Source: an uncultured Acidobacteriota bacterium
GTDB taxonomy: Bacteria; Acidobacteriota; UBA6911; RPQK01; JAPXNP01
Assembly: GCA_963723965.1 (NCBI GenBank)
Contig: CAVRSV010000007.1
Location: 702,251-766,250 of the forward strand
Direction of reading: 5' to 3'
DNA: 64,000 nt
Under the pieces are notes generated by a model. That model was not told the origin of the DNA. It was given only the letters and a program-made list of their open reading frames with translations, and ran no database searches. The position numbers and the translations under genes are program-made. How positions within the stretch are numbered: position 1 is the stretch's first letter; every line of letters starts with the position of its first letter. Of the stretch, positions 1 to 64,000 are shown in pieces.

Positions 1-173
1 TCTCGGTCAGCGGATAGCGGTCCGGAATCCGGCCGTCCTCGGCCCGGCGTCCTTGCGGGCACCACCCTCCGGCCGCCATCCCGGACGCCAGGGCGACGTC
101 GAGAGCAGCACGATCCACCCCCGTTTGCCCCCCGGATACGATCCGCGTCAGATCGGGCCTTCCGCCCGGCATG
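1..173 (-). CDS. Partial (N-terminal 57 aa) SLOG-family / putative molybdenum-cofactor-carrier (YpsA-like) protein; gene continues beyond the window start.
   Basis: Reverse-strand translation from ATG (rc of 171-173) gives [69 protein letters not shown]...GGWCP.GRRAEDG.IP.RYPL is the MoCo_carrier/SLOG hallmark. Not in the supplied ORF track because the ORF is open at the window edge. Confidence 0.55.
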
Positions 174-332
174 AACGTTGGAGCCGGCACTGTTGGAGAA
201 TAGCGTTTCGGGCAACACTGTGGAAGCGGATACCCGAGGACAGCCGGTCTCAGGGGGGACCAGGAAAGGCTATAATCCAACCATCAATGACTTTTGACCG
301 CAGGATCGGCAAAAACGCGAGAGGAGAGAACG

Positions 333-1502
333 ATGGATCAGTATCAGCCAAAACCTGAGCACAAATTCACATTCGGTCTGTGGACCGTCGGCAGTGTCGG
401 ATCGGACCCGTTCGGCACGGCGGTGCGCAAGGCCCTTTCGCCCGTCGAAATCGTCCACCTCCTCGCCGAGGTCGGCGCGTGGGGGGTCAATTTCCACGAC
501 AACGACCTTGTGCCCATCACGGCCACACCTGCCGAGCGGGACAAGATCGTTCGCGATTTCAAACAGGCCCTGCAGAAGACGGGCCTGGTGGTCCCAATGG
601 CCACGACCAACCTGTTCAGCGACCCGGCCTTTCGGGACGGAGCCTTCACGGCCAACGATCCGGAAATTCGGGCCTACGCTCTTCAGAAGACGATGAACGC
701 CATCGATCTCGGTGTCGAGTTGGGTGCGAAGATCTATGTCTTCTGGGGTGGTCGCGAAGGCGTCGAAAGCGACGCTTCGAAGAATCCCGCCGAGTCCCTC
801 AAACGCTTCCGCGAAGCACTGAATTTCTTGACGGACTATGTCCTCGATCAGAAGTACGACCTGAAGTTTGCTCTCGAGCCCAAGCCCAACGAGCCGCGGG
901 GCGACATCTTTCTTCCCACGGTCGGTTCCATGCTCGCCCTGATCGAAACGCTGGATCATCCCGAGATGATCGGGGTCAACCCGGAAGTCGCCCACGAACA
1001 CATGGCGGGACTCAACTTCACCCACGCCGTCGCCCAGGCCTGGGATGCCGGCAAGCTCTTCCACATCGACCTCAACGACCAGGCCTTCGGTCGATACGAC
1101 CAGGACTTCCGTTTCGGGTCGCACAACCCCAAGTCCGCCTTCTACCTGGTCAAGTTTCTCGAGGACGTCGGCTACTCCGGCTCCCGGCATTTCGACGCGC
1201 ATGCGTACCGGACCTCCGACTACGGAGATGTGAAGGAGTTCGCACGGGGCTGCATGCGAACCTATCTGATCCTGAAGGACAAGGCCGCCCAGTTCCGGAA
1301 GGACCCCGAGATCCAGGCCGTCCTGGCCGAAGTCAACGCCGACGACGGATCCATGGACGGGTTCAAGGGGAAGTACTCCGCCGATAAGGCGAAGAACCTG
1401 AAAGCCCATGCCTTCGATCGGGTGGTGCTGGGCGGTCGCGGCAAACCCTATGAACAGCTGGACCAGCTGGTGACGGAACTGTTGCTGGGAGTGCGGGGCT
1501 AA
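333..1502 (+). CDS. xylA: Xylose isomerase, class I (short, Actinobacteria-type).
   Basis: [37 protein letters not shown] signature blocks. ~389 aa from ATG at 333 ([12 protein letters not shown]). RBS gagaggagag and a TATAAT box at 271-276 upstream. Confidence 0.9.
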
Positions 1503-1518
1503 CTCGGGAACGAGGATC

Positions 1519-2076
1519 ATGGCTGAGAAACACCTCGCGCGGATGATCCGACTGGTCATCCCCGCCGTGTTGCTGACGGGCTGGCTGATTCTGGGGGCCT
1601 GTTCCACGCCTGCCGAAAACTCCCCGCAGGGGGCGGGCGTGGCCGGCCCCGAAACTCAGGCCGCAGGAAAGATTCGCGAACTGGTCCAGAGCTGGGCCGC
1701 AGATCTCAACCGGGGCAATGCGGCGGCGGCCGCTTCCATCTATGCTCCGGACGTACTCTACATGCCGCCCGGTCAACCCGCCCTGCAGGGGCGCGAGAAG
1801 GTCCAGGAGTTCCTGGACCGGCTTCTGCCGGGCGGCCGGTCCTCTTTTTCTTACAGCTCGCGAGAGATCCAAGTCTCGGGAGGACTGGCTTACGAACGGG
1901 GTGTCTTCGTGATGACGTTGACCCAGGACGGAGCGGCATCCCAGTCCGAGAACGGCAATCTGCTGCGCCTGTTCCAGCTCAGCGCCGACGGGGCCTGGCA
2001 GGTCACCCGGGAGATCTGGAATGTCAGCCTGACCTCGGCGGGCACTGAACGGCAGGGCGCTTCTTCCCGTCAGTGA
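1519..2076 (+). CDS. Lipoprotein with SnoaL-like/DUF4440 (NTF2-fold) domain.
   Basis: Signal peptide plus lipobox (LILGACS); NTF2-like motif YAPDVLYMPPGQPALQGREKVQEFL; good GC3 bias. Confidence 0.6.
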   Translation: MAEKHLARMIRLVIPAVLLTGWLILGACSTPAENSPQGAGVAGPETQAAGKIRELVQSWAADLNRGNAAAAASIYAPDVLYMPPGQPALQGREKVQEFLDRLLPGGRSSFSYSSREIQVSGGLAYERGVFVMTLTQDGAASQSENGNLLRLFQLSADGAWQVTREIWNVSLTSAGTERQGASSRQ

Positions 2077-2094
2077 TGGGAAACGGAGGATTCC

Positions 2095-2469
2095 ATGAAT
2101 GCTCACAGGTCACTTGCCCCTTGGGCCGTTCTGGGCGCCCTCATGGCCGTGTTGTTGCTTTCCGCCTGCGGCGCCCGCCGAGTCAACCAGATCTTGAGCG
2201 ACCCGACCAAGTACGCCCGCAGTGACGTGAAGCTCCAGGGCACGGTGACCGAGAGCTTCTCCGTCCTGGGCAAGGGAGCTTACCAGCTCAGTGACGGGAC
2301 GGGACGGATCTGGGTCGTCTCGAAGAGCGGAGTTCCCCGCAAGGGTGCCAGAGTGTCCGTGAAAGGCCGCGTTCGAGAAGCCTTCGATCTGGGGGGACTG
2401 GTCTCCCTTCCCAAGGGTCTGGACTCCGGCGTGGTCCTGGTCGAATCCTCGCACAAGGCCAAAGACTGA
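2095..2469 (+). CDS. Small lipoprotein (OB-fold-like, YgiW/BOF-like).
   Basis: Signal peptide with lipobox LLSACG; 124 aa; RBS ggagga upstream; coding GC3 bias. Confidence 0.55.
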   Translation: MNAHRSLAPWAVLGALMAVLLLSACGARRVNQILSDPTKYARSDVKLQGTVTESFSVLGKGAYQLSDGTGRIWVVSKSGVPRKGARVSVKGRVREAFDLGGLVSLPKGLDSGVVLVESSHKAKD

Positions 2470-2542
2470 GCTTCCGCACCCCGCACTTAGGCTCCTCCTC
2501 GTTCCACGGGGGAGCAAGGAAACGCCGAAGGGCGAAGGGCAC

Positions 2543-2577
2543 CTAGAAACTAGAAACTCGAAACTCGGAACTCAGCC
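2543..2577. repeat. Tandem heptamer repeat CTMGRAA x5 (rc GAGTTTC-like) overlapping the stop codon and last 7 codons of the olsA-like gene.
   Basis: ctagaaa ctagaaa ctcgaaa ctcggaa ctcagcc; on the reverse strand these encode ...EFRVSSF* of the PlsC-like protein. Confidence 0.7.
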
Positions 2578-3370
2578 CCTCGAACATCCCCTGCACGGCA
2601 TCGTGCAGCTCTTTGGCCAGGACGATCCGATCTCGATCCGCGCCGGATCGAGGTTCGCCGAAGACGACCTGCGCACGGATTCCGTTCAAGCCGAACAGCC
2701 GCCAAAGATGACGGACGAAGTTGTGGTCCTTCCAGTAGGCGATGTCTTCGGACACGGAAATCGCGGGATCGGAAGAACTCCAGCGGATGGCGATCGGGAC
2801 GATGGGGGCTCCGGACTCCAACACAGGCTCCAGCAGCGCAGGATGGAAACGCCGCACACCCTCGCCGCCGCTGGTCGTCCCCTCCAGGAAGATGCAGACC
2901 CGGCAGCCGGACTGAAGCCGTTCACGGATCTCGCCCATGCTCAGCAGCATCCGGCGCGTGCGCGAACGCTGGAGGAAGACCTGCTCGGTCGTCCGGGCGA
3001 GAAAGCCGATTCCCGGCCAGGATGCGATCTCCGCCTTGGCCACGAAAACTGCGGGGGCCAGCGAGGCGAGAAGCAGAATGTCCAGATAGCTCTGGTGATT
3101 GGGGACCAGGCACGAGCCGACCGGCGGCGTGGGGCCCCGAACGGTTTTCTCGAGCCCGAGCCGCCGGCAGATGGCCTCGGCCCATCGACGGAATAGCCGC
3201 AAGGCCTCCTCGCGTCCTGCCATCTTCGGCCGCCCCCATCTCCTGATCATCAGCAGGGCCAGCAGGTAGAGCGTCAGGAAGAGGACGAAACCAAGACGCA
3301 GGACCGCCCTCAGGGGGTTGGAGCGTCGCCTGCCCACGCCGACGGGAGCGCTGGAGTTCTTCATCGGCAT
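2543..3370 (-). CDS. olsA: Lysophospholipid / lyso-aminolipid O-acyltransferase (PlsC family; OlsA-like).
   Basis: PlsC motifs NHQSYLD (HX4D) and FLEGTTS; N-terminal TM helix. Lies 64 bp downstream of the olsB-like gene on the same strand. Confidence 0.75.
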   Translation of the reverse strand: MPMKNSSAPVGVGRRRSNPLRAVLRLGFVLFLTLYLLALLMIRRWGRPKMAGREEALRLFRRWAEAICRRLGLEKTVRGPTPPVGSCLVPNHQSYLDILLLASLAPAVFVAKAEIASWPGIGFLARTTEQVFLQRSRTRRMLLSMGEIRERLQSGCRVCIFLEGTTSGGEGVRRFHPALLEPVLESGAPIVPIAIRWSSSDPAISVSEDIAYWKDHNFVRHLWRLFGLNGIRAQVVFGEPRSGADRDRIVLAKELHDAVQGMFEGLSSEFRVSSF

Positions 3371-3434
3371 TCGCTAGACGACCACCCTGAGACTCGACAA
3401 AGTGACGCCCTGGGCATCCAGCATCACCAGGAAG

Positions 3435-4250
3435 TCAATGGTCCCGAACGCCCGGTCCATGGCTGGTTCGGAAAGCACCTTGGCCCCCAGCCGCAGATAG
3501 ATCTTGAACAGCTTGGGCAGGGGGATAATCCTCCGCCCGCGGCGAAGGCGTCCCCGAATGCCGGGCCGCCGGATCCGACGGCCGACAGGCAAAATCCGGC
3601 CTCGCCTCCACCAGCAACTTCTCGTCGACGGATCCTTGACGACGGAGTGTCTCGAGCGCCCACCACCCCACGGCGGGATCCGTCGAGGTGATCGAACAGC
3701 AGCCAAACAGATAACGCTGATCGTGGAGATTGAGGTAGGCCCCCAGACCCAGCCAGAGCTGCAGGAGTGCGCGCGCGTTCCGATGCTCCGGCGACAGACA
3801 GGCCCGCCCGCACTCGGTCGCCCGGGCGAAGAGCGGGCGCATCTTCTCCAGGCAGAATTCCTGCGCCGAATAGGACCCCAGCGAGGAGAGCTCGGCCTTC
3901 GCCATCGTCTGGATACGATAGGTCCCGACCACCCGTCCGGTCGTCCTCTCCACCAGCACGAGGTGGGTCATCTGCGCATCGAAGGGATCCTCGTCCAGAC
4001 CCGTCAGGGCGGACGTGGCCAGCCCCTCCCCGAGCTCCAGGTTGAAGATCTCGTAGCGCAACCTGAGGGCCAGTTCCAGGCAGCGCCGAGAACAGCAGAA
4101 ACCGGTCACATATCGCGAGCCGGGCGGGCCCTCGACAGTCAGCAGATCGATCTGCTCGCGGTAGCGCTCGAAATCGGAAACCTCACGGAGTTCCCGCATC
4201 CGGAAGGAGTCGATCGCACTCGAAACGGGCAAGAGCACCCCCTTGGGCAT
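3435..4250 (-). CDS. olsB: GNAT-family N-acyltransferase (OlsB / N-acyl amino acid synthase-like; putative-hemolysin family).
   Basis: Pattern RLRYEIFNLELGEG...GLDEDPFDAQMTHLVLVE is typical of OlsB/GlsB/NAS N-acyltransferases; 271 aa; upstream of olsA-like gene. Confidence 0.7.
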   Translation of the reverse strand: MPKGVLLPVSSAIDSFRMRELREVSDFERYREQIDLLTVEGPPGSRYVTGFCCSRRCLELALRLRYEIFNLELGEGLATSALTGLDEDPFDAQMTHLVLVERTTGRVVGTYRIQTMAKAELSSLGSYSAQEFCLEKMRPLFARATECGRACLSPEHRNARALLQLWLGLGAYLNLHDQRYLFGCCSITSTDPAVGWWALETLRRQGSVDEKLLVEARPDFACRPSDPAARHSGTPSPRAEDYPPAQAVQDLSAAGGQGAFRTSHGPGVRDH

Positions 4251-4280
4251 CCCTTCCCGGCAGCCGCATCGGCTCCGGGA

Positions 4281-5927
4281 TCATGACGCCACGCTTGGCG
4301 GATAGGTCCGGCTGAGGCGAAAGTACCTCCAGCAATCGCGCAGCAGCCGACCCGCAGATACACACGACGCACCCCGCGCGCGATTGAGCGAACCAATCCG
4401 GAACAGAATTCTGAACTGTCGGAACAACGTCTTGTAGGCCTCCCCCAGAGGCATCTCGGGATCCCAGATGTGCGTGGCCTCCGCCCCGGCACCATTGATT
4501 TCGATGATCTGAAAGTCCCGCCCCTCGGCCAGATCTTCGGGACTTCGGCTCCGCACGTCCAGCCTCCCGAAATAGAAGTCGGGCATGGAGGAGAAAATCG
4601 CGTCGAGCCGACGGGTCAGAGCCGGCGTCGCCAAACGGTCTCCCCGCCGAAACACCGCACCCTGACAGTGGTTGCCGGCAAAGACCAGGGGAAGCTGCTC
4701 TCCGGGATCGAGGATCCGGTCCAATTGCCCCTGAAACCGCCTGAAGTAGACATGAGTGAAGAACCGAGCCCGCGGATCGGCCAGGATCAGCTCCCTCAGG
4801 GAAAGACGACCGTCTCCTTCCACACGGGGAAACTCCTTGATCGTCACCGAGAAGATCTGACCTGAGGCCTCACCGGGGACACGGTAGTACAGAATGCCGG
4901 CTTCGAAAGGACCTTCCGCGAACTCCTGCAGGAGCAGCCTTTGTGCGACGGGAAAGGCGGCCACGTATCGACGAAGCTCCGACTCGTCGCGAATCAGTCG
5001 GACTCCGGCGCCGCGCTGTCCGACATCCGGCTTGGCCACGAAGGGATAGTCGAGGCCGGCCGTTTTGAGGGTTTTGCGGAGGATCGGCAGGAGCTCATCG
5101 ACGGGTCTCCCCGCCCGATCGAAGCGGATATAGCGGCACAGCAGGCCGCGCAGGGACCCCGGAACCAGATCCAGTATCTGGGCCTTCGATTCCCCGATCA
5201 TGCCCCCTGAGTAAACCGAAGGGTTCGCCGCCGTGGGCAGGGTCAGACCTCGAAAGCGCACGGACAGCCAGAGGTAGTACAGGCCGACGGGAAAGTAGAA
5301 CAGCGGAGCCGGCCAGAGCTCGAAGGCGGAGACGGCGGAGCGGACTTCCGGTGCGGCTTCACCCTTACGGCTGCGGGCGGCCAGCCTTTGAGCGACGATC
5401 AGAACCGCGAGACCGACGATCAGAACGGGCCATTTGAGGCTTCCCAGGGCCGGCAGTACAGCCTCGCCGAACTTCAGGGTCGCGGACAGGAGAAGAAAGG
5501 TCCAGACCAGGGAGGCGAAAACGACCACCAGGGCGAACCTGACGAAGGAGGCGCCAAACAGACCGGCACCGAGATAGGTCGGAAGCCGCATCCCCGGCAT
5601 GAATCTCGAGACCAGGACAGCAGTAACGAGATTGCGATCGAAAAGCCTGCGCGCCTGGGCCACCCGTGCATCCGATATCCACCCCAGGGCCAGCGTCCGG
5701 GGTCCGATCAGCCGACCCAAGCCAAACAGGCCCAGATCTCCGACCGCAATGCCGACGGAAACCCCGATGAGGGCGGTGGTAAAGCCGAGCCTGCCGTCGG
5801 CCACGAGGAGACCGCAGCCGACCGTGGTCGGATCTTCGAGGATGAAGGTGGACAAAGCGGCCACCAAACCCTGCAGAACGGGATGATCCGCCAGGGTCCG
5901 GGTCAGCTCCGCAAGCCACTGAACCAT
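4281..5927 (-). CDS. Membrane DedA/VTT-domain protein fused to a C-terminal ATP-grasp (carboxylate-amine ligase-like) domain.
   Basis: N-terminal ~230 aa are multi-TM and DedA/SNARE-associated-like. C-terminal ~300 aa have ATP-grasp motifs (FVAKPDVGQRGAGV, LLQEF, IIEINGAGAE). Start chosen at ATG 5927 (MVQWLAEL, GGGGAG RBS); the longer ORF to 6023 is possible. Only 30 bp upstream of the olsB-like gene. Confidence 0.65.
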   Translation of the reverse strand: MVQWLAELTRTLADHPVLQGLVAALSTFILEDPTTVGCGLLVADGRLGFTTALIGVSVGIAVGDLGLFGLGRLIGPRTLALGWISDARVAQARRLFDRNLVTAVLVSRFMPGMRLPTYLGAGLFGASFVRFALVVVFASLVWTFLLLSATLKFGEAVLPALGSLKWPVLIVGLAVLIVAQRLAARSRKGEAAPEVRSAVSAFELWPAPLFYFPVGLYYLWLSVRFRGLTLPTAANPSVYSGGMIGESKAQILDLVPGSLRGLLCRYIRFDRAGRPVDELLPILRKTLKTAGLDYPFVAKPDVGQRGAGVRLIRDESELRRYVAAFPVAQRLLLQEFAEGPFEAGILYYRVPGEASGQIFSVTIKEFPRVEGDGRLSLRELILADPRARFFTHVYFRRFQGQLDRILDPGEQLPLVFAGNHCQGAVFRRGDRLATPALTRRLDAIFSSMPDFYFGRLDVRSRSPEDLAEGRDFQIIEINGAGAEATHIWDPEMPLGEAYKTLFRQFRILFRIGSLNRARGASCVSAGRLLRDCWRYFRLSRTYPPSVAS

Positions 5928-6215
5928 CGCCAGTACTCCCCAGAATGAGATCCACCCCGATGCGGAGGGGGCGCTTGGGAGCAGCCACTTCCGCCGTCCG
6001 GGGTGATACCGCTTCCCCGGCAACTGTCTCTGCGGCCGGCCACGAGGTGCCTCAGCAGATTACAGTGTTTGAGCCGAATAGAAAAGCCCGGGAGCACGAA
6101 CTCGGCCGGTCCCGGCCGCCGGCGGGTGACGCGCCGCGCGAGGAGTTGCGGCGTCCCGCGATCACCCCGTAGAATCCTTGCGTCGGATAGAATCGAGACT
6201 GCCTGGAGAATCACC

Positions 6216-7385
6216 TTGAACCCCCTCGACCACGCCCTCCAACCCCACTTGAAGGAGCTGTGCAGCGTCGATTCCTCAGTGGAATTGAGCCGTCTCCCGT
6301 TGTACCGGCAGCTCTGCCCCGAGTTTGAACGGGTTCTGGGTTTCGTGCTGACCGGACAGGCGAGGCCCGGCGTGCGTCCCGCCCTTCCGCACGTCCGCGC
6401 CACGGCCTGGAACATCGAGCGCGGAATCGAGCTCGAGGGCATTACGGAGACCTTCCGTCGACATCCCCAGATCGCGGACAGCGATCTGCTGCTTCTCACC
6501 GAACTGGACTACGGCATGGCCCGCAGCCTCAACTCGAAAGTCCCCGTCGAGCTGGCCGAGGCCCTGGGGTTCGATTTTGCATTCGCCCCCTCTTACCTGA
6601 ATCTCGAAAAAGGCAGCGGACTCGAGGCCACAGCCAAGGGCTCCAATGAATTCGGTCTCCACGGAAATGCGATCCTTTCCCGCTTCCCCCTGCACGAGGC
6701 CCACTCGGTCGCGCTTCCGAACGGGAAAGACAAAATGCGTGGCAAGGAGAAGCGTCTGGGCTGCCAACGGGCGGTCATCGCCCTCGTCGACCATCCCTGG
6801 GGAAAATTTCGGGCCGTCAGCGTGCATCTCGACGCTCACTCCACCCAAAAGCACCGCATGTACCAGATGCGCCTGGTACTGGACGACCTGGACCGATTCC
6901 ACCCCGAACTCCCGGCGCTGATCGGCGGCGACTGGAACACATCAACCTACAACTCGCGCAACGCCCTTTTCTCGATCCTCGGCTACGTTCGCCGGGTGCT
7001 GATGGGGGTACGACACGTCATCCGCAATCACTATCCACACCCCGATCGCTGGTTCGAGCGTCACCTGTTCCGCGAATTGGAGCGACGGGGGTTCCGCTAC
7101 CGCGAATTCAACCAGCCCGGAGGCTGCACCCTGCACTACGACGTCGCCGATCTGGCCGCCAACGGCCGCATGGCGGACTGGATCCCCAACTGGTGCTTCT
7201 GGTTCATCAACTGGGCCCTGGCCAAAAACGACGGCCGCTGCTCCTTCAAGCTCGACTGGTTCGCGGGCCAGGGAATCGAGACCGTACCGGGTCTGGCGCC
7301 CCGCGTGATCACCGACGTCAATGCTGCAGACCGATGCCTGTCCGATCACGATCCCATCGTGCTCGATTTTCGACTTGCCCGCTGA
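6216..7385 (+). CDS. Endonuclease/exonuclease/phosphatase (EEP) family protein.
   Basis: EEP-fold motifs (WNIERG, LLTELD, GDWN, SDHDPIVLDF). TTG start at 6216 with GGAGA RBS; upstream part of the long ORF is Arg-rich noise overlapping the previous gene. Confidence 0.6.
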   Translation: MNPLDHALQPHLKELCSVDSSVELSRLPLYRQLCPEFERVLGFVLTGQARPGVRPALPHVRATAWNIERGIELEGITETFRRHPQIADSDLLLLTELDYGMARSLNSKVPVELAEALGFDFAFAPSYLNLEKGSGLEATAKGSNEFGLHGNAILSRFPLHEAHSVALPNGKDKMRGKEKRLGCQRAVIALVDHPWGKFRAVSVHLDAHSTQKHRMYQMRLVLDDLDRFHPELPALIGGDWNTSTYNSRNALFSILGYVRRVLMGVRHVIRNHYPHPDRWFERHLFRELERRGFRYREFNQPGGCTLHYDVADLAANGRMADWIPNWCFWFINWALAKNDGRCSFKLDWFAGQGIETVPGLAPRVITDVNAADRCLSDHDPIVLDFRLAR

Positions 7386-7454
7386 ACGGGCCTTGCGGCT
7401 CCCTGAAGCCCGCACTTCACACCTCGCCCTTTGAAGTTCGACGTTGTGCGGGGA

Positions 7455-7517
7455 GATCGGGAGGCGGGAAAGGGGAGACGGGAAACGGGAGTCGGGAAAC
7501 GGGAAACGGGAGGCGGG
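7455..7517. repeat. Tandem heptanucleotide repeat array, ~9-10 copies of ARNCGGG, in a convergent intergenic region.
   Basis: cgggagg cgggaaa ggggaga cgggaaa cgggagt cgggaaa cgggaaa cgggagg cgggagt read directly from the sequence. Confidence 0.8.
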
Positions 7518-7563
7518 AGTGTAGTGCCCCCCGAAACGTAGAGACTCGGAACTGGAAACCGGG

Positions 7564-9996
7564 CTACGGCTCGTCGTCGCTCGCGGGCTCGGTCGGGCGA
7601 TTCTTTACGTAGCGGTCGAACCAGTCGATCATCTCGGCCAGCACATCCAGGATCGACTCGCGGGCCGCGTAGGCGTGGGCCTCTCTGGGCAGCAGGACCA
7701 GCCGGGCCGTACCGCCGAGCCCCTGAATGGCCCGGAACAGTCTCAAGGACTGCATCGGGAAGGTGCCCGAATTGTTGTCGTCCTGTCCGTGGATCAGCAG
7801 AAGGGGCTGGTTGATCCGATCCGCATGCATGAAGGGCGACATCGTGAAGTAGACTTCCGGGGCCTCCCAGAAGGTCCGCCGCTCGTTCTGGAAGCCGAAT
7901 GGCGTCAAGGTCCGGTTGTAGGCGCCGCTGCGGGCGATGCCGGCGGCGAACAGGTCCGAGTGGGCCAGCAGGTTTGCGGCCATGAAAGCACCGTAACTGT
8001 GTCCGCCGATCCCGATTCGGCGAGGATCGGCAACGCCCATGGCGACCACCTTGTCGATGGCGGCGCGCGCGTTCATGACCAACTGTTCGACGAAGGTGTC
8101 GTTGCCGTCCTTGCCGACGATGGGCATCGCCGGTCCATCCAGGACGGCGTAACCCTGGGTCAGAAAGAAGAGCTGCGAGGCCCCGCTCAGGCGGGTGAAT
8201 CGGGCGGATGAGCCACGCACCTGGGAGGCGATGTCCGGATCGTTGTACTCCCGCGGATAAGCCCACATGACGAGGGGCAACCGCTCCCCTTCCTGAGAAC
8301 CCGGCGGCAGGTACAGCGTCCCCGACAGCTCGATCCCGTCTTCTCTCCAGTACCTGATGAGTTCCTTTGTCACGCCCCGCAACTCCGGAGCCGGGTCGGG
8401 AAAGGCCGTCACCGTACGCTCGGTTCCGTCGGCGAGGTTGCGGACCCGATAGCTCGGCGGGTCCTGCCGAGTCTCGTGACGAGTCAGAAGGGTGGGCGTT
8501 CCGGGATCGAGGATGGCGGCCACGGTTTCATAGACCGCCGGAGCCGACCGAAACAGCTCCGTGGATTCCAGGGTCTGCAGATCGAGACGGGTCAGCACGG
8601 GGTGATCTCCATCGGGGGAGCCGCCAGGACCGTTCAGGAAGACGGAGTCCCCTTCCCGAAGCACCATGGGCCTGCCCGAGGCGTCTCGAACCGTCATGAA
8701 GTCGCCGGGATCGTTGTAGGCGTCGAATCGGCCTCGTTCCCAGAGCAGCCGGGCGGGCCTTGCCGGGTCGACCGGGAGATCCAGCAACCAGGTGCGCGTC
8801 CGTTGGGTGTCGCGATCCGCCTCCGAAACGAAGACTCCCTCGTCCGCCATCCAGTCCAGACCGGACAACCGCCACTGGGTTCGCATCAGTTCGGTCGCCT
8901 CGTCCTGGAAAGGTGCCTCGAGCTGCATGAGACGATCGCGGTACTCGACCTCGCGTTTCGGATCGCCTTCGTCGAGCGCCTCCTTCCAGACCAGAACCGC
9001 AGGGGCCGAGGGCTTCCACTCGTAGCTGCGCGGTCCGGTTCGCACCCCTCCAATCGGGATCCCTTCGGCCAGCGGAACCTTCGCCACCGTGAAGACCTTC
9101 TTGCCGGTCAGATTCCAGATTTCGATCTCCCGGGGAAAGAACGATTCCGGCACCACATAGGAGTAGGGTCGGACCACACGCTCGAGGAGCAGGTACTGGC
9201 CCCCGGGTGATATCTCGCTGGACCCGAAAATCCCCGGGTCCCCAAGATCCCGACGCCGACCGCTTCTGATGGAGACGACCGCCAGCTGGGACCTGAGCAG
9301 GTATTCATACATGCGCACGTCCCCCGCATCCGAGAGCAGGTCCTGATAGGTGCGCACCGGCGCCTTCGCGCCTGACGTATCCTCCTCCACGGGGCCGGTC
9401 GGCAACTCCGCGCGATCCGGCGGCCCCCCCGCCGGTTCGGCTCGAAATCGACACAGCAGGTGGATCGAGTCGGGGAACCACTCGCAGGGCCCCGAGGCCG
9501 GATTCAGGGTCGGCTCCGAAACCCGCTTCGAATGCCCGTTCTCGATGTTGGCGACCCACAACTCCGCTCCCGTGTTCCGATAGTTCACGAAAGCGATCTT
9601 CTGGCCGTCGGGCGACCAGAACGGGGTCCCCGGATTGGCGCCTTCCGGAAGCTCGATCACCTGCTCGGATCCATCTGCAACGGAAAGCACCTGCATCCCG
9701 ACGATCTGCCCGCGTCGGTCGGGGACGGGGCCCCGATTGCGGGGATTGAAGCGCTTGCCCGCCAATCGGACGCGGGGCTGGGCAAGGTCGGCGATTCCGG
9801 GCATGCCGGCACGTTGCACCAGGAGAAGCGATTGCCGACCGGGGGCGATTTGGACCTCGGGAAAAGGGGCTCGATCCAGGAGATCGACGACCATCTTCGG
9901 CGGAGTCTTGTACTCGGGCTGCGCAGCAAAAGAGTGCGAAAGCCCGGCGCCCAGCAGACAGAGCCCAAACCAGGAGAGACGGTTGCGACACTTCAT
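7564..9996 (-). CDS. Secreted S9-family serine peptidase (prolyl oligopeptidase/DPP family) with N-terminal beta-propeller.
   Basis: Signal peptide MKCRNRLSWFGLCLLGAGLS; catalytic GGHSYGAF nucleophile elbow; C-terminal alpha/beta hydrolase with D and H (LLIHGQDDNN..., REAHAY). Confidence 0.85.
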   Translation of the reverse strand: MKCRNRLSWFGLCLLGAGLSHSFAAQPEYKTPPKMVVDLLDRAPFPEVQIAPGRQSLLLVQRAGMPGIADLAQPRVRLAGKRFNPRNRGPVPDRRGQIVGMQVLSVADGSEQVIELPEGANPGTPFWSPDGQKIAFVNYRNTGAELWVANIENGHSKRVSEPTLNPASGPCEWFPDSIHLLCRFRAEPAGGPPDRAELPTGPVEEDTSGAKAPVRTYQDLLSDAGDVRMYEYLLRSQLAVVSIRSGRRRDLGDPGIFGSSEISPGGQYLLLERVVRPYSYVVPESFFPREIEIWNLTGKKVFTVAKVPLAEGIPIGGVRTGPRSYEWKPSAPAVLVWKEALDEGDPKREVEYRDRLMQLEAPFQDEATELMRTQWRLSGLDWMADEGVFVSEADRDTQRTRTWLLDLPVDPARPARLLWERGRFDAYNDPGDFMTVRDASGRPMVLREGDSVFLNGPGGSPDGDHPVLTRLDLQTLESTELFRSAPAVYETVAAILDPGTPTLLTRHETRQDPPSYRVRNLADGTERTVTAFPDPAPELRGVTKELIRYWREDGIELSGTLYLPPGSQEGERLPLVMWAYPREYNDPDIASQVRGSSARFTRLSGASQLFFLTQGYAVLDGPAMPIVGKDGNDTFVEQLVMNARAAIDKVVAMGVADPRRIGIGGHSYGAFMAANLLAHSDLFAAGIARSGAYNRTLTPFGFQNERRTFWEAPEVYFTMSPFMHADRINQPLLLIHGQDDNNSGTFPMQSLRLFRAIQGLGGTARLVLLPREAHAYAARESILDVLAEMIDWFDRYVKNRPTEPASDDEP

Positions 9997-10092
9997 TAAA
10001 CGCTATTATGCAGTCCCGGCCTCGCCGAAGTGGAGTCAGCGGAAATTCCGGGGGGGGCTGCCGTCTCGATCCGAATACCGTAGAATCAGAAC

Positions 10093-10869
10093 ATGTTGCG
10101 AGCTCGGAAGACCGTCGGAGCGGCTGTTCTCGTAGTCCTTGCGACTCTCGCCTTCGGTCAATCCGATGCGCTTCTACAGAAGCTGCAGCCCACCGGCTAC
10201 GTGGACGACTTCGCGGGAGTCTTCAAGCCGGCCCAGCGTACCAGTCTGGAAGGATACCTGCAGGAACTCGACCAGAAGACGGGGGCTCAGGTAGCCGTTG
10301 TCACCCTCCAATCCATCGACGGCGGCGAGATCCGAGATTTCGCCAACCGCCTGTTCGAGAAGTGGGGCATCGGGAAGAAGGGCGACGATCGCGGCCTGCT
10401 CATTCTGACGGTGCTCGACCAGAGACGCATCTGGGTCGAGGTCGGTTACGGGCTCGAGCCGCTCTTGCCCGATGCGCGAGTTGGAAGGATCCTCGACCAG
10501 TCGGTCATGCCCTATTTCCGACGCGGTGACCTGGCGGACGGACTCATTGCAGGCGCCCAGGCTTATGGCGCCGTCATCGCCGAGCAGGCGGGCGTTCAGA
10601 TCACGCAGGGCATCGCACAGCCTCGGCCGGAAGCCGTCGGGACGGGGGCTCACCAACTGAGCTGCACCGAACTTCTCCTGATCGGACTCGCCCTGTTGAT
10701 CTTCATCCCCATCATCATGCGGCACCCCTGGCTCCTTCTGTTTCTGCTCAACTCGGGACGCGGAGGCGGCTTCGGCGGCGGCGGCTTCGGCGGTGGCTTC
10801 GGCGGCGGCGGATTTGGCGGTTTCGGCGGTGGAATGTCGGGAGGCGGCGGAGCCGGTCGCAGTTGGTGA
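10093..10869 (+). CDS. TPM-domain (YgcG-like) protein with C-terminal TM helix and Gly-rich tail.
   Basis: Signal peptide; TPM/DUF477 motifs (YVDDFAGV..., GLLILTVLDQRRIWVEVGYGLE); poly-GGGFGGG C-terminus. Confidence 0.75.
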   Translation: MLRARKTVGAAVLVVLATLAFGQSDALLQKLQPTGYVDDFAGVFKPAQRTSLEGYLQELDQKTGAQVAVVTLQSIDGGEIRDFANRLFEKWGIGKKGDDRGLLILTVLDQRRIWVEVGYGLEPLLPDARVGRILDQSVMPYFRRGDLADGLIAGAQAYGAVIAEQAGVQITQGIAQPRPEAVGTGAHQLSCTELLLIGLALLIFIPIIMRHPWLLLFLLNSGRGGGFGGGGFGGGFGGGGFGGFGGGMSGGGGAGRSW

Positions 10870-10909
10870 CCAGTCGCGGGCAGCCGGCTGGAAAACGAGG
10901 AGGTCGAAC

Positions 10910-11638
10910 GTGAAACCGGAAGACTTAGTGAGGAAACTGCAGGAAACCCTCGGATCCCGCCTGAAGTCCGTGATCCTCTATGGATCCGCGGCTGCCGGCG
11001 ACTATCTTGCCGAGGGCTCCGACTTCAACATCCTCGTGGCCCTCGAGCGACTGGGCCTCGACGAGTTGGATGCGCTGGTGCCCATCACCGAGAAATGGGT
11101 GAAGGAGGGAAATCCTCCTCCCCTGCTCTTCACGAAAGACCGATTCGAACGATCGGCCGATGTATTCCCGATCGAGATCCTCGACATCAAGGAATCGCAC
11201 CGGGTGTTGTCCGGAGAGGACATCGTGGCCGAGCTGGACGTCTCGCGGGAGAACCTTCGCCTTCAGCTCGAGCACGAACTGAAGGGAAAACTGATCCAGT
11301 TGCGGGCCGCCTTCCTGGTAACCAAACGAGACTCGGGACGAATCGTCGCGCTCATGGTAGATTCGTTGTCGTCGTTCCTGGTGCTGGCCCGTGCGGCCCT
11401 GAGGTTGATCCAAGATCAGGTGCCCGCGAAGAAGATGGAAGCGCTCAAGCTGCTGGCGGAAAGCTTCCAGTTCGAGACGGGAGCCTTTGAAACCGTTCAG
11501 CAGATCAAGGAGGGCGTGCTCAAGGCGCGTGATGTCGAGGCAGAGCCGCTCTTCTCAAGGTATCTGGAGACGGTGGAGCGTCTGACCGATCGGGTGGATT
11601 CGTTCCTCCAGGAACAAGCCGTCAAGCAGCCGGACTGA
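10910..11638 (+). CDS. Nucleotidyltransferase-domain protein.
   Basis: GTG start with AGGAGG RBS; ILYGSAAAGDYLAEGSDFNILVALE is the minimal NTase G[SG]...D.D motif. Confidence 0.6.
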   Translation: MKPEDLVRKLQETLGSRLKSVILYGSAAAGDYLAEGSDFNILVALERLGLDELDALVPITEKWVKEGNPPPLLFTKDRFERSADVFPIEILDIKESHRVLSGEDIVAELDVSRENLRLQLEHELKGKLIQLRAAFLVTKRDSGRIVALMVDSLSSFLVLARAALRLIQDQVPAKKMEALKLLAESFQFETGAFETVQQIKEGVLKARDVEAEPLFSRYLETVERLTDRVDSFLQEQAVKQPD

Positions 11639-11660
11639 GGGAGTAGAAGGAGCTCGGAGC

Positions 11661-12230
11661 ATGGCAAAGAAGATTCTGCTGGGTCTGTTGATCCTGATCG
11701 TCGTGGTCGGACTTTTCGTCGCCGTCTCGGCAATCGGGACCTACAACCAACTGGTAACGTTGAATGAGCGAGTGGGCAGTTCCTGGGCCCAGGTCGAAAC
11801 GGTGCTTCAGCGACGATTCGACCTGATCCCGAACCTCGTCAACACGGTCAAGGGCTATGCCCAGCAGGAGCAAACGGTCTTCACGGAGGTAACGCGTTTA
11901 CGCAGCCAGTGGGGACAGGCCCAGACGGTCGCAGAAAAGGCACAGGTCGCCGGCAGCCTCGAGGGCGCGCTTTCCCGCCTTCTGGTGGTGTCCGAGCGCT
12001 ACCCCGAACTCAAGTCGAATCAGAACTTCCTGGCCCTTCAGGATGAACTGAGTGGGACGGAGAACCGCATCGCCGTCGAGCGCCGGCGCTACAACGAGGC
12101 CGTCCAGCAATACAACACCGCCATCCGGCGCTTTCCGGCCAACATCGTCGCGTCTCTGGCCGGTTTCCAGGCGGCGACCTACTTCGAAGCCGCCCAAGGT
12201 GCCGAGGAGGCCCCGAAAGTCCAGTTCTAA
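11661..12230 (+). CDS. lemA: LemA family protein.
   Basis: N-terminal TM plus conserved LemA core (YNQLVTLNERVGSSWAQVETVLQRRFDLIPNLV); 189 aa. Confidence 0.85.
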   Translation: MAKKILLGLLILIVVVGLFVAVSAIGTYNQLVTLNERVGSSWAQVETVLQRRFDLIPNLVNTVKGYAQQEQTVFTEVTRLRSQWGQAQTVAEKAQVAGSLEGALSRLLVVSERYPELKSNQNFLALQDELSGTENRIAVERRRYNEAVQQYNTAIRRFPANIVASLAGFQAATYFEAAQGAEEAPKVQF

Positions 12231-12354
12231 CCCGTTCATACCCTGACGGACCAGGCCCCGTGCAGGAGATCTGTCCTCCGGCCGGGCCGGGGCGACGGGT
12301 CGAGGAATGGATTCAGGTTTCCCCGAGCGCATTTGGGAGTGGGGAGGGTCGAGC

Positions 12355-13731
12355 ATGGAGTTTCCAGCCGAGCCGTTCAAGATCAAGGTGGTCGAGCCCC
12401 TGAGGATGAACACCCGCGAAGAGAGGGAGCGCCTCATCCGCGACGTCGGCTTCAATGTGTTCAGCCTGCCCGCCGAATCGGTGCTCATCGATCTGCTGAC
12501 CGACAGCGGGACCTCCGCCATGAGCGACGATCAATGGGCCGGGATGGCGCTCGGAGACGAGTCCTACGCCGGAAGCCGGAACTACTTCCGGTTCGAGGAG
12601 ACGGTACACGAGATCTTCGGCTACAAGCACATCATCCCGACCCACCAGGGACGAATGGCGGAAAACCTGCTGTTCTCAGTCGCCGTCCGGCCGGGTGACT
12701 ACGTCCCCAACAACACGCACTTCGACACGACGCGGGCCAATGTCGAACACAATTCCGCCCAGGCAATCGATCTGATCGCCCCGGGTGGAATGGACCCGGC
12801 CAGTGCCGCGCCTTTCAAGGGCAACATGGACGCTCGTCGGCTGGAGGCCTTCATTCGGGAAAAGGGACCGGAGAAGATTCCCCTGGTGATGCTGACCATC
12901 ACCAACAACTCGGCCGGAGGACAACCGGTTTCCATGGCCAACGTGCGGGAGGTCCGGCAAATCTGCGATCGATACGGACTCCCGCTGTTCTTCGATGCCT
13001 GCCGTTTTGCCGAGAACTGTTTTCTGATCAAGGAGCGGGAAGCCGGGTTCCAGGACCGGTCGGTCCGCGAGATCGCGCGGGAGCTGTTTTCCTACGGAGA
13101 CGGCTGCACGATGAGCGCCAAGAAGGACGGCCTCGTCAACATCGGAGGCTTTCTGGCCATGAATTCGGATGAGCTGGCGCAGAAGGCAACCAACCTGCTC
13201 ATTCTCATCGAAGGCTTCCCCACCTACGGAGGACTGGCCGGGCGGGATCTGGAGGCGATGTCGCGCGGCTTCCGCGAGGTCCTCAACGAGGACTACCTGA
13301 GGTTCCGGGTGAACCAGGTGCGCACACTCGGTCGTGATCTCGACGAGGCTGGTGTCCCGATCGTGCGGCCCGTGGGAGGACACGCCGTCTACGTCAACGC
13401 CAAGGATTTCCTGCCCCACATTCCACCCAGCCAGTTCCCCGGACAGGCTCTGGTGGCGGCCCTCTACGTGGAAGCGGGAATTCGCGCAGTCGAGATCGGC
13501 AGCCTGATGTTCGCCCACCGTGACCCCGAGACCGGCGAAATGAAGCACCCCGAGATGGAGCTGGTCCGTCTGGCCATCCCGCGGCGGGTCTATACCTCGA
13601 TGCACATGAAATATGTCTCGGAGGCCCTCATCTCACTTCACCGGGAACGCGATCGTGTCAGGGGACTGCGAATCGTGAAAGAACCGCCGTTCCTGCGCCA
13701 CTTCACGGCCAAGCTCGAACCCGTGGGGTGA
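12355..13731 (+). CDS. tnaA: Tryptophanase / tyrosine phenol-lyase family beta-eliminating lyase (PLP-dependent).
   Basis: MEFPAEPFKIKVVEP N-terminus; PLP-lysine region TMSAKKDGLVNIGG; ~458 aa. Trp versus Tyr specificity not resolvable by eye. Confidence 0.8.
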   Translation: MEFPAEPFKIKVVEPLRMNTREERERLIRDVGFNVFSLPAESVLIDLLTDSGTSAMSDDQWAGMALGDESYAGSRNYFRFEETVHEIFGYKHIIPTHQGRMAENLLFSVAVRPGDYVPNNTHFDTTRANVEHNSAQAIDLIAPGGMDPASAAPFKGNMDARRLEAFIREKGPEKIPLVMLTITNNSAGGQPVSMANVREVRQICDRYGLPLFFDACRFAENCFLIKEREAGFQDRSVREIARELFSYGDGCTMSAKKDGLVNIGGFLAMNSDELAQKATNLLILIEGFPTYGGLAGRDLEAMSRGFREVLNEDYLRFRVNQVRTLGRDLDEAGVPIVRPVGGHAVYVNAKDFLPHIPPSQFPGQALVAALYVEAGIRAVEIGSLMFAHRDPETGEMKHPEMELVRLAIPRRVYTSMHMKYVSEALISLHRERDRVRGLRIVKEPPFLRHFTAKLEPVG

Positions 13732-13858
13732 GCATCCTGCGTGTCCGGGGTATCGGGTCGTTGGCCGACGCAGAGACCGGCAGACTCCTCGCATCTGTCT
13801 CCGTGGATCCCAGTGCAGGGCACGACCTTCGGGACATCGGAAGCCGGCTGTCCGAGGT

Positions 13859-15541
13859 TCAGTTGGGCTGATGCTCCGCCAGGGCGCTTTGCAGCTTCTC
13901 GATCTCCGCCTTGAGGCGCGCGATTTCCTCCTTCAGATCGGACACGGACTGGTTGTGTCGTGCGCCCTCTTCTCGAACTCGACGCGCTGCATCCGTCTGT
14001 CGCTCGATGCGCGCCCGTCGTTCCTCGAGAGCCCGGCGCTGATCCTCCTGGAGAGCCCGAAGTTCGCTTTGCTGACGCTGCTGACGCTTGGTTGCCTCCC
14101 GCAGCTGCCTGACCTGTGCTCGCTGCCGTTCCCTCAACTCCCGCTGCATTCGCTCGAGTTCGTTTCTCTGCCGCTCGGCCTGCACTCGAAATTCCCGCCG
14201 CTTGGCCGTGCCCGCTTCGCCGTTGCGAGGCGGCGGGGGCGGCTGGGCCGGGGGTTCCGGTTGTGCGGGAGCAGGCGGAGGTCCGGCGGGGGGTGGCGCC
14301 GGTGACGGGGCCGGTTCGTCCGGAGGGGCTGGCGCAGGAGCCGGCTCGGAGGGTGGAGCGGGTGGGGCCGGCGGCGCTTCGGAGGGGGGAGGGGCTTCGG
14401 GTGGTTGGGGCGCAGGAGGCGGTGCGGGGCGAGGGGTCTCCTGAAGAGCGGTTGCCGGCGATGCCAGTGCCGGAGAGGCCGCAAACCCGAGGCATGCCAC
14501 CCCCAGCAGGACCAGCGCGATCAGTCCCGTAACAGCCCATTTCTGCAGGGTGGGCATGCGACGTTTCCGGCGCGGATCGAGGATGGAGCGGATCCGCGCG
14601 TCCAGAGGGGACTGCCCGAAGGCGGCGGCAAACCGGACCACGTCATCCGACGCGCCGGCCGCTCGCACGAGCACGAGCAGATGTCGAGCGTATCTCGAAG
14701 GCAGGGTCCCCGCGCGCAGAACCTCGTCATCGCATGCCTGCTCGCTCTCCCGGCGCAGAAGACGGTCGTGCCACCAAACCAGCGGATTGAACCAGTAAAT
14801 GGCCAGGACGATCCGTGAGAGCAGCCTCGAGGCCAGGTCGAGACGCCGGATATGGGCCAATTCGTGGAGCAGGACCACCTGGAGATGGCTTTCGGGCCAC
14901 TGCAGGGCCACGGCAGGCAGGACGACGGCCGGGCGCAGGATGCCCACAGCCATCGGCATGCGGGCGCGCTCCGAGGCGTAGAGTTCCACCGGACGGCGCA
15001 AGCCAAGCCGGCGGGAGGCCTGTTCGATGCGCTCGTTCCAGGGGGTGGTTTCGAGGCGCCGGGCCGTTCGCAGACTCCTGCGGGCCACCCCGCAACCGAT
15101 CAAAGTCCGGACCAGCAGAATGAGGGCCGGCAGCAGCCAGACCAGGGCGAGGGCCGGTTTCAGCAGACTCCGCAGCGCCGGGCCGTTGCGGCTTTCCGCA
15201 GTCCTCAGCGTCCCTCCGCCATCGGCGGCAGTCCCGTCCGGACGCAGGACCGAAGCCGGAAGTGCGGCAGTCACTCCGCCCGCCGCCGGCAGGCTCTGCA
15301 GGATCGTCGGAAGTTCGGCCGGCAGGGGGAGCGCATACTCGGGCAACAGCGAGACCGCCAGCGGCAACACAAGCAGCGACGCGGCTGATCCCACCAGAAT
15401 CCAGTGCCGAGTGGCCGCCGCAAGCCGCCCGCTCAGCAGGAACAGCAGCGTCGCCGCCAGACCCAGCAGCAACGCCTTGCAGGCCAGTTCCAGGAACCCC
15501 TGGGAGCCTGTCGCGATGGCGAATTCCAGTATCGTTTGCAT
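13859..15541 (-). CDS. BlaR1/MecR1-family M56 peptidase-type signal transducer with non-canonical C-terminal region (TM, Pro-rich linker, long charged coiled coil).
   Basis: HELAHIRRLD zinc motif within a multi-TM N-terminal domain. C-terminal ~200 aa are PAPPPAP... low complexity followed by an ERQR-rich coiled coil, with no penicillin-binding domain. Immediately downstream of the BlaI-like gene. Confidence 0.75.
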   Translation of the reverse strand: MQTILEFAIATGSQGFLELACKALLLGLAATLLFLLSGRLAAATRHWILVGSAASLLVLPLAVSLLPEYALPLPAELPTILQSLPAAGGVTAALPASVLRPDGTAADGGGTLRTAESRNGPALRSLLKPALALVWLLPALILLVRTLIGCGVARRSLRTARRLETTPWNERIEQASRRLGLRRPVELYASERARMPMAVGILRPAVVLPAVALQWPESHLQVVLLHELAHIRRLDLASRLLSRIVLAIYWFNPLVWWHDRLLRRESEQACDDEVLRAGTLPSRYARHLLVLVRAAGASDDVVRFAAAFGQSPLDARIRSILDPRRKRRMPTLQKWAVTGLIALVLLGVACLGFAASPALASPATALQETPRPAPPPAPQPPEAPPPSEAPPAPPAPPSEPAPAPAPPDEPAPSPAPPPAGPPPAPAQPEPPAQPPPPPRNGEAGTAKRREFRVQAERQRNELERMQRELRERQRAQVRQLREATKRQQRQQSELRALQEDQRRALEERRARIERQTDAARRVREEGARHNQSVSDLKEEIARLKAEIEKLQSALAEHQPN

Positions 15542-15949
15542 CTAGCGTCCCTCCTCCTTCGCCTGATCGATCAGCCGGGAAAGCCGGTTGAGATCCTCCT
15601 CGGTGAGCTCTTCCCTCGTCAAATCCAGCAGGGTCGCGACCGCCTGCTCCGCCGAGCCGTCGAAGAAAGTGTCGACGAGATGGCGAAGCACGGAGCGGCG
15701 GGCCCTTCGTCGGTCGACGACGGGAATGAAGACATACCGCTGTCCGTCCAACTCGTGCCGCACGTGGCCCTTCTCCTCGAGCACGCGAAGCAGCGCCCTC
15801 ACCGTCGAGTAACTGGGGGGATCGGCCACCTCGGACCGGACTTCGGCGGCTCCGGCGCGGCCGCGGGCGTAAAGCACATCCATGATCTGCCGCTCGCGCC
15901 GGCTCAAGGATCGATACCCCGCAGGATGTAGGTTTCGTTGCTGGGTCAA
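15542..15949 (-). CDS. blaI: BlaI/MecI/CopY-family transcriptional repressor.
   Basis: Winged-helix N-terminus LSRRERQIMDVLYARGRAGAAEV. Start assigned to TTG (rc) at 15949 with AGGGAGG 5 nt upstream; in-frame ATG at 15976 is the alternative. Confidence 0.7.
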   Translation of the reverse strand: MTQQRNLHPAGYRSLSRRERQIMDVLYARGRAGAAEVRSEVADPPSYSTVRALLRVLEEKGHVRHELDGQRYVFIPVVDRRRARRSVLRHLVDTFFDGSAEQAVATLLDLTREELTEEDLNRLSRLIDQAKEEGR

Positions 15950-15977
15950 TGGGGCCTCCCTGTCGGATCGTGTCAAA

Positions 15978-16009
15978 TGCTAGAAAATTAGCATGCGAAA
16001 AATCTAGCA
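15978..16009. promoter_or_regulatory. Twin tandem dyad operators (TGCTA-N6-TAGCA and TGCGA-N6-TAGCA) immediately upstream of blaI; candidate BlaI autoregulatory operator.
   Basis: tgctagaaaattagca followed directly by tgcgaaaaatctagca, each a 5-6-5 inverted repeat, in the AT-richer promoter region of the blaI-blaR1 operon. Confidence 0.55.
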
Positions 16010-16112
16010 CCAGGAGGCCCCGGCCGTCAAAGCAAATCGGGGGAGGCTGTTCGATATCGAACGCCAAGGCGGTCCCGTAGACGATTCGCCCGGAACCCTC
16101 GACCAGATCTTC

Positions 16113-17126
16113 CTAGCGGAGACGAACCGGACGGCCTTCCAGGACCGAATCCTGAGCGGCGAAGATCACTTCGTAGACGGGCCAGACTCTTCGAAAGCTC
16201 AGTGGGGATTCCCGCCCCTCTCGGATGCAGCGAACGAAGTCATCGATCTCCCTGCCGAAGGGATGCCTCTTGACATCCGGGTCGTCGGGATACTCGGCGT
16301 GAAGCTTCATGAAACCCTTGGAATCGCGGAAGTGCCGGGAGAAGATGCCGTGATTTCGGATCGTCCCCTCCGTCCCGTTGACCTGGAGGTGGAAGACATA
16401 GGGCATCAGGCACTCGAGCGAAGTGGAGACTTTCCCCAGAGCGCCGTTCTCGAACTTCATGAGGACACTGATAGTCGGGTCATATTCGAAATCCATCCGC
16501 CGGCGCGGATGCGCGGAAAAGGCAAAGACTTCATCGACACGACACTCTTCTCCCATCATGGCGAGCACGATGTCGACCGAGTGGCATCCCCCCATCAGGA
16601 GTGAACTTCCCGCCGTCTCGGTGGACACCTTCCAGGAGCCCTTGATCTCGTGCCAGTAGTCCGACTCGCAGTAGTAGACTTCTCCGACCCCTCCTTTGCG
16701 AACGAATCGAAGCAAATGCTGGACGAGGGGATAGTACCGGACGACATGGCCGACATGGGTCCCCACTCCGGCTCGCTCGGCCGCCTCGACCAGGCGACGG
16801 GCCTGTTCGCGGGAGAAGCAGAGCGGCTTTTCGACGAGGACATGCTTTCCCGCCTCGAGGGCCGCCAGGCCCATTGGGAAGTGCTGGCTGTTGACAGTAC
16901 AGATCGACACCAGATCGATGTCTTCGCGGCGGAGCGCCGATTCCCAATCCTCGTAGAAGGGACAGCGGAAGCCGAGTTCCTGCATATAGGCCTCGGCACG
17001 GGCCTTGTCCCGTGGTCGGGATCCGGCGATCGCCCTGATTTCGGTGTACGGATTCTCGAGAAACGACGAGAGATGCCGACCTGCCACCCAACCCGGACCG
17101 ATCAGCAGGACCCCGAGTTCGCTCAA
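16113..17126 (-). CDS. Gfo/Idh/MocA-family NAD(P)-dependent oxidoreductase.
   Basis: N-terminal Rossmann GVLLIGPGWVAGRHL and the EKP motif (VLVEKPLC). Start placed at TTG 17126 (GGAAGGGGG RBS) because the upstream ~114 codons of the long ORF are Arg/Pro-rich and not MocA-like. Confidence 0.6.
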   Translation of the reverse strand: MSELGVLLIGPGWVAGRHLSSFLENPYTEIRAIAGSRPRDKARAEAYMQELGFRCPFYEDWESALRREDIDLVSICTVNSQHFPMGLAALEAGKHVLVEKPLCFSREQARRLVEAAERAGVGTHVGHVVRYYPLVQHLLRFVRKGGVGEVYYCESDYWHEIKGSWKVSTETAGSSLLMGGCHSVDIVLAMMGEECRVDEVFAFSAHPRRRMDFEYDPTISVLMKFENGALGKVSTSLECLMPYVFHLQVNGTEGTIRNHGIFSRHFRDSKGFMKLHAEYPDDPDVKRHPFGREIDDFVRCIREGRESPLSFRRVWPVYEVIFAAQDSVLEGRPVRLR

Positions 17127-17476
17127 CTTGTTCCCCCTTCCACTTGATCCAGCGTATCCACGATGTCGGAGCAATTGCAGTAGGAGCGGCGCGGCCGTTT
17201 CGGCCGTCCCCGATTCGCGTTTCGAGACGGATTGAACCGGCTCGAACCTGGGGCTGCGGAGCACTTCAGGCTGTCTGCCAGCGTACCAAGGCGGGCCGAC
17301 CGTTTCCCACGTCCCGCCCGCCATCCTGCCCAAGCCCGGACCCGGCCCTCGGATCGCAGGGAGGGTCCTCCACCGCCGATTTGCCGGGCGATGGAGGGAT
17401 TGGTCGTGCCGCCAGGCTGCGTTCCGGCGGAGGATGCTTCCAAACTCCGGCTCGCGATTTGGTATCATCTTTGCCT

Positions 17477-17956
17477 ATGGTGAGGAGACCGCCCCTCCCC
17501 CGTAAGGACTTCCGCGCGGATCAACTGGAAATCCGATTCGAGCGGGCTTTCCCTGCGGACGTCACGGCCATGGAGGCCATAGTTCACGAAATCATGGGGA
17601 TCGTCACCCAGGCGAAATGTGCGATCGAAGCCCAATGGGAGGTCGAACTGGCTCTGCGCGAGGCTCTGGCCAACGCCGTGCTCCACGGGGCAAAGGGAGA
17701 CTCCGCCAAGCAGGTTGCCGTATCGGTGGCCTGCGCAGACCGTGTCGGCGTGCTGATCGTTGTCCGCGACCCGGGCGAAGGGTTCGATCCGAACTGCGTA
17801 CCCAGCCCTCTCATCGGTGAGAACGTGTATTCCAATCACGGGAGAGGGATCTTTCTGATCAACCAGATCATGGACGAGGTCCGATTCGAGAAGGGCGGAA
17901 CGGAAATTCACATGCTGAAGCGCCCATCCGGCCCGGCCGCTCAATCGGAGGCTTGA
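17477..17956 (+). CDS. Anti-sigma regulatory factor-like Ser/Thr kinase (HATPase_c, RsbW/SpoIIAB-like).
   Basis: ELALREALANAVLHG (N-box) and VRDPGEGFD (G1 box); ~159 aa from ATG 17477. No STAS partner adjacent. Confidence 0.6.
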   Translation: MVRRPPLPRKDFRADQLEIRFERAFPADVTAMEAIVHEIMGIVTQAKCAIEAQWEVELALREALANAVLHGAKGDSAKQVAVSVACADRVGVLIVVRDPGEGFDPNCVPSPLIGENVYSNHGRGIFLINQIMDEVRFEKGGTEIHMLKRPSGPAAQSEA

Positions 17957-18040
17957 AGCCTCACCGGCACCGACCGGAGCACACGGCTCGCCGTTCCGGC
18001 TAAGCTTGACGACCCAATTCGACGATAGGTAGGCTGGATT

Positions 18041-18559
18041 TTGCCAATGTTCGACCAAAAACGAGGAATCCGAGTCCTTTTCGTTTGCAGCGGTAACATC
18101 TGCCGCTCGCCGATGGCCCTGGCACTGACCGGAATGGTGCTGGCCGAGCGGGACATTCCCGTCGACTGGCTCGACTCGGCAGGGACGCTGGGAATCGAAG
18201 GCCAGCCCGCTGCCGGCAACGCGATCGAAGCGGTCCGCGAGTTGGGCCTTCAGCTCGAAGACCACATTTCCAAGGGGGTCTCCGGCGCTCTGCTGGACAA
18301 GGCCGATTACATCGTGGCAGTGGCCCCCGAACATGTACGGGAGGTCGTCCTCCGGCGCCCGGACGCTCTGGGCAAGACCGTCAAACTGTGGGAGTACACC
18401 GATCGGCGAGGCCGACTCGAGCGCATCGCCGATCCGATCGGACGGCCTCCGGACGATTACCGGACTTGTCGCAACGACCTGCTCGAATGCCTGCGCAATT
18501 GGGCGGATACGCTCAAGCCGGCCCACGCCGCCGCCGCAGACCGCCAATCTAAGGCTTGA
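18041..18559 (+). CDS. Low-molecular-weight protein-tyrosine phosphatase / arsenate reductase (LMWP family).
   Basis: VLFVCSGNICRSPMA P-loop (CX5R); 172 aa; convergent with and overlapping an ArsR-family gene. Confidence 0.8.
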   Translation: MPMFDQKRGIRVLFVCSGNICRSPMALALTGMVLAERDIPVDWLDSAGTLGIEGQPAAGNAIEAVRELGLQLEDHISKGVSGALLDKADYIVAVAPEHVREVVLRRPDALGKTVKLWEYTDRRGRLERIADPIGRPPDDYRTCRNDLLECLRNWADTLKPAHAAAADRQSKA

Positions 18560-18878
18560 AGGCTCCGGCTTGATTCTCGTGGAATCGGGCGACACTGCCA
18601 CAGACCAGGTCACAGAGCTCGAAGATCGACTCGTCGGCGATGGCGTAGAAGACGCTGAGACCTTCCTTGCGCCGGCGCAGGATGCCCGCCCGGGTCAGCA
18701 CCGCCAGCTGGCGTGAGACGTTGGTCTGATGCGCACCCGTCGCCTCCACCAGCGCCGATACGTTCCGCTCCCGGGGCATCAGACTCAAGATCAGCTTCAG
18801 ACGGAGTGGATCGCTCAGAACCTTGAACCGCTGGGCCATGAGGGCAATCGCTTCGTCACCGAGACGTCGGTCTGGCAT
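18549..18878 (-). CDS. ArsR/SmtB-family transcriptional regulator.
   Basis: KVLSDPLRLKLILSL...SALVEATGAHQTNVSRQLAVLTRAGIL HTH; start at ATG 18878 with GGGGGA RBS; upstream residues of the long ORF are noise. Confidence 0.75.
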   Translation of the reverse strand: MPDRRLGDEAIALMAQRFKVLSDPLRLKLILSLMPRERNVSALVEATGAHQTNVSRQLAVLTRAGILRRRKEGLSVFYAIADESIFELCDLVCGSVARFHENQAGAFKP

Positions 18879-18895
18879 ATCTCGGATCCCCCTTT

Positions 18896-19888
18896 CTAGC
18901 TCCGCAGGACCTGTTCGATCTCTGCCAGTTCCGTCTCCTCGAAATCGAGCCGATCCAGAATGGCGAGGTTCTGGCGGAGCTGGTCGATCCGGCTGACCCC
19001 GACCAGTACAGAGGTGACCCGTTTCGTTCTCAGCAGCCAACTCAGCGCCATCTGTGCAAGACTCTGCCCACGGCCGGCCGCAATCCGGGAGAGGCGGCGA
19101 GCCTTGTCGACGGTGTCGGCGGAGACCTGCTCCGCTTTGAGAAACCCGTGTGGTTTGGCCGCCCGCGAGTCCTCAGGAATCCGCTCGAGGTACCGGTCGG
19201 TCAGCAGCCCCTGGGCCAGCGGGGAGAAGGCGATGCAGCCGATGCCCTGTTGCACCAGCAGGTCGAGCAGAGAAGTTTCCACCCAGCGGTCGAGCATCGA
19301 GTAGCGGGCCTGGTGGATGAGGCACCGGGTACCCAGATCATTGAGGATCTCCACAGCCCGCAGCGTCTGCTCTGCCGAATAGTTGGAGACCCCGGCGTAG
19401 ATCGCCTTCCCCTGACGCACCGCCGAATCCAGTGCCCCCATCGTCTCCTCCAGCGGAGTCTCCGGATCCGGCCGGTGCGAATAGAAGATATCCACGTACT
19501 CCAGGCCCATTCTCCTCAGACTCTGGTCCAGGCTGGCCAACAGGTATTTCCGGGACCCCCAGTCCCCGTAAGGGCCGGGCCACATGTCGTAGCCCGCTTT
19601 GGTGGAAATGACCAGTTCGTCCCGGTGGGCTTTCAGGTCGCGCCGGAGAATGCGACCGAAATTCTCCTCGGCGGAACCCGGCGGCGGCCCATAGTTGTTG
19701 GCCAGATCGATGTGTGTGACCCCCAGGTCAAAGGCATCCAGGACGATCTCGCGGCCACGCTCGAAGACGTCGACTCCACCGAAATTGTGCCACAGCCCGA
19801 GGGAGACGATGGGGAGCTTCAGTCCGCTCCGTCCGCACCGCCGGTAGGTCATGCAATCGTATCGATGTTCGCTGGCGACATGGCTCAT
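18896..19888 (-). CDS. Aldo/keto reductase (YghZ/Tas-like).
   Basis: MTYRRCGRSGLKLPIVSLGLWHNFG matches the YghZ N-terminus; AKR active-site residues D, Y, K, H are present. Start at ATG 19888. Confidence 0.8.
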   Translation of the reverse strand: MSHVASEHRYDCMTYRRCGRSGLKLPIVSLGLWHNFGGVDVFERGREIVLDAFDLGVTHIDLANNYGPPPGSAEENFGRILRRDLKAHRDELVISTKAGYDMWPGPYGDWGSRKYLLASLDQSLRRMGLEYVDIFYSHRPDPETPLEETMGALDSAVRQGKAIYAGVSNYSAEQTLRAVEILNDLGTRCLIHQARYSMLDRWVETSLLDLLVQQGIGCIAFSPLAQGLLTDRYLERIPEDSRAAKPHGFLKAEQVSADTVDKARRLSRIAAGRGQSLAQMALSWLLRTKRVTSVLVGVSRIDQLRQNLAILDRLDFEETELAEIEQVLRS

Positions 19889-20108
19889 CTGCGCCCTCCT
19901 GTTCCACGAACGACACTTCCGTTCTACAAAGAGCATAGACCGACTGCCGGGGGGAAAGCACGCCGAACCCTCTGCCGGAGGCCAGGTTCGTGCCGTTGTG
20001 CGGAAACTTTTGCACAGGCATGTCTGAGAAAGGAACCGCACTGTCTGACCCTGTGCTATACTGTATTATCAGGTCCCGTTCAGGTGATGATGTGGACTGA
20101 GGAATTGC

Positions 20109-20450
20109 GTGCACGAGACGAGCATCGCCTTCAGCATCCTTGAAACGGCCCAGCGACTGGCCGGCGCGGGGCGACTCCAGTCCATTCGGATCGCCATCGG
20201 CGAACTCGCAGCCGTCGAACCGGATCTGCTGCAGTTTGCCTGGGAGGCGGTCGTGGCGGGCAGCGAACACGAGACTTCGGCGCTCGAAATCGAATGGCAT
20301 CCGGCCCGACAATTCTGCCCCGCCTGCCTGCAGGAGATAGAAAGGGAACCCGGCAACTGGTTCGTGCACTGCCCGAATTGCGGTCAGGCCCTGCAAATCG
20401 AGGGTGGCGACGAATTGGAGATCCTCGAAATCTCATATACTGAAGCCTGA
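20109..20450 (+). CDS. hypA: Hydrogenase nickel-incorporation/maturation factor HypA.
   Basis: MHETSIAFSIL N-terminus and C-terminal zinc CPACL...CPNCG; 113 aa; GTG start. Confidence 0.85.
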   Translation: MHETSIAFSILETAQRLAGAGRLQSIRIAIGELAAVEPDLLQFAWEAVVAGSEHETSALEIEWHPARQFCPACLQEIEREPGNWFVHCPNCGQALQIEGGDELEILEISYTEA

Positions 20451-20457
20451 GTCGACC

Positions 20458-21147
20458 ATGACGCAGGCCAAAATAATCGAAGTCCGCCAGAGCATCCTCG
20501 CAGCCAACCAGCAGGCGGCTGCCGACCTTCGCGCGTCTTTCAGCCGCCGGGGCACGTTGGTCGTCAACCTCATCTCCTCCCCGGGCTCCGGCAAGACCAC
20601 CCTCCTCGAAGCCACTCTGCAGGGGTTGTCGGATCTGCGGCCCGCCGTGCTGGAGGGAGACATCGCAACCGAGCGCGATGCCGAGCGCATTCGCCGGATG
20701 GGAATCCCGGCCCGGCAGATCCTCACCGGAGGGGCCTGTCATCTCGACGCACGCCAGGTCCAAAGGGAACTCGCCGAAGCGCGGTTTCCGGAGTTCGATC
20801 TCCTGTTCATCGAAAATGTCGGCAATCTGATCTGCCCGACCTCCTACGATCTGGGTGAAGACTTCAAGACCGTTGTCCTTTCGGTCACGGAGGGAGACGA
20901 CAAACCCTTCAAGTACCCCGGCATCTTCTCGCGAGCCTCGGTCACGATCATCTCGAAAATGGATCTCCTTCCCCATGTCGAGTTCGACCTGGCGGCCGTC
21001 GAGGAGCAGGTTGGGACGCTCAACCCCAATTCGCGAGTGATCAGGACCTCGGCGAGGAGCGGGGAGGGAATCGCCGAGTGGTGCAGTTATCTGCGGGACG
21101 CGAGCCGCACCAAGCTGGCGCGCGTTTCCGGCCGAGATCCGGCGTGA
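20458..21147 (+). CDS. hypB: Hydrogenase maturation GTPase HypB.
   Basis: P-loop SSPGSGKTTLLE, CH metal motif (GGACHLDA) and G-domain; no N-terminal His-rich stretch; 229 aa. Confidence 0.85.
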   Translation: MTQAKIIEVRQSILAANQQAAADLRASFSRRGTLVVNLISSPGSGKTTLLEATLQGLSDLRPAVLEGDIATERDAERIRRMGIPARQILTGGACHLDARQVQRELAEARFPEFDLLFIENVGNLICPTSYDLGEDFKTVVLSVTEGDDKPFKYPGIFSRASVTIISKMDLLPHVEFDLAAVEEQVGTLNPNSRVIRTSARSGEGIAEWCSYLRDASRTKLARVSGRDPA

Positions 21148-21223
21148 AACTGCGAAGAGGCGAACGAAAAGCGGCAGAGTGGTTGACGCCTGTTTACCCA
21201 CCGCGACGGCAGTCCGTCAAGAC

Positions 21224-23566
21224 ATGCGGGCAAGAGCCTTGAAGCCGGACGTCAGACTGAATCTCGTCCTGCACGGCGCCGTCCAGGGAGTCGGGTTCCG
21301 ACCCTTCGTGTTCCGCCTGGCGTCTGAAATCGGCTTGACGGGCTGGGTCCGGAACAGCTCGGAAGGCGTGTTCATCGAGGTCGAAGGCCCGCCGGATCGA
21401 ATCGCACGGTTTCGAGAGCGCCTTGTCGTCGAGGTTCCGCCCAGGGCATTCATCCAGAGTCTGGAAGCCAGGGAACTGGATGCGACGGGATTCCCCGATT
21501 TTCGAATCCTGCCCAGCGCGGAGGGCTCGAAATCGGCCCTCATTCTTCCGGACATCGCGACCTGTGATCAGTGCCTCGCCGAGATCCGGGATCCCCTGAA
21601 TCGACGGTATCGGTATCCCTTTACCAACTGCACCCACTGTGGGCCCCGCTTCAGCATCATCGAGGCTCTCCCCTACGACCGGGCGAACACGACGATGCGA
21701 CGGTTCGAGATGTGTCCGTGCTGCCGGGAGGAGTATGAGACCCCCCTCGACCGCCGATTTCACGCCCAGCCCAACGCCTGCCCGGACTGCGGCCCGCGAC
21801 TGCAGTTACTGGACGCCTCGGGCCAGCTACTGTCCGATCGGGACCAAGCCCTGCTTGCCGCCGCCGCGGCACTCCGAAACGGCGAGATTGTCGCTCTGAA
21901 GGGTCTGGGCGGTTTCCAGCTCCTCGTCGATGCCCGCAACGACGACGCCGTGGCTCGACTTCGCCGGCGTAAGCACCGCGAGGAGAAGCCCCTCGCCCTG
22001 CTGGTGCCCGACGCCGATTCCGCCGCCGAGATCTGTCGCACATCCTCGTTGGAGCGCCGAATCCTGACCAGTCCGGAACGTCCCATCGTCCTCCTCGAGA
22101 GGCGCCGCTGCGACACGGCCGCCGGGGTGGCCAAAGGAGTCGCACCCGGCAATCCGTCTCTGGGGGTCATGCTTCCCTGTACACCCCTGCATCATCTGCT
22201 CATGGACGAGTTGGGCTTCCCGGTGGTGGCAACCAGCGGGAACAGGTCGGATGAGCCGATCTGCACAGCCAACCATGAGGCTCTCGAGCGACTCCGGGGA
22301 ATCCCCGACTTGTATCTGGTCCACGATCGCCCCATCGCCCGGCACGTCGATGATTCCGTGGTCCGAGTCCTGGCCGGCCGGGAGCTGGTCCTGCGGCGGG
22401 CACGAGGCTTCGCTCCGCTGCCGGTGCGCCTCTCCCGGGAACTGCCTGCCGCTCTGGCGGTGGGCGGCCACCTCAAGAACACGGTGGCGGTGACCGTCGG
22501 CCCCAACGCATTCCTCAGCCAGCACATCGGAGACCTGGAAACGGCTTCCGCCCGAGCCGCCTTCGAGCAGGTCGCCTCGGACCTCCAGAACATGTATGCC
22601 GTGTCACCCAGGACGGTCGTCTGCGACCTGCACCCCGACTACGCCTCGACGCGCTACGCGCGCCGGCTGACGACGGACGTGCTTGCGGTGCAGCACCACT
22701 ATGCCCACGTCCTGTCGTGCATTGCGGAGAACGACATCGAACCTGCCGGGCTCGGGATCTCCTGGGATGGGACCGGCTTTGGTCTCGACGGCACCATCTG
22801 GGGCGGCGAATTCCTGCGGGTCACAAAGGAGGGGTTCGAGCGCTTCGCCCACCTCCGGACTTTTCCCCTGCCCGGCTCCGAGCAGGCCGTCCGCGAGCCC
22901 CGTCGCAGTGCCCTCGGTCTCCTCTACGAACTCCACGGCGATGCACTCTGGAGCGATGAGCCGGGTTTCCTCCGTACCCGCTTCCAGGCCGAGGAGGTGC
23001 GGGTCCTGCGCCGCATGCTGGAGCAGGGGCTGCAATGTCCCCGAACTTCGAGCGTCGGCCGCCTGTTCGATGCCGTGGCTTCGCTGCTCGGCCTCCGGCA
23101 GGTTTCCGGCTTTGAAGGGCAGGCCGCGATGGAAGTCGAGTATGAGCTGTCCCGTCATGGGGCCGGCGGCTTGGGCGACGGGACGGACCCTCGATCCGCT
23201 TACCCCTTTGACTGCGCGCCACCCGTCCGGACGGGGCCTTCCCTCCAGGAATCCTGGGTCGTCGACTGGGGGCCCATGATTCGGGGAATGATGTTCGACC
23301 TGGCAGGCGGCGTCCCTCGCCCTGAAATTGTGTCAAAATTCCATGGGACTCTTTGCGCGGTCATGGTCCGCATGGCCGCCGAGTCCGGTGAGAGCCAGAT
23401 CATGTTGAGCGGAGGATGCTTTCAGAACCGTTACTTGACCGAGAATGCAGTGGCGCGGCTTCGAGAGAAGGGATATCGCGTCTACTGGCATCAGCGCGTC
23501 CCGCCGAACGACGGCGGCCTCGCCCTCGGTCAGGTTCTGGCAGCCGCCTTGCGAAAGGATCGATGA
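21224..23566 (+). CDS. hypF: Carbamoyltransferase HypF.
   Basis: Acylphosphatase domain (VQGVGFRPFV), twin Zn-finger CxxC pairs, YrdC-like and Kae1-like domains; ~781 aa. Confidence 0.9.
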   Translation: MRARALKPDVRLNLVLHGAVQGVGFRPFVFRLASEIGLTGWVRNSSEGVFIEVEGPPDRIARFRERLVVEVPPRAFIQSLEARELDATGFPDFRILPSAEGSKSALILPDIATCDQCLAEIRDPLNRRYRYPFTNCTHCGPRFSIIEALPYDRANTTMRRFEMCPCCREEYETPLDRRFHAQPNACPDCGPRLQLLDASGQLLSDRDQALLAAAAALRNGEIVALKGLGGFQLLVDARNDDAVARLRRRKHREEKPLALLVPDADSAAEICRTSSLERRILTSPERPIVLLERRRCDTAAGVAKGVAPGNPSLGVMLPCTPLHHLLMDELGFPVVATSGNRSDEPICTANHEALERLRGIPDLYLVHDRPIARHVDDSVVRVLAGRELVLRRARGFAPLPVRLSRELPAALAVGGHLKNTVAVTVGPNAFLSQHIGDLETASARAAFEQVASDLQNMYAVSPRTVVCDLHPDYASTRYARRLTTDVLAVQHHYAHVLSCIAENDIEPAGLGISWDGTGFGLDGTIWGGEFLRVTKEGFERFAHLRTFPLPGSEQAVREPRRSALGLLYELHGDALWSDEPGFLRTRFQAEEVRVLRRMLEQGLQCPRTSSVGRLFDAVASLLGLRQVSGFEGQAAMEVEYELSRHGAGGLGDGTDPRSAYPFDCAPPVRTGPSLQESWVVDWGPMIRGMMFDLAGGVPRPEIVSKFHGTLCAVMVRMAAESGESQIMLSGGCFQNRYLTENAVARLREKGYRVYWHQRVPPNDGGLALGQVLAAALRKDR

Positions 23567-23570
23567 TTTC

Positions 23571-23840
23571 ATGTGCCTTGCAGTACCCGGCCGGATCGTG
23601 AGCATCAGCGGAGAGGAACCCCTCAGCCGGAACGGCCGCATCGATTTCGGCGGGGTCCTGCGCGAGGTCAGCCTGGCCTGTGTTCCCGAAGCACGCGAGG
23701 GCGACTACGTTCTGGTCCACGTAGGGTTGGCGCTCAGCGTCCTGGATGAAGAAGAAGCCCGCGAGGTCCTCGATTCTTTGCGGCAGATGGCCGAGACGGA
23801 TGAGTCCGCGCCTCCGGAGATTCCCGGTGAAGTTCGTTGA
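23571..23840 (+). CDS. hypC: Hydrogenase maturation factor HypC.
   Basis: MCLAVPG N-terminus; 89 aa; starts 4 nt after the hypF stop. Confidence 0.9.
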
Positions 23841-24939
23841 CGAGTACCGGGACGCCCGGACCTCGAAGGAGCTGGTCCGGCGGATCGAACGGATCTGCAC
23901 GCGGCCCTGGACGATCATGGAGGTCTGCGGAGGACAGACCCATTCGATCGTCCGCTTCGGCATCGACCAACTTCTTCCCCCTTCGATCACCTTGCTTCAT
24001 GGCCCCGGCTGCCCGGTCTGCGTCACGCCCCTCGAGCTGGTGGAGAAGGCCATCGAGATCGCTTCCCGACCCGACGTGATCTTCTGTTCCTTCGGAGATA
24101 TGCTGCGCGTGCCGGGACAGAACCGGGACCTCCTTTCGGTGAAGGCGGCGGGGGGCGACGTCCGAATCGTCTATTCCCCTCTGGACGCACTCAAGCTTGC
24201 CCGAACAAATCCCGACCGTGAGATCGTGTTCTTCGCCGTGGGCTTCGAGACAACGGCACCCGCCAATGCCCTTGCGATCCACCAGGCCGCCCGCGAGGGG
24301 CTCGGCAATTTCAGCATTCTGGTTTCCCACGTGCGCGTGCCGCCCGCCCTCGAGGCGATCCTCTCCGACCCCGGGAATCGGGTCCAGGGCTTCCTCGCCG
24401 CCGGTCATGTCTGTACGGTGATGGGCTACTGGGAGTACCAACCCATAGCCGCGCGGTGGAAGGTCCCGATCGTGGTGACGGGATTCGAGCCCGTCGACAT
24501 CCTGCACGGGCTCTTTCTGTGCATCTCCGATCTCGAACAGGGCGGTCACTCCGTTCAGAATCCGTACAGTCGCGCCGTGCGGGCGGAGGGCAACCGGACG
24601 GCCCAGCGCCTGATGGGTGAGATCTTCGAGATCGTGCCGCGCAAGTGGCGCGGCCTGGGCGAGATCCCGCACAGCGGACTCGGCCTGCGCGAAGAGTACT
24701 CGGTCTTTGATGCGGAACAACGCTTTGGACTCGTCAACCGTCCCCTCGACGAGCCGCCGGACTGCCGCAGCGGCCTCGTGCTTCGCGGCATGATCCGCCC
24801 TCCCGAATGCCCCGCCTTTGGGACACGCTGCACGCCCGAGACGCCACTGGGGGCAACGATGGTCTCGTCAGAGGGCGCCTGTGCGGCCTACTATCGCTAC
24901 CGGGGAAAGGTGTCGATCGATGAAAGAACCGAGTCCTAG
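23827..24939 (+). CDS. hypD: Hydrogenase maturation factor HypD.
   Basis: [10 protein letters not shown]-terminus (E. coli HypD starts MRFVDEYR), CGGQTH and GPGCPVC motifs. GTG start overlapping the hypC stop (GTGA) with GGAGA RBS; alternative ATG at 23800. Confidence 0.85.
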
Positions 24940-25975
24940 CGGCCTGCAATGTCCGATCCCGTTCCATGACTATCCGACCGTCCTCCTCGGACACGGAGGA
25001 GGCGGCCGCCTCATGAACCAGCTCATCGACCGCGTCCTCCGACCGGCCCTGTCGGATCCTGCCTTGGATCGCCGGCACGACGGAGCCGAACTGGAACTGG
25101 GCGACTCCCGGATTGCCTTCACCACGGATTCTTACGTCATCCAGCCGCGCTTCTTTCCGGGAGGCGACATCGGACGCCTGGCCGTGTTCGGGACCGTCAA
25201 TGATCTGGCCATGTGCGGAGCCCGGCCCTGTTGGCTCAGTGCCGCTCTCATCCTCGAAGAAGGCTTTGCCATGGAGGAACTCTGGCGGGTCGTCCAGTCG
25301 ATGAAGAAAGCCGCCGCCGAGGTCTCGGTTTCGTTCGTGACGGGGGACACGAAGGTCGTGGATCGCGGCAAGGGGGACGGTCTGTTCATCAACACCGCAG
25401 GCATCGGCCTGATCGAGCACGGCCGACGAATCGCTCCGGATGGGCTCCGCAGCGGCGACCTCTGCATCGTCAGCGGCGATCTCGGACGTCACGGGATCGC
25501 CATCATGAACGCCCGGGCCTCGCTCGAGCTCGAATCGCAGATCGAAAGCGATCTTGCACCTCTGTGCGGCCCTACACTCCGCCTGCTCGAGGGAGGAGTC
25601 GAGATCCACTGCCTGAGAGATTTGACCCGGGGTGGACTGGGGAGCGCCCTGATCGAACTGGCGGAGGCCGCGGGCCGTCGTATCCACATCCGGGAGTCCC
25701 GTCTCCCCGTCCGTGAAGATGTTCGCGGCGCCTGCGAGATATTGGGGCTCGATCCGATTCACGTGGCCAATGAGGGCCGCTTCGTTCTGTTCCTTCCCCC
25801 GGCAGAGGCCGACCGGGCACTGGAGATCCTCCGCCAGGACCCGATCACGGCGGGCGCCGCGGTGATCGGAGAGGTCGCCGAGGAGCGGGACGGCATGGTC
25901 ACGGTGGAGAGCCTGATCGGCGTCGATCGGGTGCTCGATATGATCAGCGGCGAGCAACTTCCGAGGATCTGCTGA
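24920..25975 (+). CDS. hypE: Hydrogenase maturation factor HypE.
   Basis: AIR-synthase-like fold with HGGGG motif and C-terminal PRIC (Cys carrying the thiocyanate); overlaps the hypD 3' end. Confidence 0.85.
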
Positions 25976-26076
25976 GACACTGAATTGCGGCCGAACCCCG
26001 GGAGCGGACCGCATTCTGGCCCGGTCCCGTCCCACCGGTCCGGCGGTCGCCAGACGAGGGACCTGCCCCGAATCGA

Positions 26077-26514
26077 TTACGCCTTGACGACCAGGACCGA
26101 GCACTCGGCGCCGCTGACGACCCGGTCGACGGTGCTGCCGAGAGGAACATCCTCCAGCGCGCCGACCCCCCTGGCGCCGAGCACGATCAAGTCCGCCTTC
26201 CAGACGCGGGCGTTCTCGAGAATCTCGGTGGAGGCCGGTCCACTGGTGATTTCCGTCCGCACGTTGAGGGCGTCCAGCCGGCCTGCCACCGGCTCGACCA
26301 GTGAAGACATCGCCTCCCTCGCCTTGGCCTCGATCTCCAGGGTCAGGTCGCTCAAACCCTCCGGTGTGGTCCAGGAAGACAAGGGATGGACTTCCACGGC
26401 GTGCAGGAGCATCAGGCTGGCTGAAAACTTTTCCGCGACTTCGATGGCTCGATAGAAGGCCGTGTTGGAGTGATCGGAAAAGTCCACCGCGCACAGTATC
26501 CGTCGATAAGCCAT
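26077..26514 (-). CDS. uspA: Universal stress protein (UspA family).
   Basis: ILCAVDFSDHS...LIVLGARG...VLVVK Usp-domain motifs; 145 aa. Confidence 0.8.
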   Translation of the reverse strand: MAYRRILCAVDFSDHSNTAFYRAIEVAEKFSASLMLLHAVEVHPLSSWTTPEGLSDLTLEIEAKAREAMSSLVEPVAGRLDALNVRTEITSGPASTEILENARVWKADLIVLGARGVGALEDVPLGSTVDRVVSGAECSVLVVKA

Positions 26515-26719
26515 TGCTGCCTCCGTTCTCCATTACGACCACGGCCGCCCTTAATCTCGGGCGCCGGCCCGTGGTCCGTTCCGTTCCCTCGCAGGGCCCT
26601 CTTGCCCCATTATATGACCGGGACCGCGGGGATTCGCGGCGGACAGGTCCCCGAGCCGCGAACGAGGCACCTGCGACAGGCTCAACAGCTAGAATGGGAC
26701 CGTTGCCGGGGATGGTCGA

Positions 26720-27364
26720 ATGAGACACTTTCGGTTGCCGCTGGCCCTTTTGTTCATCGTCCTCGCAATCTGTGTACTGACAGCGCTCGACCCTCCTGCC
26801 GGACGTCTGAACTGGTTTCTCGAGGTCGGCCCCGGGCTGGTCGGAGTTGCCGTCCTGATCGGCTTCCACCGGCGCTTTCCCATGTCACACTGGGTCTACT
26901 GGTGTGTTTTCGTCCATATGCTCATCCTGATCTATGGCGGCTACTACACCTATGCCGAGACCCCGCTTGGGAACTGGTTCCGGGACGCTTTCGAGCTGAG
27001 CCGCAATCATTACGACCGCGTCGGTCACCTGGCGCTCGGGATCTTTCCCGCCTTCGTCGTGCGGGAAGTGCTGCTTCGGGTCACTCCTCTGCGCAGGGGA
27101 GGATGGCTCTACTTTCTGGTCGTCAGCGTCGTACTCGCGATCGGTGCCTTTTGGGAACTCCTCGAATGGTGGCTCACGCTGATCGTGGCTCCGGGTGTCG
27201 GACAATCCTTTCTCGGAACTCAGGGCGACCCCTGGGACGCCCAGTGGGACATGCTCCTGGCCCTCGTCGGAGCCATGATCGTCCTGCCTCTTTTCGGAAG
27301 ATGGCACGATCGCTCCATGGCGAAGATCCCCACTGCGCCTGCGCAACTCGGGGCCTCCGGATAG
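26720..27364 (+). CDS. DUF2238 (YjdF-like) inner-membrane protein.
   Basis: Multi-TM 214-aa protein whose conserved core (NHYDRVGHLALG, FWELLEW) recalls DUF2238. Confidence 0.5.
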   Translation: MRHFRLPLALLFIVLAICVLTALDPPAGRLNWFLEVGPGLVGVAVLIGFHRRFPMSHWVYWCVFVHMLILIYGGYYTYAETPLGNWFRDAFELSRNHYDRVGHLALGIFPAFVVREVLLRVTPLRRGGWLYFLVVSVVLAIGAFWELLEWWLTLIVAPGVGQSFLGTQGDPWDAQWDMLLALVGAMIVLPLFGRWHDRSMAKIPTAPAQLGASG

Positions 27365-27439
27365 GCGGATTCCGACCAGGATGCCCGATCCGGCCGATTT
27401 GGATGGGACCCTTGGTTTCTGGTATGCTTCCGTACTTCA

Positions 27440-28000
27440 ATGAACGCTAGTCATATCCGCCGCGGCATGATCATTCTCTTCAACGGTGAGCCCCACCGGG
27501 TGCTCGATTTTCAGCATCGGACCCCCGGCAACCTGCGCGCCTTCGTCCAGGTTCGTCTGCGCAGCCTCAGCAGCGGCAACACCTTGGAGCATCGATACAG
27601 TTCCACCGAGAACGTGGAGAGGGCACTTCTCGAACAGCACGAGATGGAATACCTCTACGCCGACGGCGAGTTTCACTATTTCATGAACAGCGAGACCTTC
27701 GAACAGATCCCGATGAACGCCGAGATGCTGGGGGACTCCCTCGATTTCCTGCAGCCGGGGGCCAAGATCCAGGTGGACTTCTTCAACGGGCAACCCATCG
27801 GCATCGAACTGCCCTCGACGGTGGATCTGAAGGTGGTCGAAACGGAGCCCGAGCTCAAGGGAGCGACCGCGTCGGCCAGCTTCAAGCCGGCCAAGCTCGA
27901 GACGGGCGTCACCGTCCAGGTGCCGCCTTTTGTCAAAGAGGGCGACATCGTCCGAGTCAATCCCGCCGACGGTTCGTACCAGGAACGAGTCAAGTCCTAG
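27440..28000 (+). CDS. efp: Translation elongation factor P.
   Basis: 186 aa; EF-P conserved blocks ([25 protein letters not shown]) with KOW plus two OB domains. Confidence 0.9.
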
Positions 28001-28042
28001 GGGCCTTGACCCGGAAGATCTCGAGGCCCGTTCACGCGGACG

Positions 28043-29005
28043 GTGGAAACAACCGCAGACACCCGGCTGGAACCTCCCACAGGGGAGATCTCCCTGATCT
28101 ACCATTCCGGGGCGCTCGGCGATTTCGTGACCACCATCCCCGCCATCGCCTGCTGGCGGCGTCTCTACCCCCGCGACCGGATCGTCTGCCTGACGCGTCG
28201 AGCCCACGGGGATCTCCTGCTGCAGGCAGGCCTGGTCGACACGGCCTGGGATCTCGACGAGTCTCGGTTCGCCCGACTCTTCGCCGGTGACGGCTCCGCG
28301 CTGGCGTCGCTCCGCCCCGAGCGAGCCCTGCTTTTCACCCGACCCGATTCGCCTCTGGTCGAGGCATTGCACAGTGCGGGCTGTCGCCGCACGACCGTCC
28401 AGGAACCGTTTCCTTCGGTCCCCCGAGCGATCGTCCCGTACCACCTTTCGCTGTTCACCGATCCGCCGCCGGCAACCGATCTCTTCAGACCGCTCCGGAC
28501 CCTTGGACTCTCCGGCGAAGCCGCCCCGGAAGTCTCTGCGCGGGAATCCGGGGCCCTGGTGATTCACCCGGGTAGTGGCGGACGGGACAAGATCTGGCCG
28601 AGACAAAGGTTCGAGCTTGTGGCCGGGGTCCTCCGGCAGCGGGGCCGCCGGATCCTCTGGTGTCTGGGACCGGCGGAACGGGACTATCGCCCGCCCCCGG
28701 CCGATGGGGTGCAGCGCGAAGCGGCGCTGCCGGAACTCTGCGGGATCCTGGCCCGCGCGCGCTGCTATCTCGGAAATGACTCCGGGGTCTCACACCTGGC
28801 CGCCGCGTGTGGCTGCCCCTGCGTCGTCCTCTTCGGTCCATCGGACGACCGCATCTGGGCTCCCTCCGGTGATGCGGTGGAAATCGTCAAGCCACCGGGT
28901 GAAACGGCGGGAACCGGGGGAAGCGAGATTCGGAAGATCGGGCTCGCGCAGGTTCTGGCCGCCGTCGATCGGGTGGAGCAGCGTGCAGCCGGGTTCCCGA
29001 GCTGA
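28043..29005 (+). CDS. Glycosyltransferase family 9 (LPS heptosyltransferase-like).
   Basis: GALGDFVTTIPA N-terminus and GNDSGVSHLAAA C-terminal GT9 motif. Confidence 0.75.
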   Translation: METTADTRLEPPTGEISLIYHSGALGDFVTTIPAIACWRRLYPRDRIVCLTRRAHGDLLLQAGLVDTAWDLDESRFARLFAGDGSALASLRPERALLFTRPDSPLVEALHSAGCRRTTVQEPFPSVPRAIVPYHLSLFTDPPPATDLFRPLRTLGLSGEAAPEVSARESGALVIHPGSGGRDKIWPRQRFELVAGVLRQRGRRILWCLGPAERDYRPPPADGVQREAALPELCGILARARCYLGNDSGVSHLAAACGCPCVVLFGPSDDRIWAPSGDAVEIVKPPGETAGTGGSEIRKIGLAQVLAAVDRVEQRAAGFPS

Positions 29006-29139
29006 TGCTGCATGGGCTGCGCCCATCCCTTGAACTTCCCCCGGGGGGACCTCGCGAGAGCACCGCTTGCCGACCGGCCGAAACTCGCCGTATGGTGAAC
29101 GCATCACTGAATGCAAAAAGAGCTCGAGGAGGTGGGTCC

Positions 29140-30141
29140 ATGCGGAGAGCCCTACACCACGAAGTCCTGGTGAGTCTGCTGGTGCTGGCGACGGCACTCA
29201 CGGTGGTTCTGGCCGCAGGCGAGAAAGTGAAATTGAGCGGCTACGCCGAGTACCGGAAAGGCGACACGCTGATCGTCGACGGCCAGCGGGTTCGAACCGA
29301 TGGGAAGACGAAGTACAAAGGCCGCGGCATTTACAGCGTCGAGATGATCAGCCTCGGGTACGAAGTCAAGGTCCAGGGCCGGCGCGGGCCCGATGGAGTG
29401 GTGCTTGCGGAGCGGGTCGAGGCACGTCCGAACGGCGTCTCCATGTTCGAGCCGGAAGTCCTCCAGGCAACCAACCAGATCGAGCAGACCTGGGTCAAGG
29501 AGGGCAAGATGTTTTCCGAGGACTCTGCCGGGAAACGAGTCGATATCGGCAAGCTCGACGATTCGGGCCCCCAGGTCGAACGAGTCCGGCGAATCATGAA
29601 TCGACTGACTCCCCCCTATATCGACCGGCGCAATCTCCGCGTGCGGGTGGTGGAGACCAAGGAATGGAACGCTTCCGCCATGGGAAACGGCGCCATCTGG
29701 GTTTACAGCGGCTTGCTCGACCAGATGAGCGACGACGAGTTGGCCGTCATCCTGGGCCATGAGTTGGCCCACTACACCCATGAACATTCCCGCAGGGGAG
29801 CCAAGCGCGGCATGATTCTGCAGATGTTGTCCGTGGGAGCGTTGGTGGGAGCCAGCTCGGTGGGCGGCACGGCCGGGCAGGCGGCCGGCATCGGAGGACT
29901 GCTGGGGTTGACGGCCTTTCAGAGCGGGTACAGCCGAGATATGGAGGACCAGGCCGACCGCGTGGGCCTTCGCTACGCTTATGAAGGCGGATTCGACGTC
30001 CGCCAGGCTCCGCGGCTGTGGGAGCGTTTCCGGGAGAAGTACGGGGAGCAGGACTCCGTTTCGAACTTCTTCGTCGGCAGCCATTCGCGCCCGTCCGATC
30101 GGATCCGCAACCTGCAGCACGAGTTGGCCGTCAACTACTGA
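29140..30141 (+). CDS. M48-family zinc metallopeptidase (lipoprotein/secreted).
   Basis: HELAHYTHEH HExxH motif; signal peptide; GAGGAGG RBS before ATG 29140; the upstream portion of the long ORF is noise. Confidence 0.75.
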   Translation: MRRALHHEVLVSLLVLATALTVVLAAGEKVKLSGYAEYRKGDTLIVDGQRVRTDGKTKYKGRGIYSVEMISLGYEVKVQGRRGPDGVVLAERVEARPNGVSMFEPEVLQATNQIEQTWVKEGKMFSEDSAGKRVDIGKLDDSGPQVERVRRIMNRLTPPYIDRRNLRVRVVETKEWNASAMGNGAIWVYSGLLDQMSDDELAVILGHELAHYTHEHSRRGAKRGMILQMLSVGALVGASSVGGTAGQAAGIGGLLGLTAFQSGYSRDMEDQADRVGLRYAYEGGFDVRQAPRLWERFREKYGEQDSVSNFFVGSHSRPSDRIRNLQHELAVNY

Positions 30142-30323
30142 TTGGGCTTGAACAGGTGACAGTGCATCCCGGAGCTCTGAAAGACGACCAGGGCCGGGTC
30201 GTGGGCGGAGCGAAATCCCATCGCCCGGCATCCGTGGGGCTTGGCCGGCCTCCAGGTGACGAAGTAGTGGGCGCACCGGATACAGCGCGGGCGGCCGGAT
30301 GCGGTGACGATTTCCTGCTTCAT
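30135..30323 (-). CDS. Small (62 aa) Cys/His-rich hypothetical protein.
   Basis: Strong SD (AGGGGAGG) 5-6 nt upstream of the ATG; C13/C16/C31/H53/C55/H57 could form a small metal-binding fold; no recognisable family. Confidence 0.4.
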   Translation of the reverse strand: MKQEIVTASGRPRCIRCAHYFVTWRPAKPHGCRAMGFRSAHDPALVVFQSSGMHCHLFKPNQ

Positions 30324-30429
30324 GAGTGCCTCCCCTAGTGAATCGGCGCACGGCTTGGCCTGCTTTACGCCGATTGACTTTAGTCATCGCCGGTCGCCCG
30401 ACCACGGATGGTAGATTCTCGGAAGTCCG

Positions 30430-31281
30430 ATGAAAAGTACGCAAGCAATCCGGGATGGAAGATCGAGCGCCGGATCTCAGCCCAAGCTGAAGGTCCCCAT
30501 TCCGCACGAACATGGTGCCTGGGCGATCCTCTACGCTTCCTTCGTCGTCGGGTGGGCGGCCGCGGCGAGCCTGAGCTTGATCGTTCTGTTGATTCTCATC
30601 GCCACGACCGGTCTCTTCCTGGCCCACGAGCCTTTGATCAAACTCCTGCGGGGACGCCGCCACGGAGCCCGGCCGGAGAACCTCCGCCACTGGTTCAAGT
30701 GGCTTGCGATCTTCGCAGTTCCGGCACTGGCGGCGGGCTTGATTCTGCTGCTCTACTACCGGCTGTGGCTGCTGGCGATCTTTGGCGGCACGGCCGGGGT
30801 CCTGTTCTGTGTCCATCTCTATCTGGCCGCGCAACGGCAGGATCGCAGTGCCTTTGGCGAGCTTTTGGGGATCGCCGGTCTCACCTTGACGGCACCAGGG
30901 GTCTACGCGGGAGTGGAGGGTCGAGTCGACTGGACGGCACTGATTGTGTGGTCGCTGTGTCTGCTCTACTTCGGCAGCGGCGTGTTCTATGTGAAGATGC
31001 GGGTCAGCCGGAATCTCAAGCCGAAAGAGTTCGGCAGCCGCCGTTCCCAATGCCTCGGCTACCACTTTCTGGTGCTGGCGATCCTGTGCGTCCTCGCCCT
31101 GGGCCTGGGGCTCCCCTGGATTCTGTTGCTGGGTTTCGTCCCGATCCTTGGCCGGGCCTTCTGGCATGCCTTCCGCTCCGGGGGCCCCTTGAACCTCAGA
31201 CGCATCGGCTATCTGGAAGTGCTCTATACGATCGTTTTCACGATCCTGACCGGAGCGGGCAGCCTGATCTCCGGATTCTAG
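30430..31281 (+). CDS. YwiC-like family membrane protein.
   Basis: HEHGAWAIL N-terminal motif followed by ~8 TM helices; 283 aa. Confidence 0.55.
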   Translation: MKSTQAIRDGRSSAGSQPKLKVPIPHEHGAWAILYASFVVGWAAAASLSLIVLLILIATTGLFLAHEPLIKLLRGRRHGARPENLRHWFKWLAIFAVPALAAGLILLLYYRLWLLAIFGGTAGVLFCVHLYLAAQRQDRSAFGELLGIAGLTLTAPGVYAGVEGRVDWTALIVWSLCLLYFGSGVFYVKMRVSRNLKPKEFGSRRSQCLGYHFLVLAILCVLALGLGLPWILLLGFVPILGRAFWHAFRSGGPLNLRRIGYLEVLYTIVFTILTGAGSLISGF

Positions 31282-31353
31282 GAGGCCGTCCCCCAAGCGG
31301 CGTGCAGCAGATCCGATCCATCTCGCTTGCTGAACCCTGAACGGCGCGAGTCT

Positions 31354-33180
31354 TCAGCGAATCTTGACCACTCTCGAGCCGACCCGGTCGCGAGATGGAT
31401 CATAGAGAACGATCTTCAGGAAGCCGTTCTTGATTCTCCGGGGGACTTCGGCCCGCCAGCCCACCTCGACACTCGAAGAGGCCGCCCCCTGGGATCGCTG
31501 TCCCGACGGATCCACGACGATGTCCTTCCAGGAAGTGTCCAGGAGCTCACCGCTGCGGCTCAAGACGAACAGACCGGCTACCAGCTTCTGCCCCCGGTTC
31601 GGCGAACTGCCGTCGACCAGTTTCGGGCTCAGGACGATCTCGAGGGAGACATCGAACTCCGTCGATGCCTTTTCCCGCGACAGGTCACCCATGGATGCCG
31701 AGAAGGTCACATCGTCGATCTCGCCAGGATGTTGCGCAGCGGCACTCACGCGGGCATAGATGAGCATCCTCTCGCGATCGTAGGGCTGGAGCCGCGGCTT
31801 GGCAAAGTACCCGCTTCGCGCCAGCACGCGTACGCCCGGCCGGTCGACTTTGACCTGGATCTCGCGGAATCGCCCGTCGAGGGCCGGGTTCTTGGAGACA
31901 TAGCCCAGCAGATAGACACGGGAGGTGGCCCGTCCCACCAGCTTCAGGGCATCATCGATGCTTCGGTGGATGCAGGACGTGCCCCCCGTTTCCCGGGAGA
32001 CCTCCTGGAGAGAGCGAATCGCGTAGTCGCCGGCAAAGGAACCCTGAGCAAACCGGTTCCGGCGATCGTTGGTCAGGTGAAGGAAGAGTCCCTCCGTCTT
32101 GAAGGAATCGATCCGGACACGGGCATCGGCGGCGATACGACCGATCGATTCCCGGGTGCCCGAAGTGGGCAGGAAGAGTCCTCCCGAGGAGAAGTAGATC
32201 AAGTGTTTCTCACCCTGCAGATACCGGAGGTATTCGATGCCCGCGAAAATGTTCAGCAGGTCCTGATTCGTCTCGAGCCGATGGCGAACGTATTGCTCGA
32301 AAGAATCGTCCTCGGCGGAGACCGTTCCCCATCCCTGTGAGGGGTCGCCGTAAGGGGGCGGACCGCTCCCGTCCCAGCGCTCCCCTGCGCCCGGACCCGC
32401 GACCGCGCGACGGGCCTCATCGAGCCTGGCGGGCATCGCCTCGCGCAGCGCCGTCATCAGATTTTCTCGATCGGCCTGATCCGCCTTGTCCGGCGTCCGC
32501 GGCCCGGCTGGGACTTCGCGCGTGTGCCCGGGGAGCTGGTCAAAAAGAGCATCGATCTTGGGCTGGAGCGACGGTGGAAAACGCTGGGAGCCAAACAGCG
32601 AGGCAAGACCGTCAAAACGGAGTCTGACGAGCCGATCGACATAGACATTCAGATCCTGCAGGCGATCGAGAAAGTCGCCGATCCGCTCGTGATCCGTGGT
32701 GAAGTCGGTGGCGCGGTTGTAGGCGATGACCGCTATCTGGTCGGCGGGCCCCAGCGACTCGCGAACGAAGTCAGCCAATGCGTCGATGGGTCGAAAGGTC
32801 TCGTGCCCCCCGCGCCCAATGACGATCAGAAAGCGACGGAAGTCCGGCCGTTCAAGTCCCTCGACGGCGGGACGCTCCCGGGTCACCGCCGGCGGAAGTT
32901 CCGGTTCACTCCTCGTGGCAAATCTCTCCAACGAGAAGTGAAGGACGTCCTGCTCAACACCATCTTCGAAAACGGTGAAATCGGACCTCTGGAGGTCGAG
33001 AACCGGATTCCCCTTGCGGTCGAGCACGCTCACATCGACCGGCACGAGGTCGACACCGACCTGGAAGTGTGGCGTCGCCGGCCGCTCGTCCGAGGTGGTC
33101 TGTTGCGTCCCGGGCACCCCGGCCAAGGCCAGCGCGACGAGGAGTGGGAAATGCAGGGTAATGAGTGCATCGCGGATCAC
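31354..33180 (-). CDS. Secreted VWA-domain protein of the 'VWFA-related Acidobacterial domain' type (TIGR03436-like).
   Basis: After a signal peptide, FQVGVDLVPVDVSVLDRKGNPVLDLQRSDFTVFEDGVEQDVLHFS matches the hallmark N-terminal block of that family. GTG start at 33180 (AGAGGAGG upstream); the longer N-terminus is Arg-rich noise. Confidence 0.65.
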   Translation of the reverse strand: MIRDALITLHFPLLVALALAGVPGTQQTTSDERPATPHFQVGVDLVPVDVSVLDRKGNPVLDLQRSDFTVFEDGVEQDVLHFSLERFATRSEPELPPAVTRERPAVEGLERPDFRRFLIVIGRGGHETFRPIDALADFVRESLGPADQIAVIAYNRATDFTTDHERIGDFLDRLQDLNVYVDRLVRLRFDGLASLFGSQRFPPSLQPKIDALFDQLPGHTREVPAGPRTPDKADQADRENLMTALREAMPARLDEARRAVAGPGAGERWDGSGPPPYGDPSQGWGTVSAEDDSFEQYVRHRLETNQDLLNIFAGIEYLRYLQGEKHLIYFSSGGLFLPTSGTRESIGRIAADARVRIDSFKTEGLFLHLTNDRRNRFAQGSFAGDYAIRSLQEVSRETGGTSCIHRSIDDALKLVGRATSRVYLLGYVSKNPALDGRFREIQVKVDRPGVRVLARSGYFAKPRLQPYDRERMLIYARVSAAAQHPGEIDDVTFSASMGDLSREKASTEFDVSLEIVLSPKLVDGSSPNRGQKLVAGLFVLSRSGELLDTSWKDIVVDPSGQRSQGAASSSVEVGWRAEVPRRIKNGFLKIVLYDPSRDRVGSRVVKIR

Positions 33181-33403
33181 CGAGCACCGGGGCCTCCTCT
33201 TCCCCGGACTCGAATCAGATCTCGAATCTCCGGCGCATCCGTGAGCGAGCGATGTGAGCGACGCGAAACGACGTCTCCGAACCGACCAATCTGCCATCTC
33301 TTAACATGACAGACTAGTCAGAATACCGACTCTTGTCAACCGCGCAATGACCGAATCATCGCCTCAAGACGTTCATGTAGGAACGCTCGTCGTGCCCCGC
33401 CCC

Positions 33404-33431
33404 CGGACTCCAAAATCGAAGATCGAGAATC
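33404..33431. repeat. Tandem heptamer repeat, 4 copies of RATCGRR (rc CGATTTY), just 3' of the Crp-family gene.
   Basis: aatcgaa gatcgag aatcgga aatcgaa. Confidence 0.7.
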
Positions 33432-33442
33432 GGAAATCGAAC

Positions 33443-34156
33443 CTATTCTCCCTCCACGTGTCCGACCAGACCGGCTTCGTCCAGAATCTCGACGCGGTGC
33501 CCCTGTTTGCGAATCCAGCCCCTGCGCTGGAGCTTGGCGAAGGATCGCGAGACCACTTCCCGGACCGTTCCGATCAGGTCTCCGATCTCCTGGTTCGAGT
33601 GCACCAGTTCGACCACCTGTGGACGCCCCGCCCCGGCCTGCTTCTTCGCCTCGCCCAGCACATACTCGGCCAGGCGCTGGCTGACGTCCCGCAGGGACAG
33701 GTCCTCGACCATTCCGGTGGCGCGCCGCAGCCGGCCCGAGAGGATTCGCAGCGCCCGCAACGCCGTCCCGGGATGTCGCAAACAGAAGGCCCGAACCTCC
33801 TGCTTCGGAATGAACAGGAGGAGGGAATCCTCTACGGCAACGACGCTCGAAGGGTACGGCCCGTCGTCGAACACGGCCACTTCGGGAAAGGTCGACCCAG
33901 GTCCGTCCTCGTGAATGATCTGCTCGCGTCCGTCGATTCCGTGACGAACGGCCCGTGTCCTCCCCGTTACGACGACGAAGAGCCCCCGCGAGGGATCGCC
34001 TGCCGAAAAGAGATACTCTCCGCCTGCCAGACGGCGCTCGGAGGCGACGGCGGCCAACTCCAGGAGATCCTTGGGCTCCCCGTCACCAAACAACCGCGTG
34101 GAGGACAGAACGGTCAGCCTTTCCAGTTGTGCGTTCTCGGCGGTCATGACGGGCAT
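33443..34156 (-). CDS. Crp/Fnr-family transcriptional regulator.
   Basis: N-terminal cNMP-binding beta-barrel (GEYLFSAGDPSRGLFVVVTG) and C-terminal HTH (EIGDLIGTVREVVSRSFAKLQRRGWI); start at ATG 34156 (~237 aa). Confidence 0.75.
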   Translation of the reverse strand: MPVMTAENAQLERLTVLSSTRLFGDGEPKDLLELAAVASERRLAGGEYLFSAGDPSRGLFVVVTGRTRAVRHGIDGREQIIHEDGPGSTFPEVAVFDDGPYPSSVVAVEDSLLLFIPKQEVRAFCLRHPGTALRALRILSGRLRRATGMVEDLSLRDVSQRLAEYVLGEAKKQAGAGRPQVVELVHSNQEIGDLIGTVREVVSRSFAKLQRRGWIRKQGHRVEILDEAGLVGHVEGE

Positions 34157-34345
34157 TATGAGGGCCGCGCACCTTTCGGGGCAATCGGCCAGGCTCCCGA
34201 ACCCGCACCCCATCAAACAGGGCCTCCGGGAAGCTTTTGCCCGAGGATCCGTCACTCCTGCAACAGGGGGCCCCGCATACCTCCATGTCAGACTCGTCTC
34301 CTATGTTCTTCAGGGGGCGGACTCCCCGAAAGCAGGAAGAGGAAC

Positions 34346-35119
34346 GTGCACAAACTCGTCGTGGCCAACTTCAAGGGTGGCGTCGGCAAGACAACCCTGG
34401 CGGTCAATCTGTGTGTCGTGCTGTCCCACAGGTTGGGGAAAAGGGTACTCCTCGTGGACACGGACCCCAGCGCCAACGTGAGCGCCCAGCTCAAGATCCG
34501 ACCGAGCCATACCCTCTCGGATCTGGTGCTGGGGGAAGCTTCTATCGAGCAGACGATCACGGCGGTCCCGGGGCTGGGACCCTTGTCGGTGATCGCCTCG
34601 TCAAGGGCAACCCAGGCCGCCGAACTCCGGCTCAGCTCCCAGGTGGGCCGGGAACGGATCCTGGCCAAGCGACTGAAGAGCCTCAGTCACTTCGACTACC
34701 TCGTGTTCGACACGCCGCCCTCCATCTCGATCATGGCGCAGAACGCCTTCGCCTGCGCCGAGCGTGTGCTGATTCCCGTCTCCATGGACCCCATGAGTCT
34801 GCTCGGCGCCTCGACCACCATCGGGCTTCTGAACGAGGTCCGCGAGGCCCTGGATGTGGACTGCCGGGTGGAGGGAATCGTCCCGACGTTCGTGGATTCC
34901 CGCCTCGTCATCACACGGGTGGTGATGGAGGCCATCGAGACCCGCTTCAGCGGCGTGCCGATCCTTCCCGGAATCCGCACCGATACTGCGGTTCGCAAGG
35001 CGACCGCGACCCAGCGGCCGATCGTGGAATTCGCGCCCGAGACCCGGGCCGCTCGGGATTTCGTCGATCTTGCCGGCGCCATCGAGCATCGCTGCAACGA
35101 AGAGAGGCCGACCCTGTGA
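34346..35119 (+). CDS. ParA/MinD-family P-loop ATPase (orphan; deviant Walker A).
   Basis: VVANFKGGVGKTTLAVNL with the signature lysine, VDTDPSAN and DTPPS motifs. GTG start at 34346 with AGGAAGAGG RBS; the upstream 333 codons of the long ORF are antisense to the Crp gene. Confidence 0.75.
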   Translation: MHKLVVANFKGGVGKTTLAVNLCVVLSHRLGKRVLLVDTDPSANVSAQLKIRPSHTLSDLVLGEASIEQTITAVPGLGPLSVIASSRATQAAELRLSSQVGRERILAKRLKSLSHFDYLVFDTPPSISIMAQNAFACAERVLIPVSMDPMSLLGASTTIGLLNEVREALDVDCRVEGIVPTFVDSRLVITRVVMEAIETRFSGVPILPGIRTDTAVRKATATQRPIVEFAPETRAARDFVDLAGAIEHRCNEERPTL

Positions 35120-35409
35120 AAAAGATAGAGCTTTCCGACGATTTCTTTCCGGCGCCGGAGCGGGCCGACCGGACCGAACACCGCGTCATCCGCAGCGTCC
35201 GGGACCGCGAGGCGGTCAAGGTGATCCTGGGCAAGACCCCGGGCAAGGCGGCATCCCGACCTCCGAAGGTCCAGTCGAACGGCTCGACCGCCTCGTCGCC
35301 CTTCGTGCTGGTCGCCACCCTGCCCTTCGTCATGGCCCGAAACATGATCAGCCTCACGGCCTCCATGTTCCGGGCCGGTTTGCCATCGCTCAGTTCCCGT
35401 CGCCGCTGA
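35116..35409 (+). CDS. Hypothetical 97-aa protein translationally coupled to the ParA-like gene.
   Basis: GTG overlaps the ParA-like stop (GTGA); strong GC3 codon bias across the ORF; no recognisable family; hydrophobic C-terminal segment. Confidence 0.4.
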   Translation: MKKIELSDDFFPAPERADRTEHRVIRSVRDREAVKVILGKTPGKAASRPPKVQSNGSTASSPFVLVATLPFVMARNMISLTASMFRAGLPSLSSRRR

Positions 35410-36886
35410 CGGGCTGCAGCGTCATCGGATCCCGCAGGGGAAGTCGGACCAGTTCGCCGAACTTCTCGAAACGGCTCTCGGGATGGTCGGCCTCACCCTT
35501 GAGGATGTCGTCGACGTTGCCCACGACCAGAATGACCAGCCGATCGGGATGGATGTATTTCGTTGCGGCATCCTGCACCGCCGCGGCATCCACTTTGGCG
35601 ATGTTCTCCCGGTAGTCCCGCCAGTACTCGTGGGAACGGCCCAACATCTCGTCGACGGCATACAGCGAAGCGGTCTGGGCGGGATTCTGGAACCGATTCG
35701 GGAAGGTCTGGATGAACGAGTTCTTGCTCGTTTCCAGGGCTTCCGGAGTGACCCGCTCGGTCTGGATCTTGTGCATGAGGTCGATCGTGATCTGAGCGGC
35801 CCGGGCGCAGCTGGCGGATTTGGACTGGAAGAACGCCTGGAAGGTCCCCGGGTAGGTCTGGTTGATCCGGTAGCTCGAACCGGCGGAGTAAGCCAGCCCC
35901 TCATCCGAGCGGACCCGGGACATGATCCAGGAGGTAAAGCCGCCGCCGCCCAGAATATCGTTGGCGACAGTCAGGGCATACTCACCTTCGAACGGCCTCT
36001 TCAGGGCGAGATGCCCAATCGAGACGCGCCCCTGGTTCACATCCGGCTTGTTGATCAGATAAACGGCCGGCTTCGGCGTTGATGTCGGCTGGGGGATCTC
36101 CGGAACGGGCTCGGTCCGAGCCGTAATCGTGCCAACGGTCGCGTTGAGGCGGCCGATCATCTCCGCCCGGTCGAAGTCGCCGGTGACGGCGAGCACGATG
36201 TCCTTCGGATTGAGCAGGCGTCCCTGGAACGCGACCAGATCGTCACGCTGAATGGCATCCACCGAAGCCTGCGTGGGGAGCTGGTTGAGCCAGTAGTCGT
36301 CACCGTAGAGGAGACGGTCCCATTCACGGTCTTCGATGCTCGAGGTGTCGTCGTTGCGCTTGCGCATCCCCGACAGGAGATCTTCCTTGGCCGTCGCCAG
36401 ACGGTCCGCATCGAAGCGTGGGCGAAGCAAGACATCCATGAAGAGCTGCATCCCGCGGTCGAGGTCCTTGGAGAGGAGGTTCAGGGAGACGCTGCCGTTC
36501 GTTCCGCTGATGGAAGTGGAGAGTCGAGCCGCCAGAAAATCCAGCTCCTCGTCCAAAGCGGCACCGCTCAGGTCACCCGCTCCGCCCGTTCGCCAGACGC
36601 GTCCGGTCAGCTGGGCCAGGCCTTCCTTCCCCTTCGGCTCGAGATACTGTCCTCCACGGAAAAAGAGCTGGACGTTGACCAGCGGGAACTGACGATCCTC
36701 GATGATGTAAACGGGGATCCCGTTGTCGAGCTCGACCCGCATGGCGGCGGCATCGGGCACATCGAAGGTGAGCGGAGGAAACTGAAGTTGCTCCGGCCGA
36801 TCGGGAACATCCCCTGCGGCCAGCCAGGCCGACCCGGCCAGGAGCGCAAACACCAGAAGCGGCAATCTCTTGAGATCGGTCCTCAT
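35390..36886 (-). CDS. M16-family peptidase, non-catalytic-type subunit (no HxxEH).
   Basis: Signal peptide MRTDLKRLPLLVFALLAGSAWLAAG; M16 fold conserved blocks but lacks the inverted zinc motif; start codon overlaps the stop of the upstream M16 gene. Confidence 0.75.
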   Translation of the reverse strand: MRTDLKRLPLLVFALLAGSAWLAAGDVPDRPEQLQFPPLTFDVPDAAAMRVELDNGIPVYIIEDRQFPLVNVQLFFRGGQYLEPKGKEGLAQLTGRVWRTGGAGDLSGAALDEELDFLAARLSTSISGTNGSVSLNLLSKDLDRGMQLFMDVLLRPRFDADRLATAKEDLLSGMRKRNDDTSSIEDREWDRLLYGDDYWLNQLPTQASVDAIQRDDLVAFQGRLLNPKDIVLAVTGDFDRAEMIGRLNATVGTITARTEPVPEIPQPTSTPKPAVYLINKPDVNQGRVSIGHLALKRPFEGEYALTVANDILGGGGFTSWIMSRVRSDEGLAYSAGSSYRINQTYPGTFQAFFQSKSASCARAAQITIDLMHKIQTERVTPEALETSKNSFIQTFPNRFQNPAQTASLYAVDEMLGRSHEYWRDYRENIAKVDAAAVQDAATKYIHPDRLVILVVGNVDDILKGEADHPESRFEKFGELVRLPLRDPMTLQPVSGDGN

Positions 36887-36887
36887 G

Positions 36888-38630
36888 TCAGTTTCCTCCT
36901 TCCGAGGCGGAGAGCTCCGCAATCCGCTGTTGCACCTTCTTGATCAAGTACTGGATGGCAGGCTTGGCCTGAGGAGGCACCTGTCCCTCCATCTGCTGCA
37001 TCTGGGAAAGGGCCTGCTGCAACTTCTGCGCGTCCGTTTCCTGCTGGATCTGGGCCAGCTGCTGTTTGATCATCGGTTTCATCTGTGCCGGAAGGGCCGC
37101 CAGCTCCGGATCCTCGGGCGCCGTCCCCTGCTTGCGTTCGTACCAGGCGACGCTCCGGTTTTCCTCGGCCAGGTAGTCCTTCGCGACCCGCTGAATATCG
37201 GACGTCGTCACCGCCAGGAGCTTGGGAGACGATTCGTTGATGTAGTGCCAGTCGCCGTTCGAGTCGTAAAAGATGAGCTGGAGGAGAAGATAGAAATTGC
37301 TCTGCAGCCGGCGGAAAGAATCGGCCAGTTCGTTGTTCTTCAGCTTCTGCAGCTCGTGGTCCTCCATCGGCTCGGTCTCGAGCCGCTTCATCTCCGCGAG
37401 CAACCCATCCTCCACTTCCTGGTGAGTGTGTCCGTCCTTGACCTCGGCAGTGAGCTCGAGGTAGCCGGCGTACTTTCCCGTATTGAGGGAGGCCCGCGGC
37501 TGACCGACACAAAGCCCCTTCTCTTCCACCAGCGATTTGTACAACCGTCCGGTGCGGCCGTTCAGTGCCTGTGCCAGGATCTCGAGTGGGAAGCTGTCCT
37601 TGTGATCGAAGGCAGGCGTATGGTAACGGATCGTCACGGTCGGATTCGTTTCGGCCTCGCCCACGGTCCGCTTCTCGGCCGACTGCTTGACCTCGAAGGT
37701 GATCATCTCGGGAGGCGGCACCTTACCCCGGGGGATCCGGCCAAAGTACGTTTCAGCCAGCCGAACCGCCTCGTCCGGGTTGACGTCTCCCACCAGAATG
37801 GCGGTGATGTTGTTGGGAGCATAGAAGATACTGAAGTAGTCCTCTGCCTGTTCCCGGGTGATGGCCTCGACATCCGAAGCCCAGCCGATCACCGGCCAGG
37901 AATAAGGGGCCGACTCCCAGAACATCGCACCAAAGAGCTCGTCGAGCTTTCCGGTCGGCGTGGATTCGACCCGCAGTCGCCGCTCTTCGCGGACCACATC
38001 CCGCTCCGAATAGAATTCCCGGAAGACCGGGTTGAGCAGCCGGTCGGACTCGAGCCAGAGCCAGAGCTCGAGCTTGTTGGAAGGAACGGTGATGAAGTAG
38101 CCGGTCTGGTCTTCCGTCGTGAATGCGTTGAGACCCGATCCGCCTTCCTTCGTGTAGATCTGGTCCAGCTCGTCCTTGACGATGTACTTCTTTTCCTCGG
38201 AGAACAGCTGCTCCAGCTGGGCCCGCAGCTCCTTCAGTCGCGGGGTCTGGTTCTCCGGATCGTAGATACTGCCCGAGATCTCGCCGCGCAGAAGCTTCGT
38301 CCGAAGTTTGCTGTATTCCTCTCTCATCTGGGCGAACACGGCGTCCTGCTGATCGCGGACTTCCTGCCCCTTGGCGTAGTCCTTGGTTCCGATCGTCTTC
38401 GTCCCTTTGAACATCATGTGTTCGAAGAGGTGGGAAATGCCGGTGATCCCGGGCCGCTCGTTGACGGATCCGACCCGGGCAACCCAGCCGCAGGCGATGG
38501 TCGGGGAGTCGTGCCGCTCGACGATGAGCAACCTCATCCCGTTCGAGAGCGTCTCCTCGCGCACATCGACCTTCTGGGCCCACAGAGCCGGCATCATAGC
38601 CAGCGACACCAAAAGCGCGATTCTTTTCAT
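36888..38630 (-). CDS. M16-family zinc peptidase (pitrilysin/insulinase-like), catalytic-type subunit.
   Basis: Signal peptide MKRIALLVSLAMMPALWAQ; HLFEHMMFKGT inverted zinc-binding motif; ~580 aa. Confidence 0.8.
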   Translation of the reverse strand: MKRIALLVSLAMMPALWAQKVDVREETLSNGMRLLIVERHDSPTIACGWVARVGSVNERPGITGISHLFEHMMFKGTKTIGTKDYAKGQEVRDQQDAVFAQMREEYSKLRTKLLRGEISGSIYDPENQTPRLKELRAQLEQLFSEEKKYIVKDELDQIYTKEGGSGLNAFTTEDQTGYFITVPSNKLELWLWLESDRLLNPVFREFYSERDVVREERRLRVESTPTGKLDELFGAMFWESAPYSWPVIGWASDVEAITREQAEDYFSIFYAPNNITAILVGDVNPDEAVRLAETYFGRIPRGKVPPPEMITFEVKQSAEKRTVGEAETNPTVTIRYHTPAFDHKDSFPLEILAQALNGRTGRLYKSLVEEKGLCVGQPRASLNTGKYAGYLELTAEVKDGHTHQEVEDGLLAEMKRLETEPMEDHELQKLKNNELADSFRRLQSNFYLLLQLIFYDSNGDWHYINESSPKLLAVTTSDIQRVAKDYLAEENRSVAWYERKQGTAPEDPELAALPAQMKPMIKQQLAQIQQETDAQKLQQALSQMQQMEGQVPPQAKPAIQYLIKKVQQRIAELSASEGGN

Positions 38631-38779
38631 TGCATCCTTCCTCGAGGTTGTGGTGAGCCTCTGCGGTCCTCGGCGATCACGCGACCGCTGAGCGCACATC
38701 TCCGTCGGTCACTGTCCGGCCACCCGCAGAAAGTCCGCTCAGGTGGTGCCGGCCCAGTGTTTGAGTCCGGTCTGCCCGG

Positions 38780-39417
38780 CTAGTCCTCGACCTTGGCGCT
38801 GGTGATGTAATCCAGTTTGGGGAAGCTTTCCTTCAGGTAGGCATTCCCCTGGGAGTAGATGCGGTCCTGAGAAGGCCCTCTCCCGCTTGGAGCCCCTTCG
38901 CCGTATCCGGAATAGAGCTTCTTGATGTTGTCCATCCCTTCCACAACGCGTCCGATCGGGGCGAAGCCCATCTTGTCGAGACGGGCATTATTGGTCAGAT
39001 TGATGAACATCTGAGTGGTCCGTGTGTTGGGCCCGGAGGTGGCAAAGGTCAGAGTGCCGCCTTGTTCGACTGAGTGACGGGATCGTCCTGGAGGTTGGCA
39101 TGCTTCCACTTGTCGTTGACGGCCGGGTCGCCGTTGATGCCGAACTGGACGACGAATCCGGGGATCACTCGGAAAAAGGCGACGTTGTCGAAATATCCCG
39201 ACTTCACCAGGTTATAGAACCGGTCCGCTCCCAGCGGAGCCCATTCCCGCACGACTTCAATGACGACGGGGCCGCGGGTCGTCTCAAACCTGACATGGTA
39301 CTGGGCCGGGGCCTGTTCGTGCGGCAGTCCGGACCCGGTCGGGGCCTGGCCTCCACGGCAGTCTGCCACGAACAGCAGCACCAGCATCAAGGGGAAAACA
39401 AAGATGAAGTCTTTCAT
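38780..39417 (-). pseudogene. ppiB: Cyclophilin-type peptidyl-prolyl cis-trans isomerase interrupted by a -1 frameshift (or a sequencing error).
   Basis: Two overlapping ORFs (39049-39591 and 38780-39109) together make one secreted cyclophilin ([13 protein letters not shown] ... [21 protein letters not shown]). The frames join at ...SNKAAL* / ...EQGGTLTF, consistent with one missing G in an AAGG run (expected aag ggc ggc, observed aag gcg gca). Confidence 0.6.
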
Positions 39418-39504
39418 GGGTCCGGTTCCTCGCAAATCAGGAGTTATTCGAATCGTCAACCACCGAAAGAAGTAATCATAGCAAACCTGAGGCGGGCACT
39501 TGAG

Positions 39505-39532
39505 ATTTACGATTTTCGATTTTCGATTTGGT
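39505..39532. repeat. Tandem heptamer repeat GATTTAC GATTTTC GATTTTC GATTTGG; its last two units form the 5' arm of a 12-bp stem hairpin (39519-39530 pairing with 39538-39549).
   Basis: Read directly; the downstream segment aaatcgaaaatc is the exact reverse complement of gattttcgattt; 7-nt loop ggtgcaa. Confidence 0.75.
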
Positions 39533-39589
39533 GCAAAAATCGAAAATCCCTCAGTCCTTCGAGCTACACTCTTCCCGACGGGTTTCCCC

Positions 39590-39862
39590 ATGACCGACCG
39601 GGACCTTCAGCGTGAACTGCTGGCACTGCTTCCGCGGCTCGATATCGAACTGCGCCACACGGGCGGTGATCTGGAAGGAGGCCTGGTCTGCCTCCGCGGA
39701 CGCCGTGTGCTTTTCCTGAACCCGTCGCTGTCCGAAAGCAGACAACTGGATATTCTCTGCCGAATCCTCGGGCGGGAAGACCTGTCCCGCCTTTTCCTTC
39801 TGCCGGCCGTTCGGGCTCGACTCGAAACCGGTGCCGGTCAACCTGCCGGGACCTTCCGCTGA
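39590..39862 (+). CDS. Hypothetical 90-aa protein.
   Basis: ATG at 39590 downstream of the repeat/hairpin; moderate GC3 bias; the competing minus-strand ORF 39551-40411 is Arg/Ser-rich junk; no family recognised. Confidence 0.35.
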   Translation: MTDRDLQRELLALLPRLDIELRHTGGDLEGGLVCLRGRRVLFLNPSLSESRQLDILCRILGREDLSRLFLLPAVRARLETGAGQPAGTFR

Positions 39863-39986
39863 GTTTGGGACCCGCCGAGAATCGCCCGGGCAAACTTCCC
39901 GGACGTGACGGGCCTCACAAGTGCGCTCGGCAAGATGCCCTATCCTTCGGTCGAATCGTCGCTTCCTACCGTTAGGAGATCGCCAG

Positions 39987-40253
39987 ATGAAAGTTGATCT
40001 TGTAGAACTGAGAAAGGACATCGAAGCCGAGCTGAAAGGTCTCGAGCAGCGTCGCTCCACGCTCCTCAAGCGGCTCGAACTCATCCAGGGCGTCCAGGAT
40101 ATCGTCGAAGAATCGATGAGTGATTCGGGCGATTTCCGAATCCAGAAGGCCCTGGAGCGAATGGGAGACGCGGCCAAGGAGTCGGAGGAAGGCAAGGGTG
40201 GCGAAGAAGAACAGGAGGAAGAGCCCCCGATCCGCCTGGCTATCGGGTCCTGA
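39987..40253 (+). CDS. Hypothetical 88-aa acidic coiled-coil protein.
   Basis: AGGAG RBS 7 nt upstream of ATG 39987; heptad-like N-terminus (VDLVELRKDIEAELKGLEQRRSTLLKRLELIQ) and a poly-Glu tail. Confidence 0.45.
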   Translation: MKVDLVELRKDIEAELKGLEQRRSTLLKRLELIQGVQDIVEESMSDSGDFRIQKALERMGDAAKESEEGKGGEEEQEEEPPIRLAIGS

Positions 40254-40259
40254 TTCCGG

Positions 40260-41678
40260 TCACTCGAAGAACCCGGCTTCCTTGGGCCCCCAGGTTCCTG
40301 CCTCGTAGCGATGCACGGTTCGGGGAGCTTCGAGTAGGGGATCGTAAAGCCTCCAGGAATGCTCGGCCTCGTCCGCCCGCACGAAAAGGGTCTGATCGCC
40401 CATCGCGACATCCAGCAGCAGCGTTACGTAGGCGTCCCGAAGCGGGACGAAAGCCTCCGAGTAGCGAAAGCGCAGCCGCTCGGTTTTGGTGTTGATTTCC
40501 TGACCGGGGGTCTTGACCTCGAAGCGAAGATCGAATCCTTCATCAGGCTGGATCGTGATGATGAGCTCGTTGGAGGACACCTGGCATTCCGTGAAGGGGT
40601 GGAACAGCGACACGGGGGGACAACGGAAGCGGACCGCGATCCGCGAGACCCGCTCCTTCAGCCGCTTTCCCGTTCGCAGCAGAAACGGGACTCCCTGCCA
40701 CCTCCAGCTGGCGATCCCGAGGTTGAGTGAAACGAAGGTTTCAGTCTGGGAGTCTGGAGCGACGCCCTCCTCTTCGAGATAGCCCGGGACGTCCTCTCCC
40801 TGGACCTTGCCCGCACCGTACTGCCCGAAGACGACTTCGTCCGGTTCGATGGGCAGGACGGAACGGAGAATCTTCACCTTTTCGTCCCGGATCGAATCGG
40901 CATCGAACGCCACGGGGGCTTCCATGGCGGTCAGGCAGAGCAGCTGGGTCAGATGGTTCTGAACCATGTCCCGCAGGGCACCGGACTTCTCGTAGTATCC
41001 GGCCCGCGTCCCGACTCCGAGGCTCTCGGCCACGGTCAACCGGACACTCTGCACGTGGTCGCGGTTCCAGACCGACTCGAAGACCGGATTGGCGAACCGG
41101 AAGACCAACAGGTTCTGGACGGTCTCCTTCCCCAGGTAATGATCGATCCGGTAAACCTGCGGCTCCTGGAAGAAGCGATGCAGCGCCTCATTCAGGTGGT
41201 TCGCCGAGTCCAGGTCGCGGCCGAAGGGCTTCTCGATCACGAGCCGGGTCCAGCCGGAGCTGCGGTTCAGACCCGCCCGCCCCAGGCCCTCGATAGTCGG
41301 CTCCATCGCCGGCGGAGGCAGGGCAAGATAGATGATGCGGTTGCCCCCCAGATCGACCTGGTCCTCGATCTCCTCGATCTTCTCACGGAGTGCGTCGAAA
41401 TCGGATTTGTTCTCCCGAGTGATCGAGTGGTAATAGAGATTCTTGAGCCAACTCTCATCCTCCAACTCGATGGAGGCGTCGCGCAGGGCGGAGGCCGCCC
41501 AGTCGCGATACTGATCATCATCCTTTCCAACATCGCGGGCCACCCCGAGCACGTGAAAATCCGTGTCCCGGAGTTCGCGATTCTTCAACATCGCGAGCGC
41601 CGGCAACAGTTTGCGGCGCATCAAATCACCCGTACCTCCGAAGACCACGAACAAGTGTCTTTCGCTTTGTCCGCTCAT
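40260..41678 (-). CDS. zwf: Glucose-6-phosphate 1-dehydrogenase.
   Basis: VVFGGTGDL NADP-binding N-terminus, active-site RIDHYLGKE, RFANPVFESVWNR block; 472 aa. Confidence 0.9.
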   Translation of the reverse strand: MSGQSERHLFVVFGGTGDLMRRKLLPALAMLKNRELRDTDFHVLGVARDVGKDDDQYRDWAASALRDASIELEDESWLKNLYYHSITRENKSDFDALREKIEEIEDQVDLGGNRIIYLALPPPAMEPTIEGLGRAGLNRSSGWTRLVIEKPFGRDLDSANHLNEALHRFFQEPQVYRIDHYLGKETVQNLLVFRFANPVFESVWNRDHVQSVRLTVAESLGVGTRAGYYEKSGALRDMVQNHLTQLLCLTAMEAPVAFDADSIRDEKVKILRSVLPIEPDEVVFGQYGAGKVQGEDVPGYLEEEGVAPDSQTETFVSLNLGIASWRWQGVPFLLRTGKRLKERVSRIAVRFRCPPVSLFHPFTECQVSSNELIITIQPDEGFDLRFEVKTPGQEINTKTERLRFRYSEAFVPLRDAYVTLLLDVAMGDQTLFVRADEAEHSWRLYDPLLEAPRTVHRYEAGTWGPKEAGFFE

Positions 41679-41698
41679 GCAACCCTCGCATTGATCGG

Positions 41699-42760
41699 CT
41701 AAATCCCCAGCCCGTCCAGATCGTACTGATCCACGTAGCGGGGAGAGACATAGATATAACTCTCCTCGAAGAGCTTCTTCAGGTACTCCTTGACCTCCGG
41801 CTCCGCCTTCGTCTGGTACAGCTGCTCCACGATCTGTGGCCGGACCTCCTCGAGAGGCTTGAGCGAAGCAGGCGTCCGGCCAAGGATCTTGATGATCTGG
41901 AAGCCATAGTCGGTTTCCAGGATCCCGCTGTGCTCCCCGACGGGCAGTTTGAAGGCGACGGCCTCCAGCTCCTCATTCATCGATCCCTTGTTGAAGTCCC
42001 CGATGTCGCCGCCGCGCGAAGCAGTCGGTCCTTCCGACACGTCTTTCGCCACGTCCTCGAAGGCCTCCCCCTTGTTCAACCGATCGAGAGCCGCTTCGGC
42101 CTTCTGGTGAACCTGATCGCGCGACTTTCCTTCCTTGAGCAACAGAATCTCCGCGAGATGAACTTTGCCCGGGACGGTGAAATCGGCGGCATGCTCCTTG
42201 TAATAAGCTTCAACTTCCGGCGTCAACAGGGTGATCTTCGAGTAAACGAAGTTCTGGAGGAGACTCTGGGTGATCATCTGCTCCTTCACCCGATTCTTGT
42301 ATTCGGGGAGGGAGGATCCATGCTGGCGCAGATACTGGTCCAGCACGTCCAGACTCGGGATCCCGTTCTCCTTGCGCACCCGCTCCAGATAGGCCGCGAC
42401 GTCCGCGTCGGCGTTGGCGGCGAGACCGGCATCCTCCGCCTTTTGCACCATGACCTTGTTTTCGATGATCGTCTTCAGCACCAGCCGCTTCCGTTTGGCG
42501 TACTCCTCCTCGACCTGACTCGGGTCCTGGGCCGTCTCTTCAACCTGCTGATGCAACTGTTTCAAGGTGCGCTGGAGGTCGGTCAGCGTGATGATGTCGC
42601 TGTTCACTCTGGCCACGATCTCATCCAGGACGATCGCATCGCCATCGTCCGATGGCGGTTTCTCGGGCTTGGCTTCCTGGGCCCACACGGAGGCCATTAG
42701 CAGCGTCCCTCCCAGGACCATGGGCAGCATGAATCTAGGGCTGTTCCACTGTCGTTTCAT
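41699..42760 (-). CDS. SurA-like periplasmic chaperone/peptidyl-prolyl isomerase (parvulin domain).
   Basis: Signal peptide; SurA_N-like helical domain; parvulin block (HLAEILLLKEGKS...GGDIGDF); 353 aa. Confidence 0.7.
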   Translation of the reverse strand: MKRQWNSPRFMLPMVLGGTLLMASVWAQEAKPEKPPSDDGDAIVLDEIVARVNSDIITLTDLQRTLKQLHQQVEETAQDPSQVEEEYAKRKRLVLKTIIENKVMVQKAEDAGLAANADADVAAYLERVRKENGIPSLDVLDQYLRQHGSSLPEYKNRVKEQMITQSLLQNFVYSKITLLTPEVEAYYKEHAADFTVPGKVHLAEILLLKEGKSRDQVHQKAEAALDRLNKGEAFEDVAKDVSEGPTASRGGDIGDFNKGSMNEELEAVAFKLPVGEHSGILETDYGFQIIKILGRTPASLKPLEEVRPQIVEQLYQTKAEPEVKEYLKKLFEESYIYVSPRYVDQYDLDGLGI

Positions 42761-43689
42761 TGGGTCGATTCTCCACTGTCTCTAAACTCAGGTCCGGGCT
42801 GCTGACCCGGAGACTGGCATTCTGTATGAGCTGGTCGGTGTACTCCTCGACCCTCTCACGTTCCTTTTCAGCAATCAACAGATCGAAGATCTGGTCCCTC
42901 ACCTCGTAGAACTTCTGGTCGTGCGCGGGGATCCATTCCTCCAGGGCGAAGATGTGAAAGCCGTGGGCTGAGCGGAAGGGCTGGCTGATTTCCCCCGGCT
43001 TCAGGCTGAAAATCACTTTTTCGAATTCCTCGGGGAGCTCGCCGCGCTGGTAGGTTCCCAGGTCGCCGCCCGACTGGGCTGTGACCCCCAGTGAGACCTC
43101 CCGTGCCGTTTCTTTGAACTGCGTAACATCGCCATCCTTGAGGCGGGCCCGGACCTTCTCGGCCTCCTCCCGGGTCTCGGTGAGGATCTCGAGGACGTGG
43201 GCCTGGTCTCCGACCCTGAACTCCTCCATATGCTGCTCATAGTAAACCTGCAGCTCCCGCAACGTGACTTCCAGCCCGCCGAGGGCCTCCTCTTTGAGCA
43301 GCTTCTGCGTCAGCAGGTAATCGTAGACGTTGTCGCTCAGATCCCGCTCCGCCGCTCCCTCCCGGGGAGTCCACTCGGAGACGTAGCCTCGCAGCTCATC
43401 TTCCCCGACGGTCAGGCCTCTCCTCTTGGCCTGCTGAAGGAGGAGGCGATTGGTGATGAAATCCTTGAAGAGCTCGCGTGTCGGGATCGGACTCGGATCC
43501 TCCGTCAACTCGCCCTGAGCGGAGCCGAGGAAACGCTGAAAGTCCCTGGCATAGATCTTTTCACCGTTGAGCACCGCAATGACCTTCTGTTCGGGCTCAG
43601 GCGTCGGAGACTCCTCCGCGACGGTAGCCCGCCGGCAGGCCAGAGACTGGCCCAGGATCAGCAAGAGCAGCACCCCCGGCCCCACCATT

Positions 43690-43700
<11 letters not shown>
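42735..43700 (-). CDS. Second SurA/PpiC-like peptidyl-prolyl isomerase (parvulin domain), secreted.
   Basis: Signal peptide MRSRMVGPGVLLLLILGQSLA; parvulin motifs (HVLEILTETREEAE, SGGDLGTY); 321 aa. Confidence 0.7.
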
Positions 43701-47202
<3,502 letters not shown>

Positions 47203-47649
47203 AATCGATCGTCACCACTTGACCGCCGCGATCTTCGACCGACTGACGACCCACAATCTTGTCCTTCGGCCAGTCGCCTCCCTTGACCAGCACGTCCGGC
47301 CGGAGCTGCTCGATGACCTCCAGCGGTGTATCCTCCCCGAAAACCGTGACATAGTCCACACACTGCAGTGCCGCAACCACCTCGCATCGATCGCGCTCCG
47401 GGAGGACAGGACGACTTGGTCCTTTGAGGCGGCGAACCGATTCATCCGAGTTGACCGCCACTACTAGGATATCACCGAGGGAGCGCGCGCATTCAAGGTA
47501 GCGGACGTGCCCGGGATGCAGCAGGTCGAAGCACCCGTTCGTGAACACCACCCGCTGCTTCCGGCTCTGATGCCGTTCGATCAGCGCCGCCAGCTCGGGC
47601 CGGGATTTGATCTTGTCACGCGCCGTGGGGTGGGCGTTCATCCGCGTCT

Positions 47650-48594
47650 TCACCGTGGTTTGGGAACCGTCACCTTGAGTGTTGGAGGTTCGACCGATTC
47701 CACGCGGGCGACGCTTCGGTAGGGATCCGGGATGAAGACGCTGGCGGGCAGATCCACACTCTCCCCGGGGGACACGCTGCCCCCCAGCGTGACGTAGGCG
47801 TAGAACTCCTTTGTTTCAACCGTCTCGGTATAGGAGACGGGCACGGAAACGGCGACCTGGACGCTGCGGGGAGAGACGCGGGCACGCAGCTCCGCCGGCA
47901 CGACCCGCACCGAAAGGCGCATGGAGACCTCACGGCGCTTCTCTTCGATCACCACGAAGACATCGACGGAGGCCGCGTTCTCGATGCGGAGCCGCGAATC
48001 CTCCAGATCCAGATAGACCTTCTGGTGGAAGCTCTGGTCCCGGCCGGCAATGTCGATCGACTCGGTCTCGGCCGTCGTGGTCCTTTCCAGGCTCGACTCC
48101 GGACCGCTGATCAGCACCTCACTCGGCATGACGCGGACTTCCCGAACCTGGTACCCGGGAGCGGGTTGGCCGACGATGGAAGGCTGAACCCGCACGGTCT
48201 TGCGTCGGATCCTCTCGAGCTGAAGCCGGATGCGTCGCTGTTCGATGCCCTCGATTTGAACGCCGCTCGGAACATTGCGGATGTTTCGCTCCGTAATCGG
48301 GACGACCGTGGTCCCGGGCTCCGCACTGCTCAGATCGATGACGGCGGCCAGTTGTCTCTCATCCATGCGCAGTGAACTCGGTCGGGAGATGACCACGTTG
48401 ACCTCGCGTGGATAGTCGTTGGTGATCTCCAGTTCCTGCGGCATGTTGATGAACTCGACCGGGACGGCGACGGACCGCTGCACGCGCTGCTGGCCCGCGA
48501 TTTGGGCCCAGAGCAGAAAGGCCAGCACCACCGAGATCAGCTTCAGAGCCCAGTTGTCAAGGAAGATCCCGCGCAGAAATCCGAGCCAGTTCAT
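47650..48594 (-). CDS. cdaR: YbbR-domain protein (CdaR-like regulator of diadenylate cyclase).
   Basis: N-terminal TM followed by repeated YbbR-like beta-rich domains; located immediately downstream of cdaA, the canonical arrangement. Confidence 0.7.
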
Positions 48595-49412
48595 ACCGCC
48601 TCGCTCCGCTGCTGCCGGGTGTCCGCGAGCCCCCGCTTCCGCGCCCCTCGCGGCCCTTCCGCGACGGTTTCCAGGTACTTCAGCAGACGGGGACCATCCA
48701 GATTGCGACTGATCTCACCTTCGTGCACCGCTGAAATCGTGCCCGTCTCTTCGGAGACCACGACGGCGATCGCGTCGGTTTCCTCGGTGATTCCGATGGC
48801 GGCCCGATGCCGGGTTCCGAGTTCCTTGCTCAGGTACGGATCCAGGGTCAGCGGCAGAAAGCAGGCCGCGGCTGCGATTCGCTCGCCCTGTATGATCACC
48901 GACCCGTCGTGCAGCGAACTGCTCGGATTGAAGACGCTCACGAGCAGATCGTAGGTCAGGTAGGCATCCAGCTTGATGCCGCTTTCAACGTAGTTGCGCA
49001 GACCGATTTCCTGCTGGATGACGATCAGTCCGCCGATTTTCTGCGACGAGAGCGTCGTGGCGGCCAGGACGATTTCCTCGAAGATGTTCCGCTCCTTGCT
49101 GCGGATCATGTGGGCAAAGAACTTCCCTCTGCCGAGCTTGGTGAGGCCCCGCCGGATTTCAGACTGGAAGATCACGATGAGAGCGAAGACGAAATAGGTG
49201 AAGAAATTTGCCAGGATCCACTCCACCGTGCGGAGCTCGAAAATCCGAGCCAGGTAGTAAAACAGGGCCAGGGCAGTGACACCGACCGTCATCTGCCAGC
49301 CTCGGGTCCCTTTGATCAGAAGCAGGAACTGATACACGAGGATGGCCACCAGGACGATCTCGAAAACGTCCCGGAATCCCAGCCTCGAGAGTGCAGCAAT
49401 CAGATCATGCAT
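48591..49412 (-). CDS. cdaA: Diadenylate cyclase CdaA (DisA_N/DAC domain, membrane-anchored).
   Basis: Three N-terminal TM helices plus DAC domain motifs (DGSVIIQGERIAAAACFLP, RHRAAIGITEETDAIAVVVSEETG). Confidence 0.85.
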   Translation of the reverse strand: MHDLIAALSRLGFRDVFEIVLVAILVYQFLLLIKGTRGWQMTVGVTALALFYYLARIFELRTVEWILANFFTYFVFALIVIFQSEIRRGLTKLGRGKFFAHMIRSKERNIFEEIVLAATTLSSQKIGGLIVIQQEIGLRNYVESGIKLDAYLTYDLLVSVFNPSSSLHDGSVIIQGERIAAAACFLPLTLDPYLSKELGTRHRAAIGITEETDAIAVVVSEETGTISAVHEGEISRNLDGPRLLKYLETVAEGPRGARKRGLADTRQQRSEAV

Positions 49413-50277
49413 CGATCACCGTCCCAGCCTGCTCCGCCAGGATCGCGTCCGTAATGTCCGCGACCTGTCGGACCTCCTTCGCATCGTGGACGCGAAGCAC
49501 GTGGGCCCCCCGCAGAATGCAGACAGCACAGGCGCCGAGCGTGCCGACCAGCCTTTCGCCGACCGGTCGATCCAGTATCGCGCCGATCCATCGCTTGCGG
49601 GAGGGACCGACCAGAATGGGGCGATCCAGACGAGCCAATTCCGGCAAACGGTTGATCAGGACCAGGTTGTCGTCGACCGTCTTGCCAAAACCGATGCCCG
49701 GATCCAGCAGTATTCTATCATGCGGGATATGCGATTTATGCGCTTGATTTAGTGAGACTTGCAGGTCATCGACGACTTCGGAGAGGATATCCGGGCTGGG
49801 AGGAATCCGCTGCATCGTGGCGGGGGTCCCGCGCATCTGCATGAGGACGATGCCGGCCCGAAACTCGGCGACGACTTCCGCCATCCGGGGATCGAAACGC
49901 AGCGCGCTGATATCGTTGACGAGATCGGCGCCCGCCTCCAGGCACCGCAGCGCGACGGCGGCCTTCCAGGTGTCGATCGAGATCATCGCCGGGGTGCGGG
50001 AGCGGATCGCCTCGAGCACGGGACCGACGCGACTCCATTCCTCGTCGGCGGAAACCGGCACGGCCCCGGGACGGCTCGATTCGCCGCCGAGATCGAGGAT
50101 ATCAACCCCGTCCTCGACAAGCTGCAGGCAATAGTCGACGGCCTCGCGGGCATCGCGGAAGCGTCCGCCGTCGGAGAACGAATCGGGCGTCAGGTTGACG
50201 ACCCCCATCAGCCGCGTCCGAACGCCCAGTTCGAGGATCTTGTCGCGAGCGCGGAATTCGAATGCAGTCCGAGCCAT
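49405..50277 (-). CDS. folP: Dihydropteroate synthase.
   Basis: MGVVNLTPDSFSDGG, DILDLGGESSRPG, GAHVLRVHD blocks; 290 aa. Confidence 0.9.
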   Translation of the reverse strand: MARTAFEFRARDKILELGVRTRLMGVVNLTPDSFSDGGRFRDAREAVDYCLQLVEDGVDILDLGGESSRPGAVPVSADEEWSRVGPVLEAIRSRTPAMISIDTWKAAVALRCLEAGADLVNDISALRFDPRMAEVVAEFRAGIVLMQMRGTPATMQRIPPSPDILSEVVDDLQVSLNQAHKSHIPHDRILLDPGIGFGKTVDDNLVLINRLPELARLDRPILVGPSRKRWIGAILDRPVGERLVGTLGACAVCILRGAHVLRVHDAKEVRQVADITDAILAEQAGTVIDA

Positions 50278-50382
50278 GGACCCTCACCCTCCGAAGTCTG
50301 AGGTGAAAAGCCAGTCGGGAACGTCCTGGCGCGGACGCCCTCCATTCCGGCTCTTGGGACGAAGGGCCGGGCTGCGAACTGA

Positions 50383-52332
50383 TTACGCCGTCGCCGGTCG
50401 CTCGTTCGGCTTGACCAGGCTCGGGAGCGATTCGTCCTTGTCCTTCTCGGTCCGGTCCCGGCCGGAGGAAGCCCGGGAATCCTCCAGCAGAGGGGAACTT
50501 CCTTCCCGAATCCGCTCGCCCCGCATCACCTTCCCGATCTCTTCGGAGTCCAGCGTCTCGTATTCGAGCAGCGCCTCGGCGAGCCGAACCAGCTTGTCCC
50601 GGTTTTCCCCGAGGATGCGCTCGGCCCGTGTGTACGCTTCGAGAACGATCCGCTTGACCTCTTCGTCGATCTTGATCGCCGTACTCTCGGAGTAGTCCTG
50701 ATGTCGCGAAATCTCGCGCCCCAGGAAAATCTGCTCCTCTTTCTTGCCGAAGGTCAGCGGTCCCAGTTCATCACTCATGCCCCACTCGCACACCATCTTG
50801 CGGGCCAGATCGGTCACCCGTTCGAGATCGTTCGAAGCGCCGGTCGTGGTGCTGCTGAGGAACATCTCCTCGGCGATCCTTCCCGCAAGCAGGATGGTGA
50901 TGTTGGAGTTCATGTACTCGCGGGTGTAGCTGTACTTGTCCTCTTCCGGGAGTTGCATGGTCACACCCAGCGCCCGGCCGCGAGGAATGATCGTGACCTT
51001 GTGCAGCGGATCCGACTCGGGCAGCATGGAAGCCACCAGTGCGTGCCCCGCCTCGTGGTAGGCGGTGTTCCGCTTTTCCTTCTCGTTCATGACCATGGAC
51101 CTTCGTTCCTTGCCCATCAGAACTTTGTCCTTGGCCTCTTCGAAATCGGCCTGCATGACGGACTTCCGGTCCCGGCGGGCGGCCACGAGAGCCGCCTCAT
51201 TGACCATGTTGGCCAACTGGGCGCCGGAAAAACCCGGTGTGCCCCGGGCCAGGACGGAGATGTCCACGTCTTCCGAAATTGGAATCTTGCGGGTGTGGAC
51301 CTTGAGGATTCCCTCGCGGCCCTTGATGTCGGGCAGGGAGACGATCACCTGCCGATCGAAACGGCCCGGCCGCAACAGAGCCGGATCCAGCACGTCGGGT
51401 CGGTTGGTGGCTGCAATCAGAATGACCCCTTCATTCGATTCGAACCCGTCCATCTCGACCAGCAACTGATTGAGGGTTTGTTCGCGCTCGTCATGACCGC
51501 CGCCCAGACCGGCCCCTCGATGGCGACCCACGGCGTCGATCTCATCGATGAAGATGATGCAGGGCGCGTTCTTCTTGCCCTGCTCGAACAGGTCGCGGAC
51601 CCGGCTGGCGCCGACACCGACGAACATCTCGACGAAATCGGAGCCGCTGATACTGAAGAAGGGGACATTGGCCTCCCCGGCGATGGCGCGCGCCAGCAGG
51701 GTCTTCCCCGTCCCCGGGGGGCCCATCAGCAGAACGCCTTTGGGAATCCTCCCGCCCAGTTTCTGAAACTTCTGGGGTTCCTTCAGGAACTCGACGATCT
51801 CCTGCAGTTCCTCCTTCGCCTCCTCGATCCCGGCCACATCCTTGAAAGTCACCTTCTTCTGTTGATTGGTGGACAGCCGGGCACGGCTCTTGCCGAAGGA
51901 CAACGCCTTGTTCCCGCCGCTCTGCATCTGACGCATCAGAAAGATCCAGAAGGCGACGAACAGAATGATCGGGAACCAGGACGTGAGCAGCATGTAGATC
52001 CATCCGCCCTGATCGTCGGCCCGAATTTGAACGACCATTCCCTTGGCGATCAGCGAATTGGCGACGTCCTTCTCGGCACCCTCCGGGATCAGCACCGAGA
52101 ACTTGTGGTCGTTGCCCGACTCCACGTAGGTCCCTTCCACGTGGTTGCCCGTGATCACGATCGGGTTGCTCGGACTGCTCCGGAGCGCATCACTCTGGGT
52201 CAGGCGATCGAAGTCCGAGTATGTGATGTCCTTCGCGTCGGCGTTCTTGAAACTATTGAGAAAGTTCCACAGCACGACGACGGCCACGACAATGACAATC
52301 CAAAGAAATACATTCTTGGCTGTAGTGTTCAA
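50383..52332 (-). CDS. ftsH: ATP-dependent zinc metalloprotease FtsH.
   Basis: Two N-terminal TM helices, AAA+ Walker [17 protein letters not shown], and the HEAGHA zinc protease motif; 649 aa. Confidence 0.95.
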
Positions 52333-52445
52333 TACGGAACCTCCCAGGTCCGGATGGCCCCATTATAGGCGATGACACACAGAACCGTCATCTGCCGGCG
52401 GCCGCCCGCGCCTGATATTGGTCTTTACTGCACTCTATTAGAAGC

Positions 52446-53819
52446 CTACGGCGCCGCAAAAGTTTCGATGTGGATCTCACACAGTCGCTCTCCGGGACCC
52501 GGCATGTCGACGATTTCCGGGGGAGGAAGGCTTTCCACCCAGAGGATCCGGCCGCGGCACTCGAAGATCAGCAGGCGGCTCCGCCGTGAGACGGGGACAC
52601 GCTGCTCGATCAGGATGCGCTTGAGCGACTTCTCCCGGGATCTGGCCGTCAGGCGATACCGGTCGCCCGGTCGCCGATTCCGTACCACCAGGGGCTCTCC
52701 CGAGGGCACAGGCCAACCGTGTCCGGACGCGAGCGGCTCCAGGATCCGCACCCGTTTGCCGACTTCGGGAATCGGGCACTCACCGGGCCAGTCGATGCGG
52801 TAGCAGAACTCCAGGTCCTCGCTTGGGGGGCCGATGCGCAGAAAACCGAATTCCCGCTGCGCGACGACGCTCCCCGGCAAATCGACGCGCCGGCCGCTGG
52901 TGCCCTCGAGCAGATCCAGCGCCGCCTGGACGTGGGCCTGGGTCAGGTCGGTCAGATGTCCCTCGAGGTGACAGTAGGCCAGACGAATCGCCGACTTCCG
53001 GAGGACCAGGGGGAGCCCGGCCAACACCTCGACGGAGATCCGCAACTCCGTCGCTCCGGCAGGGAAATCGCCCAGCCGGCGCCGGGTTTCGTCTTCGATC
53101 AGATCGTCCAGATCGCGAAACAGGACCGCGGTCCTGCCGAGAACCTCGATGAGCCGCGGGTTGAGGCGTTTCTCGAGAACGGGAATCAACTCCTGGCGGA
53201 CCCAGTTCCGGTCGAAACGGGTATCGAGATTGGTGCGGTCGGTGCGATAGGCCAGTCCGCGATCTTCCAGGTAGGCGAGGACCTCTCGCCGGCTGGCCCG
53301 CAGCATGGGACGGATGACCCGCACGGACAGGGCCCGATCGGGGTCCGCATGGCTCCGTCTGATCGCGATGCCCGACAGTCCGCCCGGGCCGGCACCGCGG
53401 CAGAGCTTCATGAGGAACGTCTCGGCCTGATCGTTGAGGGTGTGCCCCGTCGCCAGGACGGCTCCGCGGGGTGCGGCCAGTCGGGCCAGATCGTCGTAGC
53501 GAGCGCGCCGGGCGACCTCCTCGAGGTTGCCCCCGCGCCGGATCCGATCCGGATCGAGTCTCGAACAGTCGAGGGGAACGGCCAGCGCCTCGCAGAGAGC
53601 CTGGACGTGGGCCTCATCTGCCTCGGCCTCCGGGCCGCGAAGACAGTGATTGATGTGGGCGGCGCGAACTTCGATGCCCAGTTCCGCCTCCAACTCTTTC
53701 AGAACTCCCAGCAGGGCCACCGAGTCCGCCCCGCCCGAACAGGCCGCGATCACGGTCTCTCCCCCCGCCAGCAGCCCCTCGCGCCGGATCGTATCAAGGA
53801 CGATGTCCTGAAAGGTCAT
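52446..53819 (-). CDS. tilS: tRNA(Ile)-lysidine synthetase.
   Basis: PP-loop SGGADS and HINHCLRG motif; 457 aa; canonical position upstream of ftsH. Confidence 0.9.
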   Translation of the reverse strand: MTFQDIVLDTIRREGLLAGGETVIAACSGGADSVALLGVLKELEAELGIEVRAAHINHCLRGPEAEADEAHVQALCEALAVPLDCSRLDPDRIRRGGNLEEVARRARYDDLARLAAPRGAVLATGHTLNDQAETFLMKLCRGAGPGGLSGIAIRRSHADPDRALSVRVIRPMLRASRREVLAYLEDRGLAYRTDRTNLDTRFDRNWVRQELIPVLEKRLNPRLIEVLGRTAVLFRDLDDLIEDETRRRLGDFPAGATELRISVEVLAGLPLVLRKSAIRLAYCHLEGHLTDLTQAHVQAALDLLEGTSGRRVDLPGSVVAQREFGFLRIGPPSEDLEFCYRIDWPGECPIPEVGKRVRILEPLASGHGWPVPSGEPLVVRNRRPGDRYRLTARSREKSLKRILIEQRVPVSRRSRLLIFECRGRILWVESLPPPEIVDMPGPGERLCEIHIETFAAP

Positions 53820-53850
53820 GTTCGTTGAGTCCCGGGAGACAGGATACGCG

Positions 53851-54032
53851 AGGATGATTTGAGATAGGAGATTTACGATTTACGATTTGGGATCCGGGTG
53901 AAGACGGACGGAGCGGGGGAGAACCCGGATGGACACACACTCCCGGACCCATACGGACCGACCCGAACTAGCGGGTCGGGCAGAAACTGCGCAGCCGGCC
54001 CCCAATCGTAAATCTCAAACCGTAATTCTCAG
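53851..54032. repeat. Imperfect inverted repeat arms flanking a ~100-bp spacer between tilS and tRNA(CAT). Left arm 53851-53891 includes a heptamer array GATTTAC GATTTAC GATTTGG GATCCGG at 53870-53897; right arm 53992-54032.
   Basis: rc of the right arm (aggatgatctgagaattacggtttgagatttacgattgggg) aligns with the left arm (aggatgatttgagataggagatttacgatttacgatttggg) at ~70% identity. Left arm shares gagatttacgatt...cgatttgg with the 39505 repeat. Confidence 0.6.
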
Positions 54033-54085
54033 ATCATCCTGAATTGAAACTCTTTGGGCCGTTCGGATAAGATGTTCGCTTTCCG

Positions 54086-54159
54086 GGGCGGCGTAGCTCA
54101 GTTGGTCAGAGCAGGCGGCTCATATCCGCCGAGTCGGGGGTTCAAGTCCCTCCGCCGCC
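54086..54159 (+). tRNA. tRNA with CAT anticodon (elongator tRNA-Met or lysidine-type tRNA-Ile2); no encoded CCA.
   Basis: Manual cloverleaf fold: 7-bp acceptor GGCGGCG/CGCCGCC with G1:C72, D-arm GCTC/GAGC, anticodon stem GGCGG/CCGCC with loop CTCATAT, T-arm GGGGG TTCAAGT CCCTC, discriminator A. Confidence 0.8.
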
Positions 54160-54189
54160 ATTCAGCCTTCTGTCCCCACGAGGTGACCC

Positions 54190-55488
54190 ATGTCGATCCA
54201 GCGCAGCGAAGCACTTTTCGAGCGTGCCCAGCGGGTAATACCGGGCGGCGTGAACAGCCCCGTCCGGGCCTTTCGGGCCGTCGGCGGCATTCCCCGATTC
54301 ATTGCTTCGGCGAAAGGCTGTTTCCTGACCGACGCGGATGGAAACCGCTACATCGACTACGTCGGTTCCTGGGGTCCCATGATTCTGGGACACGCCCGTC
54401 CCGAGGTGGTCCAGGCCGTTCAGGAGGCTGCCCGGCGAGGCACGAGCTTCGGGGCGCCCACGGAACTGGAAGTCCTGCTGGCGGAGAAGATCTGTGCCAT
54501 GGTTCCTTCCGTCGAGAAGGTCCGACTGGTCAACTCCGGAACCGAGGCCACCATGAGCGCCCTGCGGGTCGCGCGCGGCTTTACGGGCCGGCCCATGATG
54601 ATCAAGTTCGACGGCTGCTATCACGGGCATTCCGACAGCTTCCTGGTCGAAGCCGGCTCGGGGGTCGCCACGCTCGGAATCCCGGGAACACCCGGGATCC
54701 CGGATGAGTTCGCGGGCAAGACGCTGAGCCTGCCCTACAACGACCTGGACGCGGTCGAGGGAGCCCTGGAACGCTATCCGGGGCAGGTTGCCGCCATCAT
54801 CTGCGAGCCTGTCACCGGCAACATGGGAGTGGTCGTCCCCAAGTGGCAGTACCTGGCGGAACTGATCGCACTCGCCGAGGCCCACGGTGCGCTGGTGATT
54901 TTCGACGAGGTCATGACCGGATTCAGGCTGGCCCCGGGCGGTGCCCAAGAACTCTTCGAACTCCGGCCCCACCTCACCTGCCTCGGGAAGATCGTCGGCG
55001 GAGGGTTGCCCCTCGGCGCCTTTGGCGGGAGGAAAGACATCATGGGCATGGTGGCCCCCGAGGGACCGGTGTATCAGGCCGGAACTCTGTCGGGAAACCC
55101 GCTGGCCGTCAGCGCCGGGTTGACCACACTCGACATACTCCAGGCGGATCCGCCTTACGAACTCCTGGAACGTAACACTCGAGAGCTCTGCATCGGCCTC
55201 GAAGAAGCCGCAGCGGCGGCCGGCGCGACCGTTCGGATCCCGCGCTGCGGCTCCATGTTCACGATTTTCTTCAACGACATGGAACCGGTCGACTTCGCGT
55301 CGGTCAAACGGTCCGATACGCGAATGTTCGCCGACTTCTTCGCCGGGATGCTGAAGAGGGGCGTCTACCTCGCACCCTCTCAATTCGAGGCCTGCTTCGT
55401 CTCCACCGCGCACACATCGGACGCCATCCAGTCAACGATCGATGCGGCGGCTGAGACGTTTCGTGAGGTGATCGAGCAGCGCAAGTAG
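54190..55488 (+). CDS. hemL: Glutamate-1-semialdehyde 2,1-aminomutase.
   Basis: SEALFERAQRVIPGGVNSPVRAF N-terminus; PLP-lysine region; 432 aa. Confidence 0.95.
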   Translation: MSIQRSEALFERAQRVIPGGVNSPVRAFRAVGGIPRFIASAKGCFLTDADGNRYIDYVGSWGPMILGHARPEVVQAVQEAARRGTSFGAPTELEVLLAEKICAMVPSVEKVRLVNSGTEATMSALRVARGFTGRPMMIKFDGCYHGHSDSFLVEAGSGVATLGIPGTPGIPDEFAGKTLSLPYNDLDAVEGALERYPGQVAAIICEPVTGNMGVVVPKWQYLAELIALAEAHGALVIFDEVMTGFRLAPGGAQELFELRPHLTCLGKIVGGGLPLGAFGGRKDIMGMVAPEGPVYQAGTLSGNPLAVSAGLTTLDILQADPPYELLERNTRELCIGLEEAAAAAGATVRIPRCGSMFTIFFNDMEPVDFASVKRSDTRMFADFFAGMLKRGVYLAPSQFEACFVSTAHTSDAIQSTIDAAAETFREVIEQRK

Positions 55489-55502
55489 CGGCGGCAACCG
55501 CT

Positions 55503-56027
55503 CTATTCGGCCGCGACCGTACTGGAATTCTCGGTCTGCTGATACGTTGCGTCGAGAATCCGGCGGACTTCCTCCTCCGTCGCCTCGAGGGTCTTGTCCT
55601 GCACCGTCGCAATCTCAGCGATGATCAGGTTCCGTGCCCGATCATACATTCGCTTCTCACGAAAGGAGAGGCTCTTGCGGTAGCTGAGGAAGTAGAGGTT
55701 TCTCAGCACCTTGGCGACCTCACAGATCTCTCCGGAGTTCATTTTCTCCAGATTCGTCTTGTAACGCGTCTTCCAATCCGGATCGGGTTCCACGAAGGAG
55801 TTCCCGAGAATCTCGAAGAGACGGTCGACGGTGCCTTCGTCGCTAAGCGTCCGCATGCCGACGTTGTCGGCATTGGCGACTGGAATCATCACCGTGGAGT
55901 CGTTGGCGGCGAGCCGCACCATGTAAAACTCTTCAGCGTGACCGGCGATCGTCTTGGTGGAAACCTCTTCGATGACGCCGACACCCTGATTTGGATAAAT
56001 AACTTTATCCCCCACCTTGAATGACAT
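55503..56027 (-). CDS. carD: CarD/CdnL-family RNA polymerase-binding transcriptional regulator.
   Basis: MSFKVGDKVIYPNQGVGVIEEV CarD_TRCF RNAP-interacting domain; 174 aa. TTGACA-N17-TACCAT promoter-like sequence ~40 bp upstream (rc of 56050-56090). Confidence 0.8.
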   Translation of the reverse strand: MSFKVGDKVIYPNQGVGVIEEVSTKTIAGHAEEFYMVRLAANDSTVMIPVANADNVGMRTLSDEGTVDRLFEILGNSFVEPDPDWKTRYKTNLEKMNSGEICEVAKVLRNLYFLSYRKSLSFREKRMYDRARNLIIAEIATVQDKTLEATEEEVRRILDATYQQTENSSTVAAE

Positions 56028-56363
56028 GAAGCCTCCGTGTCCAAAACCGAAAAGGCTGGAAGTTCAATGGTAGGAGACCTCCCGGAAAATGTCAAAAAAC
56101 CGACTGGCCGCCGACCCGGCCACCTGACGCCGGCGAAAGGCCGTTCAGCCGCAAACCAGCCCCGAAAGAATGCCGGGTTTACGGACTCCTCGAGTCGGAG
56201 ACTCCCCGGTGCCGGGCGGACGGGACCGCCCGAACCATTGAAGGCGCCGTTGACCGAAACATCCCCGGGATTTCATCGAACTAGGAGTAAAGTTGGTATT
56301 ATGGTGCGAAATCCCGGGCTGAGAGGGAGGCTGGTGCTGTCCGGGCCGGCCAAATGACAGAGT

Positions 56364-58670
56364 TTGATGGAATCTCTTTTCGCTTTCCTTTTTAAGTACC
56401 GGCCCTTCCTGTTCAGGGAGGGTGATTTCGCCTTTCAGCCAATCCTGAGCCCCTGGTTCTTCCTGTTCGTGGGCCTGGTCCTCGTCGCCGTCATCGTCGC
56501 GCTGTACGCACGCGCCGGCGGACTCGCGACGAGCCGCGGGAGAGTATTGTTGGCCCTCCGACTGGCAGCCTGTCTGCTGGCCCTGGGACTCCTCATGCGC
56601 CCCACGCTGACCCTTTCCCGGGTGGTCCCACAGACCGGTCTGCTGGCCGTTCTGGTCGACAACTCCATGAGCATGGGCCTCTCCGATGGCGGACGGGTAC
56701 GGGGCGACCCGTTGCGGAACCTGGCCGATCCGCAGGGATCGTTTGCCGCGGCTTTGTCCCGGGATTTCCAGGTCCGCTGGCTCAAGTTCGATCGAGAGGC
56801 GTCGCGTCTCAGCGGGCCGAAGGATCTGGACTGGCATGGATCGCAGACCAATTTACCCTCTGCGCTGAGCGGGGTCCTGGATCAAACCAAGAACCTGCCG
56901 CTTGCGGGCGTGGTCGTTTTCACCGACGGCTCGGACAACAGCTTCCGCGACCTGACACCCGTCATCGATGAGTATGCCGCACGAAAGGTGCCCATCCACA
57001 CGGTCGGACTGGGGCCGGAAGCTATCTCCCGGGACGTGGAACTGGTGGACGTCAGCCTGCCCCGACGCATCCTGCCGGCGACAGTGACTTCCGCCAGGGT
57101 GCTGATCCGTCACCCCGGCTTCCGGGGCGCCGGCGTCCGTCTGATGGTGCGGGACGGGACGACGTTGGTCACATCCGAGAATGTATCGCTGTCGAGCGAC
57201 TCGGACGTCACGACGGCCGAAATCAAGCTCTTTCCGAAGTTCACCGGCGTCAAGACCTACGATTTCAGCCTCGAGCCGTTGCCCGGCGAGGAACTGGAGA
57301 GGAACAACTCCCGGCAGGTCATCTTCGAGGTGCGGGATACTCCCACCCGCGTCCTGCTCGTGGAGGGTCGTCCCCGCTGGGAGTACAAGTTCATCCGCCA
57401 GTCCATGCAGCCCGATCACAGCATTCAACTCGAGTCGCTGCTGCGCACGGCGCTCAACAAGTACTACCGCCAGGGAATCGAAGAGGAGACCACCCTGGCC
57501 ACCGGCTTTCCGGCGACGAGGAAGGAGCTGTTCGGCTACAAGGGCCTGATCCTGGGAGATGTGGAATCCGCATTCTTCAGCTACGCCCAGATGGAGATGA
57601 TTCAGGATTTCGTCAGTCGCCGGGGAGGCGGACTGCTCATGCTGGGCGGCGAGTCCGCTCTCGGTGCCGGTGGCTTTCAGAACACCCCCATCGAGCAGGC
57701 TCTTCCCGTCTGGCTGGGAAGGGGCGCCGACGACCAGGCGCTGCGCTTCAGCTATCTGCGCGATCCCGAAACGCCGGTTCCGACGGAATACGGAGCGAAT
57801 CATCCCGCACTCCAGCTGGCGGAGTCCGCTCAGAAGAGCGAGGAACTATGGAAGTCGCTCCCTGCCCTGAGCGATCACAATCGCGTGGGCAGCATCAAAC
57901 CCGCTGCGACCGTTCTGCTGGATGCCCGACCTGAGAACCCGGGCGCCGGTTCGACACCGCTGCTGATTTCGCACCGCTACGGACGGGGATTGGGCCTGGT
58001 CTTCCTGACCGGGAGCAGCTGGCGGTGGCAGATGCTGCGGGACCACGCCGACCAGAGCCACGAGACATTCTGGCGTCAGCTGGTGCGCTGGCTGGTCAGT
58101 TCGGCCCGGGACCCCGTTTCGGTGGAGATCGAGCGGGAGGTCTACTCGCAGAACGAACCGGTCCGAATCCGCGCGGAGGTCAACGATGATTCCTTCAATC
58201 GGCTGAATGACGCGCGCGTCGAGGCACTCGTGACGCCTCCCGAGGGCCCCGTTCGAACGTTGGAGATGCACTGGGAAGCCAAGGAGAACGGCGTCTATCG
58301 GACGGAATTCACTCCGGACAGAGACGGACTCTACCGGGTCCAGGTCGTGGCCCACTCCGGAGCCGATCCGGAAGCTCAAACCGGGGTCTTGGGAGACGAT
58401 TACTCGTATTTCCTCACGCAGACGGGCTGGAAGGAATACTTCGACGCGGTCCAGAAGCGCGAGACGCTGGAGAGCATTTCGGAGAAGACGGGCGGCCGCT
58501 ATTTCCCGATCTCCGACGCTTCGAAGATCCCGGAGCAGATCGTGTACACCGGTTCTCACGCGTCGCTCGTGGAAGTCCTCGATCTGTGGAACATGCCCTT
58601 CAACCTGCTGGTGCTTTTGGCGCTGCTGGCCGGGGAGTGGGTGCTGCGACGAAGGTGGGGGAGGATTTAG
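56364..58670 (+). CDS. BatA-like membrane protein: N-terminal double-transmembrane domain, VWA-like region, C-terminal class-I glutamine-amidotransferase-like (ThuA/DUF1355-like) domain.
   Basis: N-terminus MMESLFAFLFKYRPFLFREGD...two TM helices (TIGR02226-like), MIDAS-like VLVDNSMSMG, later GLILGDVESAFFSYAQMEMIQDFVSRRGGGLLMLGG. First gene of an operon ending in MoxR/DUF58. Confidence 0.65.
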   Translation: MMESLFAFLFKYRPFLFREGDFAFQPILSPWFFLFVGLVLVAVIVALYARAGGLATSRGRVLLALRLAACLLALGLLMRPTLTLSRVVPQTGLLAVLVDNSMSMGLSDGGRVRGDPLRNLADPQGSFAAALSRDFQVRWLKFDREASRLSGPKDLDWHGSQTNLPSALSGVLDQTKNLPLAGVVVFTDGSDNSFRDLTPVIDEYAARKVPIHTVGLGPEAISRDVELVDVSLPRRILPATVTSARVLIRHPGFRGAGVRLMVRDGTTLVTSENVSLSSDSDVTTAEIKLFPKFTGVKTYDFSLEPLPGEELERNNSRQVIFEVRDTPTRVLLVEGRPRWEYKFIRQSMQPDHSIQLESLLRTALNKYYRQGIEEETTLATGFPATRKELFGYKGLILGDVESAFFSYAQMEMIQDFVSRRGGGLLMLGGESALGAGGFQNTPIEQALPVWLGRGADDQALRFSYLRDPETPVPTEYGANHPALQLAESAQKSEELWKSLPALSDHNRVGSIKPAATVLLDARPENPGAGSTPLLISHRYGRGLGLVFLTGSSWRWQMLRDHADQSHETFWRQLVRWLVSSARDPVSVEIEREVYSQNEPVRIRAEVNDDSFNRLNDARVEALVTPPEGPVRTLEMHWEAKENGVYRTEFTPDRDGLYRVQVVAHSGADPEAQTGVLGDDYSYFLTQTGWKEYFDAVQKRETLESISEKTGGRYFPISDASKIPEQIVYTGSHASLVEVLDLWNMPFNLLVLLALLAGEWVLRRRWGRI

Positions 58671-59627
58671 GTGAGCCAGCGGATCGGGACTTTTCATCGC
58701 CTCCTGGCCACATACGGCCCTGTCGGCATCATGGCGGCCCTGCTCGCCTTCAGCGGGGTGGCGGGTGCCGACGAGGGGAACGTTGCATCGGCCTGCGCAA
58801 TCGTGACCGGTCTGGGAGGGATTCCCGAGTACGAAGAAAACTTCCAGAGTTGGGCCGACTCCATCGAAAAGGTCTGCCGTGACGGCGGCGCCGGCCAGGT
58901 CTTTCGCCTGGACGGCCGGAAGGCCGGGAGACCGGAGATCCTTGCCCGGCTGCAGGGGCTTGGCGAACTCCCCGAGGGAACGCCGACCTGGCTCTTCCTC
59001 ATCGGCCACGCCTCCTACGACGGCCGCCAGTACAAGTTCAACATCAAGGGACCCGACCTGACCGGCGGGGACCTGGCCGGAATCCTCGACGGCCTGGGTG
59101 ACCGACCGACCTATCTGGTCCTCGCGACCAGCTGCAGCGGGTCGGTCGCTCCCGACCTCAAGGGCCCTCACCGTGTCATCGTGTCGGCGACGCGGAGCGG
59201 CCGGGAGCGACATCCTCCCCTGTTCATGTCCTTCTTCGTTGAGGCAGCCCAGACGGCCGAGGCCGATCAGAACAAGGATCGCCGCGTTTCCCTGCAGGAG
59301 GTGTTCGATTTCACCGAGAAGCAGGTCAACGGCTGGTACGAAGAGAAGGGGCGGCTGCAGACCGAGCATCCTCTGCTCATCGATGCCGCCGGCGCCGGCA
59401 ACCTGGCGCGTTTTGCCTACCTGTCAAAACCGCCCGAACAGAGCTACCGCAGTCTTGAAGCACGCCAGCTAGTGCCTCAGCGGACCCGTCTCGAACGGGA
59501 AATCGAGGATTTGAAGCTGCGCAAGGCGGAGATGGAATCGGCGGACTATTACCGAGAACTGGAGCGACTGCTCCTGGAACTTTCCGAATTGAACGAGAAG
59601 ATTCACAAGCTCGAGGGGACGCCGTGA
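58671..59627 (+). CDS. Secreted clan-CD-like (caspase/legumain-fold) cysteine peptidase homologue with C-terminal coiled coil.
   Basis: Signal peptide; His/Cys dyad in the characteristic order and spacing (LFLIGHASYDG ... YLVLATSCSGS); GTG start preceded by GGGGGAGGA RBS. Confidence 0.5.
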   Translation: MSQRIGTFHRLLATYGPVGIMAALLAFSGVAGADEGNVASACAIVTGLGGIPEYEENFQSWADSIEKVCRDGGAGQVFRLDGRKAGRPEILARLQGLGELPEGTPTWLFLIGHASYDGRQYKFNIKGPDLTGGDLAGILDGLGDRPTYLVLATSCSGSVAPDLKGPHRVIVSATRSGRERHPPLFMSFFVEAAQTAEADQNKDRRVSLQEVFDFTEKQVNGWYEEKGRLQTEHPLLIDAAGAGNLARFAYLSKPPEQSYRSLEARQLVPQRTRLEREIEDLKLRKAEMESADYYRELERLLLELSELNEKIHKLEGTP

Positions 59628-62056
59628 CGAGATCGCTGCACAGCCTGGCTCTGACGGGAATGTGTTGGGCCCTCCTGTGTGCCGCCCCCCGGGGCCAGGA
59701 TGAGGCATCGCGGGTCCTCGAACAGATCCGCGCGGGCCAGTGGAAGAAGGCCGAGGAACTCGTCGAGGCCGCCGCCTCGCCGTCCGGCGGACACGGGGGA
59801 ACCTTGATGCTGCGTCTTCGCATCGAGCTGGCGGAACGCCGCGGACAGATGGAAGAAGCCAGGACGGCGGCTTCGGCTCTCTTTGGTCTGCAGCAGTCCC
59901 GCTCGCTGAGTTCGGCCGCAGACCTCGGCCAGGCGGCCTATGCGGCCTGGCGTCTGGGGCAGTGGGAAGACGCGAACAACATTTTCATCGAAGCGACCCA
60001 GGGCGAGGGTGTGCCCTTCTCCGTCTACGTGGACTGGGGAGAGCTCTACCTCGAGAAGTACAATCCGGCCGAGGCGGAGAGCATCTTCAAGGATGGACTC
60101 AAGGCAGCCGCGAAGGAAACCGGCGCCGTCGAACGGTGGACTCAGTCCGACCTCTATCTGGGTCTGGCCAAGGCGCTCGAAGCTCAGTCCAGCCCCGGCA
60201 TGAAGGAGATCCTGGAAAAAGCCCAGGAAACGGGCCCGCAGAATTCTCGGGTGGCGGCCTACCGCAGTCTGCTCGCCCTGCGTGAAGAGAACTGGGAAGA
60301 GGCGACCCGGATCGCGGAGGAAGCCCTCGAGCAGACCCCCGGCGCCCTCGGACTCCTCGAAACCCGTTGCGCGGCGGCATTCTTCGGCGGCTCCAAGGCA
60401 GACTTCGAGCGGACCCGCAGCGAGCTCGAGAAGGTCAATGCGCGGGACGGCGATCTCTACGAGCTGCTCGGCGACCTCTGCGTAGCCAACCGACGTCTCG
60501 AGGAGGCAGTCGAGAACTACAGTCACGCCCTCGAGCTGAATCCGCGACAGTGGTCGGCCCTGGCCTCGCGGGGAATCAACCGCCTGCGACTCGGTGAGGA
60601 AGAGACGGGTACCGCCGATCTGGAGAAGGCCTACGCCAATGATCCCTACAACATCTGGACGGTCAACACCCTCCGGCTGGTGGACAGCTTCAGCCGCTTC
60701 GACCGGATCCAGGACGGACAGTTCTCCATCAGGCTGAGCCAGAAGGAATCCGCCGTTCTCGGACCCTACGTCGAGGAGCTGCTGCATCGAAGTCTGGAGA
60801 CCCTCGAGCAGCACTATCAGCATCCGGTCGATCACCCGATCGTGTTCGAGATGTACCCCGACCACGAGGACTTCGCCGTCCGGACCCTCGGCCTCCCGGG
60901 TCTGGGGGCCCTCGGCGCGACCTTTGGACGGGTCGTAGCCATGGACTCGCCCTCCGCCCGACCGCGCGGCAGCTTTCACTGGGGGTCGACGCTCTGGCAC
61001 GAGATGGCTCACGTGGTCACCCTGTCATTGAGCAAGGATCGAGTCCCAAGGTGGTTTACCGAGGGACTGTCCATGATGGAGGAACGGCGGGCAGGACCGG
61101 GGTGGGGCGATCCCCTTTCTCTTCACTTCGTCAGCGCGTACGAAAAGGGCAAACTTCTGCCCTTGAAGGATCTGAACTCCGGCTTCGTTCATCCCGACTC
61201 CCCGCAGCAGATTTCGATCAGCTACTTCCAGGCCGGATGGCTCTGCGAGTGGATGGCCGACCATTTCGGCATGGACAAAATCCGTCAGATGTTGGTGGCT
61301 TTCGGCGACGGAAAGGACGACGAGGCGGTCTTCCGGGAGGTGCTGGGTCAGAGCATGGACGAGGTCGACAGCGGCTTCCACCAGGAGCTGGCCTCCAAGC
61401 TCGACCCGCTGCTTCCGAATCTGCAGCGGGTTGAAGTCGACTCCGCGGACGGGGCCGGTCTCGAGAGAGCGCTCGAGGCACAGCCGAACAACTTCTTCCT
61501 GAATCTGACCCTGGCAACCCGCCGAATGATCCTGGATGACTATCGCGGTGCCCTCGGCCCCCTGCAGAAAGCCATCGAGGTCTTCCCCTGGGCCGTCGAG
61601 CCGCGGGGTCCCTACGATTTGCTGAGCCAGGCGTACCTCAAGCTGGGAGACCGGGAGGCCGCCGCCCGGGTGCTCACCGACTGGTGGAAGCGCTCTCCGT
61701 TGCGCGTAGAGACAGGCCTGGAACTGGCCCGGCTCCTGGTCGAGGAGAAGCGTTCGGATCAGGCTCGCCAAACCCTCGAACAGGCCCTCTACTCCGATCC
61801 GCTTTCGGCGCCCCTTCACCAGGAACTGGGCGACCTCTGCCTGCAATCGAAGGACTACACCGAGGCCGTCCGGGAGTTTCGGGCCCTCCTCGATCTCGAG
61901 CCGCCGGACGAAGCTTCGGCGCGCTATCGTCTGGCCCGTGCGCTGTTTCTCTCCGGGTCCCCCCAGCAGGCCCGGATGCAGGTATTGCTCTCACTCGAAC
62001 TCGCCCCCTCATACGAGGAGGCCCAGCAGCTGCTCCTGGAGATTTCTCGACAATGA
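59624..62056 (+). CDS. Secreted TPR-repeat protein with an embedded peptidase-MA-like HExxH domain.
   Basis: Signal peptide; TPR-like helical repeats at both ends; central STLWHEMAHVV...WFTEGLSMMEE matches the Peptidase_MA_2-type motif (HExxH plus downstream Glu). Confidence 0.6.
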   Translation: MTRSLHSLALTGMCWALLCAAPRGQDEASRVLEQIRAGQWKKAEELVEAAASPSGGHGGTLMLRLRIELAERRGQMEEARTAASALFGLQQSRSLSSAADLGQAAYAAWRLGQWEDANNIFIEATQGEGVPFSVYVDWGELYLEKYNPAEAESIFKDGLKAAAKETGAVERWTQSDLYLGLAKALEAQSSPGMKEILEKAQETGPQNSRVAAYRSLLALREENWEEATRIAEEALEQTPGALGLLETRCAAAFFGGSKADFERTRSELEKVNARDGDLYELLGDLCVANRRLEEAVENYSHALELNPRQWSALASRGINRLRLGEEETGTADLEKAYANDPYNIWTVNTLRLVDSFSRFDRIQDGQFSIRLSQKESAVLGPYVEELLHRSLETLEQHYQHPVDHPIVFEMYPDHEDFAVRTLGLPGLGALGATFGRVVAMDSPSARPRGSFHWGSTLWHEMAHVVTLSLSKDRVPRWFTEGLSMMEERRAGPGWGDPLSLHFVSAYEKGKLLPLKDLNSGFVHPDSPQQISISYFQAGWLCEWMADHFGMDKIRQMLVAFGDGKDDEAVFREVLGQSMDEVDSGFHQELASKLDPLLPNLQRVEVDSADGAGLERALEAQPNNFFLNLTLATRRMILDDYRGALGPLQKAIEVFPWAVEPRGPYDLLSQAYLKLGDREAAARVLTDWWKRSPLRVETGLELARLLVEEKRSDQARQTLEQALYSDPLSAPLHQELGDLCLQSKDYTEAVREFRALLDLEPPDEASARYRLARALFLSGSPQQARMQVLLSLELAPSYEEAQQLLLEISRQ

Positions 62057-62814
62057 AAGGCCTGCAACGAACGGTTCTGCTCGGCTTCTGCCTTCTTCTG
62101 GTGGGCATTGCGCCCGCCGGCCTGCATGCCGACGACCCGTTGGACAAGCCGGCGGTGGTGGACGAGAACGTCTTCAACTTCGTCCGGATTCGCTACAACG
62201 GCTACAGCGGCGTCGGGATGTGGGGCGCGGGAGACTGGGTGCCGCCCTGGGCTCACGACTACCCGAGGGCTGAGAAGAACTTCCTGCAGATCCTCTCGGA
62301 GATGACGACGGTCGAGACGACACCACAGTCTTATCTGATCCTGGATCTGGACGATCCCCGCATCATGGATTTCCCGATCCTCTACGTCAGCGAGCCCGGC
62401 TACTGGAACTGCACGGACGCCGAAACGGACAACCTGCGCGAGTACCTCAGCCGGGGCGGATTCGTGATCTTCGACGATTTCCGCGATGCGCCCGGCGAGT
62501 GGGACACCTTCTCCGGCTGCATGAAACGGGTCTTTCCCGATCGCCCGCTGGAGGTTCTCACCGCGGACCACCCGGTGTTTCACTGCTTCTACGACATCGA
62601 CGACCTGCACATGGTGCCTCCCTATGAAGTACCCGGCGAGCCGACTTTCTATGGAATGTCCGATCCGGACGGACGGTTGCAGGTCGTTGCCAACTTCAAC
62701 AACGACATCGGGGATTACTGGGAGTGGTCGGACCAGAGCTTCGTTCCGATCAAGCTCTCCAACGAAGCCTACAAGTTCGGAATCAACTACATCATTTACG
62801 CACTGACCCATTAG
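62053..62814 (+). CDS. DUF4159 domain protein (secreted).
   Basis: Signal peptide MKGLQRTVLLGFCLLLVGIAPAGLHA; conserved DUF4159 blocks (VFNFVRIRYNG, FPILYVSEPGYW, GGFVIFDDF); ATG overlaps the upstream stop (ATGA). Confidence 0.65.
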   Translation: MKGLQRTVLLGFCLLLVGIAPAGLHADDPLDKPAVVDENVFNFVRIRYNGYSGVGMWGAGDWVPPWAHDYPRAEKNFLQILSEMTTVETTPQSYLILDLDDPRIMDFPILYVSEPGYWNCTDAETDNLREYLSRGGFVIFDDFRDAPGEWDTFSGCMKRVFPDRPLEVLTADHPVFHCFYDIDDLHMVPPYEVPGEPTFYGMSDPDGRLQVVANFNNDIGDYWEWSDQSFVPIKLSNEAYKFGINYIIYALTH

Positions 62815-62831
62815 TCGAGCGGGGAGAATGC

Positions 62832-63857
62832 ATGACGACACCCAGCGAAGTTCGAGACGTCAACATTGCGGAACAGATCGAGGCTCTTCTCGAATCCCAG
62901 AGACAGATCCTCGCCCAGCTCCGGAAGGTCATCGTCGGTCAGGACGAGATCATAGAGCAGGTTTTGATCTCCATTTTCGTTGGAGGCCACTGCCTGATCA
63001 CGGGCCTGCCGGGTCTGGCCAAAACGCTGCTCGTCAGGACCATCTCCCAGACGCTGGGACTCTCCTTCAAACGCATCCAGTTCACGCCCGACCTGATGCC
63101 GGCCGATATCACCGGCACCGAGATCATCGAGGAGGATCGCAGCACGGGTCGACGTCAGCTCGAATTCGTCCCGGGACCGATCTTCGCCAATCTGATCCTG
63201 GCCGACGAAATCAACCGAACCCCTCCCAAGACTCAGGCGGCGCTGCTGGAAGCCATGCAGGAAAGGCGGGTCACCGTGGGAGGAAAAACCTTTCACCTGA
63301 CCCCTCCCTTCTTCGTACTGGCGACTCAGAATCCAATCGAACTGGAAGGCACCTACCCGCTTCCCGAAGCCCAGCTCGACCGTTTCATGCTCAACATCAT
63401 CATCGACTATCTGGCGGAAGATGACGAGGTGGAGGTGGTCAGACGAACGACCGCCCTTCAGGCTGCCGACGTCGAGCAGGTCGTTTCGGGCGAAGACATC
63501 GTCCGCTACCAGGAACTGGTGCGACAGATCCCGGCCTCCGAGGATGTGACCCGCTATGCCGTCCGTCTCGTTCGCGCCTCGCGACCCGGCGCGCCGGAAG
63601 CACCCGATTTCATCACCGAGTGGCTGAACTACGGCGCCAGTCTTCGCGCCTCGCAGTTCCTGGTCCTGGGCGCCAAGGCGCGGGCCCTGATGTACAACCG
63701 GTACAACGTCTCCTACGAGGACATCCGGGCCCTGGCCAAGCCGGTCCTGCGGCACCGGATCCTGACGAATTTCCATGCCGAGTCCGAAAACGTCAAGGCG
63801 GACACGATCATCGAGCGGCTGCTCGACACGGTCAAGCCGTCCGGTTCGGGGGTATAA
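62832..63857 (+). CDS. moxR: MoxR-family AAA+ ATPase.
   Basis: Walker A GLPGLAKT, Walker B LILADEINR, sensor and Arg-finger regions; ~341 aa; ATG at 62832 with GGGGAGA RBS. Confidence 0.9.
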   Translation: MTTPSEVRDVNIAEQIEALLESQRQILAQLRKVIVGQDEIIEQVLISIFVGGHCLITGLPGLAKTLLVRTISQTLGLSFKRIQFTPDLMPADITGTEIIEEDRSTGRRQLEFVPGPIFANLILADEINRTPPKTQAALLEAMQERRVTVGGKTFHLTPPFFVLATQNPIELEGTYPLPEAQLDRFMLNIIIDYLAEDDEVEVVRRTTALQAADVEQVVSGEDIVRYQELVRQIPASEDVTRYAVRLVRASRPGAPEAPDFITEWLNYGASLRASQFLVLGAKARALMYNRYNVSYEDIRALAKPVLRHRILTNFHAESENVKADTIIERLLDTVKPSGSGV

Positions 63858-63859
63858 CG

Positions 63860-64000
63860 CGTGATCGCACGATCGACACCGCTGGCCAGCCGCTTCATCG
63901 ACCCGAGCATCCTCGCGGCCAGCAGCAATCTCCATCTGATTGCCCGGACGGTGGTCGAAGGTTTCGTCGCCGGCCTGCATCGCTCTCCCTATCACGGGTT
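63860..64000 (+). CDS. DUF58-domain protein (MoxR partner), N-terminal fragment; continues beyond the window.
   Basis: GTG 3 nt after the moxR stop; translation VIARSTPLASRFIDPSILAASSNLHLIARTVVEGFVAGLHRSPYHG contains the DUF58 GxHxSxxxG motif. Confidence 0.65.

Follow-up and report, generated by a model that had tools for sequence, protein, structure and literature searches.

The 64,000-nucleotide stretch of DNA analysed here (the window), from an uncultured Acidobacteriota bacterium, carries an operon in which a gene fusing a DedA/VTT membrane domain to an ATP-grasp carboxylate-amine ligase domain is followed by genes for an OlsB-type N-acyltransferase and an OlsA/PlsC-type O-acyltransferase (Table 1). 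We predict, with a probability of about 0.55, that the fusion is a membrane ligase that phosphorylates the carboxylate of a lipid head group, to which an amine or amino acid is then joined as an amide. If true, this would provide an enzyme for head-group ligation, a step for which none has been identified in any bacterium. The three genes are consecutive minus-strand open reading frames, found where an earlier note on this DNA, made from the sequence alone, had placed three same-strand genes. The arrangement is far beyond chance, as it is found again in dozens of genomes across many phyla.

Table 1. Features of the aminolipid-type operon, in window coordinates.
Feature	Position	Strand	Evidence
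DedA(VTT)::ATP-grasp fusion gene, 548 aa, operon gene 1	4281..5927	-	ORF and homologue alignment
DedA/VTT membrane domain, N-terminal, ~aa 1-190	5358..5927	-	Pfam PF09335, all-helical AF2 model
ATP-grasp carboxylate-amine ligase domain, C-terminal, ~aa 196-548	4281..5342	-	profile versus PDB, Foldseek, residues
OlsB-type N-acyltransferase gene, 291 aa minus one extra base	3374..4250	-	PF13444, NCBIfam
1-nt insertion site shifting the olsB frame, minus-strand GATTATCCCCC	3520..3530	-	alignments to L001 and L081
OlsA/PlsC-type O-acyltransferase gene, 275 aa	2543..3370	-	PF01553, NCBIfam OlsA

We take the ATG at 5927 as the start of the fusion, since alignment shows its Met shared by more than 100 full-length homologues; in all, more than 1000 full-length homologues (~50% identity) begin there. 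Its N-terminal domain matches Pfam VTT_dom (PF09335) with an E-value of 3e-13 and 50.7 bits, against a gathering cutoff of 33.9, and its NCBIfam matches, to UptA/DedA, are weak, the top one being UptA at 29.7 bits. Residues E31/D32, D64 and R108-x5-R114 of this domain are invariant. The conserved acidic residues in the first helix and the R108-x5-R114 pair may correspond to the functional residues E39/D51/R130/R136 of E. coli YqjA.

The ATP-grasp domain is evident from profiles, a structural model and conserved residues, but the expected Pfam match was absent: no Pfam ATP-grasp family matched the fusion sequence at E ≤ 0.01. A single-sequence NCBIfam search gave only a weak match to RimK (6e-4), and RimK PF08443 scores above its cutoff in some relatives. 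Searching PDB sequences with a profile of the family recovered cyanophycin synthetase 2 (CphA2, 5.8e-9), 7ta5 (8.8e-8), CphA1 (1.8e-5), Ddl (2.8e-4) and CPS, with the L-amino-acid ligase 3vot among the weaker matches. The AF2 model of the fusion (pLDDT 92.4, pTM 0.79) retrieved GshF, CphA1/2, Ddl and CPS in Foldseek at E-values of 7e-8 to 2e-5 and a probability of 1.00. The ATP-binding Lys and the Mg ligands, which the earlier note had singled out for checking, proved invariant or nearly so. Across 120 sequences, the motif VAKPDxGQRGxGV (containing K299) and the motifs R455-x-D457 and E476-I-N478, which carry the Asp and Glu-x-Asn Mg2+ ligands, are present and align to KPxxGxxGxGV and IEIN of CphA2; K299, G303/G306/G308, D457 and N478 are invariant, while conservation of R455 and E476 reaches 90% or more. 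Judged from these alignments and the model, the ligase domain is a true ATP-grasp domain with its catalytic residues intact, and ligase activity is predicted. The domain opens with a conserved hydrophobic helix bearing FE[FL]WPxxxFYxPV, and stand-alone ATP-grasp versions retain this N-terminal helix.

For the two downstream genes, the predicted matches to PF13444 and PF01553 were obtained, as was the PF09335 match of the fusion. The middle gene matches PF13444 (Acetyltransf_5) with an E-value of 2e-25. Non-lipid GNAT affinity had been raised as a concern, and here the lipid N-acyltransferases score best: OlsB is the top NCBIfam match at 86 bits (2.6e-24), followed by OlsF at 76 bits (1.9e-21), with FeeM weaker at 6.5e-5. 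The last gene matches PF01553 (1e-24), its top NCBIfam match is OlsA at ~101 bits, and its translation shows the H-x4-D (NHQSYLD) and EGT (FLEGT) motifs; olsA is kept 3' of olsB in 26 related loci. Both scores lie far below the equivalog cutoffs of 350 bits for OlsB and 300 for OlsA, and for this reason we leave the first amino acid unspecified. Of the earlier description of the operon as ornithine-lipid-like, the OlsB- and OlsA-type domains therefore stand and ornithine itself is not established. The middle gene should be called OlsB-type, a name that implies no particular amino acid.

The 30-nucleotide gap reported between the fusion and olsB is correct. Both the 271-residue olsB reading frame at 3435-4250 and the reported 64-nucleotide gap to olsA are artefactual and result from one inserted base at 3520-3530. 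The conserved OlsB C-terminus runs on in another frame to a stop at 3374-3376, so that the true gap to the olsA ATG at 3370 is 3 nucleotides. The two olsB fragments match the cluster HMM at 3e-84 and 7e-21. A metagenome contig with 96% identical DNA (L081) encodes an intact OlsB of 291 residues, the gene is also intact in a second relative (L001), and in each alignment the window has one extra base, at or beside a C5 run. With olsB frameshifted, this organism may lack a working pathway, or else the sequence may be wrong at this point. If the frameshift is real, the operon would be decaying in its source organism, no aminolipid would be made from this locus, and the fusion would be a relic or serve another role. 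The insertion relative to both relatives and the out-of-frame C-terminal segment speak for such decay. Nevertheless we consider it unlikely, given that this is the sole lesion found, that both olsB fragments, the fusion and olsA are otherwise open and highly conserved, and that a C5 run is a typical place for an assembly or sequencing error.

The DedA/ATP-grasp pair, counted as fused or adjacent genes, comprises 1,554 clusters at 50% identity (E ≤ 1e-30) and is a large, widespread, unannotated and uncharacterised family. The two domains are always paired, being fused in most phyla and encoded by adjacent separate genes in several proteobacterial loci, and no precedent for a DedA-ligase fusion or pairing was found in the searchable literature. 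This constant pairing and the hydrophobic helix fit a membrane-associated enzyme with a lipid substrate. Conservation of the neighbourhood, another point set for checking, was found: 44 related loci had sufficient sequence on either side, and 31 of these (70%) have an OlsB-domain gene within 3 kb, as OlsB plus OlsA or as an OlsF-like fusion. The linkage occurs in at least five distinct gene orders, including fusion>olsB>olsA, fusion>OlsF-like, OlsF-like>fusion, olsB>fusion, olsB on the opposite strand and olsB-olsA-NRDE-ABH::fusion, often with a spacing of 0-50 nucleotides. These orders span Acidobacteriota, Hydrogenedentota, Sumerlaeota, Nitrospirales, Planctomycetota, Desulfobulbaceae, Bdellovibrionota and Burkholderiales, and the linkage is present in cultured Vibrio, Photobacterium and Variovorax.

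Not every locus fits this pattern. In many Alpha- and Gammaproteobacteria (Acidisoma, Salinivibrio, Paracoccus, Azospirillum, Komagataeibacter) the pair has no ols gene next to it, which counts against our model. These pairs instead travel with DinB (DinB_2), NRDE/TANGO2 and alpha/beta-hydrolase genes, companions that the earlier note did not foresee and that a head-group ligase leaves unexplained. A FabI gene and an AsmA gene were each seen near the pair in a single locus. Such neighbourhoods, the FabI and AsmA loci and the weak resemblance of the DedA domain to an undecaprenyl-phosphate transporter would suit a ligase acting on another membrane substrate, such as a polyprenyl-phosphate-linked precursor, a phosphatidylserine-like carboxylate or an acid group of LPS, with ols adjacency reflecting co-regulation of envelope genes. 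We regard this as rather improbable: the OlsB-domain linkage in 70% of fully flanked loci involves two synthase types (OlsBA and OlsF-like) in several independent orders, often closely spaced, whereas peptidoglycan, LPS and phosphatidylserine genes do not recur in the neighbourhoods examined.

Returning to a ligase of aminolipid head groups, neighbouring genes also bear on what might be added. A PLP decarboxylase lies within 3 kb in 10 of the 44 loci, with best PDB matches to cysteine sulfinic acid decarboxylase (CSAD; 1e-91), GADL1 and GAD, and it occurs together with ols genes in three of them (L026, L054 and L073). The Bdellovibrionota decarboxylase carries a cupin domain with weak similarity to cysteine dioxygenase. 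These neighbours suggest a gene dedicated to supplying an amine nucleophile, although the absence of decarboxylase, DinB and NRDE genes from the window itself counts against the head-group ligase model. The original proposal was that the fusion adds a second amino acid to an N-acyl amino acid lipid. None of the sequence-based checks named in the note spoke against it, and addition to such a lipid is partly supported by the linkage, the residues and the gap in the literature. The CSAD-like decarboxylases in some relatives suggest, however, that what is added may not be an amino acid but an amine such as hypotaurine, taurine or beta-alanine.

ATP-grasp enzymes such as Ddl, RimK and Asl take either partner as the macromolecular substrate, and so the polarity of ligation could be reversed. 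The domain would then activate a soluble carboxylate (for instance Asp, Glu or D-Ala) or a free fatty acid and join it to the free amine on the side chain of an ornithine- or lysine-type lipid. By analogy with the decoration of peptidoglycan-precursor Lys by D-aspartate ligase, the product might be an N-delta/epsilon-acylated or aminoacylated lipid. This polarity would suit the gene linkage and the membrane anchoring equally well, and beta-alanine or GABA from a GAD/CSAD-like decarboxylase still bears an activatable carboxylate. This polarity appears quite unlikely in view of its need for a free side-chain amine, the ornithine or lysine specificity of OlsB not being established. The weak cysteine-dioxygenase-like cupin favours hypotaurine, which has no carboxylate, and in the closest profile relatives, the CphA G-domains, it is the C-terminal carboxylate of the large substrate that becomes activated.

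From the observed domain identities, catalytic residues and gene linkage, we infer the substrate, direction of ligation, nucleophile and role of DedA as follows. The operon would produce an acyloxyacyl aminolipid with an extended head group. The OlsB-like enzyme would N-acylate an amino acid with a 3-hydroxy fatty acid; the OlsA-like enzyme would esterify a second fatty acid to that 3-hydroxy group. At the cytoplasmic face of the membrane, anchored by its own hydrophobic helix and the DedA domain, the ATP-grasp domain would spend ATP on phosphorylating the head group's free alpha-carboxylate, and attack of an amine or amino acid on the acyl-phosphate would yield the amide. The predicted product is a dipeptide-type or amine-amide aminolipid, with taurine-ornithine lipid (cerilipin) and serine-glycine lipid (flavolipin) as analogues. 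The DedA domain appears to keep the charged residues typical of active DedA transporters, and its probable role is to hand the lipid to the ligase or to flip it. Ligation could also precede lipidation, with the ATP-grasp domain making a soluble dipeptide or amide that OlsB then N-acylates. L-amino-acid ligases are ATP-grasp enzymes, 3vot appears among the profile matches and the ligase gene is first in the operon. Even so, we find this order of events very improbable, as a ligase of soluble substrates has no obvious need for DedA pairing or fusion or for a hydrophobic helix, and in Bacteroides glycine lipid is an intermediate toward Ser-Gly lipid, extension following N-acylation (PMC12971839).

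In agreement with the earlier statements, the literature describes no ATP-grasp step in the synthesis of aminolipids and assigns no enzyme to second-residue addition in serine-glycine lipids, whose Ser-ligating gene 'remains to be identified' (PMC12746155). Flavolipin, lipid 654 and the doreamides of Bacteroidota arise by serine addition to glycine lipid, in which the extra residue forms an amide with the carboxyl of the N-acyl amino acid produced by GlsB, an OlsB homologue; this is a reaction of the type proposed here (PMC12746155, PMC12971839). No Bacteroidota were found among the 80 best genome loci. A published Pfam-based ligase search in B. dorei would probably have missed the DedA/ATP-grasp family.

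The same reaction type is seen in cerilipin formation in Gluconobacter cerinus, where taurine is joined to (hydroxylated) ornithine lipid; this transfer, to the carboxyl of the lipid, requires ATP, and no gene has been assigned to it (PMC12971839). The CSAD-like decarboxylase beside some relatives of the fusion could make hypotaurine or taurine. Family members occur in the Acetobacteraceae Komagataeibacter, Gluconacetobacter, Novacetimonas, Acidisoma and Rhodopila, and ols genes do not adjoin the Komagataeibacter, Acidisoma and alphaproteobacterial L083 loci. No Gluconobacter homologue was among the best 120 matches of either of two Acetobacteraceae queries, so identity with the cerilipin enzyme is unsupported.

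The fold and the ATP/Mg ligand set (K299, D457, E476-x-N478) are common to the CphA1/CphA2 G-domain, GshF, Ddl and RimK. CphA, GshF and Ddl work by carboxylate phosphorylation followed by amine attack, in CphA at the C-terminal carboxylate of a large substrate, and we propose the same chemistry here. What sets the present family apart from these enzymes is a hydrophobic helix of its own at the N-terminus, together with an ExTHIWD motif and obligatory pairing with a DedA membrane protein; genes for cyanophycin, glutathione or peptidoglycan are not linked to it. With the DedA/VTT transporters (the undecaprenyl-phosphate flippases UptA/PopT, YqjA/YghB and TMEM41B/VMP1) it shares a VTT domain above the Pfam cutoff, the difference being that DedA is here fused to, or operon-paired with, a cytoplasmic ligase.

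Among aminolipid synthases, the OlsB (PF13444) and OlsA/PlsC (PF01553, H-x4-D) genes of the window stand in the canonical OlsBA order, and in other phyla a ~600-residue PlsC+OlsB (OlsF-like) fusion replaces OlsB plus OlsA; the classical OlsBA and OlsF systems are without an ATP-grasp or DedA partner. Recent additions to aminolipid synthesis are the planctomycete OlsH, a GH3-like ATP-dependent former of amide bonds, and OlsI, an alpha/beta-hydrolase that acts as the O-acyltransferase (PMC12971839). An alpha/beta hydrolase also recurs with the DedA/ATP-grasp family, either encoded next to it or fused to it. OlsH is an adenylating enzyme of the GH3/ANL type that makes the fatty-acyl-ornithine bond, whereas the enzyme described here is of the ATP-grasp (acyl-phosphate) type and coexists with OlsB, which already makes the bond between fatty acyl chain and amino acid.

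Three successive minus-strand open reading frames occupy positions 2543-6023 of the window. The first to be transcribed carries a VTT/DedA domain (Pfam E = 3e-13, above the gathering cutoff) in its N-terminal half, and the Met codon at 5927 is supported as its start by alignments of more than 100 full-length homologues beginning at that residue. The second gene matches PF13444 at 2e-25, with OlsB (86 bits) and OlsF (76 bits) as its best NCBIfam models, scores that fall far below the equivalog cutoffs. The third matches PF01553 at 1e-24 and the OlsA models at about 101 bits against a cutoff of 300, and its product contains H-x4-D (NHQSYLD) and EGT motifs. A scan of 2000-6400 for promoters and terminators yielded nothing exceeding shuffled expectation, so the operon boundaries are placed by spacing and conservation only.

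The three genes had been described in an earlier note as a DedA::ATP-grasp fusion followed by olsB- and olsA-type acyltransferases. The genes are real, but the olsB frame described there is shifted, and Pfam ATP-grasp families gave no match to the single fusion sequence at E ≤ 0.01. NCBIfam returned only weak RimK-family and CPS-like matches, around 1e-3, and phmmer against PDB sequences found only D-Ala-D-Ala ligase (Ddl), at E about 0.1. Because these single-sequence searches gave no usable ATP-grasp match, a family profile and structure prediction were needed. An AlphaFold2 model of the fusion, built on 120 homologues (pLDDT 92.4, pTM 0.79), is entirely helical in its N-terminal half and includes a hydrophobic helix (residues 207-224) and an alpha/beta C-terminal domain. 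Foldseek matched the model to PDB structures of the bifunctional glutathione synthetase GshF, cyanophycin synthetases 1 and 2, many Ddl enzymes and CPS (E 7e-8 to 2e-5). The top match of a profile made from the C-terminal domain and its stand-alone homologues (A4) was cyanophycin synthetase 2 (5.8e-9), followed by cyanophycin synthetase 1 (CphA1), Ddl, CPS and L-amino-acid ligase. The family segments YPVVVKPdiGcnGtGV and rvIEINGaG, which read YPFVAKPDVGQRGAGV and IIEINGAG in the window, align with the corresponding CphA motifs. The earlier note had made its proposal depend on the ATP-binding residues, and these are retained: K299, D457 and N478 are invariant over 120 sequences, as are G303, G306 and G308, while R455 and E476 are conserved in at least 90%. 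By profile and predicted structure, the C-terminal half of the fusion is an ATP-grasp domain with predicted ligase activity.

The representative of the OlsB-neighbour cluster matches the window in two different frames. Reading the window DNA and aligning it to two related loci, L001 (74% identity) and the metagenome contig L081 (96% identical), located one extra base at 3520-3530 (minus strand GATTATCCCCC). Without it, olsB encodes 291 aa, the length of the gene called in L081, and an intact 291-aa olsB is present in both L081 and L001. The corrected product ends in the conserved PLPKLFKIYLRLGAKV...DFLVMLD segment, with its stop codon at 3374-3376 and the olsA ATG 3 nt further on. Since removing the extra base restores the 291-aa gene, the 271-aa reading frame and 64-nt gap reported previously are products of the frameshift. 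Either the assembly went wrong at a C-run here, or a genuine mutation has turned olsB into a pseudogene. That the locus is decaying in the window organism through this frameshift, a question independent of the other alternatives considered below, strikes us as rather unlikely.

Adjoining the operon is a divergent endonuclease/exonuclease/phosphatase (EEP, PF03372) family gene which probably begins far downstream of the GTG listed as its start, and which occurs at the same position only in L001, the closest relative (80% identity, 396 aa). The EEP family takes in sphingomyelinase/phospholipase-C-like enzymes, and a lipid-related role is therefore possible. The genes at 7564-12230 seem unrelated to the aminolipid finding; they include a putative 810-aa S9-type peptidase (family read from the translation) that also adjoins the L001 locus.

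Coordinates of the window genes and of recurrent features at related loci (ABH, alpha/beta hydrolase)
Feature	Locus	Position	Strand	Remark
DedA(VTT)::ATP-grasp fusion	window	4281-5927	-	first ORF transcribed; alternative upstream TTG at 6023 possible
olsB-type gene	window	3374-4250	-	
olsA/PlsC-type gene	window	2543-3370	-	
EEP family gene	window	6003-7385	+	
ORF with GGGF repeats	window	10093-10869		repeats compose the C-terminal tail
LemA-like ORF	window	11661-12230		resemblance read from translation
ABH::DedA::ATP-grasp triple fusion	L068	5927-8575		
ABH::DedA::ATP-grasp triple fusion	L079	5984-8647		further triple-fusion proteins P0376, P0311, P0346, P0353, P0375
DinB_2 / NRDE/TANGO2 companions	L002-L041, L087, L088, L090	e.g. 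L087 9129-10447		
Ferric-reductase/Rieske gene	L004, L008, L013, L027, L029	e.g. L013 3312-5654		upstream of DinB-NRDE-fusion-olsB-olsA
Cupin::PLP-decarboxylase fusion, ~540 aa	L058, L062, L064, L070-L077	e.g. L062 1850-3472		beside DedA::ATP-grasp

More than 1000 full-length homologues of the fusion, at about 50% identity, span Acidobacteriota, Hydrogenedentota, Sumerlaeota, Planctomycetota, Poribacteria, Methylomirabilis and delta-proteobacterial lineages, and all are annotated as VTT/DedA proteins only. When 1.84 billion representatives clustered at 50% identity were searched with a profile, 1,554 clusters scored E ≤ 1e-30. Several proteobacterial loci encode the halves in two adjacent genes (DedA ~195 aa, ATP-grasp ~365 aa). 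The stand-alone ATP-grasp proteins retain an N-terminal FE[FL]WP...FY.PV hydrophobic helix, which suggests that the ligase associates with the membrane even without DedA. A ligase that makes a soluble precursor ahead of lipidation is, in our estimation, very unlikely. Public names for the fusions stop at 'VTT domain-containing protein', NCBI often calls the stand-alone proteins 'D-alanine--D-alanine ligase', and the family is otherwise 'hypothetical'; the precomputed Pfam domain field is filled for only one of the stand-alone proteins listed. The ligase name is wrong for family members, and both public names hide the family. Domain-based ligase searches likely overlook it as well, given that the window protein escaped the ATP-grasp models of Pfam. 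In the literature searched, no paper linked DedA, ATP-grasp and lipids, and nothing on ATP-grasp with ornithine lipid went beyond generic citation. This is an uncharacterised, mis-annotated ATP-grasp subfamily, and its partnership with DedA is without precedent in that literature.

Some members are triple fusions of roughly 800-1030 aa with an N-terminal alpha/beta hydrolase. The same hydrolase is a separate neighbour elsewhere, for example following olsA at L010 and L017, and in Paracoccus denitrificans PD1222. A gene after olsA that had appeared to be a second ATP-grasp/DedA paralogue (cluster c0) is this hydrolase, joined by single-linkage clustering through the triple fusions. In the OlsHI ornithine-lipid pathway, O-acylation is carried out by an alpha/beta hydrolase, OlsI (PMC12971839).

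Gene neighbourhoods were compared by clustering the ORFs of 80 genome loci and scanning the loci with HMMs built from the clusters. Neighbours within 3 kb of the fusion were counted at the 44 loci flanked by 2.5 kb or more on each side. An OlsB-domain gene lies near the fusion at 31 of the 44, a PLP decarboxylase resembling cysteine sulfinic acid decarboxylase (CSAD) or GAD at 10, and one or the other at 38; DinB_2 genes are found at 20, NRDE/TANGO2 genes at 17 and alpha/beta hydrolases at nine. One apparent neighbour family (c1) was disregarded because its members are antisense shadow ORFs of the kind typical for high-GC DNA. The OlsB partner takes two forms, either separate OlsB and OlsA proteins, as in the window, or a single OlsF-like PlsC+OlsB protein of ~600 aa (Thermoanaerobaculia, Holophagae, Desulfobulbaceae). 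The order is fusion>olsB>olsA, fusion>olsF-like, olsF-like>fusion or olsB>fusion depending on lineage, with olsB on the opposite strand or olsB-olsA-NRDE-ABH::fusion as further arrangements; because of this variation, the association is not one inherited operon. The linkage extends to cultured bacteria: the olsB-like gene of Variovorax sp. PDNC026 begins 10 nt after the ATP-grasp gene, and an OlsF-like gene follows 1-2 kb downstream of DedA-ATP-grasp-DinB-NRDE in both Vibrio sp. THAF191d and Photobacterium sp. GJ3. As counter-evidence, no ols gene was found within 8-9 kb of the pair in Acidisoma, Salinivibrio, Paracoccus, Azospirillum and Komagataeibacter. The pair might act on some other envelope substrate and merely be co-regulated with the ols genes; we think this improbable, and the aminolipid interpretation gains strength from the conserved linkage to synthases of two types.

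After ols, the commonest companions of the pair, from Vibrionaceae to Hydrogenedentota, are DinB_2 and NRDE/TANGO2 (N-terminal Met-Cys) genes, whose role the ligase model leaves unexplained. The 64-kb window contains no DinB, NRDE, hydrolase-partner or CSAD-like gene. In Hydrogenedentota-type clusters, a ferric-reductase-type transmembrane::Rieske [2Fe-2S] fusion and an unannotated membrane protein recur upstream of the fusion and may form a redox or hydroxylation step.

The recurrent decarboxylase is best matched by human and mouse CSAD (1e-91), followed by GADL1 and GAD; as no literature was found on CSAD substrate motifs, our claim on its substrate is limited to these best PDB matches. Its Bdellovibrionota form bears an N-terminal cupin with an H-x-H-x4-C signature, for which a cysteine-dioxygenase reading is only suggestive because quercetin dioxygenase matches better (1.6e-5 versus a weak 7e-3 or so). 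DoxX, YHS-domain, MsrA/MsrB and sigma/anti-sigma genes also occupy this neighbourhood and suggest a sulfur- or oxidative-stress-linked module. Decarboxylase, fusion and ols genes occur together at three loci (L026, L054 and L073). The presence of the decarboxylase points, at least in these lineages, to an amine produced by decarboxylation (for example hypotaurine, taurine, beta-alanine or GABA) as the second substrate of the ligase. The reverse polarity, in which ligation falls on a side-chain amine of the lipid, seems to us unlikely.

The analysis shows what the domains are, which catalytic residues they keep, that DedA and ATP-grasp are paired, and how the genes are linked. From this we infer a substrate, a polarity of ligation, a nucleophile and a role for DedA: OlsB- and OlsA-type enzymes would build an acyloxyacyl aminolipid, whose free head-group carboxylate the membrane-held ATP-grasp domain would phosphorylate and couple to an amine or amino acid. 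The DedA domain, with its invariant residues E31/D32, D64 and R108-x5-R114, would present or flip the lipid. We give this mechanism as a whole a probability of roughly 55%. No computational test run refuted the earlier suggestion that the fusion adds a second amino acid to an N-acyl amino acid lipid, which stays a prediction. More tentatively, and at a little under even odds, the pair may represent the missing class of ATP-dependent head-group-extending aminolipid ligases, coupled to a dedicated lipid transporter.

When phosphate is limiting, aminolipids take the place of phospholipids; they also shape stress resistance and act as immune ligands (e.g. lipid 654). The candidate is a concrete, widespread family, about 1,500 50%-identity clusters, for orphan head-group-extension steps. 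If correct, the proposal would account for reactions such as the amidation of ornithine lipid with taurine or hypotaurine and the joining of a second residue in dipeptide lipids. Aminolipids with amide extensions, so far undescribed, would then be expected in Acidobacteriota, Hydrogenedentota, Sumerlaeota, Planctomycetota, Bdellovibrionota, Vibrionaceae and others. A DedA protein built into a lipid-modifying enzyme would also offer a rare functional handle on a poorly understood family. Because genetically tractable bacteria carry the family (Paracoccus denitrificans PD1222, Vibrio, Variovorax, Azospirillum, Komagataeibacter), this long-standing gap in aminolipid biosynthesis is directly testable.

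Two known reactions lack an identified head-group-extending enzyme, those yielding taurine-ornithine lipid (2026 review, PMC12971839) and Ser-Gly lipid (2025 paper, PMC12746155), of which glycine lipid is an intermediate (PMC12971839). The authors of PMC12746155 searched amide-forming Pfam families, ATP-grasp included, without success; such a search would probably miss this family, since Pfam missed the window protein. Among Acetobacteraceae, the family is found in the acetic-acid bacteria Komagataeibacter, Gluconacetobacter and Novacetimonas, and also in Acidisoma and Rhodopila. No Gluconobacter homologue was among the best 120 matches of either of two Acetobacteraceae queries, which leaves identity with the classical taurine-transferring enzyme unsupported; these searches lean against a close Gluconobacter orthologue. 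In cerilipin, the ornithine head group receives taurine at its carboxyl in an ATP-dependent transfer (2026 review, PMC12971839), and the resemblance of the present family to that system is one of proposed reaction type.

Follow-up and report, generated by a model that had tools for sequence, protein, structure and literature searches.

DedA proteins are nearly universal, and just a few of them have an assigned cargo. ATP-grasp ligases such as RimK, LysX-ArgX, cyanophycin synthetase, and D-alanine--D-alanine ligase (Ddl) convert a terminal carboxylate to an acyl phosphate and then add an amine, and to our knowledge no ATP-grasp ligase acts on membrane lipid head groups. In MprF, a lysyl-phosphatidylglycerol synthase is fused to a flippase domain, and an activity forming cerilipin, an ornithine-taurine lipid, has been known since the 1970s without a gene. 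This transfer of taurine onto ornithine lipid is ATP-dependent, a 2026 review explicitly names its gene as unidentified, and in the enzyme assays that characterized the activity the substrate was hydroxylated ornithine lipid, as opposed to free ornithine (PMC12971839). As for DedA proteins, the fusion partners named in the accessible part of one paper are rhodanese, PAP2, and pyridine-nucleotide-disulfide oxidoreductase domains, ATP-grasp not being among them (PMC10127716).

The gene that we describe here joins a DedA domain, through an anchor helix, to an ATP-grasp ligase. It lies on the minus strand of the window, by which we mean the whole 64-kb stretch of DNA analyzed, at positions 4281..5927, where the ORF and its translation give 548 aa plus a stop. 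An earlier note on this DNA had listed the longer ORF 4281..6023 (−), which is indeed present in the window, and had argued that the internal ATG at 5927, preceded by GGGGAG, is the true start. Sequence comparison agrees, placing the start at ATG 5927 and not at TTG 6023. This position is the N terminus of 26/26 aligned homologues, full-length homologues share the Met start of the window protein, and a homologue with 97% identity (P0001) is annotated with a length of 548 aa. The Shine-Dalgarno-like GGGGAG (5936..5941, −), as read from the sequence, stands 8 nt upstream of the ATG, and the GGGG at this position is also kept in the alignment with the closest relative, L001. We judge the 32 in-frame codons that a TTG start would add (5928..6023, −) to be a non-coding 5′ leader, since this segment displays no protein conservation with L001, where an 8-column alignment gap breaks its frame, and no N-terminal extension was found in any of the aligned homologues. 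Farther upstream, the block CTTTTCTATTCGGC-N8-TGTAATCTGC (6055..6086, −), which alone stays identical over a long stretch when the intergenic DNA, diverged elsewhere, is aligned with that of L001, may be a promoter or operator. A sigma-70 consensus scan of positions 2000-6400 found no promoter, the terminator-like sites in the same region number three, below the shuffled expectation of 4.0, and an Rfam search of the leader region gave no match.

This fusion gene is real, widely conserved, and unstudied. Full-length fused homologues number more than 1000 (541-572 aa, from many phyla), a relative is encoded by 446 species genomes, and the family, which at 50% identity forms ~1100 clusters, is frequent in little-known phyla such as Hydrogenedentota, Sumerlaeota, Acidobacteriota, and Bdellovibrionota. 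The gene is a single ORF in 71 of the 80 genome loci. In some Proteobacteria, DedA and ligase are separate genes that are always adjacent (e.g., L053, L059, L060, L067, L077, and L081 from Acidisoma cladoniae, where the pair lies at 3,755,864-3,757,554 of CP126994), an arrangement that favors a functional pair over a missed stop. The two modules always co-occur, either fused or side by side. Larger fusions, in which an alpha/beta-hydrolase, or TANGO2 plus a hydrolase, precedes DedA and ATP-grasp, tie them together as well. Stand-alone homologues are abundant in Acetobacteraceae, the named matches among those listed being Acetobacteraceae MAGs, Rhodopila, and Acidisoma. The sole cultured example of a carrier is A. 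cladoniae; a named cultured carrier was sought in Bdellovibrionota and none was found. That the fusion might be an error of assembly or annotation, in which the loss of a stop codon or a shift of frame has run two genes together, could be argued from the split versions in Proteobacteria and from a 1-nt indel in the neighboring OlsB-like gene, a sign that the sequence is not error-free. This reading is, however, effectively refuted, its probability being negligible, by the many independent full-length fused homologues, by the single-ORF loci, and by a 97% identical contig (L082) that carries the same 548-aa gene. The fusion was thus rightly taken as genuine, its domains being far from always separate genes, and its architecture, which had been called unusual, is so in the literature only: searches for DedA with ATP-grasp, DedA with ornithine lipid, and ATP-grasp with SNARE-associated returned nothing relevant, yet the arrangement is common in metagenomes.

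The presence of both domains in one ORF, as originally proposed, is backed by a Pfam VTT_dom match, by profile searches, by an AF2 model, and by Foldseek. The DedA/VTT membrane domain (aa 1-185; 5373..5927, −) matches VTT_dom (PF09335) over aa 39-148 of the 548-aa form, above the gathering score (E 1.4e-12, 48.6 bits, cutoff 33.9), is modeled by AF2 as helices over aa 2-185, and is collinear with UptA-type (COG0586-like) DedA proteins. A PDB search with this half of the protein returned no sequence relative. Its top NCBIfam match is UptA (NF052604), at 30.2 bits and far under the equivalog cutoff of 250, which leaves it outside the UptA equivalog. The reference residues for DedA proteins are E39/D51/R130/R136 of YqjA, of which E39/R130/R136 are essential, and E32/R112/R118 of UptA, the acidic ones lying in re-entrant helix 1 and the two arginines, six residues apart, in re-entrant helix 2 (10.1101/2021.10.18.464800; PMC11474028). 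In the fusion, all 27 homologues keep E31, D32, R108, P111, G112, and R114, in the pattern RFxPGxR-x6-AG, and position 44 is mostly acidic. E31/D32 and R108/R114 are collinear with UptA E32/R112/R118 and correspond to YqjA E39/R130/R136, and the acidic and arginine residues on which DedA transporters depend are thus in place.

Between the two domains lie a linker and a helix. The linker (aa 186-206; 5310..5372, −), delimited by AF2 confidence and by the alignment, is modeled with pLDDT < 50 at aa 186-194 and is variable in length and rich in acidic residues across homologues, and it is exactly at this linker that the two-gene versions of some Proteobacteria are split. The following AF2 helix (aa 207-224; 5256..5309, −) is hydrophobic, aromatic, and conserved (consensus FEFWPPxxFYxPVxxYYxWLAxRxR), with F210, Y211, and P213 invariant in the homologue alignment. 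The stretch described earlier as ~230 aa of DedA-like transmembrane segments therefore falls into three pieces, the DedA core at aa 1-185, this linker, and this one extra helix. By hand calculation, the Kyte-Doolittle hydropathy of aa 204-224 is ~0.9, under the threshold of 1.4 of our scan. In 117 stand-alone ligase homologues, positive charges lie on either side of the helix, with 3.6 K+R vs 1.8 D+E in the N-terminal tail before it and an RxR motif after it. This helix probably anchors the ligase module in the membrane in a monotopic or re-entrant manner, and the tethering of the ligase at the membrane, already suggested in the earlier note, is supported. Within the DedA domain, the loop at aa 72-98 carries 6.2 K+R with a net charge of +4.1, and the N terminus is net negative; for UptA, an N-out topology has experimental support (PMC11474028). 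The charge statistics favor a cytoplasmic over a periplasmic location for the ligase domain.

As for the C-terminal half (aa 225-548; 4281..5255, −), no curated Pfam or NCBIfam ATP-grasp model matched it at threshold. The RimK models score 13 bits for PF08443 (cutoff 21) and 19.4 for TIGR00768 (cutoff 143.4), which leaves it outside the RimK family as these models define it. It is nevertheless identified as a RimK/LysX/Ddl-like ATP-grasp ligase, with predicted ATP and Mg2+ motifs intact, by a 27-sequence profile searched against the PDB, by the AF2 model, by Foldseek, and by its invariant motifs. The profile finds the RimK-domain protein CphA2 (8fxh, E 1e-5), cyanophycin synthetases, and Ddl. 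The model has a mean pLDDT of 84.9, and Foldseek matches it to cyanophycin synthetase, Ddl, and GshAB, with E values down to 8.6e-9 and a probability of 1.0, as expected for an ATP-grasp fold; the closest entries by sequence and structure are 8fxh, 7ta5, 7wac, 5k2m, 3vpb, 4iwx, and 3r23. Invariant in the 27 homologues are K299 in VAKPD, G303/R305/G306/G308 in GQRGAGV, R455/D457 in FGRxD, and E476/N478 in EINGAG. The ATP-binding lysine, the glycine-rich loop, and the Mg2+-binding D...E-x-N motif are thus present and align with the equivalent motifs of CphA2. The usual N-terminal pre-ATP-grasp domain is absent, the central domain being preceded by the membrane helix and ~40 residues.

The stand-alone homologues are named "D-alanine--D-alanine ligase" by NCBI. 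We reject this identity for the fusion, since the Ddl matches of the PDB profile span only ~50-80 residues, with E values of 0.0025 to 0.8, and the Ddl N-terminal domain is absent. The name bears on a broader alternative, in which the protein would serve undecaprenyl-phosphate (UndP)-linked envelope precursors, with DedA recycling or flipping the carrier and the ATP-grasp domain joining an amino acid or amine to a carboxylate on a peptide or uronic acid that is linked to the lipid. Such a role would account for the NCBI name, for the high rank of Ddl in fold searches, and for the UndP transporter UptA, whose arginines are kept, being the best NCBIfam match of the DedA domain. We nonetheless find it quite improbable, given the UptA score of 30 against a cutoff of 250, the missing Ddl N-terminal domain, and the 80 neighborhoods, in which peptidoglycan and polysaccharide genes do not recur whereas aminolipid acyltransferases do.

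These acyltransferases are also found in the window, where the fusion is the first gene of an operon continued by an OlsB-like and then an OlsA-like gene. The OlsB-like N-acyltransferase (3374..4250, −) is a GNAT protein (Acetyltransf_5, Pfam E 2.3e-25), which scores 86 bits with the NCBIfam OlsB model, well below the equivalog cutoff of 350. It has an apparent 1-nt frameshift at 3520-3528 and is intact, at 291 aa, in L082. Four nucleotides past its stop starts the OlsA-like lyso-aminolipid O-acyltransferase of the PlsC family (2543..3370, −; Pfam Acyltransferase E 1.1e-24), for which the NCBIfam OlsA score, 101 bits, is likewise well below the equivalog cutoff of 300. The earlier note did not mention these two genes directly downstream, which we judge to be the decisive context. 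It had instead treated the divergent EEP gene as relevant, a view that we do not share, as both this gene and the S9 peptidase gene are conserved as neighbors only in L001. The ORFs 1363-2106 (−) and 270-1607 (−) were likewise rejected as further operon genes, having the composition of antisense ORFs and no Pfam matches.

Linkage to aminolipid genes extends well beyond the window. Among the 66 informative loci, defined as those with at least 1.2 kb of downstream sequence, 41 have an OlsB-like gene, or an OlsF-like bifunctional synthase of ~600 aa, no more than 5 kb away, and these span Hydrogenedentota, Sumerlaeota, Acidobacteriota, Planctomycetota, Nitrospirales, and Bdellovibrionota. About one-third of the informative loci, including that of A. 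cladoniae, have no aminolipid gene nearby. Loci of this kind, which lack a nearby OlsB-like gene, would suit an ATP-grasp domain that is itself an N-acyl-amino-acid synthase, converting a (3-hydroxy) fatty acid to an acyl phosphate and joining it to an amino acid or taurine, a lyso-aminolipid route with an outcome like that of OlsH. OlsH does provide a precedent for ATP-dependent, acyl-carrier-independent synthesis of lyso-ornithine lipid (PMC12971839). Such an activity would, however, be redundant where the fusion adjoins an OlsB-like or OlsF-like N-acyltransferase, as it usually does, and the nearest structural relatives extend the carboxylates of amino acids and peptides, not of fatty acids, which makes this route highly improbable.

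Because it sits beside genes for amino-acid-lipid synthesis, the fusion is a candidate for aminolipid head-group extension, and some loci also suggest an amine. A group II PLP decarboxylase resembling cysteine-sulfinate decarboxylase is found in 14 of the 80 loci. In the PDB it matches human CSAD most strongly (2jis, E 2.4e-110), followed by GADL1 and GAD, and in the Bdellovibrionota decarboxylases an N-terminal domain matches cysteine dioxygenase (CDO; 3eqe, E 8e-11), which points to hypotaurine/taurine synthesis as the predicted role of this CDO-fused gene. At one locus (L054), the CSAD-like gene, the fusion, the OlsB-like gene, and the OlsA-like gene follow one another in that order on one strand. 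One study reportedly defined a selectivity motif for CSAD, which we take to be F94/S114/Y116, as checked against the 2jis numbering only. Read from the alignment with 2jis, the three positions are occupied by F/S/Y in the Myxococcota decarboxylases, and the exact triad is absent from those of L054, L024, and Bdellovibrionota. No decarboxylase, DinB, or TANGO2 gene occurs anywhere in the window, so the amine used there is a guess.

The same context of aminolipid and decarboxylase genes would also fit a membrane-bound enzyme whose product is a soluble precursor of the head group, for example a dipeptide or a conjugate of an amino acid with taurine, which the OlsB-like enzyme would then N-acylate, with DedA importing the substrate or exporting the lipid. 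Many ATP-grasp relatives are soluble amino-acid ligases (e.g., Ddl, BacD, and L-amino-acid ligases), and the OlsB-like neighbors are so far from canonical OlsB (86 vs 350 bits) that they could take an unusual head group. Soluble chemistry would, on the other hand, need neither a conserved membrane anchor helix nor an obligatory DedA partner, and the preference of the assayed taurine transfer for the lipid over free ornithine also speaks against it. We regard this alternative as unlikely.

We prefer a reading, to which we give roughly an even chance, in which a cytoplasm-facing ligase joins an amine to the free carboxylate of an aminolipid, with DedA handling or flipping the lipid, to yield a cerilipin-type product. 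The fusion would be a two-module inner-membrane enzyme with its ligase seated on the cytoplasmic face of the membrane. The OlsB-like and OlsA-like enzymes would supply a (lyso-)aminolipid, whose free alpha-carboxylate the ligase would phosphorylate with ATP, much as RimK, LysX, and the G domain of cyanophycin synthetase act on a C-terminal carboxylate, an ability consistent with the predicted capacity of an ATP-grasp enzyme with an intact site for carboxylate-amine ligation. The activated carboxylate would then be amidated by an amine, which may be hypotaurine or taurine where decarboxylase genes adjoin, and the product would be a head-group-extended aminolipid of the cerilipin type. The DedA domain would either hand the lipid substrate to the ligase or flip the anionic product to the outer leaflet.

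More tentatively, and with clearly less confidence than in the general reading, we propose that the fusion may be the ATP-dependent enzyme by which taurine, hypotaurine, or another amine is joined to the carboxylate of ornithine-type aminolipids. It would also be the first DedA transporter that serves an amino-acid lipid specifically and that is physically linked to the enzyme making its cargo. The family is a specific candidate for the missing taurine-transfer gene of ornithine lipids (PMC12971839). A DedA domain fused to a ligase in an aminolipid operon offers a concrete, testable DedA cargo and, if the proposal is right, membrane lipid head groups would be a new class of substrate for ATP-grasp ligases. 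The size of the family and its frequency in poorly known phyla could also point to unrecognized environmental membrane lipids that are phosphorus-free and possibly sulfonated.

How does this system compare with known ones? Cerilipin synthesis in Gluconobacter cerinus, an ATP-requiring aminolipid amidation, would fit a membrane ATP-grasp enzyme encoded beside OlsB/OlsA and CDO/CSAD-like genes, and the wealth of stand-alone homologues in Acetobacteraceae is a further point in common, but the window has no taurine-synthesis gene. As with the OlsBA and OlsF synthases, a GNAT N-acyltransferase and PlsC O-acyltransferase pair, or its ~600-aa bifunctional form, adjoins the fusion, but these neighbors score 86 vs 350 and 101 vs 300, and such scores do not fix the head-group amino acid. 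With MprF, the fusion would share a general design, in which an enzyme that faces the cytoplasm and modifies lipid head groups is joined to a multi-pass domain for translocation of the modified lipid, although the folds are unrelated and MprF uses aminoacyl-tRNA, instead of ATP and a free amine, to modify phosphatidylglycerol. With RimK, LysX-ArgX, the G domain of cyanophycin synthetase, CphA2, and Ddl, the ligase module shares its fold and its ATP/Mg2+ motifs, but it has a membrane anchor helix in place of the pre-ATP-grasp N-terminal domain, and its carboxylate substrate would be a membrane lipid. Finally, like the UptA/YqjA-type (COG0586) transporters, the membrane module has a VTT/DedA domain with two re-entrant helices, an acidic pair, and the arginine pair of RFxPGxR. 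Unlike them, it has an ATP-grasp ligase as its partner, through covalent fusion or genetic linkage, and its substrate, in contrast to that of UptA, is probably an aminolipid rather than UndP.

The fusion gene lies in a single long ORF on the minus strand (4281 to 6023), and both domains are encoded in that one frame, as the earlier note had claimed. Read from ATG 5927, it specifies a 548-aa protein whose residues 39 to 148 form a VTT/DedA domain (Pfam, E 1.4e-12, above the gathering score) that retains, in the homologue alignment, the residues needed by DedA transporters. While no curated ATP-grasp model in Pfam or NCBIfam reached threshold on the fusion, the C-terminal half is an ATP-grasp domain, since a profile of 27 homologues matches, in the PDB, the RimK-domain protein 8fxh, CphA2 (7ta5), cyanophycin synthetases, and Ddl; the AlphaFold model of the fusion (mean pLDDT 84.9) gives Foldseek matches at probability 1.0 to cyanophycin synthetase, Ddl, and GshAB; and the residues binding ATP and Mg2+ (K299, the GQRGAGV loop, R455/D457, and E476-x-N478) are invariant among aligned homologues. 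In contrast to ATP-grasp enzymes in general, this half has no N-terminal substrate domain. The start codon is the ATG at 5927, already thought the more plausible one, since GGGGAG lies 8 nt upstream, the equivalent Met is the first residue in all aligned homologues, the gene call in a 97%-identical relative gives 548 aa, and L001, the closest genome relative (74% protein identity to the fusion), does not conserve the 32-codon extension to TTG 6023, within which an 8-column gap in its alignment breaks the frame. The 2-kb bin at 4001-6000, which overlaps the gene, has a plus-strand AT skew of 0.25, compared with -0.12 to 0.13 in the rest of the window, probably reflecting the T-rich (Phe/Leu-rich) coding strand of the fusion.

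The DedA/ATP-grasp fusion is real, and an assembly artefact is excluded. A first search returned >1000 homologues, of which the best 120 all have 541-572 aa and full coverage; the two domains are thus not always separate genes. The fusion belongs to a large, uncharacterised family, a genome scan having located relatives in 446 species of the Acidobacteriota, Hydrogenedentota, Sumerlaeota, Planctomycetota, Nitrospirales, Myxococcota, Desulfobacterota, Bdellovibrionota, Verrucomicrobiota, and Proteobacteria; with only the ligase half as query, a filter-free search yielded 1143 clusters at 50% identity (E <= 1e-30). Several Proteobacteria encode DedA (~195 aa) and the ligase (~370-390 aa) as separate adjoining genes (loci L053, L059, L060, L067, and L077, and cultured Acidisoma cladoniae), the break falling in the low-confidence linker (residues 186-206 of the fusion). 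Each stand-alone ligase keeps the conserved aromatic helix (residues 207-224 of the fusion) at its own N terminus, so the unit consists of [DedA] + [anchor helix + ATP-grasp], fused or paired. Six larger relatives of 830-1121 aa (P0289, P0311, P0323, P0345, P0351, and P0370) carry an α/β-hydrolase domain, preceded in one of them by TANGO2, fused N-terminal to DedA and ATP-grasp. Another relative, P0258, lacks a DedA domain and carries a long N-terminal region of ~420 aa that matches nothing in Pfam.

Among 122 full-length homologues, the loop at residues 72-98 averages 6.2 K+R (net +4.1) and the N terminus is net negative, which is consistent with an N-out/C-in DedA core and would place the linker in the cytoplasm. 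An N-out topology is predicted for UptA and supported by its retained formyl-Met (PMC11474028). Helix 207-224 is aromatic, uncharged, and only moderately hydrophobic, and 117 stand-alone ligases have positive charge on either side of it, which favours a monotopic or re-entrant anchor over a helix that crosses the whole membrane. With this topology, the ligase would sit on the cytoplasmic membrane surface, the side that ATP use requires. The alternative, an N-in model derived for YqjA (10.1101/2021.10.18.464800), would by our count of its three spans leave the DedA C terminus outside, so that helix 207-224 would need to cross the membrane and the ligase would again be cytoplasmic. Neither model predicts a periplasmic ligase, and the earlier structural interpretation, a ligase tethered at the membrane, is correct.

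What the earlier note overlooked are two aminolipid acyltransferase genes directly downstream on the same strand (Pfam, NCBIfam), an OlsB-like GNAT N-acyltransferase (4250 to 3374) and an OlsA-like PlsC O-acyltransferase (3370 to 2543), separated from the fusion and from each other by ~30 nt and 3 nt, respectively. The OlsB-like gene has an apparent 1-nt insertion at 3520-3528 (minus strand), the window reading GAGGATTATCCCCCTGCCC and the 97%-identical contig L082 GAGGATT-TCCCCCTGCCC, while L001 encodes EDYPLPKLF in one frame. Consequently, the conserved C-terminal ~50 aa (LPKLFKIYLRLGAKVLSEPAMDRAFGTIDFLVMLD...VVV-stop) share their frame with ORF 3374-3706, and the end of ORF 3435-4250 is unrelated sequence. 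Either the insertion is an error of sequencing or assembly, or it is a recent mutation that inactivates the gene. On the other side of the fusion, the divergent promoter region has diverged between the window and L001 except for a 32-nt block, CTTTTCTATTCGGC-N8-TGTAATCTGC (6055-6086, minus strand), which may be a promoter or operator; a sigma-70 consensus scan and Rfam gave no match to it. The divergent endonuclease/exonuclease/phosphatase-family (EEP) gene (6003-7385, plus strand) adjoins the fusion, among the compared loci, only in L001 (80% identity), where the match begins ~164 nt from the fusion start, so its true start is probably well downstream of GTG 6003. Farther on (7564-9996, minus strand) lies a gene whose 810-aa product belongs to the S9 prolyl-oligopeptidase family and contains a PD40 repeat; the product's best NCBIfam match, the Atxe2-type lasso-peptide isopeptidase, scores far below cutoff (101 vs 400 bits). 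Since both are conserved only in L001, we rejected the EEP gene and the peptidase as members of the system. Two long ORFs on the minus strand (270-1607 and 1363-2106) match no family and have an Arg/Gly/Pro-rich composition typical of antisense frames; the real genes of 270-2106 are probably on the plus strand, where ORF 1519-2076 is a probable gene whose product begins with a lipoprotein-type signal (…LILGAC).

The acyltransferases recur across genomes. We fetched 80 loci; of the 66 with enough downstream sequence for this count, 41 carry, no more than 5 kb from the fusion, either an OlsB-like gene or an OlsF-like bifunctional synthase of ~600 aa. A group II PLP decarboxylase is present in 14 of the 80 (Desulfobulbaceae, Myxococcota, Acidobacteriota, and ten Bdellovibrionota genomes), and locus L054 has decarboxylase, fusion, OlsB-like, and OlsA-like genes in that order on one strand. 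Among solved structures, the decarboxylase is closest to human cysteine sulfinic acid decarboxylase (CSAD; E 2.4e-110), followed by GADL1 and GAD65/67. In Bdellovibrionota (L057, L061, L063, L065, L068, L069, L070, L072, L075, and L076), the enzyme is a single ~540-aa protein (e.g., L068 2941-4566, minus strand) with an N-terminal cupin that, by profile search, matches cysteine dioxygenase (CDO; 3eqe, E 8e-11), and this one protein is predicted to take cysteine all the way to hypotaurine; its gene is flanked by small ones of the YHS-domain and DoxX-like kinds. DinB_2, TANGO2/NRDE, and α/β-hydrolase genes also recur among the 80 loci, and in many loci from Hydrogenedentota and Sumerlaeota TANGO2/NRDE and DinB_2 immediately precede the fusion; the window has no decarboxylase, DinB, or TANGO2 gene. 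No OlsB or OlsA gene was found near the split pair of A. cladoniae (CP126994, locus L081). A fatty-acid-hydroxylase-family gene (PF04116; 4115-5092, minus strand) lies ~3 kb from that pair; the ornithine-lipid hydroxylase OlsE is a member of the same superfamily.

The closest ATP-grasp relatives of the ligase half, that is, RimK, LysX/ArgX, the cyanophycin synthetase G domain, and Ddl, act by phosphorylating a terminal carboxylate and joining an amine to it. At the membrane surface, the free α-carboxylate of an N-acyl amino acid lipid is just such a group. From this chemistry, this carboxylate, and the position of the anchor, we infer, by comparative genomics as for every function suggested here, that the ligase would amidate with an amine the aminolipid made by the neighbouring acyltransferases. 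Where CDO/CSAD-like genes adjoin, the amine would likely be hypotaurine or taurine. That the ligase makes a soluble head-group precursor, then acylated by the OlsB-like enzyme, or directly performs ATP-dependent N-acyl amino acid synthesis, is less well supported than this head-group ligase model. The DedA domain is proposed to deliver the substrate or flip the product; action of the protein on undecaprenyl-phosphate-linked envelope precursors has less support than head-group ligation. The family's genomic associations suggest a new ATP-dependent step in the chemistry of aminolipid head groups, and the fusion is of greater interest than had been recognised. We found no paper linking DedA with ATP-grasp enzymes or ornithine lipids. 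Taurine transfer onto ornithine lipid, giving cerilipin, is ATP-dependent, and its gene is still unknown (2026 review, PMC12971839). While soluble ATP-grasp enzymes carry a substrate-binding domain, the fusion has a membrane anchor in that position.
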